A model generated the notes under the pieces. That model ran no database searches. It was not told the origin of the DNA and worked only from the letters and a program-made list of their open reading frames with translations. This document shows positions 1-44,134 of a DNA stretch of 44,134 bases, piece after piece. Where the stretch lies: NCBI GenBank assembly GCA_964463055.1, contig CAYXAX010000003.1:1-44134 (forward strand). The letters are read 5' to 3'. Within the stretch, counting starts at the first letter, position 1, and every line of letters begins with the position of its first letter. Source of the DNA: an uncultured Gammaproteobacteria bacterium. GTDB taxonomy: Bacteria > Pseudomonadota > Gammaproteobacteria > CAWJPQ01. Both the position numbers and the translations under genes were made by a program.

Positions 1-8760: not shown

Positions 8761-9630
8761 ATGAAAAACATGCTCAGCATTATCATTCCGGCTAAAAACG
8801 AGGAAAACGGATTGCGACTCATTCTGCCGGAACTGCGCAGTCGCTTCCCTGAAGCCGAGATCATCGTGGTGGACGATGGCTCTACCGACAATACGGCCGT
8901 AGTATGCCGTGAACTTGGCGCGCAGGTCGTGTCGCACCCCTACAGCATGGGCAACGGCGCGGCCATCAAGAGCGGCGCCCGGGCAGCAGGCGGTGATATA
9001 TTCGTCTTTATGGATGCAGACGGCCAGCACAAGCCCGAGGATATCGAGAAATTGCTGGAGAAGCTGGACCATGGATTTGATATGGCGGTCGGGGCGCGCA
9101 GTGACGGCTCCCAGGCCAGCCTGGGACGGCTCTACGCCAATAATCTGTACAACCGCCTGGCCACCTGGATGACCGGACACAAGATCGCCGACCTCACGTC
9201 AGGCTTTCGCGCGGTAATCGCGCCCAAGTTCCGAAACTTTCTATACCTCCTGCCCAACGGATTTTCATACCCCACCACCATCACCATGGCGTTTTTTCGC
9301 GCCGGCTATGGGGTTTCCTATATACCCATCGTGGCCAATCCGCGCATCGGCAAAAGTCACATCGACCCGCTGCGCGATGGTGTGCGTTTTTTACTGATTA
9401 TCTTCCGTGTCGGGACCCTGTATTCACCATTGAAGCTGTTTCTACCCATCAGCCTGGCGTTTTTTGGCATAGGGCTTGCTTATTACATATACACCTATAC
9501 CACCATGGGCCGCTTTACCAACATGAGCGCGTTGCTGTTCATTACCTCGGTGCTCGTGTTTCTGATCGGGTTGATATCGGAGCAGATCACCATGCTGATT
9601 TATCAGCGTACCCATAAGGATTCGTCCTGA
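8761..9630 (+). CDS. GT2 glycosyltransferase of the DPM1/GtrB/ArnC type (probable polyprenol-phosphate sugar synthase)
   Basis: Motifs IIIPAKNEE, VVDDGSTDNT and FMDADGQH, plus two C-terminal TM helices (LFLPISLAFFGIGLAYYIY and ALLFITSVLVFLIGLI) typical of this subgroup. Confidence 0.75.
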   Translation: MKNMLSIIIPAKNEENGLRLILPELRSRFPEAEIIVVDDGSTDNTAVVCRELGAQVVSHPYSMGNGAAIKSGARAAGGDIFVFMDADGQHKPEDIEKLLEKLDHGFDMAVGARSDGSQASLGRLYANNLYNRLATWMTGHKIADLTSGFRAVIAPKFRNFLYLLPNGFSYPTTITMAFFRAGYGVSYIPIVANPRIGKSHIDPLRDGVRFLLIIFRVGTLYSPLKLFLPISLAFFGIGLAYYIYTYTTMGRFTNMSALLFITSVLVFLIGLISEQITMLIYQRTHKDSS

Positions 9631-9723
9631 CGCGTACTTTACTCGGTGCGCATAGGCGGCACAGCCAGTTGAATCAATGTCCGGTAACATACCGGCAGCA
9701 CGACATGGAGGTAGGATCGCAAA

Positions 9724-10491
9724 ATGAAAGTGGTTATTCTCGCAGGCGGATACGGCACACGCCTTTCGGAGGAGACCAGCCTCATTCCCAAGCCGATGAT
9801 TGAAATCGGCGGTCGGCCGCTGCTCTGGCACCTGATGAAGATCTTCTCCACCCAGGGCTATAACGAATTCATCGTGGCGTTGGGCTACAAGGGCAATGTC
9901 ATCAAACAATACTTTTTGAATTTCCCCCAGATCGAGGCCGACCTGACTATCGACTTGGCCAACGGCACGGCGCGCAAGATCAAAAAGAGCGAGGTGGAAT
10001 GGAAGATTGATCTCATCGATACCGGTACTGATACAATGACCGGCGGCCGGCTCAAGCGGCTGGGCGAGCGTATCGACGGCACCACCCTGTTTACCTACGG
10101 CGATGGTCTGTCCAACATCGACGTCAATGACCTGGTAGCATTTCACCGCTCACACGGTAAGCTGGCCACCGTTACCGCGGTCCCGCCGACACCGCGTTTC
10201 GGACTGCTGCAGCTGAAGGACAGCCAGGTCACCGCGTTCAATGAAAAGCGCAACAACGCCACTGACTGGATCAACGGCGGCTACTTCGTGGTGGAACCCG
10301 GCGTCATGGATTACATTGACGGCGATGACACTTCGTGGGAGCGCACCCCGTGCGAGCGGCTGGCGCGGGACGGGCAGCTGATGGCCTACAAACACCACGG
10401 CTACTGGCAATGCGTGGATACCCTGCACGAGCTGCGCTTGCTGCGCGACGCCTGGAACGGCGGTCAGGCCCACTGGAAAATATGGCCGTAA
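9724..10491 (+). CDS. rfbF: Glucose-1-phosphate cytidylyltransferase
   Basis: MKVVILAGGYGTRLSEETSLIPKPMIEIGGRPLLWHLMK... is the characteristic RfbF N-terminus. Length is 255 aa and GGAGG lies upstream. Confidence 0.85.
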   Translation: MKVVILAGGYGTRLSEETSLIPKPMIEIGGRPLLWHLMKIFSTQGYNEFIVALGYKGNVIKQYFLNFPQIEADLTIDLANGTARKIKKSEVEWKIDLIDTGTDTMTGGRLKRLGERIDGTTLFTYGDGLSNIDVNDLVAFHRSHGKLATVTAVPPTPRFGLLQLKDSQVTAFNEKRNNATDWINGGYFVVEPGVMDYIDGDDTSWERTPCERLARDGQLMAYKHHGYWQCVDTLHELRLLRDAWNGGQAHWKIWP

Positions 10492-11768
10492 CGCACGCAC
10501 CCCGCTGCACTGACGATCATCAGGATTTGCAGACCGTGACCACACCGTGCCGATTCTGTGATGCCCCGCTGGGCCGGACCTTTGTCGACCTGGGCGCGTC
10601 ACCTCTGGCCAACGCCTATCTGAAGCCCGCCCAGCTGCAGCGCATGGAGCCGTTTTACCCCCTGCATGTCCTGGTCTGTGAATCGTGTCTCCTGACGCAA
10701 CTGCCGATGCTCGAGCGCCCCGAGGATATATTCAGCGATTACGCCTACTTTTCCTCCTTCTCCGAGAGCTGGCTGCGCCACGCGGCGTCGTTCGCCAATG
10801 ACGCCAGGCAGCGCTTCCAGCTGGACAGGCGGTCCATGGTCATCGAGATCGCCAGCAACGACGGTTACCTGCTGCAGAATTTTACCGCCGCGGGCATCCC
10901 GGTACTCGGCATTGAGCCGGCCGCCAATATCGCCCGTACAGCGATGGACAAGGGAATCCCCACTCAGATCGCGTTTTTCAACAGCGAACTGGCCGATGCC
11001 CTGGCGGCGCAGGGCAAGCAGGCGGACATGATCATCGCCAACAACGTCATCGCCCATGTGCCCGAACTCAACGACTTCGTGGACGGGTTGAGGCGCATCC
11101 TGAAACCCGGCGGGGTGATATCCCTGGAGTTTCCCCATCTAATGGAACTGATCCGCGACACGCAGTTCGATACCATTTATCATGAACATTTTTCATATTT
11201 TTCCTTTCTCACCATGAAAAAGATCCTTGGCGCGCACGGCCTGAGCGTCTTCGACGTGGAGCAGCTGCCCACCCATGGCGGGTCCTTGCGTGTTTACGCC
11301 AAGCATAGTGACAATGACCGCCCGCAGATCAGTGAACGTGTTGATGAACTGCTAAGACTGGAAAAGGTGTTCGGCATGCACTCACTGACCACCTATACGA
11401 ACTTCACCGCCAGTGTCCAGGCAGTCAAGCGCTCGCTGCTGCGCTTTCTCATCGACGCCAAAGACAGGGGCGCCGTGGTGGCAGGGTACGGGGCCCCGGC
11501 CAAGGGCAATACCCTGTTGAACTACTGTGGGGTAAGGAGCGACCTTCTCGACTATACAGTCGACCTCAGCCCCCATAAACAAGGCCTGTTCCTCCCCGGT
11601 GTGCATATCCCCATCCACGCGCCTGAAAAGATCCGCGAGACACAACCCGACTATGTCCTGATCCTGCCGTGGAACCTGCGAGATGAGATCATGGAGCAGT
11701 TGGCATATATTCGTGAGTGGGGCGGAAAATTCGTGGTGCCTGTTCCCGAGGCGGCGGTGCTTGCATGA
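10482..11768 (+). CDS. NDP-hexose C-methyltransferase family protein (TylC3/EvaC-like architecture)
   Basis: N-terminal zinc-ribbon CRFC...CESC, a SAM-MT core (VIEIASNDGYLL) and a C-terminal C-methyltransferase-type domain (TIYHEHFSYFS...GGSLRVY). The ATG at 10482 overlaps the rfbF stop by 10 nt. The ORF-track start at 10335 lies inside rfbF. Confidence 0.7.
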   Translation: MAVTHAPRCTDDHQDLQTVTTPCRFCDAPLGRTFVDLGASPLANAYLKPAQLQRMEPFYPLHVLVCESCLLTQLPMLERPEDIFSDYAYFSSFSESWLRHAASFANDARQRFQLDRRSMVIEIASNDGYLLQNFTAAGIPVLGIEPAANIARTAMDKGIPTQIAFFNSELADALAAQGKQADMIIANNVIAHVPELNDFVDGLRRILKPGGVISLEFPHLMELIRDTQFDTIYHEHFSYFSFLTMKKILGAHGLSVFDVEQLPTHGGSLRVYAKHSDNDRPQISERVDELLRLEKVFGMHSLTTYTNFTASVQAVKRSLLRFLIDAKDRGAVVAGYGAPAKGNTLLNYCGVRSDLLDYTVDLSPHKQGLFLPGVHIPIHAPEKIRETQPDYVLILPWNLRDEIMEQLAYIREWGGKFVVPVPEAAVLA

Positions 11769-12316
11769 AATTCATCGAGACTGCCCTGAACGGGGTGTTT
11801 ATCATCGAACCCGAACCGGCGGGCGATGAGCGCGGCTTTTTTGCACGCACATGGTGCCGCGAAGAATTCCAGCGATACCAGCTCAATACCACCATCGCCC
11901 AATGCAGCCTGTCCTTCAATAAGAAAAAAGGCACGCTGAGGGGCATGCACTATCAAGTCGAACCGTTCCGGGAAACCAAGGTGATCAGGTGCACCCGCGG
12001 CGCCATCTATGATGTGGCTGTGGACCTGCGGCGGGACTCACCCTCTTTTGGCCAATGGGTTGGCATGGAATTGACCGCGGGCAATCACAAGATGGTCTAT
12101 ATCCCCGAAGGCCTGGCCCATGGCTTTATATCCCTGGAAGACAACACGGAGGTCCACTACCAGATTTCCCAGGTGTACAGTGCGCAGCACGCATGCGGCG
12201 TACGCTGGGACGACCCGATGTTCGACATCAAGTGGCCGCCGGGTGAAAAGATACTCTCCGAACGAGATCGGAACTGGCCCCTGTTCCACGCAGACACCCC
12301 GGGAAACTCGCCATGA
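11765..12316 (+). CDS. NDP-4-keto-6-deoxyhexose 3,5-epimerase (RmlC/cupin family)
   Basis: MKFIETALNGVFIIEPEPAGDERGFFARTW...LRGMHYQ...YIPEGLAHGF are RmlC hallmarks. It overlaps the upstream gene by ATGA. Confidence 0.8.
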   Translation: MKFIETALNGVFIIEPEPAGDERGFFARTWCREEFQRYQLNTTIAQCSLSFNKKKGTLRGMHYQVEPFRETKVIRCTRGAIYDVAVDLRRDSPSFGQWVGMELTAGNHKMVYIPEGLAHGFISLEDNTEVHYQISQVYSAQHACGVRWDDPMFDIKWPPGEKILSERDRNWPLFHADTPGNSP

Positions 12317-12430
12317 CCCCACCACGGCGCGCATCCCATGACGGCACCTTACACTCCAGCCGTTGCGCCGGCATGCGGCATGGCAGCGGTCATTGGTATC
12401 GGATTCGATCGACCGCCTCACGGTACGCAA

Positions 12431-13315
12431 ATGCACGCTAGGCGCATCTTACTCATCGGCGGAACCGGACAGCTGGGCGCCGAAATCCGCCGTGACGCGG
12501 ACACCTTCGGATTCGACGTCCACTCGCCTGACAGCAAGTCCCTGGACATCACCGATGACGACTCCCTGAAAACGGCCATCGCCGAATTCAAACCGGCCGC
12601 GGTCATCAACACCGCCGCGTATCACGTGGTGCCGGACTGTGAGCGGGAGCCGCTGCGCGCCATGGCGGTCAATTGCCAGGCGGTCAACCGCTTGGCCTTG
12701 GTGTGCAAGGCGGCGGGCGCCGCATTCGTCACCTACAGTACGGATTACGTATTCGACGGCGCCAAAGGGACTCCGTACGTTGAGAACGACCCCCCCAATC
12801 CACTGCAGTTCTATGGCATTTCCAAACTGGCGGGGGAGTTCGCCGCACTGAATTACTATGGCGACAAAACCATCGTTATTCGCACCAGCTTCCTGTACGG
12901 CGGCAAAGCGGGCAGTTCACAGAAAAAGGGAAACTTTGTACTCAATATCCTGCGGCAGGCACAGCACACGGCGACAATCGAGGTCAGTTCGGATCAGACT
13001 GTCAGCCCGACGTTCGCCGGCGACCTGAGCAAGGCGACACTGGAGCTGCTGCGCGGCGGCACGGTGTGTGGCATTTACCACCTGGCCAATGAAGGCTTCT
13101 GCCGCCTCAGTGACTTCGCCGCAACGATTCTTACCCTCGCCGGCAGTGACACCGTGGTAATACCTGTTGACAGGAGCCAGTCCGTACACAGCGTGCGCAG
13201 GCCGGCATTCACAGCCCTGCACAACACTCGCGCCAAGTCCCACGGCGTTGAACTCCCGCCGTGGTCAACGGCCCTCGCGGCATACATCCGTTCTCTCGGC
13301 GATTCGCCGGCATAG
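12431..13315 (+). CDS. RmlD-type NDP-4-dehydro-6-deoxyhexose reductase (SDR)
   Basis: Motifs RILLIGGTGQLG, STDYVFDG and YGISKLAGE. Start chosen at MHARRILL; the ORF-track start at 12338 adds a non-homologous extension. Confidence 0.75.
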   Translation: MHARRILLIGGTGQLGAEIRRDADTFGFDVHSPDSKSLDITDDDSLKTAIAEFKPAAVINTAAYHVVPDCEREPLRAMAVNCQAVNRLALVCKAAGAAFVTYSTDYVFDGAKGTPYVENDPPNPLQFYGISKLAGEFAALNYYGDKTIVIRTSFLYGGKAGSSQKKGNFVLNILRQAQHTATIEVSSDQTVSPTFAGDLSKATLELLRGGTVCGIYHLANEGFCRLSDFAATILTLAGSDTVVIPVDRSQSVHSVRRPAFTALHNTRAKSHGVELPPWSTALAAYIRSLGDSPA

Positions 13316-13332
13316 TTTATGGAGATGACAGC

Positions 13333-14067
13333 ATGAGCAGCAATGAGTTTGAAAGCCGGAACAATACCATGATTGAGGCCATGGGAAAGGACCTGGAACT
13401 CAAATCAAAAACCAATCAATGGGTCGAGCACTGTTCTCGCTACGAGTATTCCTACCACTTTAAATGGATGGGCAGGCCGGTTATACAATTTCCTCAGGAC
13501 CTGATTGCCCTGCAGGAAATAATCTGGGACACGAAACCGGATCTGATCGTCGAGACCGGGGTCGCCCATGGGGGCTCTCTCATTTTTTATGCGTCGCTGC
13601 TGGAACTGATCGGCGGCGATGGCCGTGTGGTCGGTATCGATGTGGATATACGCGACCATAACCGCCGAGAAATAGAACAGCACCCCATGCACAAACGCAT
13701 CACCCTGCTGCAAGGATCATCCACGGATGAACATATCCTTCAGCAAGTGCACGATATCGCCTCCGGGTGTCAGCGGGTGCTGGTGGTGCTGGACTCCAAT
13801 CACACCCATGCCCATGTACTGCGGGAACTTCAGGTGTATTCGCCACTGGTCAAGGCGGGTGGTTATCTGGTGGTGCTGGATACCTTTGTTGAGGACATGC
13901 CGGAGGGTTTCGTGGTCGACCGGCCATGGGGGCGGGGTGACAATCCCAAGACCGCAGTGTGGGAGTTCCTGAAGACCACCAACCGCTTCGTCATTGATCA
14001 GCGCATCCAGAATAAACTACTCATCACGGTGGCCCCCGACGGCTACCTGAAATGCCTCAAGGATTAA
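13333..14067 (+). CDS. CmcI / cephalosporin-hydroxylase-family SAM methyltransferase (sugar O-methyltransferase-like)
   Basis: Motifs WMGRPVIQFPQDLIALQEIIW...PDLIVETGVAHGGSL and VLDSNHTHAHV. GGAG lies upstream of the ATG at 13333. Confidence 0.7.
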   Translation: MSSNEFESRNNTMIEAMGKDLELKSKTNQWVEHCSRYEYSYHFKWMGRPVIQFPQDLIALQEIIWDTKPDLIVETGVAHGGSLIFYASLLELIGGDGRVVGIDVDIRDHNRREIEQHPMHKRITLLQGSSTDEHILQQVHDIASGCQRVLVVLDSNHTHAHVLRELQVYSPLVKAGGYLVVLDTFVEDMPEGFVVDRPWGRGDNPKTAVWEFLKTTNRFVIDQRIQNKLLITVAPDGYLKCLKD

Positions 14068-14108
14068 ACCGCAACGGCACATGTGACTGAGACGCCTTCC
14101 GCGCAGTG

Positions 14109-15029
14109 TCAGCGCAGGCGCGACAGCACCCACACGACGGCGTCCGCCGCCAGGATCACCAGCCTGAACCCGGCCATCAGCGCGGCCATCCCGCCCAGCG
14201 AGAGGGGCGCATTCAGCAGCTTCCCGGCGACCACCTCGAAGACACCTATGCCCTGGGGAGCGAAGATCGCCACGTAGCCCACCCCCCATGAAAACAGGTA
14301 GGTGGCCCCCACCTCGATCAGCGATGCCGCCGCCAGTACCGCGGGAAACGCTGCCAGGTAACAGATGAACGTTGCGGCGGCAACGACCCAATACACGGTC
14401 AGAATCGCGGCGGCCTGATAATAACTCCCCAGCGGAAACCCGTTCGGCGTCTTGAGCAGGCGTGCGTTGATAAACGCGGGCATCATGATCAACCCCAGCA
14501 ACGCGACGCCGGCACAGGCGAGCCCTAGACCGCCCCAGCCTTGCACGCCGCGCACGGCCGCCAGGCCCATGCCACCCAAAATAAAAGTGATGACGGGAGG
14601 AAAAACGGTCTCCAGAAACACCAGCGTGGCAAGGTGGCGCGGCTGAATGCCGTGTTGGTGGTAATCCATGGCGCGGCCCACGGTATGCCAGATACCGCCG
14701 GGCAGATAACGCCCCGGCAGGCGCTGGGCGAATATCCCGAACGCCTTGGCGTAACTGATTTCTGATCCGCAGGCGCGCAGTATCAGGGTCTGCACCAGCG
14801 GCGACAGAAAGTGCAGCGCCACCCATAGTGCGCCCGCAGCCGCCAGGTATCCCAGTCTGGCATGGGTAAGGACTTGTCCAAGGGCATGACGGGCATGCCA
14901 GCCGAAAAACAGCAGGGCGGATACCGCCAGGGGTGTGAACAGGCGCTTTGCCCACAGCAGTGCCACATTCAGCCATCCCGCAGCCCACGGCCACTGTTCC
15001 ATGGGATTATTCATGGGGCCTAGAGGCAA
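14109..15029 (-). CDS. Flippase-like / LPG-synthase-TM (UPF0104) family integral membrane protein
   Basis: 306 aa, hydrophobic throughout with about 8 helices. RLPGRYLPGGIW and FAPQGIGVFE-type motifs recall the UPF0104 family. It starts 20 nt after the upstream GT2 on the same strand. The exact start is uncertain (15029 or 15014). Confidence 0.6.
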   Translation of the reverse strand: MPLGPMNNPMEQWPWAAGWLNVALLWAKRLFTPLAVSALLFFGWHARHALGQVLTHARLGYLAAAGALWVALHFLSPLVQTLILRACGSEISYAKAFGIFAQRLPGRYLPGGIWHTVGRAMDYHQHGIQPRHLATLVFLETVFPPVITFILGGMGLAAVRGVQGWGGLGLACAGVALLGLIMMPAFINARLLKTPNGFPLGSYYQAAAILTVYWVVAAATFICYLAAFPAVLAAASLIEVGATYLFSWGVGYVAIFAPQGIGVFEVVAGKLLNAPLSLGGMAALMAGFRLVILAADAVVWVLSRLR

Positions 15030-15048
15030 CCGGTATCCGGTACCGGGA

Positions 15049-15909
15049 TCATACGGCGTCTCGATGTCGCGATACGAGGTATTTTACCGGCATCGCAGGC
15101 ATCAGTAGGAGCAAGATGAATACCTTCCTCGACACCGGTATGTCGGCCCGCCACAGCAACGCGACCAACTCCACGGGTAGCCGCATCAGCGGGAAGAGGC
15201 GATCGATCATGGAACGGGACAGCCCGAACTCACTGCTGCGGTAGCGCGCCATGCGCTGTTCGTGGGTCTCGATCACACGAAACTGCCGCCGGTACCAATG
15301 TGCTGCCGCGGCATGCACGAAGTGCCCCTGCAGCACCATTTCCAACAGCATGATCAGATCCGTCCCGGCCATGTTGTGAATTTTCTTCACGCGGCGCAGG
15401 GCCGCCATGCGCATGACGCCCAGGATCGGGTGCATGTTGCCCCAGAACACGGTAAAGAAACGCCCCACCGGTTCCATGCCGCGGGTGTCACTCCAGCCAC
15501 TGCTCTTGGCCATGGGGCCGCCGTCGGCGTCGATCCAATGGGAGCAGCCGAATGCGATCACCGCCGCGGCATCTGCCTCCAGCAGCGCCACGCACTCGGA
15601 CACCAGATTGGGCGACCACAGGTCATGGCCGGCGGCCCACATGAAATAATCCCCCGAGGCGGCCGATTTCACATAGTCGAAATTCTCGGTTATACCGCGG
15701 TTGACATCGTAGCGGTGGTATTTGATACGCGGGTCCCGCAGGGCATAGCGCCGGCAGATGGCCTCGGTGTCGTCCGTGGAGCCGTTGTCGGAGATAATGA
15801 TCTCCAGGCACGGGTAGTCCTGGATCAGCAATGCATCCAGTGAAGCCTCCAGATGCGCCCCCTCGTTGTAGACCGGCATGCCGATACTGACCAGCGGTGG
15901 GCCGGTCAT
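15049..15909 (-). CDS. GT2 family glycosyltransferase
   Basis: VSIGMPVYNEGAHLEASLDALLIQDYPCLEIIISDNGSTDDT and the following DxD-type region are classic GT-A family 2. Confidence 0.8.
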   Translation of the reverse strand: MTGPPLVSIGMPVYNEGAHLEASLDALLIQDYPCLEIIISDNGSTDDTEAICRRYALRDPRIKYHRYDVNRGITENFDYVKSAASGDYFMWAAGHDLWSPNLVSECVALLEADAAAVIAFGCSHWIDADGGPMAKSSGWSDTRGMEPVGRFFTVFWGNMHPILGVMRMAALRRVKKIHNMAGTDLIMLLEMVLQGHFVHAAAAHWYRRQFRVIETHEQRMARYRSSEFGLSRSMIDRLFPLMRLPVELVALLWRADIPVSRKVFILLLLMPAMPVKYLVSRHRDAV

Positions 15910-16224
15910 GGGTATAGCCGCTCTTCAGTAAAGCGTCGCTCATCGCACATCTCGAAAGGCATGGGTAATCAATATCCTACATGTAAGGATTAAAACGCGC
16001 TCAAGGATAGCAGTCCGGGGGGGAATGACAAAGAGACCCCACAACGGCCCGCGTGTCCGTCCATTACAATATCTACCATGACGGCCGTTGATTTAGTTTG
16101 CGACGGCCCGCGCCCGGCTCCGTCGATAACCCCATGTATTATCAGGGTGTTAGACAACCTCTAATTTAATATCTGTGATGGCCGATACAGTTTTGGCGGT
16201 TTTATCGGTGACACAATCTCGATC

Positions 16225-17937
16225 ATGGCAGTATCCAGTACTCAGATTCGACTCAGTGGATTGGCGCGCAAGCTCGTCCAGGATGGGCTATTGGCCCAGG
16301 AAATCGCCGAACAGGCCGCAGACCAAGTTGCCAAAGACAAAAGTTCCTTGGTCTGCCACTTGGTTAATAATAAAATCATCGATAGCTACACCCTTGCCAA
16401 TGTGGCTTCACAGGAATTTGGCATGCCCCTGTTTGACATCGCTGCCATGGACATGGAATTGTCTGCCGCACGACTGGTCGATGAGAAGCTGGTGCGGCGC
16501 CACCACGCCCTGCCGCTTTACAAGCGCGGCAACCGCCTGTTCGTGGCGGTCTCAGACCCCAATAATCTGGCCGCGCTGGACGAATTCAAGTTCCACGTGG
16601 GCGCCAATGCCGAGGCCGTCCTCGTCGAGGAAGACAAGCTTACCGCCGCCATCGAGTCGGCATTGCAGGCCCAGGAAACCCCCATGGCCGGGCTGGCCGA
16701 CTCCGATCTGGACGATCTGGACATCAGCGGCGGTGAAGAGGAGCCTAACGCCGATGCCGCTGATTCGGATGTCGACGACACCCCCATTGTCCGCTTCGTC
16801 AATAAAGTCCTGCTGGACGCCATCAACAAAGGCGCCTCTGACATTCATTTCGAGCCCTACGAAAAGATGTACCGCATCCGCTTCCGTCAGGACGGCATTC
16901 TCAGTGACATCGCCAACCCGCCGGTGACCCTGGCCAACAAGATCTCTTCCCGCATCAAGGTCATGTCCCGCCTGGACATCTCCGAACGCCGTGTGCCCCA
17001 GGACGGGCGCATGAAAATGACCATTTCGAAAAACCGCGCCGTGGACTTTCGTATCAACACCTGCCCGACCCTGTTCGGTGAAAAGGTCGTGATGCGTATT
17101 CTGGACCCCACCAGCGCCCAGCTGGGCATCGATGCCCTGGGCTATGAGGAAGAACAGAAGCAGCTGTTCATGGACGCCATTCATCAGCCTTACGGTATGA
17201 TCCTGGTTACCGGCCCCACCGGCAGCGGCAAAACCGTGTCTCTTTATACGGCCCTGAACATCCTGAACACCATCGACCGCAACATCTCCACGGCGGAGGA
17301 CCCGGCCGAAATCAACCTGCCGGGCATCAATCAGGTCAATGTCAATCCCAAGGTGGGACTGACGTTTGCCGCGGCGCTGAAGGCCTTTCTGCGCCAGGAC
17401 CCCGATGTCATCATGGTGGGTGAGATTCGCGACCTTGAGACCGCCGAGATCGCCATCAAGGCGGCACAGACCGGCCACATGGTACTGTCCACCCTGCATA
17501 CCAATGATGCGCCTCAGACCCTGACACGCCTGCTGAACATGGGCATCGCCTCATTCAATATCGCCTCCGCGGTGTCCCTGATTATCGCCCAACGACTGGC
17601 GCGGCGGCTGTGCAATCACTGCAAACAGCCGATTGATATACCGCAGGACGCATTGCTGGAAGCCGGGTTCGGCGAGGGCGAAGTGAAGGACCTGCAGTTA
17701 TACGGCCCCATCGGCTGCGACCAGTGCAACGGCGGATACAAGGGCCGGGTGGGCATCTATCAAGTGATGCCGATCTCCGAAGAGATGGGCAAAATCATCA
17801 TGGCCGGTGGCAACTCGCTGCAAATCGCCGAGCAAGCCGGAAAGGAAGGCATCGCCGACCTGCGCAAATCAGGGCTGCGAAAGGCCAGAAACGGCCTCAC
17901 GTCCCTGGAAGAAATCAACCGAGTGGTAACGGAATAA
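16225..17937 (+). CDS. pilB: Type IV pilus assembly ATPase PilB
   Basis: 570 aa with a GspE/PilB N-terminal domain, Walker A GPTGSGKT, Walker B/Asp box and the tetracysteine CNHC...CDQC. Confidence 0.92.
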   Translation: MAVSSTQIRLSGLARKLVQDGLLAQEIAEQAADQVAKDKSSLVCHLVNNKIIDSYTLANVASQEFGMPLFDIAAMDMELSAARLVDEKLVRRHHALPLYKRGNRLFVAVSDPNNLAALDEFKFHVGANAEAVLVEEDKLTAAIESALQAQETPMAGLADSDLDDLDISGGEEEPNADAADSDVDDTPIVRFVNKVLLDAINKGASDIHFEPYEKMYRIRFRQDGILSDIANPPVTLANKISSRIKVMSRLDISERRVPQDGRMKMTISKNRAVDFRINTCPTLFGEKVVMRILDPTSAQLGIDALGYEEEQKQLFMDAIHQPYGMILVTGPTGSGKTVSLYTALNILNTIDRNISTAEDPAEINLPGINQVNVNPKVGLTFAAALKAFLRQDPDVIMVGEIRDLETAEIAIKAAQTGHMVLSTLHTNDAPQTLTRLLNMGIASFNIASAVSLIIAQRLARRLCNHCKQPIDIPQDALLEAGFGEGEVKDLQLYGPIGCDQCNGGYKGRVGIYQVMPISEEMGKIIMAGGNSLQIAEQAGKEGIADLRKSGLRKARNGLTSLEEINRVVTE

Positions 17938-17941
17938 TCCT

Positions 17942-19162
17942 ATGGCTGAGCATGCAAGCAAAGACCTGATGTTTATCTGGGAAGGCACGGATAAACGCGG
18001 CGTACGCATCAAGGGCGAATCAAAAGGCGTCAGCATCGCCCTGATCAAGGCCGATCTGCGCCGCCAGGGCATCAACCCGCTCAAGGTCAAGAAAAAACCC
18101 ACGCCGTTATTCGGCAAAAAGAAAAAGAAGATCACACCCAAGGAAATCGCCGTGTTCAGCCGTCAGCTTGCCACCATGATGGCCTCCGGCGTCCCCCTGG
18201 TACAATCGTTTGAAATTGTCGGGCGCGGGCACGAAAACCCCAGCATGCAGGAACTGATCATGGCCATCAAGGGGGATGTGGAATCCGGCGGCACCCTCGC
18301 CGAGGCCCTGGCCAAACACCCGCGCCATTTCGATGCCCTCACTTGCAACCTGGTCCACGCAGGCGAACAGGCGGGCATCCTGGAGACCCTGCTGAACAAG
18401 ATCGCCACGTATAAGGAAAAAGTCGAGGGCATCAAGGGCAAGATCAAAAAGGCTATGTTTTATCCCGTCGCCATTGTCATCGTGGCGTTTGTCGTCACCG
18501 GCATTCTGCTGTACTTCGTGGTGCCACAGTTTCAATCCCTGTTCCAGGGTTTCGGCGCCGACCTCCCGGCGCTGACCCAGTTGGTGGTCAATCTGTCTAA
18601 TGTCGTACAGGCGTGGTGGTGGGCGATTCTGCTGGGCGTCGCTGCCACCGTGTACGGGCTCCTCGAGGCAAAACGGCGCATCCCGGCCGTGCAGAATTTT
18701 ATCGACCGCGCCATCCTCAAGTTTCCGGTCATCGGCGTGATCATCACCAAGGCCATCATTGCGCGCTTCGCCCGCACCCTTTCCACCATGTTCGCCGCTG
18801 GCGTGCCCCTGGTGGAGGCCATGGATACCGTGGCGGGCACGGCGGGCAATGTGGTCTACCGCGATGCTATCATGCGTATACGTGATGACGTGACCACCGG
18901 CGTCATGCTGAACTTCTCCATGCGCCAAGTGGGCGTCTTCCCCAACATGGTGGTACAGATGGTGGCCATCGGCGAAGAGGCAGGCTCCATTGACAGCATG
19001 CTGAGCAAGGTGGCCGATTTTTACGAGGAGGAGGTGGACGACGCGGTGGACGGCCTGAGCAGCCTGCTGGAACCAATAATCATGGCCTTTCTCGGCGTGA
19101 TCATCGGCGGGCTGGTCATCGCCATGTACCTGCCCATCTTCAAAATGGGCGAGGCGGTATAA
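17942..19162 (+). CDS. pilC: Type IV pilus platform protein PilC
   Basis: 406 aa with the duplicated GspF-type domain and three hydrophobic segments. Located between pilB and pilD. Confidence 0.9.
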   Translation: MAEHASKDLMFIWEGTDKRGVRIKGESKGVSIALIKADLRRQGINPLKVKKKPTPLFGKKKKKITPKEIAVFSRQLATMMASGVPLVQSFEIVGRGHENPSMQELIMAIKGDVESGGTLAEALAKHPRHFDALTCNLVHAGEQAGILETLLNKIATYKEKVEGIKGKIKKAMFYPVAIVIVAFVVTGILLYFVVPQFQSLFQGFGADLPALTQLVVNLSNVVQAWWWAILLGVAATVYGLLEAKRRIPAVQNFIDRAILKFPVIGVIITKAIIARFARTLSTMFAAGVPLVEAMDTVAGTAGNVVYRDAIMRIRDDVTTGVMLNFSMRQVGVFPNMVVQMVAIGEEAGSIDSMLSKVADFYEEEVDDAVDGLSSLLEPIIMAFLGVIIGGLVIAMYLPIFKMGEAV

Positions 19163-19217
19163 CACTCGCGCCCGGTACGCCGGGACTTAAGGGCGACGAC
19201 GCCACCGGACACCAAGG

Positions 19218-20108
19218 ATGACTGTTATCGCCGCGCTGCAACACTTTGCCGCCTTCTATATCCCCGCGGCAGGGGTCCTCGGCCTGATCGTCGGCAGTTT
19301 TCTCAATGTGGTCATCCACCGGCTGCCGATCATGATGGAACGCCAGTGGCGTCGCCAATGCCAGGAGTCCATGGCCGGAGATACCGAGAGCCTCCCCCAG
19401 CACCCCGTGGAGGAAGCGCGCTATGACCTGATCAGTCCAGGTTCGCGCTGCCCGCACTGCGGTCATCATATCCGCGCGCTGGAGAATATCCCGGTCATCA
19501 GCTACCTGGCGCTGCGGGGACGCTGTGCGTCATGCAAGGCCCCGATCTCGCCCCGCTACCCCCTCATCGAACTCACCTCAGCCATGTTATCCATGGCAGT
19601 GGTATGGCAGTTGGGATTTACGCCGGCAGCGGGCACGGCGCTGGTACTGACCTGGGCACTGCTGAGCCTGAGCGCCATCGATATAGACCATCAGATACTG
19701 CCCGACGTGATCACCCTGCCGCTGCTGTGGGTCGGACTGATACTGAACCTGTACGGCTTATTCACGGATATCCATGCAAGCGTCATCGGCGCCGTGGCCG
19801 GCTATCTATCACTGTGGACCGTCTATCAGGCATTCAAATGGTTCACCGGCAAAGAAGGCATGGGCTACGGCGACTTCAAACTCCTGGCCATGCTCGGCGC
19901 GTGGCTCGGTTGGCAGGCCCTGCCGGTGATCATCCTGCTGTCCTCAGTGGTGGGGGCGGCAGTGGGCATTGCCCTCATCGCGGCACGGCGTCAGGACAAG
20001 AATATCCCCATCCCCTTCGGCCCGTACCTGGCCGCGGCGGGGTGGTTGACCCTGCTGTGGGGTAAGGACATGACCACCTACTACTTCTCCGTCATGGGGC
20101 TGGGTTAA
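19218..20108 (+). CDS. pilD: Prepilin peptidase / N-methyltransferase PilD (A24 family)
   Basis: Motifs CPHCGH...CASCK, GYGDFKLLA and multiple TM helices. Confidence 0.9.
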   Translation: MTVIAALQHFAAFYIPAAGVLGLIVGSFLNVVIHRLPIMMERQWRRQCQESMAGDTESLPQHPVEEARYDLISPGSRCPHCGHHIRALENIPVISYLALRGRCASCKAPISPRYPLIELTSAMLSMAVVWQLGFTPAAGTALVLTWALLSLSAIDIDHQILPDVITLPLLWVGLILNLYGLFTDIHASVIGAVAGYLSLWTVYQAFKWFTGKEGMGYGDFKLLAMLGAWLGWQALPVIILLSSVVGAAVGIALIAARRQDKNIPIPFGPYLAAAGWLTLLWGKDMTTYYFSVMGLG

Positions 20109-20186
20109 CCCCGCCGGCACTGGCGGTCATCGCGCTCACCGAACCGGGCGATTCTTTTCCGCCTCGGGATTCTGTATCTTGTCAGC

Positions 20187-20795
20187 ATGCTAATTGTAGG
20201 ATTGACAGGGGGAATCGGCAGCGGCAAAAGCACCGCTGCCCACTGTTTCGGTGAACTCGGCGTCCCGGTGGTAGACGCCGATATCATCGCCCGCGAGGTG
20301 GTCGCCCCGGGACAACCGGCGCTGGAGGAGATAGCGCGCACCTTCGGGCCGACTGTCATCGATGAACAGGGACATCTCAGGCGCGACCGGCTGCGCCAGA
20401 TGGTCTTTGCCGATCCTGCCCGCCGCCATCAGCTGGAGCTGATCCTGCACCCGCGCATCCGCGACGTCATGGCGCAGCGCCTGGCCCGACTCAGCGCCCC
20501 CTACTGCATCACCTCCATCCCGCTCCTGGTGGAGACGGGCCAGCAGGATACAGTGCACCGCGTCTTGGTCATCGACGCACCCGAGGCACTACAATATCAG
20601 CGTATACGCCAACGGGACGGATCCAGCGATGCCCAAATCGGCGCCATTATTTCCAGCCAGGCCGGCCGCGATGAACGCCTCGCCGTGGCGGATGATATCA
20701 TTGTCAACGACGCAGGCCTGGACGACCTGAAACAGGCGGTGTTGCGGCTGCATCGACGCTATAGCGAACTCGCCGCCCATGAATCCTACAAATGA
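20187..20795 (+). CDS. coaE: Dephospho-CoA kinase
   Basis: P-loop GLTGGIGSGKST, about 200 aa, and the conserved pilD-coaE synteny. Confidence 0.88.
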   Translation: MLIVGLTGGIGSGKSTAAHCFGELGVPVVDADIIAREVVAPGQPALEEIARTFGPTVIDEQGHLRRDRLRQMVFADPARRHQLELILHPRIRDVMAQRLARLSAPYCITSIPLLVETGQQDTVHRVLVIDAPEALQYQRIRQRDGSSDAQIGAIISSQAGRDERLAVADDIIVNDAGLDDLKQAVLRLHRRYSELAAHESYK

Positions 20796-20815
20796 GATTT
20801 GCCATCTACCGATAG

Positions 20816-21667
20816 GTGGTGGAGAATGAAACCGAAACTCGCACCCGCCACCTGGCGGGACCGTTGATCAAAGCAAACCTCACTGTCGCTGATTCAACCG
20901 TGCACGGCAAAATCACCTACGAACAGCCCCTCAACGAGAGGATTCGTACCTTCCTGCGCCTGGAGTTCCTGTTCAAACAGGTCAAACACCACCTCCACGG
21001 CCGTACCCCGTGGGACAGCCGCGCCGCCCTGGGCAGCCTGTTGGACATCCTCAACATCTTCACCCGCGCCGATCTGAAAACAGAGGTCATGAAGGAACTG
21101 GAGCGTCAGATCGCATCCATGTCCCGCCTGGAGCAGGCCCCCAACATCGACCACTCGCGCCTCAATGAGATACTGGATCACATGGACGTACTGGTGGACC
21201 GCCTGCATGCCATACAGGGTCAGGTGGGGCAACAGCTCAAACAGAATGAGTTCCTCACCAGCATCCGCCAGCGCAGCAGCATTCCCGGCGGCACCTGCGA
21301 TTTCGATCTGCCCGCCTACCACTACTGGCTGCAGCAACCCGCCGAGGTGCGCCTGCAAGAGCTGGAGCAGTGGCTCAATGAGTTCGAGGCCATGCAGTCG
21401 TCCATCGGCATGATCCTGCACCTGGTCAGGGAAAGCAGCGTACCCATCCAGGAAGTGGCCCATAGCGGCTTCTTTCAGCAATCCCTGGACACCGCCATCC
21501 CCTATCAGCTGATCCGCGTCACCGTGGACCGGGAAATCAATTATTACGCCGAGATCAGCGGCGGCAAACACCGCTTCACGGTTCGCTTCATGGAGCAGCG
21601 CTCCGACGACCGCGCCGTGCAGGCCGAGCAGGATATCCCCTTTGAACTAACCTGCTGCGCGCTATGA
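20816..21667 (+). CDS. zapD: Cell division protein ZapD
   Basis: YEQPLNERIRTFLRLEFLF matches the ZapD N-terminal signature. The start is uncertain: GTG at 20816, or in-frame GTG at 20900, which would give a canonical N-terminus. Confidence 0.75.
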   Translation: MVENETETRTRHLAGPLIKANLTVADSTVHGKITYEQPLNERIRTFLRLEFLFKQVKHHLHGRTPWDSRAALGSLLDILNIFTRADLKTEVMKELERQIASMSRLEQAPNIDHSRLNEILDHMDVLVDRLHAIQGQVGQQLKQNEFLTSIRQRSSIPGGTCDFDLPAYHYWLQQPAEVRLQELEQWLNEFEAMQSSIGMILHLVRESSVPIQEVAHSGFFQQSLDTAIPYQLIRVTVDREINYYAEISGGKHRFTVRFMEQRSDDRAVQAEQDIPFELTCCAL

Positions 21668-21864
21668 CCAAACATGTGCCCTGCCCGACCTGTGGTAAAA
21701 CCGCTGCCTGGTCCGTGCAGAACCGTTGGCGCCCGTTCTGCAGTGAACGCTGCCGGCTCATCGACCTTGGGGCCTGGTTCGAGGGCAACTACAGAGTCCC
21801 CGCCGATGATCAGACGCCCGCCCAGGACGGCGACCGCGAGCGCCCCGCACAGGAGGGTGACTGA
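21664..21864 (+). CDS. yacG: DNA gyrase inhibitor YacG (zinc finger)
   Basis: CPTCGK...RPFCSERCRLIDLGAW, 66 aa, with ATGA overlap to zapD. Confidence 0.85.
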   Translation: MTKHVPCPTCGKTAAWSVQNRWRPFCSERCRLIDLGAWFEGNYRVPADDQTPAQDGDRERPAQEGD

Positions 21865-22881
21865 CTAATCCGGGTCGATTACCCGCGCATGAGTATTCCA
21901 CAGTGAGGAGATTGCAGCGATGCCCTGCGCCCCATGACGGAACGCCATGTCCCTGTCTCCCACAGACACCCCCCCCAAGGCGTATACCGGCACGGTAGCC
22001 GCCTCGGTGAGCACCTGCAATCCCTCCCATCCCAGCGTCGGCGCCCCAGGATGACTGGCGGTGGTCAGTACCGGCCCTGCCACGATGAAATCCACCCCGA
22101 TAGCGCATGCGTGAGCCACTTCTTCCCCGGTATGGCATGAAGCCGCCACCCACAACCCAGCGTCCAGGGGGCGGCGGGTCAGCTCCATGAGTCGCCGGGT
22201 GGTCAGGTGCACACCGGCGGCACCCGCCGGCGCAACCCACTGCGGGGGTGCATTGAGCAGCAGCCAGGCCTGGTAGGCGCGGCACAGGGTCGCGGCACGG
22301 CCTGCGGCGGCACGGTAGACCGCCTCATCCAGGGTCTTGGCGCGAAACTGCACCAGGCGTACGCCGGCCGCCAGAACCTGTTCCAATTGATACAGGAATG
22401 CATCCACACCGGCGCGGGGTTCATCGCTGATGGCATACACAGACGGCAGCCTCACGGCGTGGATGATGGGTCGGTTGGCTGCCGGAAAGTCCTCCACCTG
22501 AAGATCCTCCGCGGCTACCCACTTGACCGCCTGACCCTCCCGCCCCCACGGGGTACCGGCGAAATCGCGGCTTTTCCACACATCCAGCAAGACCGTGCGG
22601 TCTGTATAGGCGTAGGGTATACGGATCAACGGTCGAGCAGCCCGCAACTCAATATCGAGCTCTTCCCGGAGTTCGCGGCGCAAGCCCGCCTGGATATCCT
22701 CCCCCGGCTGGATCTTGCCGCCCGGAAACTCCCATAGCCCCCCTTGGTGGGCATGCGCAGGCCGCCGGGCGATCAATACCCGGCCACGCCCGTCACGCAG
22801 CACCCCCACTGCCACATGGAGAACTGGGTCACATTTCACGGCTTCGATTCCAGTGCCATATCGACCTGATATGCCCATCAA
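21865..22881 (-). CDS. Nudix (MutT-like) hydrolase fused to a ThiE/TenI-like domain
   Basis: Nudix box GGLWEFPGGKIQPGEDIQAGLRRELREELDI in the N-terminal half. The C-terminal half resembles the thiamine-phosphate synthase TIM barrel (...PVYALGGVS...). The start may be internal to the ORF-track start. Confidence 0.75.
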   Translation of the reverse strand: MMGISGRYGTGIEAVKCDPVLHVAVGVLRDGRGRVLIARRPAHAHQGGLWEFPGGKIQPGEDIQAGLRRELREELDIELRAARPLIRIPYAYTDRTVLLDVWKSRDFAGTPWGREGQAVKWVAAEDLQVEDFPAANRPIIHAVRLPSVYAISDEPRAGVDAFLYQLEQVLAAGVRLVQFRAKTLDEAVYRAAAGRAATLCRAYQAWLLLNAPPQWVAPAGAAGVHLTTRRLMELTRRPLDAGLWVAASCHTGEEVAHACAIGVDFIVAGPVLTTASHPGAPTLGWEGLQVLTEAATVPVYALGGVSVGDRDMAFRHGAQGIAAISSLWNTHARVIDPD

Positions 22882-23018
22882 GGCTCAATGTGGATTTTTG
22901 CGGCCATTGTCACAATACCAGTGCAACCGCCCGCACAGTCTGTGAGCCCCAAAGTGATATCGTTACACGTGTTCTCTACTAGTGTTACCGACCAACTAAC
23001 CCTACGGAGACATCCGAC

Positions 23019-23165
23019 ATGATCAGACTTACTGTGATTGCGTTGGGCATTATCATGGTGTTCGATTTTAGCGCCATCAGCTCACTCGCACATTACCGTG
23101 ATTATCTGCTGGCCGGACTTGCGGCGCTGTTGATTCAGCCGTGGGTGGCCAGGCAGTTGGATTGA
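23019..23165 (+). CDS. Candidate 48-aa small membrane protein (below the ORF-track cutoff)
   Basis: ATG at 23019 preceded by GGAGA. Translation is MIRLTVIALGIIMVFDFSAISSLAHYRDYLLAGLAALLIQPWVARQLD, with two hydrophobic stretches. A strong hairpin follows at 23225-23260. Confidence 0.35.
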   Translation: MIRLTVIALGIIMVFDFSAISSLAHYRDYLLAGLAALLIQPWVARQLD

Positions 23166-23224
23166 TGGAGTAGCGACCCATCAGCTCGATTGCTGTTAAC
23201 AGTTAATCCATCTCGTCAAACAAC

Positions 23225-23260
23225 CACCGCGGGGGCGGACGAAAGTCCGCCCCCGCGGTG
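23225..23260. terminator. Perfect 16-bp GC-rich hairpin between convergent small ORFs (possible bidirectional terminator)
   Basis: CACCGCGGGGGCGGAC-GAAA-GTCCGCCCCCGCGGTG. There is no long T-run on either side. Confidence 0.55.
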
Positions 23261-23292
23261 CATTTCGGCACCTGTTAATGGGCGGGTGCAAC

Positions 23293-23634
23293 TCAGGCGT
23301 AGATATCGATCAGGTGTTGGGAGGGTTGCAGGTGGGCCTGGGCATGGTATTGGTATACAGAAATGGCGCGTTGGACCGACGAATTGCCGGGGGCCCAACT
23401 CTCTCCAGGGTAGATATCCCCCTGGGCATAATGGCCGACACCCTGATGAGAGGCCTGCCCCCTGGCCTTGAGCAACTCCCCTTCGATACCGTGCTCCAAT
23501 GGCACGTTACTTGCTAGTTTTCCCGGGCGGGATCCGACATAGCCGACTGTCGTCGGCCTGTCCGGCAGCTGCTGACGAGCAAGCAACGCCGTGCCGCCAA
23601 CCTGGTACAGGATGGGAGAGTGCGTGACATTCAT
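23293..23634 (-). CDS. Hypothetical protein, 113 aa, no family recognised
   Basis: Longest ORF in the interval, with codon third positions reasonably GC-biased by eye. No signal peptide and no Cys. It competes with plus-strand ORFs at 23190-23471 and 23278-23517. Confidence 0.35.
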   Translation of the reverse strand: MNVTHSPILYQVGGTALLARQQLPDRPTTVGYVGSRPGKLASNVPLEHGIEGELLKARGQASHQGVGHYAQGDIYPGESWAPGNSSVQRAISVYQYHAQAHLQPSQHLIDIYA

Positions 23635-23802
23635 GACTCCGGTCCCTCGGGGTTTCGTATCGTATTCTCCATAGTTGTGCCGCTACGCCAGCGGCGTGTC
23701 ACGAACAGCGCACGCCCGCAGCCTGATTAATACTCGTTGACGACAGACACCGCCGGCCGATCAGCCTAACCCTGGCCAACCCGGGTCGGGGTGTACCCAC
23801 TG

Positions 23803-24369
23803 CTAGAAATGTATTTGTATCCCAATATGGGCCCTGGAATCAACTGTTGCGCCGGCGCGGCCGCGGAGATCGATACGCAGCCTGCGGTACCCCACGTAGA
23901 CATACGACTCGGGCAGGACCTCATATTCCACCCGCACCTCGCCCTGGAAGAAACTGGTGGCATCAACGAAGGTCACGATGTCGGGGGCATAATAGATATC
24001 CCCGAGAATGCCCAGGCGCGGCAATGGAGGCGGCGAATAGCGCGCCAAGCCGTTCAGGGTCAGCGCGATGACGCCACGACTGTCCACATCGCCGCCAAAG
24101 ACCTTGGCACCGACCCCCACGTCCAACCCCGGCGATCCTGTTCCGGCGGCGCCTGATACGCGCGCGCCGGCGCCGAGTACATAGTCACCACTGGAGTTGA
24201 ACAATGCACTGGCGTTCAACTTGCCCTTGTTGAAATGGGTGGTCCCCTTGACCGGGGTGCTGTATTGAAACTGCACCACATGGCCGTTGAGATTGATATC
24301 CAGATCCTGGCCCATGGCGCTTTGCATGATGCAAAGTGACACAGCAACACCGATAAGTCGCCGATACAA
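23803..24369 (-). CDS. YfaZ-family-like small outer-membrane beta-barrel protein
   Basis: Signal peptide MYRRLIGVAVSLCIMQSAMG|QDL, alternating beta-strand pattern, Gly-rich loops and a C-terminal aromatic (..IGIQIHF). The DLDINLNGHVVQFQY start recalls YfaZ proteins. Confidence 0.55.
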   Translation of the reverse strand: MYRRLIGVAVSLCIMQSAMGQDLDINLNGHVVQFQYSTPVKGTTHFNKGKLNASALFNSSGDYVLGAGARVSGAAGTGSPGLDVGVGAKVFGGDVDSRGVIALTLNGLARYSPPPLPRLGILGDIYYAPDIVTFVDATSFFQGEVRVEYEVLPESYVYVGYRRLRIDLRGRAGATVDSRAHIGIQIHF

Positions 24370-24506
24370 TGCCTTGCTCCCTAGATCTTCACGTGTATCG
24401 TTTCACTGCATCGCCCGGCCGCGGATCATAAAGACGCAACGTCCGGGTATGTGCCTATAATCCGAAGGACAAGACTTTACCACAGTCGCCCCAATACATA
24501 AAAACA

Positions 24507-25202
24507 TCACACCGCACGCGCGCATACCCAAACATCAACGCGATCGGCGCCGCCGCGGCGCAACAGCCCGGCAATCTCTGATACAGTGCTGCCCGTGGTC
24601 ATCACATCATCCACGACGGCCACATGGCGGCACTGCGGTGACCGCACCAATTCAAATGCCCCTTTAACGTTACGCCGCCGCAACCTTGCATCCAGAGACA
24701 CCTGCGAGGGCGTCGCCCGCGTGCGCACGCAAGTGCGGTAATCGATGTCCACACTCAACTCCGCGGCCACGGAGCGGGCGATTTCCAGGGCCTGATTATA
24801 GCCACGCTGGCGCAAGCGCGCGCTGTGCAGCGGCACCGGGATGATGACATCGGGGGTCTCGGCCTGAACATTCATAAGAAAGTCCGCCAGCAGATCACCC
24901 AACAGGCGGGCATAGCCCAGGCGCTGAGTGAACTTCATCCCGTGAATCAGAAAATCCACCGGCGCCAGGAAGGGAAACGCGGCGCGGGCGTGATGGTAAG
25001 GCGGCGGATTGCGCTGGCAGCGTCCACACACGCCTTGCGCGGCCAGGGGCGTCGCGCACTGCTTACAACACGCCGCGGTGCGAGGCAGATCGGCACGGCA
25101 CGGGGTGCACAGTGCCTCCGCGCCGTGGGTTGAGGTGCCGCACAACACGCACTGACCGGTATGCCAAACCGCCAGCTGGCGGCGCAGTCCATCCATGATC
25201 AT
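24507..25202 (-). CDS. comF: ComF family protein (phosphoribosyltransferase domain)
   Basis: N-terminal Cys pairs CVLCG...CTPC and CKQC...CGRC. C-terminal PRTase motif VAVVDDVMTTGST. Confidence 0.8.
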   Translation of the reverse strand: MIMDGLRRQLAVWHTGQCVLCGTSTHGAEALCTPCRADLPRTAACCKQCATPLAAQGVCGRCQRNPPPYHHARAAFPFLAPVDFLIHGMKFTQRLGYARLLGDLLADFLMNVQAETPDVIIPVPLHSARLRQRGYNQALEIARSVAAELSVDIDYRTCVRTRATPSQVSLDARLRRRNVKGAFELVRSPQCRHVAVVDDVMTTGSTVSEIAGLLRRGGADRVDVWVCARAV

Positions 25203-25428
25203 TTACGGCTCTCCCTGAGCCTGTCGCCTCACACATGACTATAACGGGATTTTCACCGCCCGCAACCCGGGATTGCACATACATCGCCGCAGCGAATCAA
25301 TTTGCCGGCTGACAGGGTATAATCGGCGTGGCACTATGTGTAACGAATCCGTGCACAGACACTCCTTTTTTTCTTGCCCCGCTATCGGCCTCACCAACCC
25401 ATAAGGGCGCACGGCGAGAGTTGCCGGC

Positions 25429-26577
25429 ATGAAACCGCTGACAGAATTCCTGGCACAACAACGCACCTCGTCCCTGTACCGGGAGCGCGGCATCGTGGAA
25501 GGCCCGCAAGGTGTCGAGATCACCCTGGACGGCCGCCCGGTGGTGTCATTCTGCAGCAACGACTACCTGGGCCTGGCCAATCACCCCGAGGTGGTGGCCG
25601 CGTTGCAGGAAGGTGCGCGCCTGTACGGCGTCGGCAGCGGCGCCGCCCATTTGATCAGCGGCCACAGCGAGGCCCACCATCGTCTGGAGCAGGAACTGGC
25701 GGACTTCGTCGGCCGTCCCCGGGCGCTGCTGTTTTCCACCGGTTATATGGCCAACCTGGGCGTACTGTCGGCGCTGATGGGGCGCGGCGACTCGATATTC
25801 GAAGACCGGCTCAATCACGCCTCACTGGTGGACGGCGCGCGGCTCAGCCAGGCGCGCCTGCGCCGCTACCCCCACCACGACATGGAGACCCTGGACACCT
25901 GGCTGTCCCGCCCTCGGGACGGGGACGCTCTGATTGCCAGTGACGGCGTGTTCAGCATGGACGGGGACCTGGCACCCGCGCGTCCCCTCACGGAGCTGGC
26001 GCGGCGATACCGGACATGGCTGTTGATCGACGATGCCCACGGCCTGGGCGTCATCGGCCCCGGCGGCCGCGGCTCCGTGGGACAGGGCGCTTGCCCACAC
26101 GATGACAGCCTTATCCTCATGGGCACCCTGGGCAAGGCGTTTGGCACCTTCGGTGCCTTCGTGGCGGGCGGCGAAGACCTGATCGAATACCTGATTCAGC
26201 GGGCGCCCACCTATATCTATACCACCGCCCTGCCCCCGGCCGTGGCCCATGCCACCCGCACCAGCCTGAGGCTGATACGGGAAGAAGACTGGCGCCGCTC
26301 CCACCTGCACCAACTCATCACCCGGCTGCGCCACGGCCTGGCGCGGTTCAATCTTCCACTCCCCGCCGCCCACACCCCCATTCAACCCCTGGTGGTGGGT
26401 GATCCGGAGCGCGCCCTGAACATCAGTCGCGCACTACTGCAGCGCGGTCTGTTGATACCGGCCATACGCCCCCCCACCGTTCCCAAGGGCGGCGCGCGCC
26501 TGCGCATCACACTGTCCGCAGGCCATGAAGCGGCCCACGTCGATCGCCTTTTAGAGGAGTTGGGGCGGCTGTTATGA
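25429..26577 (+). CDS. bioF: 8-amino-7-oxononanoate synthase
   Basis: 382 aa PLP-dependent acyl-CoA transferase with PLP-Lys context GTLGKAFG. It heads a bioF-H-C-D run. Confidence 0.88.
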   Translation: MKPLTEFLAQQRTSSLYRERGIVEGPQGVEITLDGRPVVSFCSNDYLGLANHPEVVAALQEGARLYGVGSGAAHLISGHSEAHHRLEQELADFVGRPRALLFSTGYMANLGVLSALMGRGDSIFEDRLNHASLVDGARLSQARLRRYPHHDMETLDTWLSRPRDGDALIASDGVFSMDGDLAPARPLTELARRYRTWLLIDDAHGLGVIGPGGRGSVGQGACPHDDSLILMGTLGKAFGTFGAFVAGGEDLIEYLIQRAPTYIYTTALPPAVAHATRTSLRLIREEDWRRSHLHQLITRLRHGLARFNLPLPAAHTPIQPLVVGDPERALNISRALLQRGLLIPAIRPPTVPKGGARLRITLSAGHEAAHVDRLLEELGRLL

Positions 26578-27341
26578 CATTGTGCAGCCACACCCAGGGC
26601 GATGGCCGGGACATCGTACTGATCCACGGCTGGGGTCTGCACAGCGGTATCTTCGACGACCTGGCCCATGCCCTGGAGCAGCGCTATCGGGTCACCCGGG
26701 TGGACCTGCCCGGCCACGGCTGCAGCCACGGCATCGACTTTCCCACTGACCCGGCGCGCCTGGCCGCTGACATCACCGCCGCAGTCCCGGCCAACGCCCA
26801 TTGGCTGGGCTGGTCACTGGGCGGACTGGCGGCGCTGCAGCATGCTGTGGATCACCCCGGCTCGCCGCGTTCCCTGATCCTGGTAACGGCCACGCCGCGC
26901 TTCGTCGCTGACACCGACTGGCCGGGCATGGACGCCCAGACCCTGGCGTCGTTCGCCGCCGGCCTGAGCAGCGACTATATGGGAACCCTGCAGCGCTTTC
27001 TTGCCCTGCAGGTCCACGGCGTCGCCAACCGCACCATACTGCTGCGCCGGCTCACCGACCAGTTGCTGCGCTGCCCCACGCCATCCCCAGCTGTCCTGGC
27101 AGCGGGATTGTCGACGCTGGCCGAGACCGACCTGCGAGCGCGGCTTGAACGGGTGACGGCGCCGACGCTGTTGCTCTACGGCGAACGCGACCGTATCGTA
27201 CCTGCCGCGGCCGCTGACGCAACGGCTCACTATCTGCGCGGGTCGCGGTTACACTGTTTCCCCCGGGCTGGACATGCGCCGTTTCTCTCCCACCCGGATG
27301 AATTCGTCTCCGTATTGGATGCATGGCTGGATGAGCACTGA
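26574..27341 (+). CDS. bioH: Pimeloyl-ACP methyl ester esterase BioH
   Basis: Alpha/beta hydrolase with IHGWG and the GWSLGG nucleophile elbow. ATGA overlap with bioF. Confidence 0.85.
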   Translation: MTLCSHTQGDGRDIVLIHGWGLHSGIFDDLAHALEQRYRVTRVDLPGHGCSHGIDFPTDPARLAADITAAVPANAHWLGWSLGGLAALQHAVDHPGSPRSLILVTATPRFVADTDWPGMDAQTLASFAAGLSSDYMGTLQRFLALQVHGVANRTILLRRLTDQLLRCPTPSPAVLAAGLSTLAETDLRARLERVTAPTLLLYGERDRIVPAAAADATAHYLRGSRLHCFPRAGHAPFLSHPDEFVSVLDAWLDEH

Positions 27342-28224
27342 ACCGCAGGACGATTACCGCATTGACAGACAGCGCGTGCGCGTCTCTTTCGAACGGGCGG
27401 CGCAGCGTTATGATGAGCACGCCGTACTGCAACACGAAGTGGGCCAGCGCATGCTTGAACGCCTCGAACTGATCCGCCTGCAGCCGCGGCGCATCGTCGA
27501 CATCGGTGCCGGGACAGGGCGCGCATCCGTGGCGCTGGCTCGACGTTACAGTAAATCACGGGTAGTCGCGGTGGACCTGGCGATGGCCATGCTGCATCGC
27601 GCACGACGCCGGCAACCGTTGCGGTTCACATGGCCGCGACGCTTTCACTATGTATGTGCCGACGCGCAGCATCTGCCCCTGGCGGATGACACCGTGGACT
27701 TGTTGTTCTCCAATCTCACCCTGCAGTGGTGCAACGACCTGGATCAGGCGTTACGGGAATTCCGCCGCGTCGCCGCACCCGGCGGCCTGGTGATGTTCTC
27801 CACATTTGGCCCCGACACCCTCATGGAGCTGCGGGAAAGCTGGCGTCAGGTGGATGGGTACACCCACGTTAATTTATTCATGGACATGCACGACATCGGC
27901 GACGCCATGGTACGGGGAGGGTTCGCCAACCCGGTCATGGACGTGGAACACTTCACCCTGACCTACCACGACGTGTTTCAACTGATGCGCGACCTGAAAA
28001 ACCTCGGTGCGCACAATGTCACCGCCGGGCGGCCGCGCAGCCTCACCGGCAAGCGCCACATGGCGGCGCTGGAACAGGCTTACCAGCAACACGTCCATGA
28101 AGGGCGCCTGCCCGCCACCTACGAAGTCATCTACGGTCATGCCTGGGTGCCGGAAGGCCCGCCGCCGCAACATGCGGAGGATGGCGTGGTCAGCATCCCC
28201 ATCGGTGACATCCGACGTCAATGA
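27331..28224 (+). CDS. bioC: Malonyl-ACP O-methyltransferase BioC
   Basis: FERAAQRYDEHAVLQHEV..., SAM motif VDIGAGTG and LQWC. The ATG at 27331 overlaps the bioH stop; the ORF-track start at 27274 lies inside bioH. Confidence 0.85.
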   Translation: MSTEPQDDYRIDRQRVRVSFERAAQRYDEHAVLQHEVGQRMLERLELIRLQPRRIVDIGAGTGRASVALARRYSKSRVVAVDLAMAMLHRARRRQPLRFTWPRRFHYVCADAQHLPLADDTVDLLFSNLTLQWCNDLDQALREFRRVAAPGGLVMFSTFGPDTLMELRESWRQVDGYTHVNLFMDMHDIGDAMVRGGFANPVMDVEHFTLTYHDVFQLMRDLKNLGAHNVTAGRPRSLTGKRHMAALEQAYQQHVHEGRLPATYEVIYGHAWVPEGPPPQHAEDGVVSIPIGDIRRQ

Positions 28225-28898
28225 AACGCGGCGTGTTCATTACCGGCACCGATACCGGCGTGGGCAAAACCTGGGTCAGCCTTGGAGTGATCACCGCTCT
28301 GCAGCGTCGCGGTTATCGTACCGGCGCCATGAAGCCGGTGGCCAGCGGCGCCCGACACACCCCGCAGGGGTTGCGCAACGAAGATGCGCAGCGCCTGCAG
28401 GCGGCGGCCGATGTGGCCATCGACTATGAACACCTCAATCCGGTGGCCCTGGTTCCGCCCATAGCACCTCACATCGCCGCTGTGCTGGCTGGTACGCCCA
28501 TCGACATCGCTGCCTTGACGGTTGCCTTCCGGGCCATCAGTACTCGCTGCGATCGGGTGGTGGTGGAGGGCATCGGCGGCTGGCGGGTGCCGCTAACCGA
28601 CACACACACCACGGCGGACCTGGCCAAAGCACTGGGCCTGCCGGTGATCCTGGTGGTGGGTCTGCGCCTTGGGTGTCTTAACCACGCCCTGCTGACGCGG
28701 GATGCCATACACCAAGACGGCTTGGATCTGTTGGGTTGGGTCGCCAACAAGATGGACCCCGACATGTCCCATATTCAGGAGAATATCCATGCCCTGGTGG
28801 AACGCATGGATGCCCCACTGCTCGGGGTAGTGCCCCATATGCAGCACTGCGATCACAACGCCATCGCGGGGTGTGTGGATGTGGGCGTGCTCGACTAA
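28221..28898 (+). CDS. bioD: Dethiobiotin synthase
   Basis: P-loop GTDTGVGKT, 225 aa, with ATGA overlap to bioC. Confidence 0.88.
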   Translation: MKRGVFITGTDTGVGKTWVSLGVITALQRRGYRTGAMKPVASGARHTPQGLRNEDAQRLQAAADVAIDYEHLNPVALVPPIAPHIAAVLAGTPIDIAALTVAFRAISTRCDRVVVEGIGGWRVPLTDTHTTADLAKALGLPVILVVGLRLGCLNHALLTRDAIHQDGLDLLGWVANKMDPDMSHIQENIHALVERMDAPLLGVVPHMQHCDHNAIAGCVDVGVLD

Positions 28899-28992
28899 GC
28901 GAGATACGGATGCAAGAGTTAAAGCGCAAGGCCTTCGCTTCGTCGTCGACGGCGCGGACCTTGTTCATTATTCTTCGGCACAGATCGGAGCA

Positions 28993-29024
28993 GAAACACC
29001 GCGTTGGTTACAACGCGGTGTTTC
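28993..29024. terminator. Hairpin between convergent bioD and rpoH (likely terminator)
   Basis: GAAACACCGCGTTG-GTTA-CAACGCGGTGTTTC, a 14-bp perfect stem. The minus-strand reading starts at the rpoH stop codon. Confidence 0.65.
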
Positions 29025-29877
29025 AAGTCTCCATGGCCAGCTTCAATTTCTTAATCGCGTTTTTTTCAAGCTGGCGGATGCGTTCCGCGGAGACCTGGTA
29101 TTCGTCAGCCAGCGCCTGCAGCGTGGGCTTTTCATCGGCCAGCCAGCGACGTTCCAGAATACTGCGGCTGCGTGGGTCCAGGCCATCCAGGGCGTGGTGC
29201 AGTTTGTCCGTTGTGTGGTCTTCCCAGTCCGCGTCTTCGAACTGCGCAGCGGGGTCGGCGCGACCGTCGGCCAGGTAGGCCGCCGGGGCGTATACATGAT
29301 CATCGTCCCCGTCGTTGGCCGCGTGGGCATCGAAGGCAACGTCCTGGCCGTTCATGCGCTTTTCCATCTCCATGACCGCCTCGGGGCTCACGCCCAGGTC
29401 CCTGGCCACGGTGTTGATCTCATCCTGGCTGAACCAACTGAGACGCTTTTTGGCGCTGCGGATATTAAAAAACAGCTTGCGCTGGGCCTTGGTGGTGGCA
29501 ACCTTGACCAGCCGCCAGTTGCGCAGAATAAATTCATGGATCTCGGCGCGGATCCAGTGCACGGCGAATGACACCAGGCGCACGTTCATATCCGGGTCGA
29601 AGCGTTTGACCGCCTTCATCAGACCAATGTTGCCTTCCTGAATCAGATCGGCCTGCGCCAATCCATAGCCGCTGTAGCCCCGGGCGATATGGGCCACGAA
29701 GCGCAGGTGTGACAGAACCAGCTGCCGCGCCGCATCCAAATCGTCTCCACTGCGATAGCGCAGCGCCAGCTCGCGCTCTTGTTCCGCGCTGAGCATGGGA
29801 ATATTCAATACGGCCTGGAGATAGCCTTCCAGGCTTCCGATCGGTCGTAACGCCAGATCCATACCCTTAGCCTTCAT
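29023..29877 (-). CDS. rpoH: RNA polymerase sigma-32 (heat shock sigma factor)
   Basis: RpoH box QRKLFFNIR and regions 2 and 4 ([18 protein letters not shown], ...[16 protein letters not shown]). Start chosen at [14 protein letters not shown], 5 nt after GGAGGAGG. The ORF-track start at 29946 is an extension. Confidence 0.9.
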
Positions 29878-29917
29878 ATCTACCTCCTCCATATCGGCCC
29901 ATTTAGATCGATTTTTA

Positions 29918-29938
29918 GCACTCTTATCATAAGAGTGC
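29918..29938. promoter_or_regulatory. Perfect 10+1+10 palindrome in the rpoH leader/promoter region
   Basis: GCACTCTTAT-C-ATAAGAGTGC, 41-61 nt upstream of the rpoH ATG, overlapping the -10 of the candidate sigma-E promoter. Confidence 0.5.
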
Positions 29939-29957
29939 CAGGACACGGAAAAGTTCC
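29930..29957 (-). promoter_or_regulatory. Candidate sigma-E (RpoE)-type promoter for rpoH
   Basis: The minus strand reads GGAACTT-N16-TCTTA. The E. coli rpoH P3 type is GAACTT-N16-TCTGA. Confidence 0.45.
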
Positions 29958-30001
29958 TCTGCCGGTACCCCCTCCAATCCAGGGAGCATATATTTTTTAT
30001 A

Positions 30002-30029
30002 TTATATACAAACGGTTACAAACATCAAC
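30002..30029 (-). promoter_or_regulatory. Candidate sigma-70 promoter for rpoH
   Basis: The minus strand reads TTGATG-N16-TATAAT within an AT-rich block just downstream of the ftsX stop. Confidence 0.45.
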
Positions 30030-30035
30030 CGGCAA

Positions 30036-31067
30036 CTAGCTGGGCTCCACGGCACTGAGATGGCGTCCCACCGCCAGCCACGCCCCCAAAAAGCCCAGCA
30101 CGGTGGAAAACAGCAATATTGCAGCGGCCGCGCCAAAATTCAGGCCCTGCAGGCGTATGGCACCGCCATACACGAGGGACAGGTGCTGTATCGGCCCCTG
30201 GAGCAGCCACAGGCTCACGTTCACCAGCACACAGGCGGCAGCGCCGCCCAATAGCCCGTACCAGCAGCCATAATAGAGAAACGGCCTGCGTATAAAGGCA
30301 TTTGTCGCGCCAATGAGCTTTTTGACCTCGATCTCCTCGCGGCGGTTCTGAATGGCCATGCGTATGGTATTGCCCACGATCAGCAGTACCCCGATACCGA
30401 ACAGACCGGCCAGTATCAGCACGCCGCGTTTGGCGATATCCATCACCGCGTATAAGCGCTCAACCCACTGCATGTCCAGATTTGCCAGATCCACCTGTGG
30501 CAGTACGCGCAGGCGCTGCACCAAACCTTCGACAGCGCCGGGGCGGCTTTGATCCGCCTTGGGGTGCACCACCAGCACCGCCGGCAGGGGGTTGGACGGC
30601 AGCGCATTCAAGGCATCCCCGAAGCCGGAAAACTGGCGAAATTCCTCCATGGCCTGGCGGGGAGAGATATAGTCCACAGCGCCGATGCCATCAGTGTCCA
30701 GGAGACGACGGGCCAGCTGGCGGGCGGCGCCCTCCCCCACGTCCTGTTTCAGAAACAAAGAGATCTGTACCGTGCTGTTCCATCCCGCACTGACGTGCTG
30801 CACGTTTTTCAGCAACACATACATCCCCACCGGCAGTGCCAGCGTGATGCCGATCACGGCCAGGGTCATGAGGCTGGCCAGGGGCGTTTGCGTGATATAG
30901 CCCAGGCTGTGCCCGATGCACCTCCAGTGATGGACGAAATAACTGCCCAGGGAAACAGACGACGTGCGCCGCTCCCGGCGGCTCACCTGGGAGCGCTTGG
31001 CGGGTGTCTGGAGTTGAGCCTGGGGCCGGCGTTGGATTTTCCGCGCGGCGGATGTCCGGTATCTCAT
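30036..31067 (-). CDS. ftsX: Cell division ABC transporter permease FtsX
   Basis: 343 aa with a basic N-terminal tail, TM1, a periplasmic domain and three C-terminal helices. ATGA overlap with ftsE. Confidence 0.88.
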
Positions 31068-31744
31068 GCCAGCGCCTCGGCATGGCTGTCGGCGATGAGA
31101 CGTCCCTGTCGCAGGGTAAGGATGCGGTGGTCGAGGCTGTTGATCAGCTCGATATCGTGGGTGGCGATAAGGGCGGTGACGCCCACCTGTTGGAATTGCT
31201 CGAACAGATGCATGATTTCCCGCGACAGATCCGGATCCAGGTTGCCGGTGGGCTCGTCGGCCAGCAATACCGGCGGCTTGTTGACCACCGCGCGGGCGAT
31301 GCCGACCCGCTGCTGTTCGCCGCCGGACAATACGACGGGGTACATCTTTTCCTTGGCCAGCAGGCCGACTTTGTCGAGGGCCGCCCGTACCCGGCGCGCC
31401 ACTTCCTTGGGACGGTACAGACCGGCAATATTGAGCGGCAGGGCGACGTTATCAAACACCGTACAGTCGCTGAGCAGTTGGTAATTCTGAAAGATGATGC
31501 CGATATCGCGGCGGTGATAGGGGATGCTGCGGCGGCTCATGCGCGCCAGGTTGCGGTTATTGATCATGATCTGCCCAAAGGACGGGCGCTCGATGAGCGC
31601 CATCAGCTTCAACAGAGTACTCTTGCCGGCCCCTGAGTGGCCGGTGAGAAATACGATCTCGCCCGGGTCGATGTGAAAGCTGATGGCGCTCAGCGCCTCG
31701 TGTCCGCTGGGGTAACGCTTACCCACCTGACTGAACTGAATCAT
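31064..31744 (-). CDS. ftsE: Cell division ABC transporter ATPase FtsE
   Basis: Start at [11 protein letters not shown]. Walker [10 protein letters not shown], signature LSGGEQQRV and Walker B VLLADEPT. Confidence 0.9.
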
Positions 31745-31804
31745 ACCATCACGCCCGGTCCGCCACTCCGCTCTGTTGTCCACCGCCACATACGGCCGGC
31801 GTGA

Positions 31805-32806
31805 TCATTCGTCCCCCGCCCCGGCCGCTACTTCCTCATCATCGAAGAGCGCCTCGATAAACTCCCGGGCGTGGAATTCACGCAGATCCTCGATGCCCTC
31901 ACCCACGCCGATAAAGCGGATCGGGATACCGAGCCGTTTGGCCACTGACAGCAGCACGCCGCCCTTGGCGGTACCATCCAGCTTGGTCACGGTGATTCCC
32001 GTCACCCCTACCGCCTCGTGGAATTCCAATGCCTGATTCACGGCATTCTGACCGATGCCCGCATCCAGGACCAGCATGACCTCATGGGGTGCGGTGGGAT
32101 CAAGCTTGCTGATTACACGCCTGATCTTTTTCAATTCCTCCATGAGATTCTTTTGCGTATGCAACCGGCCGGCGGTATCGGCGATCAATATGTCCTTGCC
32201 GCGCGCCTTGGCCGACTGCAGTGCGTCGTAGATCACCGAGGCGGGATCGGCCGACTGGCCCTGTGACACCACGGGGATGTCGTTGCGCTCCCCCCAGGTC
32301 ATGAGCTGTTCCACCGCCGCGGCACGAAAGGTGTCGCCGGCGGCGAGCATCACCGAGTGCCCCTGATCCTGCAGCCGCTTGGCCAGTTTACCGATGGTGG
32401 TGGTCTTGCCAGAGCCGTTGATGCCCACCATCAGGATGACGAACGGCGTATCGCGGCGGATGATCTCCAACATCGCCTCACAGGGCTGAAGCTGGGCGAC
32501 CATGTCATCGCGCAGGACCTCGAAGACCTGACCGGCACTCTCCAGGCGTTTGCCGCGCACGCGGGCGGTCAAATCGGCGATCAGAGAAGTGGTTGCCTCC
32601 ACACCCACGTCGGAGGACAACAGCAGTGTCTCGATTTCTTCCAACAGCGCGTCATCCACCACCGTGCTGCGGCGCAGCAACTGGGCGAGGCCCTTGCCCA
32701 ATCCCTCACGGGTGCGCCACAAGCGTTCCCGCAAGCGACGCAGAACGCCGCCTTGTGGCGGCTGCACTTCAGTCGTGGATTTATTCTTTCTGAAGCCGAA
32801 CACCAT
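31805..32806 (-). CDS. ftsY: Signal recognition particle receptor FtsY
   Basis: SRP-GTPase motifs GINGSGKTTTIGKLA, DTAGR and TKLDGTAKGG. Short N-terminal region. Confidence 0.9.
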   Translation of the reverse strand: MVFGFRKNKSTTEVQPPQGGVLRRLRERLWRTREGLGKGLAQLLRRSTVVDDALLEEIETLLLSSDVGVEATTSLIADLTARVRGKRLESAGQVFEVLRDDMVAQLQPCEAMLEIIRRDTPFVILMVGINGSGKTTTIGKLAKRLQDQGHSVMLAAGDTFRAAAVEQLMTWGERNDIPVVSQGQSADPASVIYDALQSAKARGKDILIADTAGRLHTQKNLMEELKKIRRVISKLDPTAPHEVMLVLDAGIGQNAVNQALEFHEAVGVTGITVTKLDGTAKGGVLLSVAKRLGIPIRFIGVGEGIEDLREFHAREFIEALFDDEEVAAGAGDE

Positions 32807-32968
32807 AGGCTAACTCTGATATACAGACGCAGCCCAGAAAATACCCAAGGGCATCAGGGTTTCACGACGTTGTGCCGGTTCCATGGTTGCGCGATAGATC
32901 ATCGGGATGTGATAGGCTATCCTACCATTTACTGGCCACGCAGGGTAAGTAATCCCGGAGATCGCTAC

Positions 32969-34336
32969 ATGACACATGCGTTACCTCGCATTCTGGGTGC
33001 CGTTTGCCTGTCCTTGTCCCTGATGTCCGCCACTGTGGCCCAAGCCGCGGCGGCGACCCACGAGTACAAGCTGAAGAACGGCATGAAAGTAATCGTGAAA
33101 GAGGATCACCGCGCGCCGGTGGTCGTCTCTCAGGTATGGTACAAGGTCGGCAGCAGTTACGAGAACGACGGCATTACCGGCATTTCCCACATGCTGGAAC
33201 ACATGATGTTCAAGGGCACCAAAAAGCACCCCGCCGGCGAGTTCTCACGCATCATCGCCGCCAACGGCGGACAGGAGAATGCGTTTACAGGGCGCGACTA
33301 CACCGCGTATTTCCAGAGCCTGGAAAAGAGCCGCCTGAAGATCAGCTTCGAGCTGGAGGCTGACCGCATGCACAACCTGCTGCTGCCAGATGCGGAGTTC
33401 AAGAAAGAGCGCCAGGTGGTGGCCGAAGAACGCCGGCTACGCACCGAGGACAATCCCCAGGCCCTGACCAGCGAACAATTCCACGCGGCGGCCTTCACCA
33501 CCGGCCCCTACCATCACCCGGTCATCGGTTGGATGGACGATATCGCGCATTACACCGACGCCGATGTCAGGGCCTGGTACCGTAAGTGGTATGCACCCAA
33601 CAATGCCACCCTGGTGGTGGTGGGTGATGTGGATCCGCAGCACGTCCTGGCTCTGGCAAAGAAGTATTTCGGACCCGTCAAACCCCACGCCATCCCCACG
33701 CTCAAGCCCCGCCACGACATAGCGCAGACAGGCCCGCGCGAAATCACCGTCAAGGCCCCGGCCGAACTGCCCTATCTGGTCATGGGCTACAAGGTGCCGG
33801 TATTGCGCACCGCAAAGCAGCAGTGGGAACCCTATGCCCTGGATGTCCTGTCCGGCATACTGGATGGCGGTGACAGCGCGCGCCTGACCAGGAACCTGAT
33901 CCGCGGCAGCCAGGTCGCCGCCAGCGCCAGTGCCGGTTATGACATCTATGAGCGCTACAACTCTCTGCTGGAGCTGGACGGTACACCCGCCCCGGGACAT
34001 ACCATCAAGGAACTCAGACAGGCTCTGGAAAAGCAGGTCAGGCAATTGCGGGATGCACCGGTAACCGCCCAGGAACTGGAGCGCGTCAAAGCACAGGTGG
34101 TAGCCAGCAAGGTCTACCAGCAGGACTCTGTGTTCTATCAGGCCATGCAGATCGGCATGCTTGAGACCGTGGGGCTGGACTGGCACTTGGCCGATGAGTA
34201 CGTGGACCGTATCCGCGCCATCACACCCGAACAGGTACAGAAGGTCGCGCAGAAGTATTTGACGGGCGATCACCTGACCGTCGCCGTGCTGCGGCCGCAA
34301 CCCATGGATTCCAGACAACCCCCGCATCAGGATTGA
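32969..34336 (+). CDS. M16 (insulinase/pitrilysin) family zinc peptidase, secreted, active-site subunit
   Basis: Signal peptide MTHALPRILGAVCLSLSLMSATVAQA and the inverted zinc motif HMLEHMMFKG (HxxEH). GGAG lies upstream of the ATG at 32969. The ORF-track start at 32357 lies antisense to ftsY. Confidence 0.85.
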   Translation: MTHALPRILGAVCLSLSLMSATVAQAAAATHEYKLKNGMKVIVKEDHRAPVVVSQVWYKVGSSYENDGITGISHMLEHMMFKGTKKHPAGEFSRIIAANGGQENAFTGRDYTAYFQSLEKSRLKISFELEADRMHNLLLPDAEFKKERQVVAEERRLRTEDNPQALTSEQFHAAAFTTGPYHHPVIGWMDDIAHYTDADVRAWYRKWYAPNNATLVVVGDVDPQHVLALAKKYFGPVKPHAIPTLKPRHDIAQTGPREITVKAPAELPYLVMGYKVPVLRTAKQQWEPYALDVLSGILDGGDSARLTRNLIRGSQVAASASAGYDIYERYNSLLELDGTPAPGHTIKELRQALEKQVRQLRDAPVTAQELERVKAQVVASKVYQQDSVFYQAMQIGMLETVGLDWHLADEYVDRIRAITPEQVQKVAQKYLTGDHLTVAVLRPQPMDSRQPPHQD

Positions 34337-34341
34337 CGCTT

Positions 34342-35712
34342 ATGCCCGCTTGCAGACATCCATTCATGACACCGCACCGGCCCTCGTTGTCCCGTGCGGC
34401 CGTTACCGTGGCGGCATTCGCCCTGTATACCCTGGTATCCAGTACGGCATGGGCCGTGCCGGTTATTCAACACTGGCAGACAGCCAACGGCGTACGCGTC
34501 CTGTTCGTCGAAACCCATGAACTGCCCATGGTGGATATACAAGTTGTATTCGATGCCGGCAGTGCCCGTGACGGAGGCATGCCCGGCGTGGCGAACCTGA
34601 CCAGCGATCTGTTGAATGAAGGCGCCGGAGACCTGAGTGCGGATCAGATAGCGGACCGCTTCGAAGGCGCGGGCGCGCAGTTCAGCGCCAATACAGACCG
34701 GGATACCACCACGGTGAGCCTGCGCAGCCTGTCCGACGCGAAGCTGTTGAAAACAGCCGTGGACACACTGACACAGGTCCTGCAGTCACCCTCGTTCCCC
34801 AAAAATGCCTTCGAGCGTGAACGCAAACGCATGCTGGTGGATCTGCAGCAGGAACAGGAGTCCCCCGGCGACATCGCAAATAACAAGTTCTATGCCGTCC
34901 TCTACGGCAAACACCCCTACGCGGGTGATCCACTGGGCACGCCGGATTCACTCAAGGCGCTGAACCGCGACGATGTGGCGTCTTTTCACCACCATTACTA
35001 TGTGGCCGACAATGCCTTTGTCATCATCGTCGGCGACCTGGATAAATCCGCAGCGCAAAAACTCGCTGACGCCATGATGGCCAAGCTGCCGAAAGGCCAG
35101 CACGCCGCACCGCTTCCCCAAGCCCCGTCACTGGACAAGAGTGAAACCGTGATGGTCCCCCACCCCTCGACGCAGACTCACGTGCTGTCGGGCCAGGTGG
35201 GCATTACCCGTAAGGACCCGGAATTCTTCGCCCTGTACGTCGGCAACCATGTCCTTGGTGGCAACGGCCTGGTGTCGCGGCTCGCCGAGGAGATCCGGGA
35301 AAAGCGCGGCCTGTCCTACAGCACCTATAGCTACTTCCTGCCCCTGGCAGCCAAGGGTCCGTTCATCATCGGGCTGCAGACCCGCAACACCGAGGTCAAA
35401 CAGGCCATTGACGTAATGAACAAGACCCTGACCAAATACGTCGCAGAAGGTCCCACGGCGGAAGAACTGAAGGAGGCCAAACAGAACATTACCGGAGGCT
35501 TTCCGCTGCGCATCGACAGCAATCGCAAGATTGCCGACTACCTGGCGTTCATCGGCTTCTATGACCTGCCCCTGGACTACCTGAATACCTTCAACGATCA
35601 CGTGGAACAGGTCACCGCAGCGGACATTCGCAGCGCATTCAAACAACATGTGCATCCAGACAAACGCCTGACAGTGGTCGTTGGCGGTGGCGCCGACGCC
35701 GCGGGCAAGTGA
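34342..35712 (+). CDS. M16 family peptidase-like protein lacking HxxEH (probable non-catalytic partner)
   Basis: M16 fold signatures but no HxxEH motif, plus a signal-like N-terminus. Start is ambiguous (TTG 34333, ATG 34342, ATG 34366). Confidence 0.8.
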   Translation: MPACRHPFMTPHRPSLSRAAVTVAAFALYTLVSSTAWAVPVIQHWQTANGVRVLFVETHELPMVDIQVVFDAGSARDGGMPGVANLTSDLLNEGAGDLSADQIADRFEGAGAQFSANTDRDTTTVSLRSLSDAKLLKTAVDTLTQVLQSPSFPKNAFERERKRMLVDLQQEQESPGDIANNKFYAVLYGKHPYAGDPLGTPDSLKALNRDDVASFHHHYYVADNAFVIIVGDLDKSAAQKLADAMMAKLPKGQHAAPLPQAPSLDKSETVMVPHPSTQTHVLSGQVGITRKDPEFFALYVGNHVLGGNGLVSRLAEEIREKRGLSYSTYSYFLPLAAKGPFIIGLQTRNTEVKQAIDVMNKTLTKYVAEGPTAEELKEAKQNITGGFPLRIDSNRKIADYLAFIGFYDLPLDYLNTFNDHVEQVTAADIRSAFKQHVHPDKRLTVVVGGGADAAGK

Positions 35713-36287
35713 GCAACCACAGCCACACCGGGCAGCTGCGCATCATCGGGGGTAAATGGCGTCACAGGAAGGTGACCTTCCCCGCCGTGGAGGGACTGCG
35801 TCCGACACCGGACCGGATCCGCGAAACGCTGTTCAACTGGCTGACGCCGTTCATCGAGGGTGCGCGCTGCCTGGATCTGTTTGCCGGCAGCGGCGCACTG
35901 GGCATGGAGGCCTTGTCCCGCGGGGCAGGCACGGTGGTCATGGTGGAGCACAATGGACTGTTGATCAGCCATATCCGCGGCCAACTGGAAATGCTGGGCG
36001 CGGCACCAATGCAAACCCAACTGGTTCAAAGTGACGCACTGTCCTATCTACGGGGTCAGGCGCAGCCCTTCGATATCGTGTTCGTGGACGCGCCGTTCCA
36101 AAGCGAATTGCTTACGTCAAGCTGTCGTCTACTGGACAACGCGGCGTGGCTCCTGCCCGGCGCAAGGATATATCTGGAGACTTCCACGCATGCAATGCCG
36201 CTGGAAATACCGGCGCGTTGGCACATGTTGAAACACAAGCGGGCCGGGCAGGTGGATTATTATCTGGCGGGTATGGAAGGGCATTGA
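35709..36287 (+). CDS. rsmD: 16S rRNA (guanine966-N2)-methyltransferase
   Basis: Motifs DLFAGSGALGMEALSRGA and FVDAPF. GTG start overlaps the preceding stop. Confidence 0.85.
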   Translation: MSNHSHTGQLRIIGGKWRHRKVTFPAVEGLRPTPDRIRETLFNWLTPFIEGARCLDLFAGSGALGMEALSRGAGTVVMVEHNGLLISHIRGQLEMLGAAPMQTQLVQSDALSYLRGQAQPFDIVFVDAPFQSELLTSSCRLLDNAAWLLPGARIYLETSTHAMPLEIPARWHMLKHKRAGQVDYYLAGMEGH

Positions 36288-36860
<573 letters not shown>

Positions 36861-36919
36861 ACCATCCGTCGAATCACACGCGCCGTATCGGCGTACAGCC
36901 ATGGATACGTGACATCATC

Positions 36920-38662
36920 ATGATCAAACAACTGCATTACAAGCATGCTGCGCCGCGCCGCATGCTGTTGTCTATCGCCATCACACTGTGCATGTGTTTG
37001 ACTATGCCGCCGGCAGGCGCCACGGGCGCCGCCCCGCCGGCTGCCGCCATTGCCACAGCCCACCCCTTGGCCACCGCGGCTGGCAAAGAGATACTCACCG
37101 CCGGTGGCAACGCCTTCGACGCCGCGGTGGCTGTCACCGCGGCCCTGGCGGTGGTGGAACCCATGAGTTCCGGCCTCGGCGGTGGCGGATTCTGGCTGCT
37201 GCACACCGCCGACGACAACCGCAACACCATGATCGACGGACGTGAACGCGCACCACTGTCCGCGTCCCGTGACATGTATCTGGATAAGCACGGCGACGTC
37301 GTCCCCGGCCTGTCCATCAATGGCCCCCTGGCCGCCGGCATACCGGGCGTCCCCGCCGCCATGGTCTACCTGGCTCAACACTACGGAAAGCTGCCATTGG
37401 CGCGTTCCCTGGCCCCGGCCATCAACTATGCACGCCAGGGTTTCGCAGTGACCGAACACTACCGCGCCCTGGCACGCTTTCGCCTCGATGTACTGCGCCG
37501 ATCGCCTGCCGCCGCCGCAACGTTCCTGGTCAACAATGACGTGCCGCCGCGGGGGACAATCATCAGGCAACCGGACCTTGCCGCCACCCTGCAGGCCATC
37601 GCCAAGCAGGGAGAAAAGGGCTTTTACGCCGGCAGTGTTGCACGGCGCATGGTGGACAGCGTGCGTGCGGCCGGCGGCGTATGGCAAATGCAAGATCTGG
37701 AGAAATACACGGTGGTGGAGCGCAAACCCATCGAAGGCCGCTATCGTGGGACGCGCATCATCGCGGCGGCCCCGCCGTCTTCCGGTGGCATCGCCCTGGT
37801 GACCATGCTCAACATACTCAGCGGTTACGACCTCGATAACATGGACGACGTGACCCGCAAGCACCTCATCATCGAAGCCATGCGTCGCGCCTACCGCGAC
37901 CGTGCCGAATATCTGGGTGACCCTGATTTCGTCACTATACCGGTCAAACGCCTCACGCATCCTTACTACGCCGCCGGCCTGCGCAACTCCATCCGCCTGG
38001 ACCGAGCCACTCCCAGCGCCTCACTGCCGGGGATCAGCGAACATCCCGAAGGCGACAATACCACCCATTTCAGTATCCTGGATCAACAAGGCAACCGGGT
38101 GGCGGCCACCCTCTCGATTAACTACCCCTTCGGCTCAGGCTTCATTGCCCCGGACACGGGGGTGCTGCTCAACGATGAGATGGATGACTTCTCCGCCAAA
38201 CCGGGCACACCCAACGTATATGGTCTGGTGGGCGCCGAGGCCAACGCCATCGCACCGGGCAAGCGGCCGCTGTCCAGCATGACGCCAACGTTCCTGGAGG
38301 GTGAGCACGGGGTGGCCCTGCTGGGCACGCCCGGAGGCAGCCGCATTATCACCATGGTGCTGCTTGCCACCCTGGATTATATGCAAGGTCACCCCCCCGA
38401 GGACTGGGTCAAGCTACCGCGCTTTCACCATCAATATCTGCCGGACGAGGTCCAGTTCGAACCCGGCGCCTTCACCGAACGGGAACAACGGCAATTGAGG
38501 GCCATGGGCCATACACTCAAACCGCTGAGTCGCCGCTACGGCAACATGCAGGCCATCCTGTGGCAAGTCGATCACAACAAGGTGATGGCCGCCAGCGATC
38601 CCCGCGGCGATGGCAAGGCCGTGGTGGTGGACGTGACAAAGTCCATGACGGCAACCCAGTAA
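36920..38662 (+). CDS. ggt: Gamma-glutamyltransferase
   Basis: 580 aa with a signal-like N-terminus. The autoprocessing threonine context is GDNTTHFSI, and downstream Ntn-hydrolase GGS/PGG motifs are present. Confidence 0.88.
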   Translation: MIKQLHYKHAAPRRMLLSIAITLCMCLTMPPAGATGAAPPAAAIATAHPLATAAGKEILTAGGNAFDAAVAVTAALAVVEPMSSGLGGGGFWLLHTADDNRNTMIDGRERAPLSASRDMYLDKHGDVVPGLSINGPLAAGIPGVPAAMVYLAQHYGKLPLARSLAPAINYARQGFAVTEHYRALARFRLDVLRRSPAAAATFLVNNDVPPRGTIIRQPDLAATLQAIAKQGEKGFYAGSVARRMVDSVRAAGGVWQMQDLEKYTVVERKPIEGRYRGTRIIAAAPPSSGGIALVTMLNILSGYDLDNMDDVTRKHLIIEAMRRAYRDRAEYLGDPDFVTIPVKRLTHPYYAAGLRNSIRLDRATPSASLPGISEHPEGDNTTHFSILDQQGNRVAATLSINYPFGSGFIAPDTGVLLNDEMDDFSAKPGTPNVYGLVGAEANAIAPGKRPLSSMTPTFLEGEHGVALLGTPGGSRIITMVLLATLDYMQGHPPEDWVKLPRFHHQYLPDEVQFEPGAFTEREQRQLRAMGHTLKPLSRRYGNMQAILWQVDHNKVMAASDPRGDGKAVVVDVTKSMTATQ

Positions 38663-38688
38663 GGCCCGGGATTATATCCCGGGCCTTA
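38660..38688 (+). terminator. Hairpin overlapping the ggt stop codon
   Basis: TAAGGCCCGGGA-TTATA-TCCCGGGCCTTA, a 12-bp perfect stem. No T-run follows, so intrinsic termination is uncertain. Confidence 0.45.
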
Positions 38689-38829
38689 CTGGAGTTCCGG
38701 GTTGCGGGTTATATAAACAGCCGCTGTTGGTGGCCGTATCGTGTACCGGAACTCGAAACACACAGCTGTTTGGTGTAGACTTCGTTTGTTTTGGCGTTCG
38801 GATAATAATCAGGAGAAGCCGCGGTCATT

Positions 38830-39432
38830 ATGGCGGCCACACGCCCGACGGCGGACAGCGGTGTCTCGAGCCTTACCGTACCCGCCGGGTTGACGTTGAC
38901 ATTTCTGACTTTGCAGCACCACATGGAACAATCACAGCATCGCTACATCCTAAAATTTTTGATCGGCTCCGCGTTATTTTTCTTTGTCGGGACGATACAG
39001 GGCGTGCTGCAGGTATTGCCGCCCATCCGCGCCTGGCTCGACTCCATCGGCAGCCCCATGGCGGGACCCGGACACATGATCGATCCCCTGGCCCATGCCC
39101 ATATCAACGTGGTGGGCGGGGTGGTGGTCATGGCCATGGGACTCAGTTATTATCTGTTCCCCACCATTTCGGGCAAGCCCATACACTCCGTGCGCCTGGC
39201 CAATCACTCCTTCTGGTGGATATCCACCGGGGTATGCCTGTTCTACATCACACTGCTGGTTTTCGGCACCATCGAAGGTAATCTGTTACTCCACGACCCT
39301 GCCTCCGTCCCCGCTGTCCATCACTACTATGCCCCGGTCCTGAGTGTCGCCTCCACCGTCATGGGCATGGGGTTCTGGATCTTCGTCGCCAATATCCTGC
39401 TCACCGTCAGAGATATTTACAAAAAACCATGA
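38830..39432 (+). CDS. Four-helix membrane protein resembling the N-terminal helices of heme-copper oxidase subunit I (CcoN/NorB-like fragment)
   Basis: KFLIGSALFFFVGTIQGVLQVLP ... AHAHINVVGGVVVMAMGLSYYLFP follows the helix I/II pattern of HCO subunit I, including the helix II His and YY..P. It is only 170-200 aa. Alternative start at ATG 38923 (MEQSQHRY). Confidence 0.55.
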   Translation: MAATRPTADSGVSSLTVPAGLTLTFLTLQHHMEQSQHRYILKFLIGSALFFFVGTIQGVLQVLPPIRAWLDSIGSPMAGPGHMIDPLAHAHINVVGGVVVMAMGLSYYLFPTISGKPIHSVRLANHSFWWISTGVCLFYITLLVFGTIEGNLLLHDPASVPAVHHYYAPVLSVASTVMGMGFWIFVANILLTVRDIYKKP

Positions 39433-39971
39433 CCAAGCCCTGCGGCTGCCCGGACGACTATCCTGATTGGCACAATAAGGATGTGGACCTGGGCGGACAA
39501 TGCGTCCACGTCCTGCCCATTCCAACGTTCATGCACATGCCCCTGGCCTATTCGCTGTATGCCAAACGCCAGCAGCAGATTATCGATCAACTCCAGCTAA
39601 ACGAGCGCTGGTCGGGATTCACCATGACCCGCACCGGCGTGCTGCGCGGTCGCATCATGCGACTGCTGGAGTTATCTGAATCCCCCGCACGGCGTATCGA
39701 GTATCTGCCCCGGCCGTTTCATCTGCGCGGTTACCTGCACATGGGCTCAGTGAGCAATATCCGTCTGCCGTTGCATCAAATGTCAATGGATATGCTGGAG
39801 AAGGGCCGCCGCGCCCAGGAACTCTATCTGAGTTATCTGACATGCCCCGAGTGCCGCGGCGAAAATCGACCGGATAAAATCCTGCTGCTGCGGCGCTGGA
39901 TAGAAAGCCCCGCCCTGAAAAAGCGAGCTGAAAAAGAGAGATCAAAGAGAAGAGAGAAGCAGGCCAAATAA
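39429..39971 (+). CDS. Cys-containing soluble hypothetical protein, translationally coupled to the oxidase-like fragment
   Basis: ATGA overlap with the upstream ORF. 180 aa with N-terminal PCGCPDDYPDWH, an internal Cys (GGQCVH), C-terminal CPEC and a Lys/Arg-rich tail (KKRAEKERSKRREKQAK). No family recognised. Confidence 0.6.
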   Translation: MTKPCGCPDDYPDWHNKDVDLGGQCVHVLPIPTFMHMPLAYSLYAKRQQQIIDQLQLNERWSGFTMTRTGVLRGRIMRLLELSESPARRIEYLPRPFHLRGYLHMGSVSNIRLPLHQMSMDMLEKGRRAQELYLSYLTCPECRGENRPDKILLLRRWIESPALKKRAEKERSKRREKQAK

Positions 39972-40043
39972 AGGAAAGGCTGCGCAGTTGGGCGCTTTCA
40001 ACCGACTTAATAAGTCCGGCAACCTGTCACGTGTCACCGAGTG

Positions 40044-40460
40044 TTAGCTTTGGGCACGGGTGGACTGCGGCGCTGCCAGCAGGGGAAAGCGCAGATAACC
40101 GATATCATCCCCCTCCTGAATCTGCACGTTCAATTCTTCACTGGACGGATTATGGACCGCCACGGCGCGGCGGAATACGCCCATATAACCGTCCTGAATC
40201 ATCTGCTTCCATGGGTCCGTATCATCGATGCGCACCGATACGATAAAGTCATGGGCCGGCCCACCCTTAGCGCGGGAAATAATCAAAATAAATTCGTCCA
40301 TGCCCGCGACCACCGGCGTCGGCCGACTCTGCATCTCCACCGTATAGTTCTTCCATTTCTGCGGCGGAATCTTGGCCGTGGCCTGTTCCTCACTGCATGC
40401 GCTGAGCAACAGCGCACACAGGATGCATAACCAAATCACTCTAGGGTTCATCTTTGGCAT
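40044..40460 (-). CDS. Lipoprotein, FixH/YtkA-like Ig-fold domain suspected
   Basis: Lipobox LLSAC after a hydrophobic signal, about 115-aa mature beta-rich domain. Last gene of the ccoG-like operon. Start at 40460 or 40451. Confidence 0.5.
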   Translation of the reverse strand: MPKMNPRVIWLCILCALLLSACSEEQATAKIPPQKWKNYTVEMQSRPTPVVAGMDEFILIISRAKGGPAHDFIVSVRIDDTDPWKQMIQDGYMGVFRRAVAVHNPSSEELNVQIQEGDDIGYLRFPLLAAPQSTRAQS

Positions 40461-40746
40461 ACTTCTGCAGGTAAGCGACCAACCGCCGTATTTGAGTTTC
40501 AGTCATGGGGGCAAGCGCTTTGGATATCCGATGCTGCTGCATCCTCAGTACCACATTGGGCCACTCCTCGGCCTTGTGAGTATCGGGTTGCGGCGGCGCG
40601 TGGCAATCGGAGCAAAACTGTCTCAACAATTTTTCTCCCGGCGACGACGGCTGCGGGTAGTGATTTTGATTTTCACCGACCTGCCCGCTCTCCTCGTTAC
40701 CGGTGCAGCCGATCAGCAGCATCGATGCCAGCAAGAGTCCCCTCAT
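40441..40746 (-). CDS. Lipoprotein monoheme c-type cytochrome
   Basis: Start at MRGLLLASMLLIGC (lipobox LIGC). Single CSDCH heme-binding motif and a downstream Met candidate in VVLRMQQH. The ORF-track start at 40995 overlaps the upstream gene. Confidence 0.65.
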   Translation of the reverse strand: MRGLLLASMLLIGCTGNEESGQVGENQNHYPQPSSPGEKLLRQFCSDCHAPPQPDTHKAEEWPNVVLRMQQHRISKALAPMTETQIRRLVAYLQKYAKDEP

Positions 40747-40885
40747 GGGACGCTGAAGACCCGTCGACCGCCGCCACTTCGCCCCGGGCAACAGCCCGAA
40801 TCGCTCATTTACCCAAGTGTAAACTTTGCTTTCCCGCCGATCCCCGTCTTGTCTGGCATGCGCCGATGGCCTTTTCAATCGCCTG

Positions 40886-41329
40886 TCAGCTCTTCGAATC
40901 ATCCGTCTGCTGCTGCGATTCGGCCTGCTTCTCCTGCATGGCCTGTTTTTTTTCCTTGCGTATATGGCGCAGGTCGACCATCCAATAGATGGCAAAGGCC
41001 ACCACCGTGACGTAGATAACGGCTCCGGGCAGACCCCAGTCGAACCACGAACGGTGAAAATCGGGACGGTTTCCCCAGAAGGGGAAACTGAAGCCGACTG
41101 CGATTACCAACAGCAGCACGAACAAGGCCACAAACCAGTACGGAATATGGTGCTGGGAATCGGGAATCTTCTCCACCATTTCCCAGTCTTCGAGGCCACG
41201 CTTTTCAAGACGCTCTTCCTCGCTCTGGTATCCAAAGTGATCGTCGCGCAGTTCACCCCAGCCGGGTTCGTCGACAGGCTTCGGCGTCTTGGATTGCTCG
41301 TCCGTATCAGAGACCGTGTCTTTTACCAT
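40886..41329 (-). CDS. Two-TM protein with cbb3 oxidase FixP/CcoP N-terminal-like anchor, no heme motif
   Basis: EKIPDSQHHIPYWFVALFVLLLVIAVGF resembles the FixP_N pattern (..LP.WW..F....). It has a second TM and an acidic N-tail and basic/Gln-rich C-tail. There are no Cys residues at all. Confidence 0.5.
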   Translation of the reverse strand: MVKDTVSDTDEQSKTPKPVDEPGWGELRDDHFGYQSEEERLEKRGLEDWEMVEKIPDSQHHIPYWFVALFVLLLVIAVGFSFPFWGNRPDFHRSWFDWGLPGAVIYVTVVAFAIYWMVDLRHIRKEKKQAMQEKQAESQQQTDDSKS

Positions 41330-41332
41330 GGC

Positions 41333-42667
41333 TCATGATCTGTCTTTGTTGATGGCTACGTGCTCTATGCGAAAATGACCCTGCCAGCCGCTGTCGGATT
41401 TGGCGTATATCGTCACTGGATAGATGCCGGGCGGCAGAGTATCGTCGACGTGCAGCCATACACTCTGGCGACCGGCGGTGGAGAAATCAACACGCTTCGT
41501 GGACAACGCATAAGTCCCCTTGGGCAATCCCTTCACCTGCAAACTCACCGTACCCGGACTGTACAGCTTATTGGCCACGTCGATATGGTAATCCTGTATC
41601 TGGTGACTGCGATACATTTCAGCGCGGAACGCCGACAGATTATAGGGTTGGTAACTCCATAGCCCCCAGGCAAACAGCGACACACCGATGAGGAACGCAG
41701 GGAGTACCCAGCCCACGCGCTGTGAAAGTGTTGCCAAATGCTGGCTGCTGTGCTTGTTGACGCCGGGGCGCTCGCCGAACTTGAACGTCAACAGGCCGGG
41801 CACCTGATCCTTTTCGTGGAGTGAATTGCATGCGGTGATGCAGGCGCCGCAGTTGGTACAACTGTCATAGGTAGCGGTATCCCGGGGATCGATGGTTACC
41901 GGGCACACGGTCAGGCAGAATTTGCACTTGGTGCATTCTTCGGCACGGTCGGCATCATACTCCACATGGAGGGTCTGCTTGGTCTTGAACAGGAATTGCC
42001 AGATTCGGTAAATGCACATGTAACGGCACACGTAATAACGCATCACCGACAGATTAACCAGGGTCATAAACACGAACATGGTGTAGACCCAATGCAGCGA
42101 GCCGGACAGGCGCGCGTCATGCTGGAAGGTGAGGAACGACCACACCGCACCCGGCGTGTAGAAGTACAACAGGGGTATCAGCGAAAATACCATGGAGACC
42201 CCCAGCAGCTGCGCCCCGAGAAGCGCCCAATTGAGCACTCTGTTCTTACCCTTGGAGACACGGCTCTTGCCGAAACTGTCCCAGTCGATGACCGCACGTT
42301 TTCCCAGTGTTCTCAGGGTGGTCTTGTTGGCCCAGGATGACAGGGTATTCTGCGGACAGGCCCAGCCGCAGAACGCCGTGCCGATAGTCGAGTACAGCAA
42401 CACCATGAAGCACGCCACGGACAGCCACATCCCAAACACCAGGAAAAAATCGGAAAACCAGACTTGACGTCCAAGGACCACGAACCCCGACGATACATCG
42501 ATGCGAAACAGACCGCTGATCGGAATCAGGACAAGCAGTGCAATGAACAGGGTCTGGGTGGTGATGCGCTTCCAGTGAATGTCTTTGCCGGACTTGGCTT
42601 GCAGCACCGCCCCCTGGGAGGACTCGACCACCACCGGGATCTTCTGTAACAGTTCGTCTCCACTCAT
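41333..42667 (-). CDS. CcoG/FixG-family 4Fe-4S ferredoxin-type membrane protein
   Basis: CGWACPQN after the TM helices, two cluster motifs CTKCKFCLTVCP and CTNCGACITAC, and a C-terminal Ig-like domain. Start chosen at MSGDELLQ after GAGGGGTGAG. Confidence 0.75.
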   Translation of the reverse strand: MSGDELLQKIPVVVESSQGAVLQAKSGKDIHWKRITTQTLFIALLVLIPISGLFRIDVSSGFVVLGRQVWFSDFFLVFGMWLSVACFMVLLYSTIGTAFCGWACPQNTLSSWANKTTLRTLGKRAVIDWDSFGKSRVSKGKNRVLNWALLGAQLLGVSMVFSLIPLLYFYTPGAVWSFLTFQHDARLSGSLHWVYTMFVFMTLVNLSVMRYYVCRYMCIYRIWQFLFKTKQTLHVEYDADRAEECTKCKFCLTVCPVTIDPRDTATYDSCTNCGACITACNSLHEKDQVPGLLTFKFGERPGVNKHSSQHLATLSQRVGWVLPAFLIGVSLFAWGLWSYQPYNLSAFRAEMYRSHQIQDYHIDVANKLYSPGTVSLQVKGLPKGTYALSTKRVDFSTAGRQSVWLHVDDTLPPGIYPVTIYAKSDSGWQGHFRIEHVAINKDRS

Positions 42668-43002
42668 CTGCTCACCCCTCACACGCACCGTCGCCGTCCG
42701 TGTAGACCCCCTGTCCCTGGCAAGCCTAGCGGTTGTCCCGCCATCAGCCACAATAAGTGCATGAATTTAAAGATATACCACATACTTCCAGATGCCTGAC
42801 GGGCAGGGGTTTACCCTGCGCCATCAGGTATCGCACCCATCCCCCTGCTCCCCCAGACATTATAAGGCCTAGCCCTCGCGCTATACATCCCTTCCAGCAG
42901 GTGGCGCTTGCCTTTTTCACGGCGATTTTATAACCTGAAAAGCCTATTGGGGGATATCTCCGATTACTGCAAGAGTTGCGTACACCTACAGGAGGTTCAG
43001 CG

Positions 43003-43134
43003 ATGGTTCAAAATATCGGTCTTAACATATTAGTTCCTATCGGCGTGTTTTTGTTCCTGATCATCGGCGCGGCCACCATGGCCAGCGTAGCGCTCAAAGA
43101 CGTTGTGGCCCGCAGGAAAAAACAAGTGCATTAA
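43003..43134 (+). CDS. Candidate 43-aa single-TM protein (below the ORF-track cutoff)
   Basis: GGAGG lies 7 nt upstream of the ATG. Translation is MVQNIGLNILVPIGVFLFLIIGAATMASVALKDVVARRKKQVH (hydrophobic helix, basic tail). A hairpin follows at 43218-43245. Confidence 0.4.
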   Translation: MVQNIGLNILVPIGVFLFLIIGAATMASVALKDVVARRKKQVH

Positions 43135-43217
43135 AAGCGAGAGTACAATAAATATACGTTTCGCTACCGAAGAAGTATAAATTTCATTTTCTTTCTTCAC
43201 GACCGACATGCTGAACC

Positions 43218-43245
43218 CAACCCACTGTCCAGGGACAGTGGGTTG
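43218..43245. terminator. Hairpin between the convergent small ORF and the spermidine-synthase-like gene
   Basis: CAACCCACTGTCC-AG-GGACAGTGGGTTG, a near-perfect inverted repeat just before the stop of the minus-strand gene at 43250. Confidence 0.5.
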
Positions 43246-43249
43246 TGTG

Positions 43250-44134
43250 CTAGCGTTGCATTTCGGTGTCTCCCGCACCTGACCGAAGCACCCTGTCCAG
43301 GGGGCTGACGGCCTGTATTCTGTCGCGGTACATACGGGCCTGTTGATCGTCGCCAGCCTGGGCCTCCAGATGCCATAACGCCTGCAGCGCAGGCACGTGA
43401 TCGGGCCTGATACGCAGAATGGTCTGCAGTGCCTTGCGCCGCGTCAGACCATGCGCCCCGGCCCGGGACAGAGTGGCGAACATCTGGTCTGCCAGGCTGA
43501 AACTGACCCAGCGATCACTAGGATTGCCCTCATAGGCCAGACGCAACAGGCGCTGGGCACTGCCCTCCATCCCCTCCAGACTGGCCAACCAGCTGCGTGT
43601 CGCCAGCTCCGTGGACAGATAGCTGCGCTCGAATGTCTCTTTGTCCGCGGCCGCTACCCCCAAGGCCTTCTCAGCCTGATCCACACCGGGACGCAGCTTC
43701 AGCAACATGTCGAGCACCGAGGCAGTATCCAGGTCATCCCGGTAGCGGGCCTGAGGCAGGCGGTATTCAATGTACGGCGCCCACTCATCCTCCACCGGGC
43801 CCGGCGGGACGCGGATAGCGCCCCAATAGCGCCCCAGCCAGGTCCATGGACCTTCGCCGCCGGTAATGCGTTGCTGTGTGGCCTCGGAAGTACCGTGCAT
43901 ATGACCGAGCACCGCCGTCATCGGGTCCAACGCCCCCTGCGGTCCCACCAACGCGAATCGAAACCCGTCGATGTACCCTACCGCATTGGGAAAGACGTGC
44001 TGAAACGTGCGCATCACGGCCTCCAGTGATGCCGGGTCGAACTGGTTGAGGGCCAGCCACTGGACGAAGAGGCCTCCCGGCGCGAGCCGTGCCCGGACGC
44101 GCTGAAACTGCTGCACCGACAGCAGGGCACTGCG
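43250..44134 (-). CDS. Spermidine-synthase-like protein with helical C-terminal extension, 5' end outside the window
   Basis: The frame stays open to the window edge (...SALLSVQQFQRVRARLAPGGLFVQWL, typical of the post-SAM-binding region of SpeE-like methyltransferase folds). The C-terminal ~180 aa are helical-repeat-like. Confidence 0.55.
   Translation of the reverse strand, partial: RSALLSVQQFQRVRARLAPGGLFVQWLALNQFDPASLEAVMRTFQHVFPNAVGYIDGFRFALVGPQGALDPMTAVLGHMHGTSEATQQRITGGEGPWTWLGRYWGAIRVPPGPVEDEWAPYIEYRLPQARYRDDLDTASVLDMLLKLRPGVDQAEKALGVAAADKETFERSYLSTELATRSWLASLEGMEGSAQRLLRLAYEGNPSDRWVSFSLADQMFATLSRAGAHGLTRRKALQTILRIRPDHVPALQALWHLEAQAGDDQQARMYRDRIQAVSPLDRVLRSGAGDTEMQR

Follow-up and report, generated by a model that had tools for sequence, protein, structure and literature searches.

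A free-standing repeat of heme-copper oxidase subunit I

The window (the whole 44,134-nucleotide stretch of DNA that was analyzed) encodes a small membrane protein, ORF1, that is one of the three four-helix repeats of heme-copper oxidase subunit I and is nearest to helices IX to XII of the cbb3-type subunit CcoN. ORF1 and the gene that follows it, ORF2, are translationally coupled. We favor, at a probability of about 0.5, a reading in which ORF1 forms a homotrimeric heme-b oxidase-like ring that works with a cytoplasmic Cys4 partner as an accessory to cytochrome c and cbb3 respiration. Both open reading frames called in the initial annotation, with their ATGA overlap, are present (Table 1).

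ORF1 scores above the gathering threshold of the Pfam COX1 profile PF00115 (42.3 versus 34.8 bits), and its kinship with the oxidases is therefore not a matter of chance; the relationship to subunit I that had been proposed from motifs thus holds up in a profile search. The match covers only positions 284 to 405 of the 436 in the profile, and sequence alignment gives residues 291 to 409 of Pseudomonas stutzeri CcoN (3mk7_A) as the counterpart of ORF1. An AF2 model (pLDDT, 83) has four long helices and superimposes on CcoN in Foldseek with a TM score of 0.76 to 0.78 and an rmsd of 2.4 to 2.7 Å over 168 columns; the loop at residues 44 to 52, which includes the invariant H51, is of poor quality in this model. 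In profile-profile comparison with hhalign, ORF1 aligns with helices IX to XII, the third repeat, at 99.5% (E = 3.7e-23). Translation probably begins at the ATG at 38923 (M32, MEQSQ...), giving 169 amino acids, because homologs are about 170 amino acids long and align from M32. With 169 to 200 amino acids and four helices, ORF1 does not contain the 12-helix core in a single chain.

The motifs reported initially, GSALFFFVGTIQGVLQVLP and GPGHMIDPLAHAHINVVGG...YYLFP, are found in ORF1. They had been read as helices I and II, an assignment that we revise, as sequence and fold evidence all place the protein on helices IX to XII. Helices I and II were rejected as the main match, being only the second-best repeat alignment (repeat 1; hhalign, 96.9%, E = 1.4e-10). 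By these alignments, the likeness to helices I and II is genuine yet secondary and reflects the repeat inside subunit I.

Table 1. Features of the ORF1-ORF2 pair and of the convergent operon (positions in the window)
Feature	Position	Strand	Description
ORF1	38830..39432	+	200 aa as listed; 4-TM single-repeat homolog of heme-copper oxidase subunit I
ORF1 H51-M-I-D54-P-L-A-H58-A-H60	39073..39102	+	Loop on the periplasmic side plus the first part of helix 2; HxxD motif, then helix-X HxH heme-ligand motif
ORF1 H133-H-Y-Y136	39319..39330	+	Loop joining helices 3 and 4 on the periplasmic side
ORF2	39429..39971	+	180-aa cytoplasmic protein, probably of the PF20603 family, GyrI-like/SOUL-like fold; start overlaps ORF1 stop (ATGA)
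ORF2 C5-G-C7	39441..39449	+	First half of invariant Cys4 site; both Cys invariant in 85 sequences
ORF2 C139-P-E-C142	39843..39854	+	Second half of invariant Cys4 site; both Cys invariant in 85 sequences
ORF2 basic C-terminal helix SPALKKRAEKERSKRREKQAK	39906..39968	+	Predicted helix 161-179; conserved core is RRW...KR only
Convergent operon gene 4	40044..40460	-	138-aa lipoprotein, lipobox LSAC, assigned to no family; an ortholog follows the pair in 59 loci
Convergent operon gene 3	40441..40746	-	Lipoprotein monoheme cytochrome c; CSDCH at 40600-40614
Convergent operon gene 2	40886..41329	-	147-aa 2-TM protein, FixP_N-like; conserved cytoplasmic N-domain, IPxWF motif
Convergent operon gene 1	41333..42667	-	CcoG/FixG-like membrane ferredoxin, Fer4_5 and Fer4_18; 472-aa ORF extends to 42751

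The conserved histidines of ORF1 are those of the homologous oxidase helix. All 79 family members aligned share H51, D54, H58, and H60, and many glycines are likewise invariant; the four residues match H337, D340, H345, and H347 of 3mk7_A, and the helix-X HxH motif, which provides axial ligands to the high-spin and low-spin hemes, is kept as H58-A-H60 (H345-V-H347 in CcoN). In the loop that joins helices 3 and 4 on the periplasmic side, H133 is conserved in at least 90% of the family and Y136 in all of it. The region that holds the CuB/FeB ligands of real oxidases (the helix VI His and the helix VII HH pair) is missing from ORF1, and no HH pair occurs in a transmembrane helix; the only one is H133-H134 of the periplasmic loop, where the family consensus has Arg at position 134. 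The helix II His, the second ligand of the low-spin heme, has no counterpart in the same chain, since ORF1 has just one repeat; hhalign pairs this His with H58, which could serve as a ligand in trans only within an oligomer. Lacking any CuB ligand, ORF1 is therefore not an oxidase by known chemistry, which bears out its original description as a stand-alone, noncatalytic relative of subunit I. The accompanying claim, which denied ORF1 any CuB or high-spin heme ligand of helices VI to X, was half wrong, because ORF1 falls on helices IX to XII: the CuB ligands are missing, but both helix-X heme ligands are present and invariant.

The presence of only four helices, together with the public name of the homologs, “cbb3-type cytochrome c oxidase subunit I,” could suggest that ORF1 is a pseudogene remnant or a miscalled piece of a full-length ccoN or norB, an explanation that we consider exceedingly improbable. 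Homologs form at least 949 clusters, all of about 170 amino acids, and tblastn confirmed the gene in the genomes of 370 species. Both genes are under purifying selection (dN/dS, 0.086 for ORF1 and 0.14 for ORF2), and the coupled downstream partner is itself conserved. A six-frame scan of the whole window with a canonical oxidase profile recovered no further oxidase remnant of any kind, from helices I to VIII or elsewhere, nor the frameshifted continuation in flanking DNA that the initial annotation had named as the mark of a pseudogene. The scan, the uniform homolog length, and the purifying selection together refute a pseudogene or frameshift origin.

Triplicated relatives and a predicted trimer

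Subunit I of heme-copper oxidases and nitric oxide reductases has a 12-helix core with three-fold pseudosymmetry, and we know of no established origin for this core. The ORF1 profile is similar to each of its repeats. In the alignment with repeat 1, the TM2 heme His falls on H58, a correspondence that rests on a two-residue gap given by the HMM-HMM alignment and not by plain phmmer; in that with repeat 2 (hhalign, 93%, E = 3.4e-7), the TM6 CuB His falls on H60. Three full-length ORF1-like units in tandem were found in 122 proteins of at least 600 amino acids, and in each case all copies align with the final third of the COX1/ccoN profile. Tandem triplication of an ORF1-like unit has taken place at least three independent times. 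In proteins of the Chloroflexia type, repeat 2 carries HxH (131 of 136) and repeat 3 carries HxQ (126 of 136), while repeat 1 keeps the second His and has often lost the first; this pattern implies two inter-repeat sites and reproduces the ring pattern of real oxidases, rotated by one repeat. A third group of triplicated relatives has HxH in all three repeats.

We read ORF1 as a homotrimer because of its similarity to all three repeats, the existence of independently triplicated relatives, and the site-consistent His pattern of those relatives, from which we also infer its hemes. Three copies of ORF1 would form a 12-helix ring, as in subunit I. At each ORF1-ORF1 interface, H60 of one copy would face H58 of the next with a b-type heme between them, an arrangement that would parallel real oxidases, whose two cofactor sites likewise lie between repeats (3/1 and 2/3). 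A bare metal ion, instead of heme, could occupy the position between H58 and H60. Only tentatively do we go further and propose that a C3 homotrimer made from one repeat, with three intersubunit b-hemes, is a relic of, or a reversion to, the state before triplication, and that with ORF2 and the convergent operon it makes up an undescribed cytochrome c-linked redox complex.

A Cys4 partner with a GyrI-like/SOUL-like fold

The CGC and CPEC motifs of ORF2 and its basic tail (11 Lys or Arg in the last 21 residues) are as initially described. ORF2 had been assigned to no family; its relatives indicate one. PF20603 (Bact_hydrolase) matches 84 of 85 close relatives (E ≤ 0.01; best, 1.7e-11) and is already attached to most ORF2 relatives in a precomputed table, while ORF2 of the window itself scores 20.0 bits, below the cutoff of 27 (E = 6.8e-4). 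NCBIfam profiles gave no match to ORF2, and searches against the sequences of solved structures, with the single sequence and with a profile, returned hits at noise level alone (tryparedoxin, with E = 1.3, and vimentin, with E = 0.06). The AF2 model (pLDDT, 90) consists of a duplicated beta-alpha-beta-beta module with a ligand cleft, and Foldseek matches it to 6wl5_A, 9rtm, 5x5m_A, 7zhd, and 2hva with probabilities of 0.96 to 1.0 and TM scores of 0.49 to 0.60; the matches include EcmrR-C, CTR107, lin2189, CtaZ, and p22HBP. Such a fold is usual for small-molecule binders and regulators rather than for redox proteins. In the mechanism that we propose, ORF2 would dock on the conserved cytoplasmic loops of ORF1 and coordinate a metal through its four invariant cysteines.

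The fold of ORF2 bears on two other explanations. In the first, ORF1 is an assembly factor or extra subunit of cbb3 oxidase, mimicking helices IX to XII of CcoN so as to hold heme b or b3 before insertion or to dock on CcoN, with ORF2 bringing the heme from the cytoplasm; we know of no described route by which heme b is inserted into CcoN. CcoN is the closest relative of ORF1, the p22HBP/SOUL heme-binding proteins are among the fold matches of ORF2, and some relatives of ORF1 sit inside ccoN/FixO operons: the triplicated ones are the last gene of such operons in three of three loci examined, and one single-unit relative is flanked by cytochrome c genes on one side and ccoN-FixO-FixP_N on the other. 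We nevertheless consider this explanation unlikely. ORF1-family genes themselves are mostly not beside ccoNOP (a single locus, L001, is the exception), and repeated independent triplication argues for a self-sufficient ring rather than a partial mimic of CcoN. SOUL proteins are among the weaker fold matches (TM score, 0.45 to 0.49), and the invariant residues of ORF2 are cysteines, not the typical heme ligands of a SOUL-like fold.

We regard as very unlikely a second explanation, in which ORF1 uses heme to sense a gas (O2 or NO) or the redox state of the pool of cytochrome c and controls ORF2 as an effector, whose basic tail could bind nucleic acid or membrane. In its favor, regulators of the BmrR/EcmrR type bind their effectors through GyrI-like domains, ORF2 ends in a basic helix, and an archaeal-type triplicated relative adjoins genes for hemerythrin-PAS and ScdA_N proteins, which are tied to NO and O2 stress. 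However, profile searches detected no DNA-binding domain, the basic tail is poorly conserved, target genes for a regulator are not evident, and the neighbors resemble redox and assembly proteins.

Gene neighborhood and the convergent ccoG-like operon

A survey of the pair across genomes, as had been suggested, found the Cys-rich ORF2 directly after ORF1 in all 82 testable loci, with the ATGA overlap in 38 of them and a gap of at most 12 nucleotides in most others. The ccoG-like operon said to converge on the pair is present here and is kept in about three quarters of loci (59, including Mariprofundus ferrooxydans PV-1). In the remaining quarter or so it is not nearby, and the six genes therefore need not form one machine. 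The 17 loci without it share no second conserved partner, so that the ORF1-ORF2 pair alone is universal; a divergent 135-amino-acid membrane ORF (7 loci) and a diheme cytochrome c (5 loci) occur there sporadically. Rfam, promoter, and terminator scans of the region from 38.0 to 44.1 kb returned nothing above chance.

Gene 1 of the operon matches Fer4_18 (1.1e-12) and Fer4_5 (1.9e-8) above the Pfam cutoffs and reaches 106.8 bits against TIGR02745, whose cutoff is 316.7, over profile positions 37 to 385; on these scores it is a paralog of CcoG/FixG and not an equivalog. Gene 2 falls below the cutoff of Pfam FixP_N (PF14715; E = 0.069), 6 of its 25 orthologs match at E ≤ 1, and by hhalign it aligns (92% probability, E = 5.7e-7) with a Pfam-called stand-alone FixP_N protein from the ccoNO operon of another locus, L088. 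The ORF of gene 3 reaches 40995, with a probable start at M84 (MRGLLLASMLLIGCTG), and its profile matches to DHC, Cytochrome_CBB3, and SorB are weak; ortholog sequences were also used in describing it. Among the eight neighboring proteins there was no match to FixO, NorC, or COX2, the one candidate being the small lipoprotein cytochrome c encoded on the other strand. The earlier remark that no ccoO/ccoP/norC-type partner adjoins the pair holds only in part, since the convergent operon contributes a FixP_N-like membrane protein as well as a lipoprotein monoheme cytochrome c.

The CcoG-like neighbor also suggests a copper module, in which ORF2 binds Cu(I) in the cytoplasm at its CxC...CxxC site, the CcoG-like protein reduces Cu(II), and a periplasm-side His cluster of ORF1 (H51, H58, H60, and H133) binds copper or passes it on within the membrane and so feeds assembly of the CuB site of cbb3. 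CcoG is reportedly a cupric reductase (Marckmann et al., 2019). ORF2 has four invariant cysteines, four conserved histidines lie close to the periplasmic face of ORF1, and a bare metal could be bound by two histidines that meet at an interface. We think this quite unlikely, however: the conserved histidines of ORF1 are the exact heme ligands of the homologous helix, and a heme pocket is consistent with the HxxD loop and with the numerous invariant glycines. Further, the periplasmic lipoprotein encoded by gene 4 is without a Met, His, or Cys copper motif, the cluster is without a gene for a P-type ATPase, Sco, or PCuAC, and the CcoG-like protein is far under the CcoG equivalog cutoff. The data are compatible with the initial suggestion of a module that handles or senses heme or copper, but we favor a more specific anatomy, a homotrimer of a single oxidase repeat. 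Such a ring would pass electrons to or from the lipoprotein cytochrome c of the periplasm. Its proposed tie to cbb3 systems draws on the relatives encoded in ccoN/FixO operons, on a paralog that follows a membrane cytochrome c adjoining ccoN/FixO, and on the CcoG-like and FixP_N-like neighbors here; the rarity of ccoNOP beside ORF1-family genes counts against it. The six-gene module as a whole would then be an accessory redox or cofactor-supply device, not a terminal oxidase, serving the cytochrome c/cbb3-oxidase branch in microaerophilic iron- and sulfur-oxidizing Zeta- and Gammaproteobacteria.

Significance and comparison with known systems

The ORF1 family is labeled “cbb3-type cytochrome c oxidase subunit I” in public annotation, and our literature search of open-access papers found no description of it. 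The misannotation can inflate terminal-oxidase counts in metagenomic surveys of iron- and sulfur-oxidizing bacteria. A conserved stand-alone repeat with a heme-ligating HxH motif is a compact and experimentally accessible model in which to study how the 12-helix core and its heme sites arose, and triplets that have been fused anew several times, with His patterns mirroring real cofactor sites, bear on the origin of subunit I. If correct, a C3 single-repeat ring would be a living example of the state that preceded the respiratory O2 and NO reductases. The six-gene module, found in the model iron oxidizer M. ferrooxydans PV-1 and in biocathode Gammaproteobacteria, would be an unstudied part of their cytochrome c/cbb3 machinery.

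CcoN (3mk7_A) shares its fold with ORF1 over all 169 residues, at about 21 to 24% identity, along with the HxxD loop, the helix-X HxH, a P..G.P.YS..LA..FW loop motif, and an N-in/C-in topology by the positive-inside rule. In contrast to CcoN, ORF1 is a single repeat out of three, without the helix VI/VII CuB histidines, the cross-linked Tyr, or the helix II His in cis; its operon has neither CcoO nor CcoP, and it has a soluble Cys4 partner, which oxidases do not have. NorB and qNOR belong to the same superfamily and have the same fold (Foldseek TM score, 0.75 for 4xyd_A and 0.74 for 6qq6_A), but their match is weaker than that of CcoN and ORF1 lacks their FeB/CuB-site ligands. The triplicated relatives are Chloroflexia proteins of 650 to 730 amino acids, which carry the same cbb3-type subunit I annotation, and others of about 415 amino acids with three HxH motifs. 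Each of their repeats is a full-length ORF1-like unit with the same motifs and up to 47% identity, whereas the whole is one fused chain with C-terminal extensions and differentiated histidines, encoded in some cases inside ccoN/FixO operons and without a PF20603 partner. The convergent operon recalls ccoGHIS (fixGHIS) in its CcoG-like Fer4_5/Fer4_18 protein, its small membrane and periplasmic partners, and its FixP_N-like helix pair; it differs in having a lipoprotein cytochrome c instead of the CcoI ATPase, CcoS, and a detectable FixH domain. Finally, the ORF2 model has the GyrI-like/SOUL-HEBP fold of BmrR-C, EcmrR-C, CTR107, the lin2189 hydrolase, CtaZ, and p22HBP, at 9 to 16% identity, and adds an invariant CxC...CxxC and a basic tail that are not described in those proteins.

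A stand-alone repeat of heme-copper oxidase subunit I

The initial annotation described a four-helix membrane protein gene (ORF1) sharing ATGA with the start of a gene for a Cys-rich protein (ORF2), and both ORFs, their overlap, and all of the motifs quoted for them were recovered. Homologues of ORF1 are ∼170 aa long and their alignment begins at M32, and therefore the true start is probably at 38923, with a predicted product of 169 aa (residues are numbered from this start). ORF1 scores 42.3 bits against Pfam COX1 (cutoff, 34.8) over profile positions 284 to 405 of 436, and the NCBIfam ccoN, CtaD, and CyoB models each match it through their C-terminal third. Its top match among solved structures is CcoN residues 291 to 409, with H51-M-I-D54 aligned on CcoN H337-Y-T-D340 and H58-A-H60 on H345-V-H347; in P. 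stutzeri cbb3, H345 and H347 are the axial ligands of hemes b3 and b. An AF2 model (pLDDT 83, four long helices) superposes on CcoN with a TM score of 0.76 to 0.78 and rmsd of 2.4 to 2.7 Å over 167 to 168 columns; NorB, qNOR, and A/B-type oxidases follow. Profiles, CcoN alignment, and superposition all place ORF1 at helices IX to XII rather than at helices I/II as first proposed, and the accompanying claim that it could hold no heme ligand fails at H58 and H60. That it is not a catalytic oxidase stands, since it has none of the CuB ligands carried by helices VI and VII.

Aligned by hhalign with 15 canonical subunit I proteins, the ORF1 family gave three separate alignments, to helices IX to XII (probability 99.5%, E = 3.7e-23), I to IV (96.9%, 1.4e-10), and VI to VIII (93%, 3.4e-7). 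By this comparison the ORF1 unit is one oxidase repeat, and its alignment to all three repeats accounts for the likeness to helices I/II. Its much stronger similarity to repeat 3 of C-family oxidases may mean that it arose by secondary fission, or only that this repeat is the best conserved of the three.

ORF1 could also have been a pseudogene or frameshifted remnant, but this is excluded by its conserved family, low dN/dS, and the absence of other oxidase-like sequence when the whole window was scanned in six frames with a canonical oxidase profile, which finds ORF1 only. At E ≤ 1e-3, at least 949 clusters were found by a word-indexed search, with homologues of 156 to 213 aa in all 120 of the clusters listed. 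Scanning one genome per species confirmed 370 carriers, of which the best 80 belong mostly to the Zetaproteobacteria (among them cultured Mariprofundus ferrooxydans PV-1 and strain EBB-1), the remainder being uncultured Gammaproteobacteria (Chromatiales, biocathode MAGs). Compared with L005, the closest relative at 83% identity, ORF1 has a dN/dS of 0.086 and ORF2 one of 0.14. Invariant residues of ORF1 include H51, D54, H58, H60, N62, R36, E118, Y136, and many glycines, and H133 is conserved in at least 90% of the family; homology and the positive-inside rule both assign all of these residues to the periplasmic half.

A conserved Cys4 partner and gene neighborhood

ORF2 lacks both a signal peptide and any hydrophobic segment and is therefore cytoplasmic. 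Its relatives (166 to 189 aa) share invariant C5, C7, C139, and C142, and 84 of 85 match Pfam PF20603, "Bact_hydrolase," a label only, for a putative function; ORF2 of the window itself falls slightly under the cutoff. Sequence searches of solved structures with ORF2 found nothing. Its AF2 model (pLDDT 90) has a GyrI-like fold, common to BmrR/EcmrR effector domains, CTR107, the lin2189 hydrolase, and CtaZ, with SOUL/p22HBP heme-binding proteins as a weaker match (TM 0.45 to 0.60 and 9 to 16% identity across these structures).

We called ORFs in 84 fetched loci of relatives (L numbers) and searched them with a profile of each window protein. The pairing is conserved: ORF2 follows ORF1 in 82/82 loci with downstream DNA, the nearest ATG overlapping the ORF1 stop in 38 and lying within ∼12 nt in most others. 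The PF20603 partner occurs only with the ORF1 family, not with triplicated or other single-unit relatives. A convergent operon (lipoprotein, cytochrome c, two-helix protein, CcoG-like protein) lies immediately downstream in 59 loci, including that of PV-1, and is absent from 17 sufficiently long loci, where conservation is limited to the pair. The two-helix protein has a conserved segment, DHxGYxSEEERxxKRGLEDWExVExIPxSQxxIPxWF, and hhalign relates it to stand-alone FixP_N proteins (92%, E = 5.7e-7), although the Pfam score is subthreshold. Upstream of the cytochrome c gene, the reading frame stays open for 83 Arg-rich, nonconserved codons that overlap the end of the two-helix protein gene; this extension is probably not translated, because orthologues begin at the lipoprotein signal peptide.

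A gamma-glutamyltranspeptidase gene (ggt) precedes the pair only in the window and in 11 fetched loci of gammaproteobacterial relatives, not in Zetaproteobacteria, and lies further downstream in L001, L029, and L030; its position probably reflects lineage synteny, not function. The remaining window carries housekeeping genes (e.g., pilin, biotin-type and cell division-type ORFs, coaD, ggt) and no ccoN. Two large ORFs (∼700 and 672 aa) come after the pilin-type ORF.

Features of the window and of loci from relatives
Feature	Position	Strand	Remarks
Pilin-type ORF	4016-4453	+	145 aa; type IV pilin N terminus; seen in ORF list
ggt	36920-38662	+	directly upstream of pair
ORF1	38830-39432	+	ORF call
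ORF2	39429-39971	+	ORF call
138-aa lipoprotein gene	40044-40460	-	convergent operon
Lipoprotein monoheme cytochrome c gene	40441-40746	-	convergent operon; CSDCH
Cytochrome c ORF extension	40746-40995	-	
Two-helix membrane protein gene	40886-41329	-	convergent operon; 147 aa
CcoG-like ferredoxin gene	41333-42667/42751	-	convergent operon
288-aa ORF	43250-44116	-	family not assigned with confidence; only weak matches: fused MFS/spermidine synthase C-terminal part, TPR models
Triplicated units with C-terminal membrane extension (657-729 aa)	L085:7001-8974, L086:7001-9190, L087:7001-9019		last gene of ccoN/FixO-cytochrome c operon; Chloroflexia-type genomes
Split cbb3-type set	L088:4566-8187		cytochrome c, single-unit protein (189 aa), 72-aa membrane ORF, ccoN (472 aa), short FixO (173 aa), stand-alone FixP_N (127 aa)
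Divergent four-helix single-unit paralogue	L001:4716-6353		RAHTHVNLLGW; start overlaps stop of membrane-anchored monoheme cytochrome c
ORF1-ORF2 pair	L001:8001-9025		
Three short ORF1-like repeats (420 aa)	L090:5001-6263, L091:3193-4455		HxH in each; archaeal-looking contigs

Triplicated relatives and putative cofactor sites

Searched exhaustively with the ORF1 profile, 1.84 billion representatives yielded 394 matches. The top matches are not small proteins but chains of 625 to 1,122 aa with three tandem full-length units (i-E 1e-9 to 1e-46 per copy). All copies align to one and the same region, the last third of the COX1/ccoN models, and so these chains are not colinear oxidases. One group, mostly Chloroflexota, carries the PGAP name "cbb3-type cytochrome c oxidase subunit I"; further three-copy proteins are ∼415 aa long. 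At least three independent triplications are evident from BLAST scores and a rough NJ tree: Chloroflexia-type repeats cluster by position, indicating one event, P0307 repeats are nearest each other and single-unit proteins, and P0323/P0329 repeats form a third set. Such recurrent three-copy fusion is what would be expected of a free unit that functions as a trimer.

The histidines, read from alignments as H1 and H2 of the HxH motif, are consistent with this. In real oxidases, repeat 1 has H1 only (the helix II heme ligand, equated with H1 by HMM-HMM alignment), repeat 2 has H2 only (the helix VI CuB ligand), and repeat 3 has both; on this reading, each cofactor site has H2 of one repeat on one side and H1 of the following repeat on the other (3 to 1, 2 to 3), and the third interface is empty. 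Among 136 Chloroflexia-type triplicated proteins, repeat 1 keeps H2 and often loses H1 (present in 48), repeat 2 has HxH in 131, and repeat 3 has HxQ in 126, which would again leave two sites and an empty third interface, in a pattern shifted by one repeat from that of real oxidases. The ∼415-aa group has HxH in all three repeats, and an ORF1 homotrimer would hold three equivalent sites.

Links to cbb3-type respiration

In 3/3 look-ups the triplicated gene closes an operon in which COX1 (467 to 520 aa), a FixO-cytochrome c fusion, and three to six small ORFs precede it; in L087, a ccm cytochrome c maturation cluster comes right after it. These three proteins are named cbb3 subunit I yet lack CuB ligands. 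In the L088 operon, a cbb3-type gene set is split in an unusual manner: a single-unit protein different from ORF1 is encoded between cytochrome c genes and ccoN-FixO-FixP_N, and the FixP_N protein has no cytochrome domain. In L001, a gene for a thioredoxin/TlpA-like CxxC lipoprotein comes after the single-unit paralogue, and the group lies directly downstream of ccoN-like and unusually long FixO-like genes. The L090/L091 gene adjoins DUF438-hemerythrin-PAS_10, ScdA_N/DUF1858, CGGC, and FeS assembly genes, so that a connection with NO or O2 stress is conceivable for this branch.

In the best-supported reading, ORF1 is a stand-alone oxidase repeat, and its chains would form a trimeric ring resembling subunit I, with b-hemes held between H60 and H58 of adjacent chains. 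The ring would communicate with periplasmic cytochrome c and carry the cytoplasmic, GyrI-like Cys4 partner, the entire module being a putative accessory of the cytochrome c/cbb3 respiratory branch. Electron relay, copper supply, heme supply, and sensing are all candidate roles. We found no description of the ORF1 family or its triplicated relatives in open-access literature; databases show the family only under the misnomers "cytochrome oxidase" and "cbb3 subunit I," and its partner as PF20603. The ORF1 family falls within the superfamily of heme-copper oxidases and is of high interest for understanding how respiratory oxidases evolved.

Follow-up and report, generated by a model that had tools for sequence, protein, structure and literature searches.

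The CcoG-like gene and the three genes that follow it on the minus strand of the window (the whole stretch of DNA analysed, an entire contig of 44,134 bp) form a real operon and not a set of chance ORFs. Its first gene encodes a true, full-length homologue of CcoG that belongs to a distinct, divergent subfamily. We give roughly an even chance to the explanation that the operon is a dedicated CcoG-type copper-reduction and maturation module of a divergent cbb3-type haem-copper oxidase locus. The four ORFs described in the sequence-only reading, their spacing, the one CSDCH motif and the lipoprotein character of two products were all confirmed at the sequence level, with a lipobox in each lipoprotein. 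The operon and its neighbours are:

42667..41333, minus strand: CcoG-like gene, 444 aa, preceded by a GAGGGG ribosome-binding site
41329..40886, minus strand: gene for a Cys-free two-TM (2-TM) protein, 147 aa, 3 nt after the CcoG-like gene
40746..40441, minus strand: gene for a monohaem c-type cytochrome lipoprotein, 101 aa, lipobox LLIGC, single CSDCH
40451..40044, minus strand: gene for a beta-sandwich lipoprotein (the second lipoprotein), 135 aa, lipobox LLSAC
39429..39971, plus strand: gene for a soluble protein with four Cys (Cys4 protein), 180 aa, overlapping the next gene by 4 nt
38923..39432, plus strand: gene for a truncated CcoN-like membrane protein, 169 aa
43003..43134, plus strand: gene for a 43-aa single-TM protein, in the 580-nt gap upstream of, and divergent from, the CcoG-like gene
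43250..44134, minus strand: 3' end of an MFS/spermidine-synthase-like (MFS/SpdSyn-like) gene, 294 codons, cut by the contig end

The 2-TM and cytochrome genes are separated by 139 nt, a spacer also present in locus L087, 136 nt long in L089 and absent in L003, and the cytochrome gene overlaps that of the second lipoprotein by 11 nt. The 43-aa gene has an AGGAGG 7 nt ahead of its ATG; by tblastn, more than 25 loci have a match in the same place on the opposite strand at 42-93% identity, and the gene calls of L003, L004 and L089 include it.

Several lines of evidence place the CcoG-like protein with CcoG, as the sequence-only reading had supposed. In an hhalign comparison with Ralstonia CcoG it aligned over residues 57-425 (probability 99.85%, E = 1.2e-30), with its FCGWACPQ opposite FCGYACPQ and with CRYMC and both CX2CX2CX3C motifs in register. 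Five TM helices are predicted, with two cytoplasmic Cys pairs (FCGWACP and CRYMC), two [4Fe-4S] motifs and a C-terminal, predicted periplasmic Ig-like domain; two [4Fe-4S] motifs with a second Cys pair are the arrangement expected of CcoG. All 12 Cys are invariant in 119 homologues, and among them C214, C218, C245, C248, C251, C255, C270, C273, C276 and C280 align to CcoG. The AF2 model (pLDDT 83.5) has five TM helices, a ferredoxin domain and a C-terminal beta-sandwich (residues 342-438), and its best PDB match is the FixG-related structure 2r39 (E = 7.4e-6, TM 0.71). Of the domain profiles, Fer4_5 (PF12801), the membrane domain with CX3CP, scored 34.6 bits against a cut-off of 22, and Fer4_18 (PF13746) scored 48.6 bits against 27, the match being limited to profile positions 58-112. 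FixG_C (PF11614), by contrast, gave no HMM match in the window protein or in any of 120 homologues, while Ralstonia CcoG scored 108 bits as a control; hhalign nevertheless aligned this region to that of Ralstonia CcoG. On TIGR02745 the protein scores 106.8 bits, a third of the equivalog cut-off of 316.7, which counts against a maturation role. Identity to canonical CcoG is about 25% (21-30%).

The CcoG-like protein shares its overall architecture and every cofactor motif with CcoG/FixG (R. capsulatus, TIGR02745) and differs in its company. CcoG works beside ccoNOQP with CcoH, CcoI and CcoS; here the partners are the 2-TM protein, the second lipoprotein and an optional cytochrome, none of them ccoH, ccoI or ccoS, and the linkage is to a divergent ccoN/ccoO instead. 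NapH and NosH partner with the periplasmic ferredoxins NapG or NosG, which are absent at this locus. NapH, NosH, MauN and YccM have a Fer4_5 domain with CX3CP and cytoplasmic [4Fe-4S] clusters in common with the CcoG-like protein (NapH profile E = 5e-10), but lack its predicted C-terminal Ig-like domain (for YccM, see PMC7558416).

The 2-TM gene accompanies the CcoG-like gene in 85 of 85 sequences (84 fetched loci and the window), mostly at a distance of -4 to +10 nt, and is probably translationally coupled to it. Its product has no Cys, two TM helices, as described in the sequence-only reading, and a conserved N-terminal motif (WGE..DHFGY..EER..KRGLEDWE). Helix 1 shows a FixP_N-like pattern (PYWF...FPFWGxRP). 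The FixP_N helix is the element that anchors CcoP to CcoN. The claimed resemblance to this anchor stays below threshold in the window protein (13.3 bits, E = 0.069, cut-off 24.9; CcoP itself scores 82.9 bits), and FixP_N matches 11 of 77 family members, with a best E of 0.0016. Comparison with Ralstonia CcoP by hhalign gave E = 0.11, but the match falls on the ELNNPLPRWW motif. In the oxidase operon, the gene after ccoO encodes a relative of the 2-TM protein (hhalign 93%, E = 2.9e-7), which likewise gives sub-threshold FixP_N matches. What helix 1 of the 2-TM protein has in common with CcoP/FixP is the pattern P-W/Y-W-F ... P-x-W-G.

The suggestion that a CcoP anchor and a haem domain have been separated into two genes was not supported. 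An exhaustive phmmer search of 1.84 billion representative proteins returned 44 relatives of the 2-TM protein, all of 52-172 aa, with no haem-domain fusion and no CcoP among them. CcoP/FixP has a dihaem c domain; the 2-TM protein lacks both Cys and haem domain and differs from CcoP further in a second TM helix and in a conserved N-terminal domain on the cytoplasmic side. The separate cytochrome, for its part, has one haem, scores best to DHC and not to the CcoP domains, and is dispensable: of 82 loci, 47 have an ORF with CxxCH between the genes for the 2-TM protein and the second lipoprotein, and 35 (about 43%) have none there. The cytochrome is thus an optional component of the module. It matches DHC (PF09626) at 22.2 bits, exactly the cut-off, over half of the dihaem profile, and Cytochrome_CBB3 at E = 0.0016. 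With its CxxCH, a distal Met and the profile match it has the hallmarks of a class I/DHC-type c cytochrome with predicted haem attachment, and the conserved RMQxHR motif probably supplies the Met ligand.

The second lipoprotein was found in 82 of 85 sequences (84 fetched loci and the window) and has conserved motifs RP..GMNEF and W.QAIQDG..GVYRRA. Its AF2 model (pLDDT 88.1) is an all-beta sandwich of seven strands, as would be expected of a small periplasmic beta-sandwich protein. That part of the earlier FixH/YtkA assignment stands, together with the lipid anchor; the family membership does not. The window protein has no Pfam or NCBIfam match, FixH (PF05751) and YtkA (PF13115) give nothing at E < 0.1, each profile picks up 3 of 79 members of the family, with E values no better than 0.018 and 0.026, and the precomputed annotation of 120 homologues contains no Pfam domain. 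The best PDB match is H. pylori CrdA (9ll2_A, E = 2.5e-4), at a TM score of only 0.50-0.66 on a very common fold. In the model, then, the protein appears FixH/YtkA-like at the level of a generic fold, with membership not established. CcoH/FixH, YtkA and CrdA are likewise small periplasmic beta-sandwiches, and here the gene adjoins a CcoG homologue, but the second lipoprotein is held by a lipid and not by a TM anchor, and it has neither a significant HMM match nor conserved metal-binding residues. We saw no conserved cluster of Cys, His or Met indicating a copper site, which counts against a role in oxidase maturation.

The operon had been taken for an orphan without oxidase or CcoS, and it looks so because the contig ends 1.5 kb upstream, inside the MFS/SpdSyn-like gene. 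Indeed, no P1B-ATPase, ccoS or full-length ccoN look-alike was seen among the larger window ORFs scanned, and missing partner genes at a contig end are not evidence of absence. The truncated gene, recognised by tblastn with the protein of L002, would encode in full a fusion protein of about 860-890 aa, and the L002 orthologue matches NF037959 at 101.6 bits (cut-off 40). In the gene order of L001, L002 and L003 it is the final gene of an oxidase cluster before the CcoG-like operon. Syntenic relatives (L003 at 86% identity, L001 and L005 at 72%) share the window's ggt-coaD-rsmD-M16 flank, and in them a ccoN-like gene, a ccoO-like gene and about 10 more genes lie directly upstream on the same strand. 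Where loci have 10 kb on both sides, a divergent ccoN-ccoO cluster precedes the MFS/SpdSyn-like gene in 29 of 36, and a majority of the 80-odd other loci show this arrangement. The orphan appearance is thus a contig-end artefact: the cluster is seen in relatives, and this contig stops short of it. For this genome in particular, the linkage is read from relatives, and this counts against the maturation module.

The genes of the cluster in these relatives code for a divergent CcoN, for CcoO, for cytochromes and for one CcoS-like and one FGE-like protein. The divergent CcoN, which lies outside the window, retains H60, H207, Y251, H257, H258, H345 and H347 in 23 of 23 sequences, that is, all haem and CuB ligands (six His) and the cross-link Tyr; the equivalent of E323 is Gln in all 23. 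Since the CuB ligands are kept, the client would need copper, which we count in favour of the maturation module. The CcoS-like gene, for which 47 of 47 family members match PF03597, is a putative second maturation factor nearby and is counted likewise.

The sequence-only reading had allowed that ccoNOQP might lie just outside the window and make this the ordinary maturation locus. Judged by relatives this is essentially so: an oxidase does lie there, but it is not a canonical one, nor does the locus have the make-up of an ordinary ccoGHIS. No canonical CcoH, CcoI, CcoS, CcoQ or CcoP was detectable within 10 kb in any fetched locus, and neither the window nor the fetched loci place ccoGHIS beside ccoNOQP; this absence of canonical cco genes also speaks for a dedicated module. 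The neighbouring CcoN scores 228 bits on TIGR00780 against a cut-off of 583 and CcoO 64 against 201, and the linked oxidase is probably of the "distal" cbb3 type. The CcoG homology and the oxidase locus upstream in relatives speak for an ordinary ccoGHIS locus that serves a canonical ccoNOQP oxidase, or for what decay has left of such a locus. This reading is refuted by the missing canonical partners, the sub-cut-off CcoN and CcoO, the 21-30% identity to canonical CcoG and the strong conservation of the family, whose 936 homologues argue that the CcoG-like gene is not a decaying copy. Moreover, Ca. Tenderia has a separate canonical ccoNOQP-fixGHIS (10.1101/2022.05.06.490989). We regard this reading as hardly tenable.

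The oxidase is also not the operon's constant companion: at 7 of the 36 well-covered loci the 10-kb flanks contain no oxidase cluster, and in L090 the operon is accompanied only by the truncated CcoN and the Cys4 protein, both of which count against a maturation module. The truncated CcoN matches COX1 at 41 bits over profile positions 308-405. Alignment to 3mk7_A, 8smr_E and 9g6b_A places it at about CcoN residues 290-410; it retains the helix-10 HxH (LAHAHIN) but neither the CuB ligands nor the helix-2 His, and another conserved His is present besides HxH. It is 25-27% identical to the divergent CcoN and to a canonical CcoN alike. The suspicion that this oxidase-like fragment next door is a partner was well founded, as it lies within the flank in 56 of the 61 loci with enough flank, and in L090 it follows the operon directly on the same strand. 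The Cys4 protein, found in 59 of the sequences searched, has four conserved Cys (CxCP...YPDW and LTCPxC) and a weak Bact_hydrolase match (E = 6.8e-4).

The cluster has been noticed before in Ca. Tenderia but is uncharacterised. Ca. Tenderia electrophaga has a gene order identical to that of the window in its conserved cbb3-1/cbb3-2 region (Eddie et al., 2022, Fig. 2B, genes 21-26; 10.1101/2022.05.06.490989). The CcoG-like gene, labelled "CcoG cbb3 maturation protein", comes first; a hypothetical gene, a monohaem cytochrome gene, two more hypothetical genes and a truncated CcoN gene follow, and CcoN, CcoO, a monohaem cytochrome and others are encoded upstream. The same work reports that canonical FixG is missing from most Tenderiales, while FixHIS is present. 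Another study noted the region as "polyferredoxin and three hypothetical proteins", whose expression groups with that of ATP synthase; cathode potential affects the three hypothetical genes, and regulation by electrode potential occurs alongside energy-conserving complexes (PMC5371394). Such oxidase genes were among the most highly expressed in the two studied cases (PMC5371394, PMC8788666). In the Ca. Tenderia papers "a sort of alternative complex IV" is the only functional label, and the partner proteins are unanalysed there. Ca. Tenderia MAGs are among the recovered loci (L051, L061, L070), but the window comes from a different gammaproteobacterial lineage, its nearest GTDB genome being 72% identical (L005).

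The Ca. Tenderia expression data, and the electrode-potential regulation in particular, are no less compatible with a structural or electron-transfer role than with maturation (PMC5371394). The six conserved genes (the four of the operon and those for the truncated CcoN and the Cys4 protein) would then encode working subunits of the "alternative complex IV" suggested by the Ca. Tenderia authors, or of a separate membrane redox complex, and not assembly factors; they would link cytochromes of the periplasm, a membrane haem bound in the truncated CcoN, and Fe-S clusters in the cytoplasm. The six genes are the tightest unit of the locus, with the truncated CcoN at 56 of 61 loci and all six on one strand in L090 with no oxidase nearby; the retained haem-ligating HxH and the further conserved His point the same way, as does the concentration of the family in lithoautotroph-type lineages that take up electrons in the periplasm (for example Ca. 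Tenderia, Gallionellaceae, Sideroxydans and Chromatiales). On the other hand, the redox motifs of the CcoG-like protein are without exception predicted on the cytoplasmic side, and neither conservation nor the AF2 model shows a cofactor site in its TM helices or its periplasmic portion. Of 82 loci, 35 lack the cytochrome, the truncated CcoN has no second axial His (helix 2), and electron flow from a c-type haem to [4Fe-4S] would be steeply uphill. We consider a role as working subunits doubtful, and its specific form, a previously undescribed transmembrane complex in which a membrane haem would connect cytochromes of the periplasm with Fe-S clusters in the cytoplasm, improbable.

It is also quite improbable that the operon represents a CcoG/YccM-type cupric reductase for general copper tolerance or other cuproenzymes, with oxidase proximity reflecting shared regional ancestry. 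CcoG homologues do occur in bacteria without cbb3 oxidase, and CcoG affects copper tolerance too (PMC7558416); the chromosomal position is conserved, near coaD in 38 of 87 loci and near ggt in 32 of 87; and the closest structural neighbour of the second lipoprotein, CrdA, is a periplasmic copper-resistance protein. However, oxidase linkage survives inversion of the cluster (L017, L020, L022, L029, L073) and spans Gamma- and Betaproteobacteria, which argues for functional coupling. In addition, the module always has its FixP_N-like partner related to an oxidase-operon protein, and no copA, cueO or cus genes were seen nearby.

In our preferred reading, that of a maturation module, the CcoG-like protein would sit in the inner membrane with two [4Fe-4S] clusters and two Cys pairs facing the cytoplasm and, by analogy with R. 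capsulatus CcoG, would reduce Cu(II) to Cu(I), which would then enter the CuB site of CcoN in the putative client oxidase. According to a review, CcoG is a Cu(II)-specific reductase that carries two [4Fe-4S] clusters and two Cu sites and has an Ig-like domain in the periplasm; its loss in R. capsulatus lowers cbb3 activity, and it is the only specific bacterial cupric reductase known, with physiological electron donor, partners and the role of the Ig-like domain still obscure (PMC7558416). The probably co-translated 2-TM protein may tether the reductase, through its FixP_N-like helix, to nascent CcoN or to the truncated CcoN; the second lipoprotein may dock on the periplasmic Ig-like domain, and the monohaem cytochrome could be an optional periplasmic redox accessory. 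Because the cluster contains no Cu exporter (CcoI), the route of Cu(I) to the periplasmic side is unexplained, which counts against this mechanism.

The invariant partners, a FixP_N-like membrane protein and a beta-sandwich lipoprotein, are candidates for what CcoG-type proteins touch. The module marks a divergent cbb3-type oxidase with accessories of its own, namely CcoS-like, CcoG-like, truncated CcoN, FGE-like and MFS/SpdSyn-like proteins. Should the six genes instead form a redox complex, electrons may enter or leave the cytoplasm through it in autotrophs that oxidise iron, sulfur or cathodes, and its work beside the divergent cbb3 oxidase would go beyond the assembly of that enzyme. The lineages that carry the module are largely uncultured and include electroautotrophs and iron oxidisers.

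The CcoG-like operon lies on the minus strand and comprises four genes:

42667..41333, minus strand: gene 1, CcoG-like, 444 aa, with an ATG start preceded by GAGGGG
41329..40886, minus strand: gene 2, a Cys-free protein of 147 aa with two hydrophobic helices, starting 3 nt past the gene 1 stop
40746..40441, minus strand: gene 3, a cytochrome lipoprotein of 101 aa with lipobox LLIGC and a single CSDCH, following a 139-nt spacer
40451..40044, minus strand: gene 4, a lipoprotein of 135 aa with lipobox LLSAC, overlapping gene 3 by 11 nt

Inspection of the sequence bore out the coordinates, spacing, haem motif, lipoboxes and absence of Cys from gene 2 reported in the sequence-only reading, which was largely accurate as an observation. 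The four genes are real genes. When reference proteins were run by tblastn against the window and 84 fetched loci (n = 85), genes 1 and 2 co-occurred in 85/85 and gene 4 was present in 82/85. Gene 1 has the same length as its closest homologues, and in nearly every locus genes 1 and 2 are separated by -4 to +10 nt, a spacing typical of translational coupling. Scanning 38.6-43.4 kb for promoters and terminators gave counts no higher than those of shuffles.

The protein encoded by gene 1 scored above the Pfam thresholds for Fer4_5 and Fer4_18, had no match to the Pfam profile FixG_C, and reached 106.8 bits against the NCBIfam CcoG model (TIGR02745; cut-off 316.7). Our positive control, the canonical CcoG of a Ralstonia locus with the order ccoI-ccoS-ccoNOQP-ccoG, gave 145 bits for Fer4_18 and 108 bits for FixG_C. 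Profile comparison of the gene 1 family with this control yielded a probability of 99.85% (E = 1.2e-30, residues 57-425), with alignment of FCGWACPQ, CRYMC, both CX2CX2CX3C motifs and the C-terminal region, and all 12 motif Cys of gene 1 are invariant across 119 homologues. In the AlphaFold2 model (pLDDT 83.5), five long helices are accompanied by a ferredoxin-like domain and, at the C-terminus, a beta-sandwich; the closest PDB match of the model is 2r39, a "FixG-related protein" (E = 7.4e-6, target TM 0.71). On the strength of the profile alignment, the invariant Cys and the model match, gene 1 is a full-length but divergent CcoG homologue (21-30% identity to canonical CcoGs) in a separate, well-conserved subfamily. 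We found 936 homologues at E <= 1e-5, and the family is encoded in 227 GTDB species-representative genomes. The 80 loci kept from the GTDB scan, all MAGs, include Gammaproteobacteria (Chromatiales, Thiotrichaceae, Ectothiorhodospiraceae, Ca. Tenderia) and Betaproteobacteria (Gallionellaceae, Sideroxydans). CcoG is described as a Cu(II)-specific reductase with two [4Fe-4S] clusters, two Cu sites and a periplasmic Ig-like domain of unknown function (review PMC7558416); the predicted topology of the gene 1 protein places the Fe-S clusters and Cys pairs in the cytoplasm and the Ig-like domain in the periplasm.

In the sequence-only reading, genes 2 and 3 looked like the separated parts of a CcoP, one with its anchor and the other with a haem domain. 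The gene 2 protein matched FixP_N at E = 0.069 (13.3 bits, below the threshold of 24.9), while a real CcoP run as control scored 82.9 bits; FixP_N matches were seen in 11/77 members of the gene 2 family, the best at E = 0.0016. This family is related to a 185-210-aa protein whose gene directly follows that of CcoO where the linked oxidase is encoded (hhalign 93%, E = 2.9e-7, over the region WE..IP-TM-FPFWGxRP), and the copy of that protein in the related locus L002 has a weak FixP_N match of its own (E = 0.0046). On these matches, a FixP_N-like anchor in gene 2 is no more than plausible. When 1.84 billion representative proteins were searched exhaustively with phmmer, gene 2 had 44 relatives in all (52-172 aa), with neither a cytochrome-domain fusion nor a CcoP among them. 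For gene 3, the score against the dihaem-cytochrome family DHC exactly equalled the gathering cut-off, with half of the profile covered; that against Cytochrome_CBB3 was weak. A CxxCH ORF lies between genes 2 and 4 in 47/82 loci; in the other 35/82 the two genes adjoin. Taken together, the sub-threshold FixP_N matches, the lack of fused relatives and the loci devoid of gene 3 leave the split-CcoP reading unsupported. The spacer between genes 2 and 3 (40747-40885) is shared with the close relative L087, is of similar length (136 nt) in L089, and is absent from L003, where both genes overlap. Further upstream, the gene 3 ORF in the window retains an in-frame MIRR... start that is homologous to that of L003.

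Gene 4 had been called FixH/YtkA-like. No Pfam or NCBIfam profile matched the protein, and within its family (n = 79) FixH and YtkA each matched three members at E ~0.02. The AlphaFold2 model (pLDDT 88.1) is a seven-stranded beta-sandwich, so the likeness holds at the level of a common fold only. Just two PDB entries matched the model below E = 1e-3, both of them CrdA from H. pylori, a periplasmic copper-resistance protein (TM 0.50-0.66). The motifs RP..GMNEF and W.QAIQDG..GVYRRA are conserved in the family, with no obvious metal site among the conserved residues. We regard a role of the operon in general copper homeostasis, which can be set beside this structural resemblance, as improbable. 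A gene 4 homologue also exists in Zetaproteobacteria.

Convergent with the operon are two further genes, and a third lies in the 580-nt gap before gene 1:

38923..39432, plus strand: truncated CcoN, 169 aa, aligning to CcoN residues ~290-410
39429..39971, plus strand: four-conserved-Cys protein, 180 aa, with a weak Bact_hydrolase match and a 4-nt overlap with the truncated CcoN gene
43003-43134, plus strand: 43-aa single-TM protein (MVQNIGLNILVPIG...RRKKQVH), with AGGAGG 7 nt upstream

The truncated CcoN keeps the helix-10 HxH and a conserved PGH, and is devoid of the CuB ligands and the helix-2 His. Its gene is present in 56/61 loci with enough downstream sequence, and as a pair with the four-Cys gene it accompanies the CcoG-like operon in 56/61 loci. 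We considered whether it might have split off recently from the oxidase gene nearby and rejected this: being equally distant (25-27% identity) from the divergent and a canonical CcoN, and itself a conserved family, it is an old family rather than a recent fragment. The 43-aa gene, divergent from gene 1, looks unannotated, has a perfect Shine-Dalgarno sequence and occupies the same position in >25 related loci at 42-93% identity.

Elsewhere in the window, coaD and the gamma-glutamyltranspeptidase gene ggt (36315-38662, plus strand) adjoin the module in many distantly related genomes (coaD in 38/87 and ggt in 32/87 loci). The module may simply keep its place on the chromosome, or its function may possibly be tied to thiol chemistry in the periplasm. 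Positions 1-36000 are ordinary chromosome, with tRNA-Pro, an NtrBC-type two-component pair, pilBCD, coaE, zapD, a mutT/thiE fusion, bioF, ftsYEX and M16 peptidases, and no further respiratory or copper genes among the scanned ORFs. Rfam and tRNA scans returned only the tRNA-Pro (178-254). Neither of two adjacent large ORFs (4469-6571 and 6603-8621, plus strand; 700 and 672 aa) has any match in Pfam or NCBIfam; the pair precedes a sugar-modification and glycosyltransferase cluster.

The operon had also been described as an orphan. The window, however, is an entire contig, as a 444-aa protein of the 90% cluster is on record from a contig of 44,134 bp, and it stops inside the gene upstream of the operon:

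44134..43250, minus strand: C-terminal 294 codons of an MFS/spermidine-synthase-like (MFS/SpdSyn) fusion, full protein ~860-890 aa

A metagenome search with this cut gene retrieved only L087, an 82% relative without the upstream part, and a 72% fragment; L089, a 95% relative, is a 5.1-kb contig. The loci L003 and L001/L005 (CcoG-like identity to the window 86% and 72%) share with it a flank of ggt, coaD, rsmD, two M16 peptidases and ftsY. In these loci the MFS/SpdSyn gene is preceded on its own strand by genes for a CcoN-like and a FixO-like protein, for several small membrane proteins, for a monohaem cytochrome and for an FGE-sulfatase-domain protein, and L002, on a 3.0-Mb contig, has the same order. 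Overall, this oxidase cluster was found in 29/36 loci with ~10 kb either side, directly upstream or inverted downstream. Judging from the relatives that carry it upstream of the cut gene, an oxidase probably lies just outside the window, in substance the case that the sequence-only reading had named as refuting it, and the orphan reading is not supported. That the locus is an ordinary ccoGHIS is nonetheless very hard to maintain and is refuted by the tests run: the linked oxidase is not ccoNOQP, and canonical CcoI, CcoS, CcoQ and CcoP were undetectable in all loci.

The linked CcoN (L002 695-2101 and orthologues) is divergent, reaching 228 bits against a cut-off of 583, and the linked CcoO 64 bits against 201. 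In 23/23 sequences the linked CcoN retains the six His ligands of haem and CuB and the cross-linked Tyr; at the position of P. stutzeri E323, 23/23 have Gln, a possible difference in proton handling. The cluster has its own CcoS-type factor, a CcoS/FixS-like 93-aa single-TM protein (L002 4361-4642 and orthologues) with a conserved W...QFDED motif, as 47/47 members match PF03597 (best E = 1.3e-5). Two further proteins are constant members:

L002 5575-6645: FGE-sulfatase-domain protein
L002 7378-9960: MFS/SpdSyn-like protein

The latter was considered as a dedicated Cu importer, an idea we dropped because no CcoA-like Cu motifs (MxxxM / HxxxM) are conserved in it.

Parts of this region have been noticed before. 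In Ca. Tenderia electrophaga, a "polyferredoxin and three hypothetical proteins" group with ATP synthase by expression, the three hypothetical genes being more highly expressed at 310 mV (Eddie et al., PMC5371394). Eddie et al. 2022 (bioRxiv 10.1101/2022.05.06.490989) drew a conserved 26-gene region in the order CcoN, CcoO, ..., "CcoG cbb3 maturation protein", hypothetical, monohaem cytochrome, two hypotheticals and truncated CcoN, and named it "a sort of alternative complex IV"; they noted a separate canonical CcoNOQP with FixHIS, and canonical FixG in only three Tenderiales. That preprint credits its reference 34 with having noticed the region earlier in freshwater iron oxidisers; the region is not described in Emerson 2013 or Kato 2015. 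For Sideroxydans and Gallionellaceae, "proximal" and "distal" cbb3 clusters are distinguished, the distal being highly expressed (PMC8788666, PMC10734462), and we infer that the linked oxidase is probably of the "distal" type.

The reading we favour, at about even confidence, is that the operon encodes a CcoG-type module which reduces copper and assists assembly specifically for the divergent, copper-containing cbb3-type oxidase encoded at the same locus. This reading is based on homology, motif conservation, predicted topology, conserved synteny and the CuB ligands of the client. Against it count the lack of any Cu exporter in the oxidase cluster, the existence of some loci without a nearby oxidase, and an expression behaviour typical of energy-conserving complexes. 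The main rival, that the six-gene set (genes 1-4, truncated CcoN and the four-Cys protein) is itself a redox complex, we hold to be unlikely but not negligible; in L090 the set lies on one strand with no oxidase cluster within 10 kb. If the operon does serve the divergent oxidase, the CcoG-like protein would reduce copper for it, the FixP_N-like helix of the gene 2 protein would act as a tether, and the gene 4 lipoprotein might dock on the Ig-like domain of gene 1. Already noticed in comparative-genomics papers and never characterised, the module represents a variant of the CcoG system in its own right.
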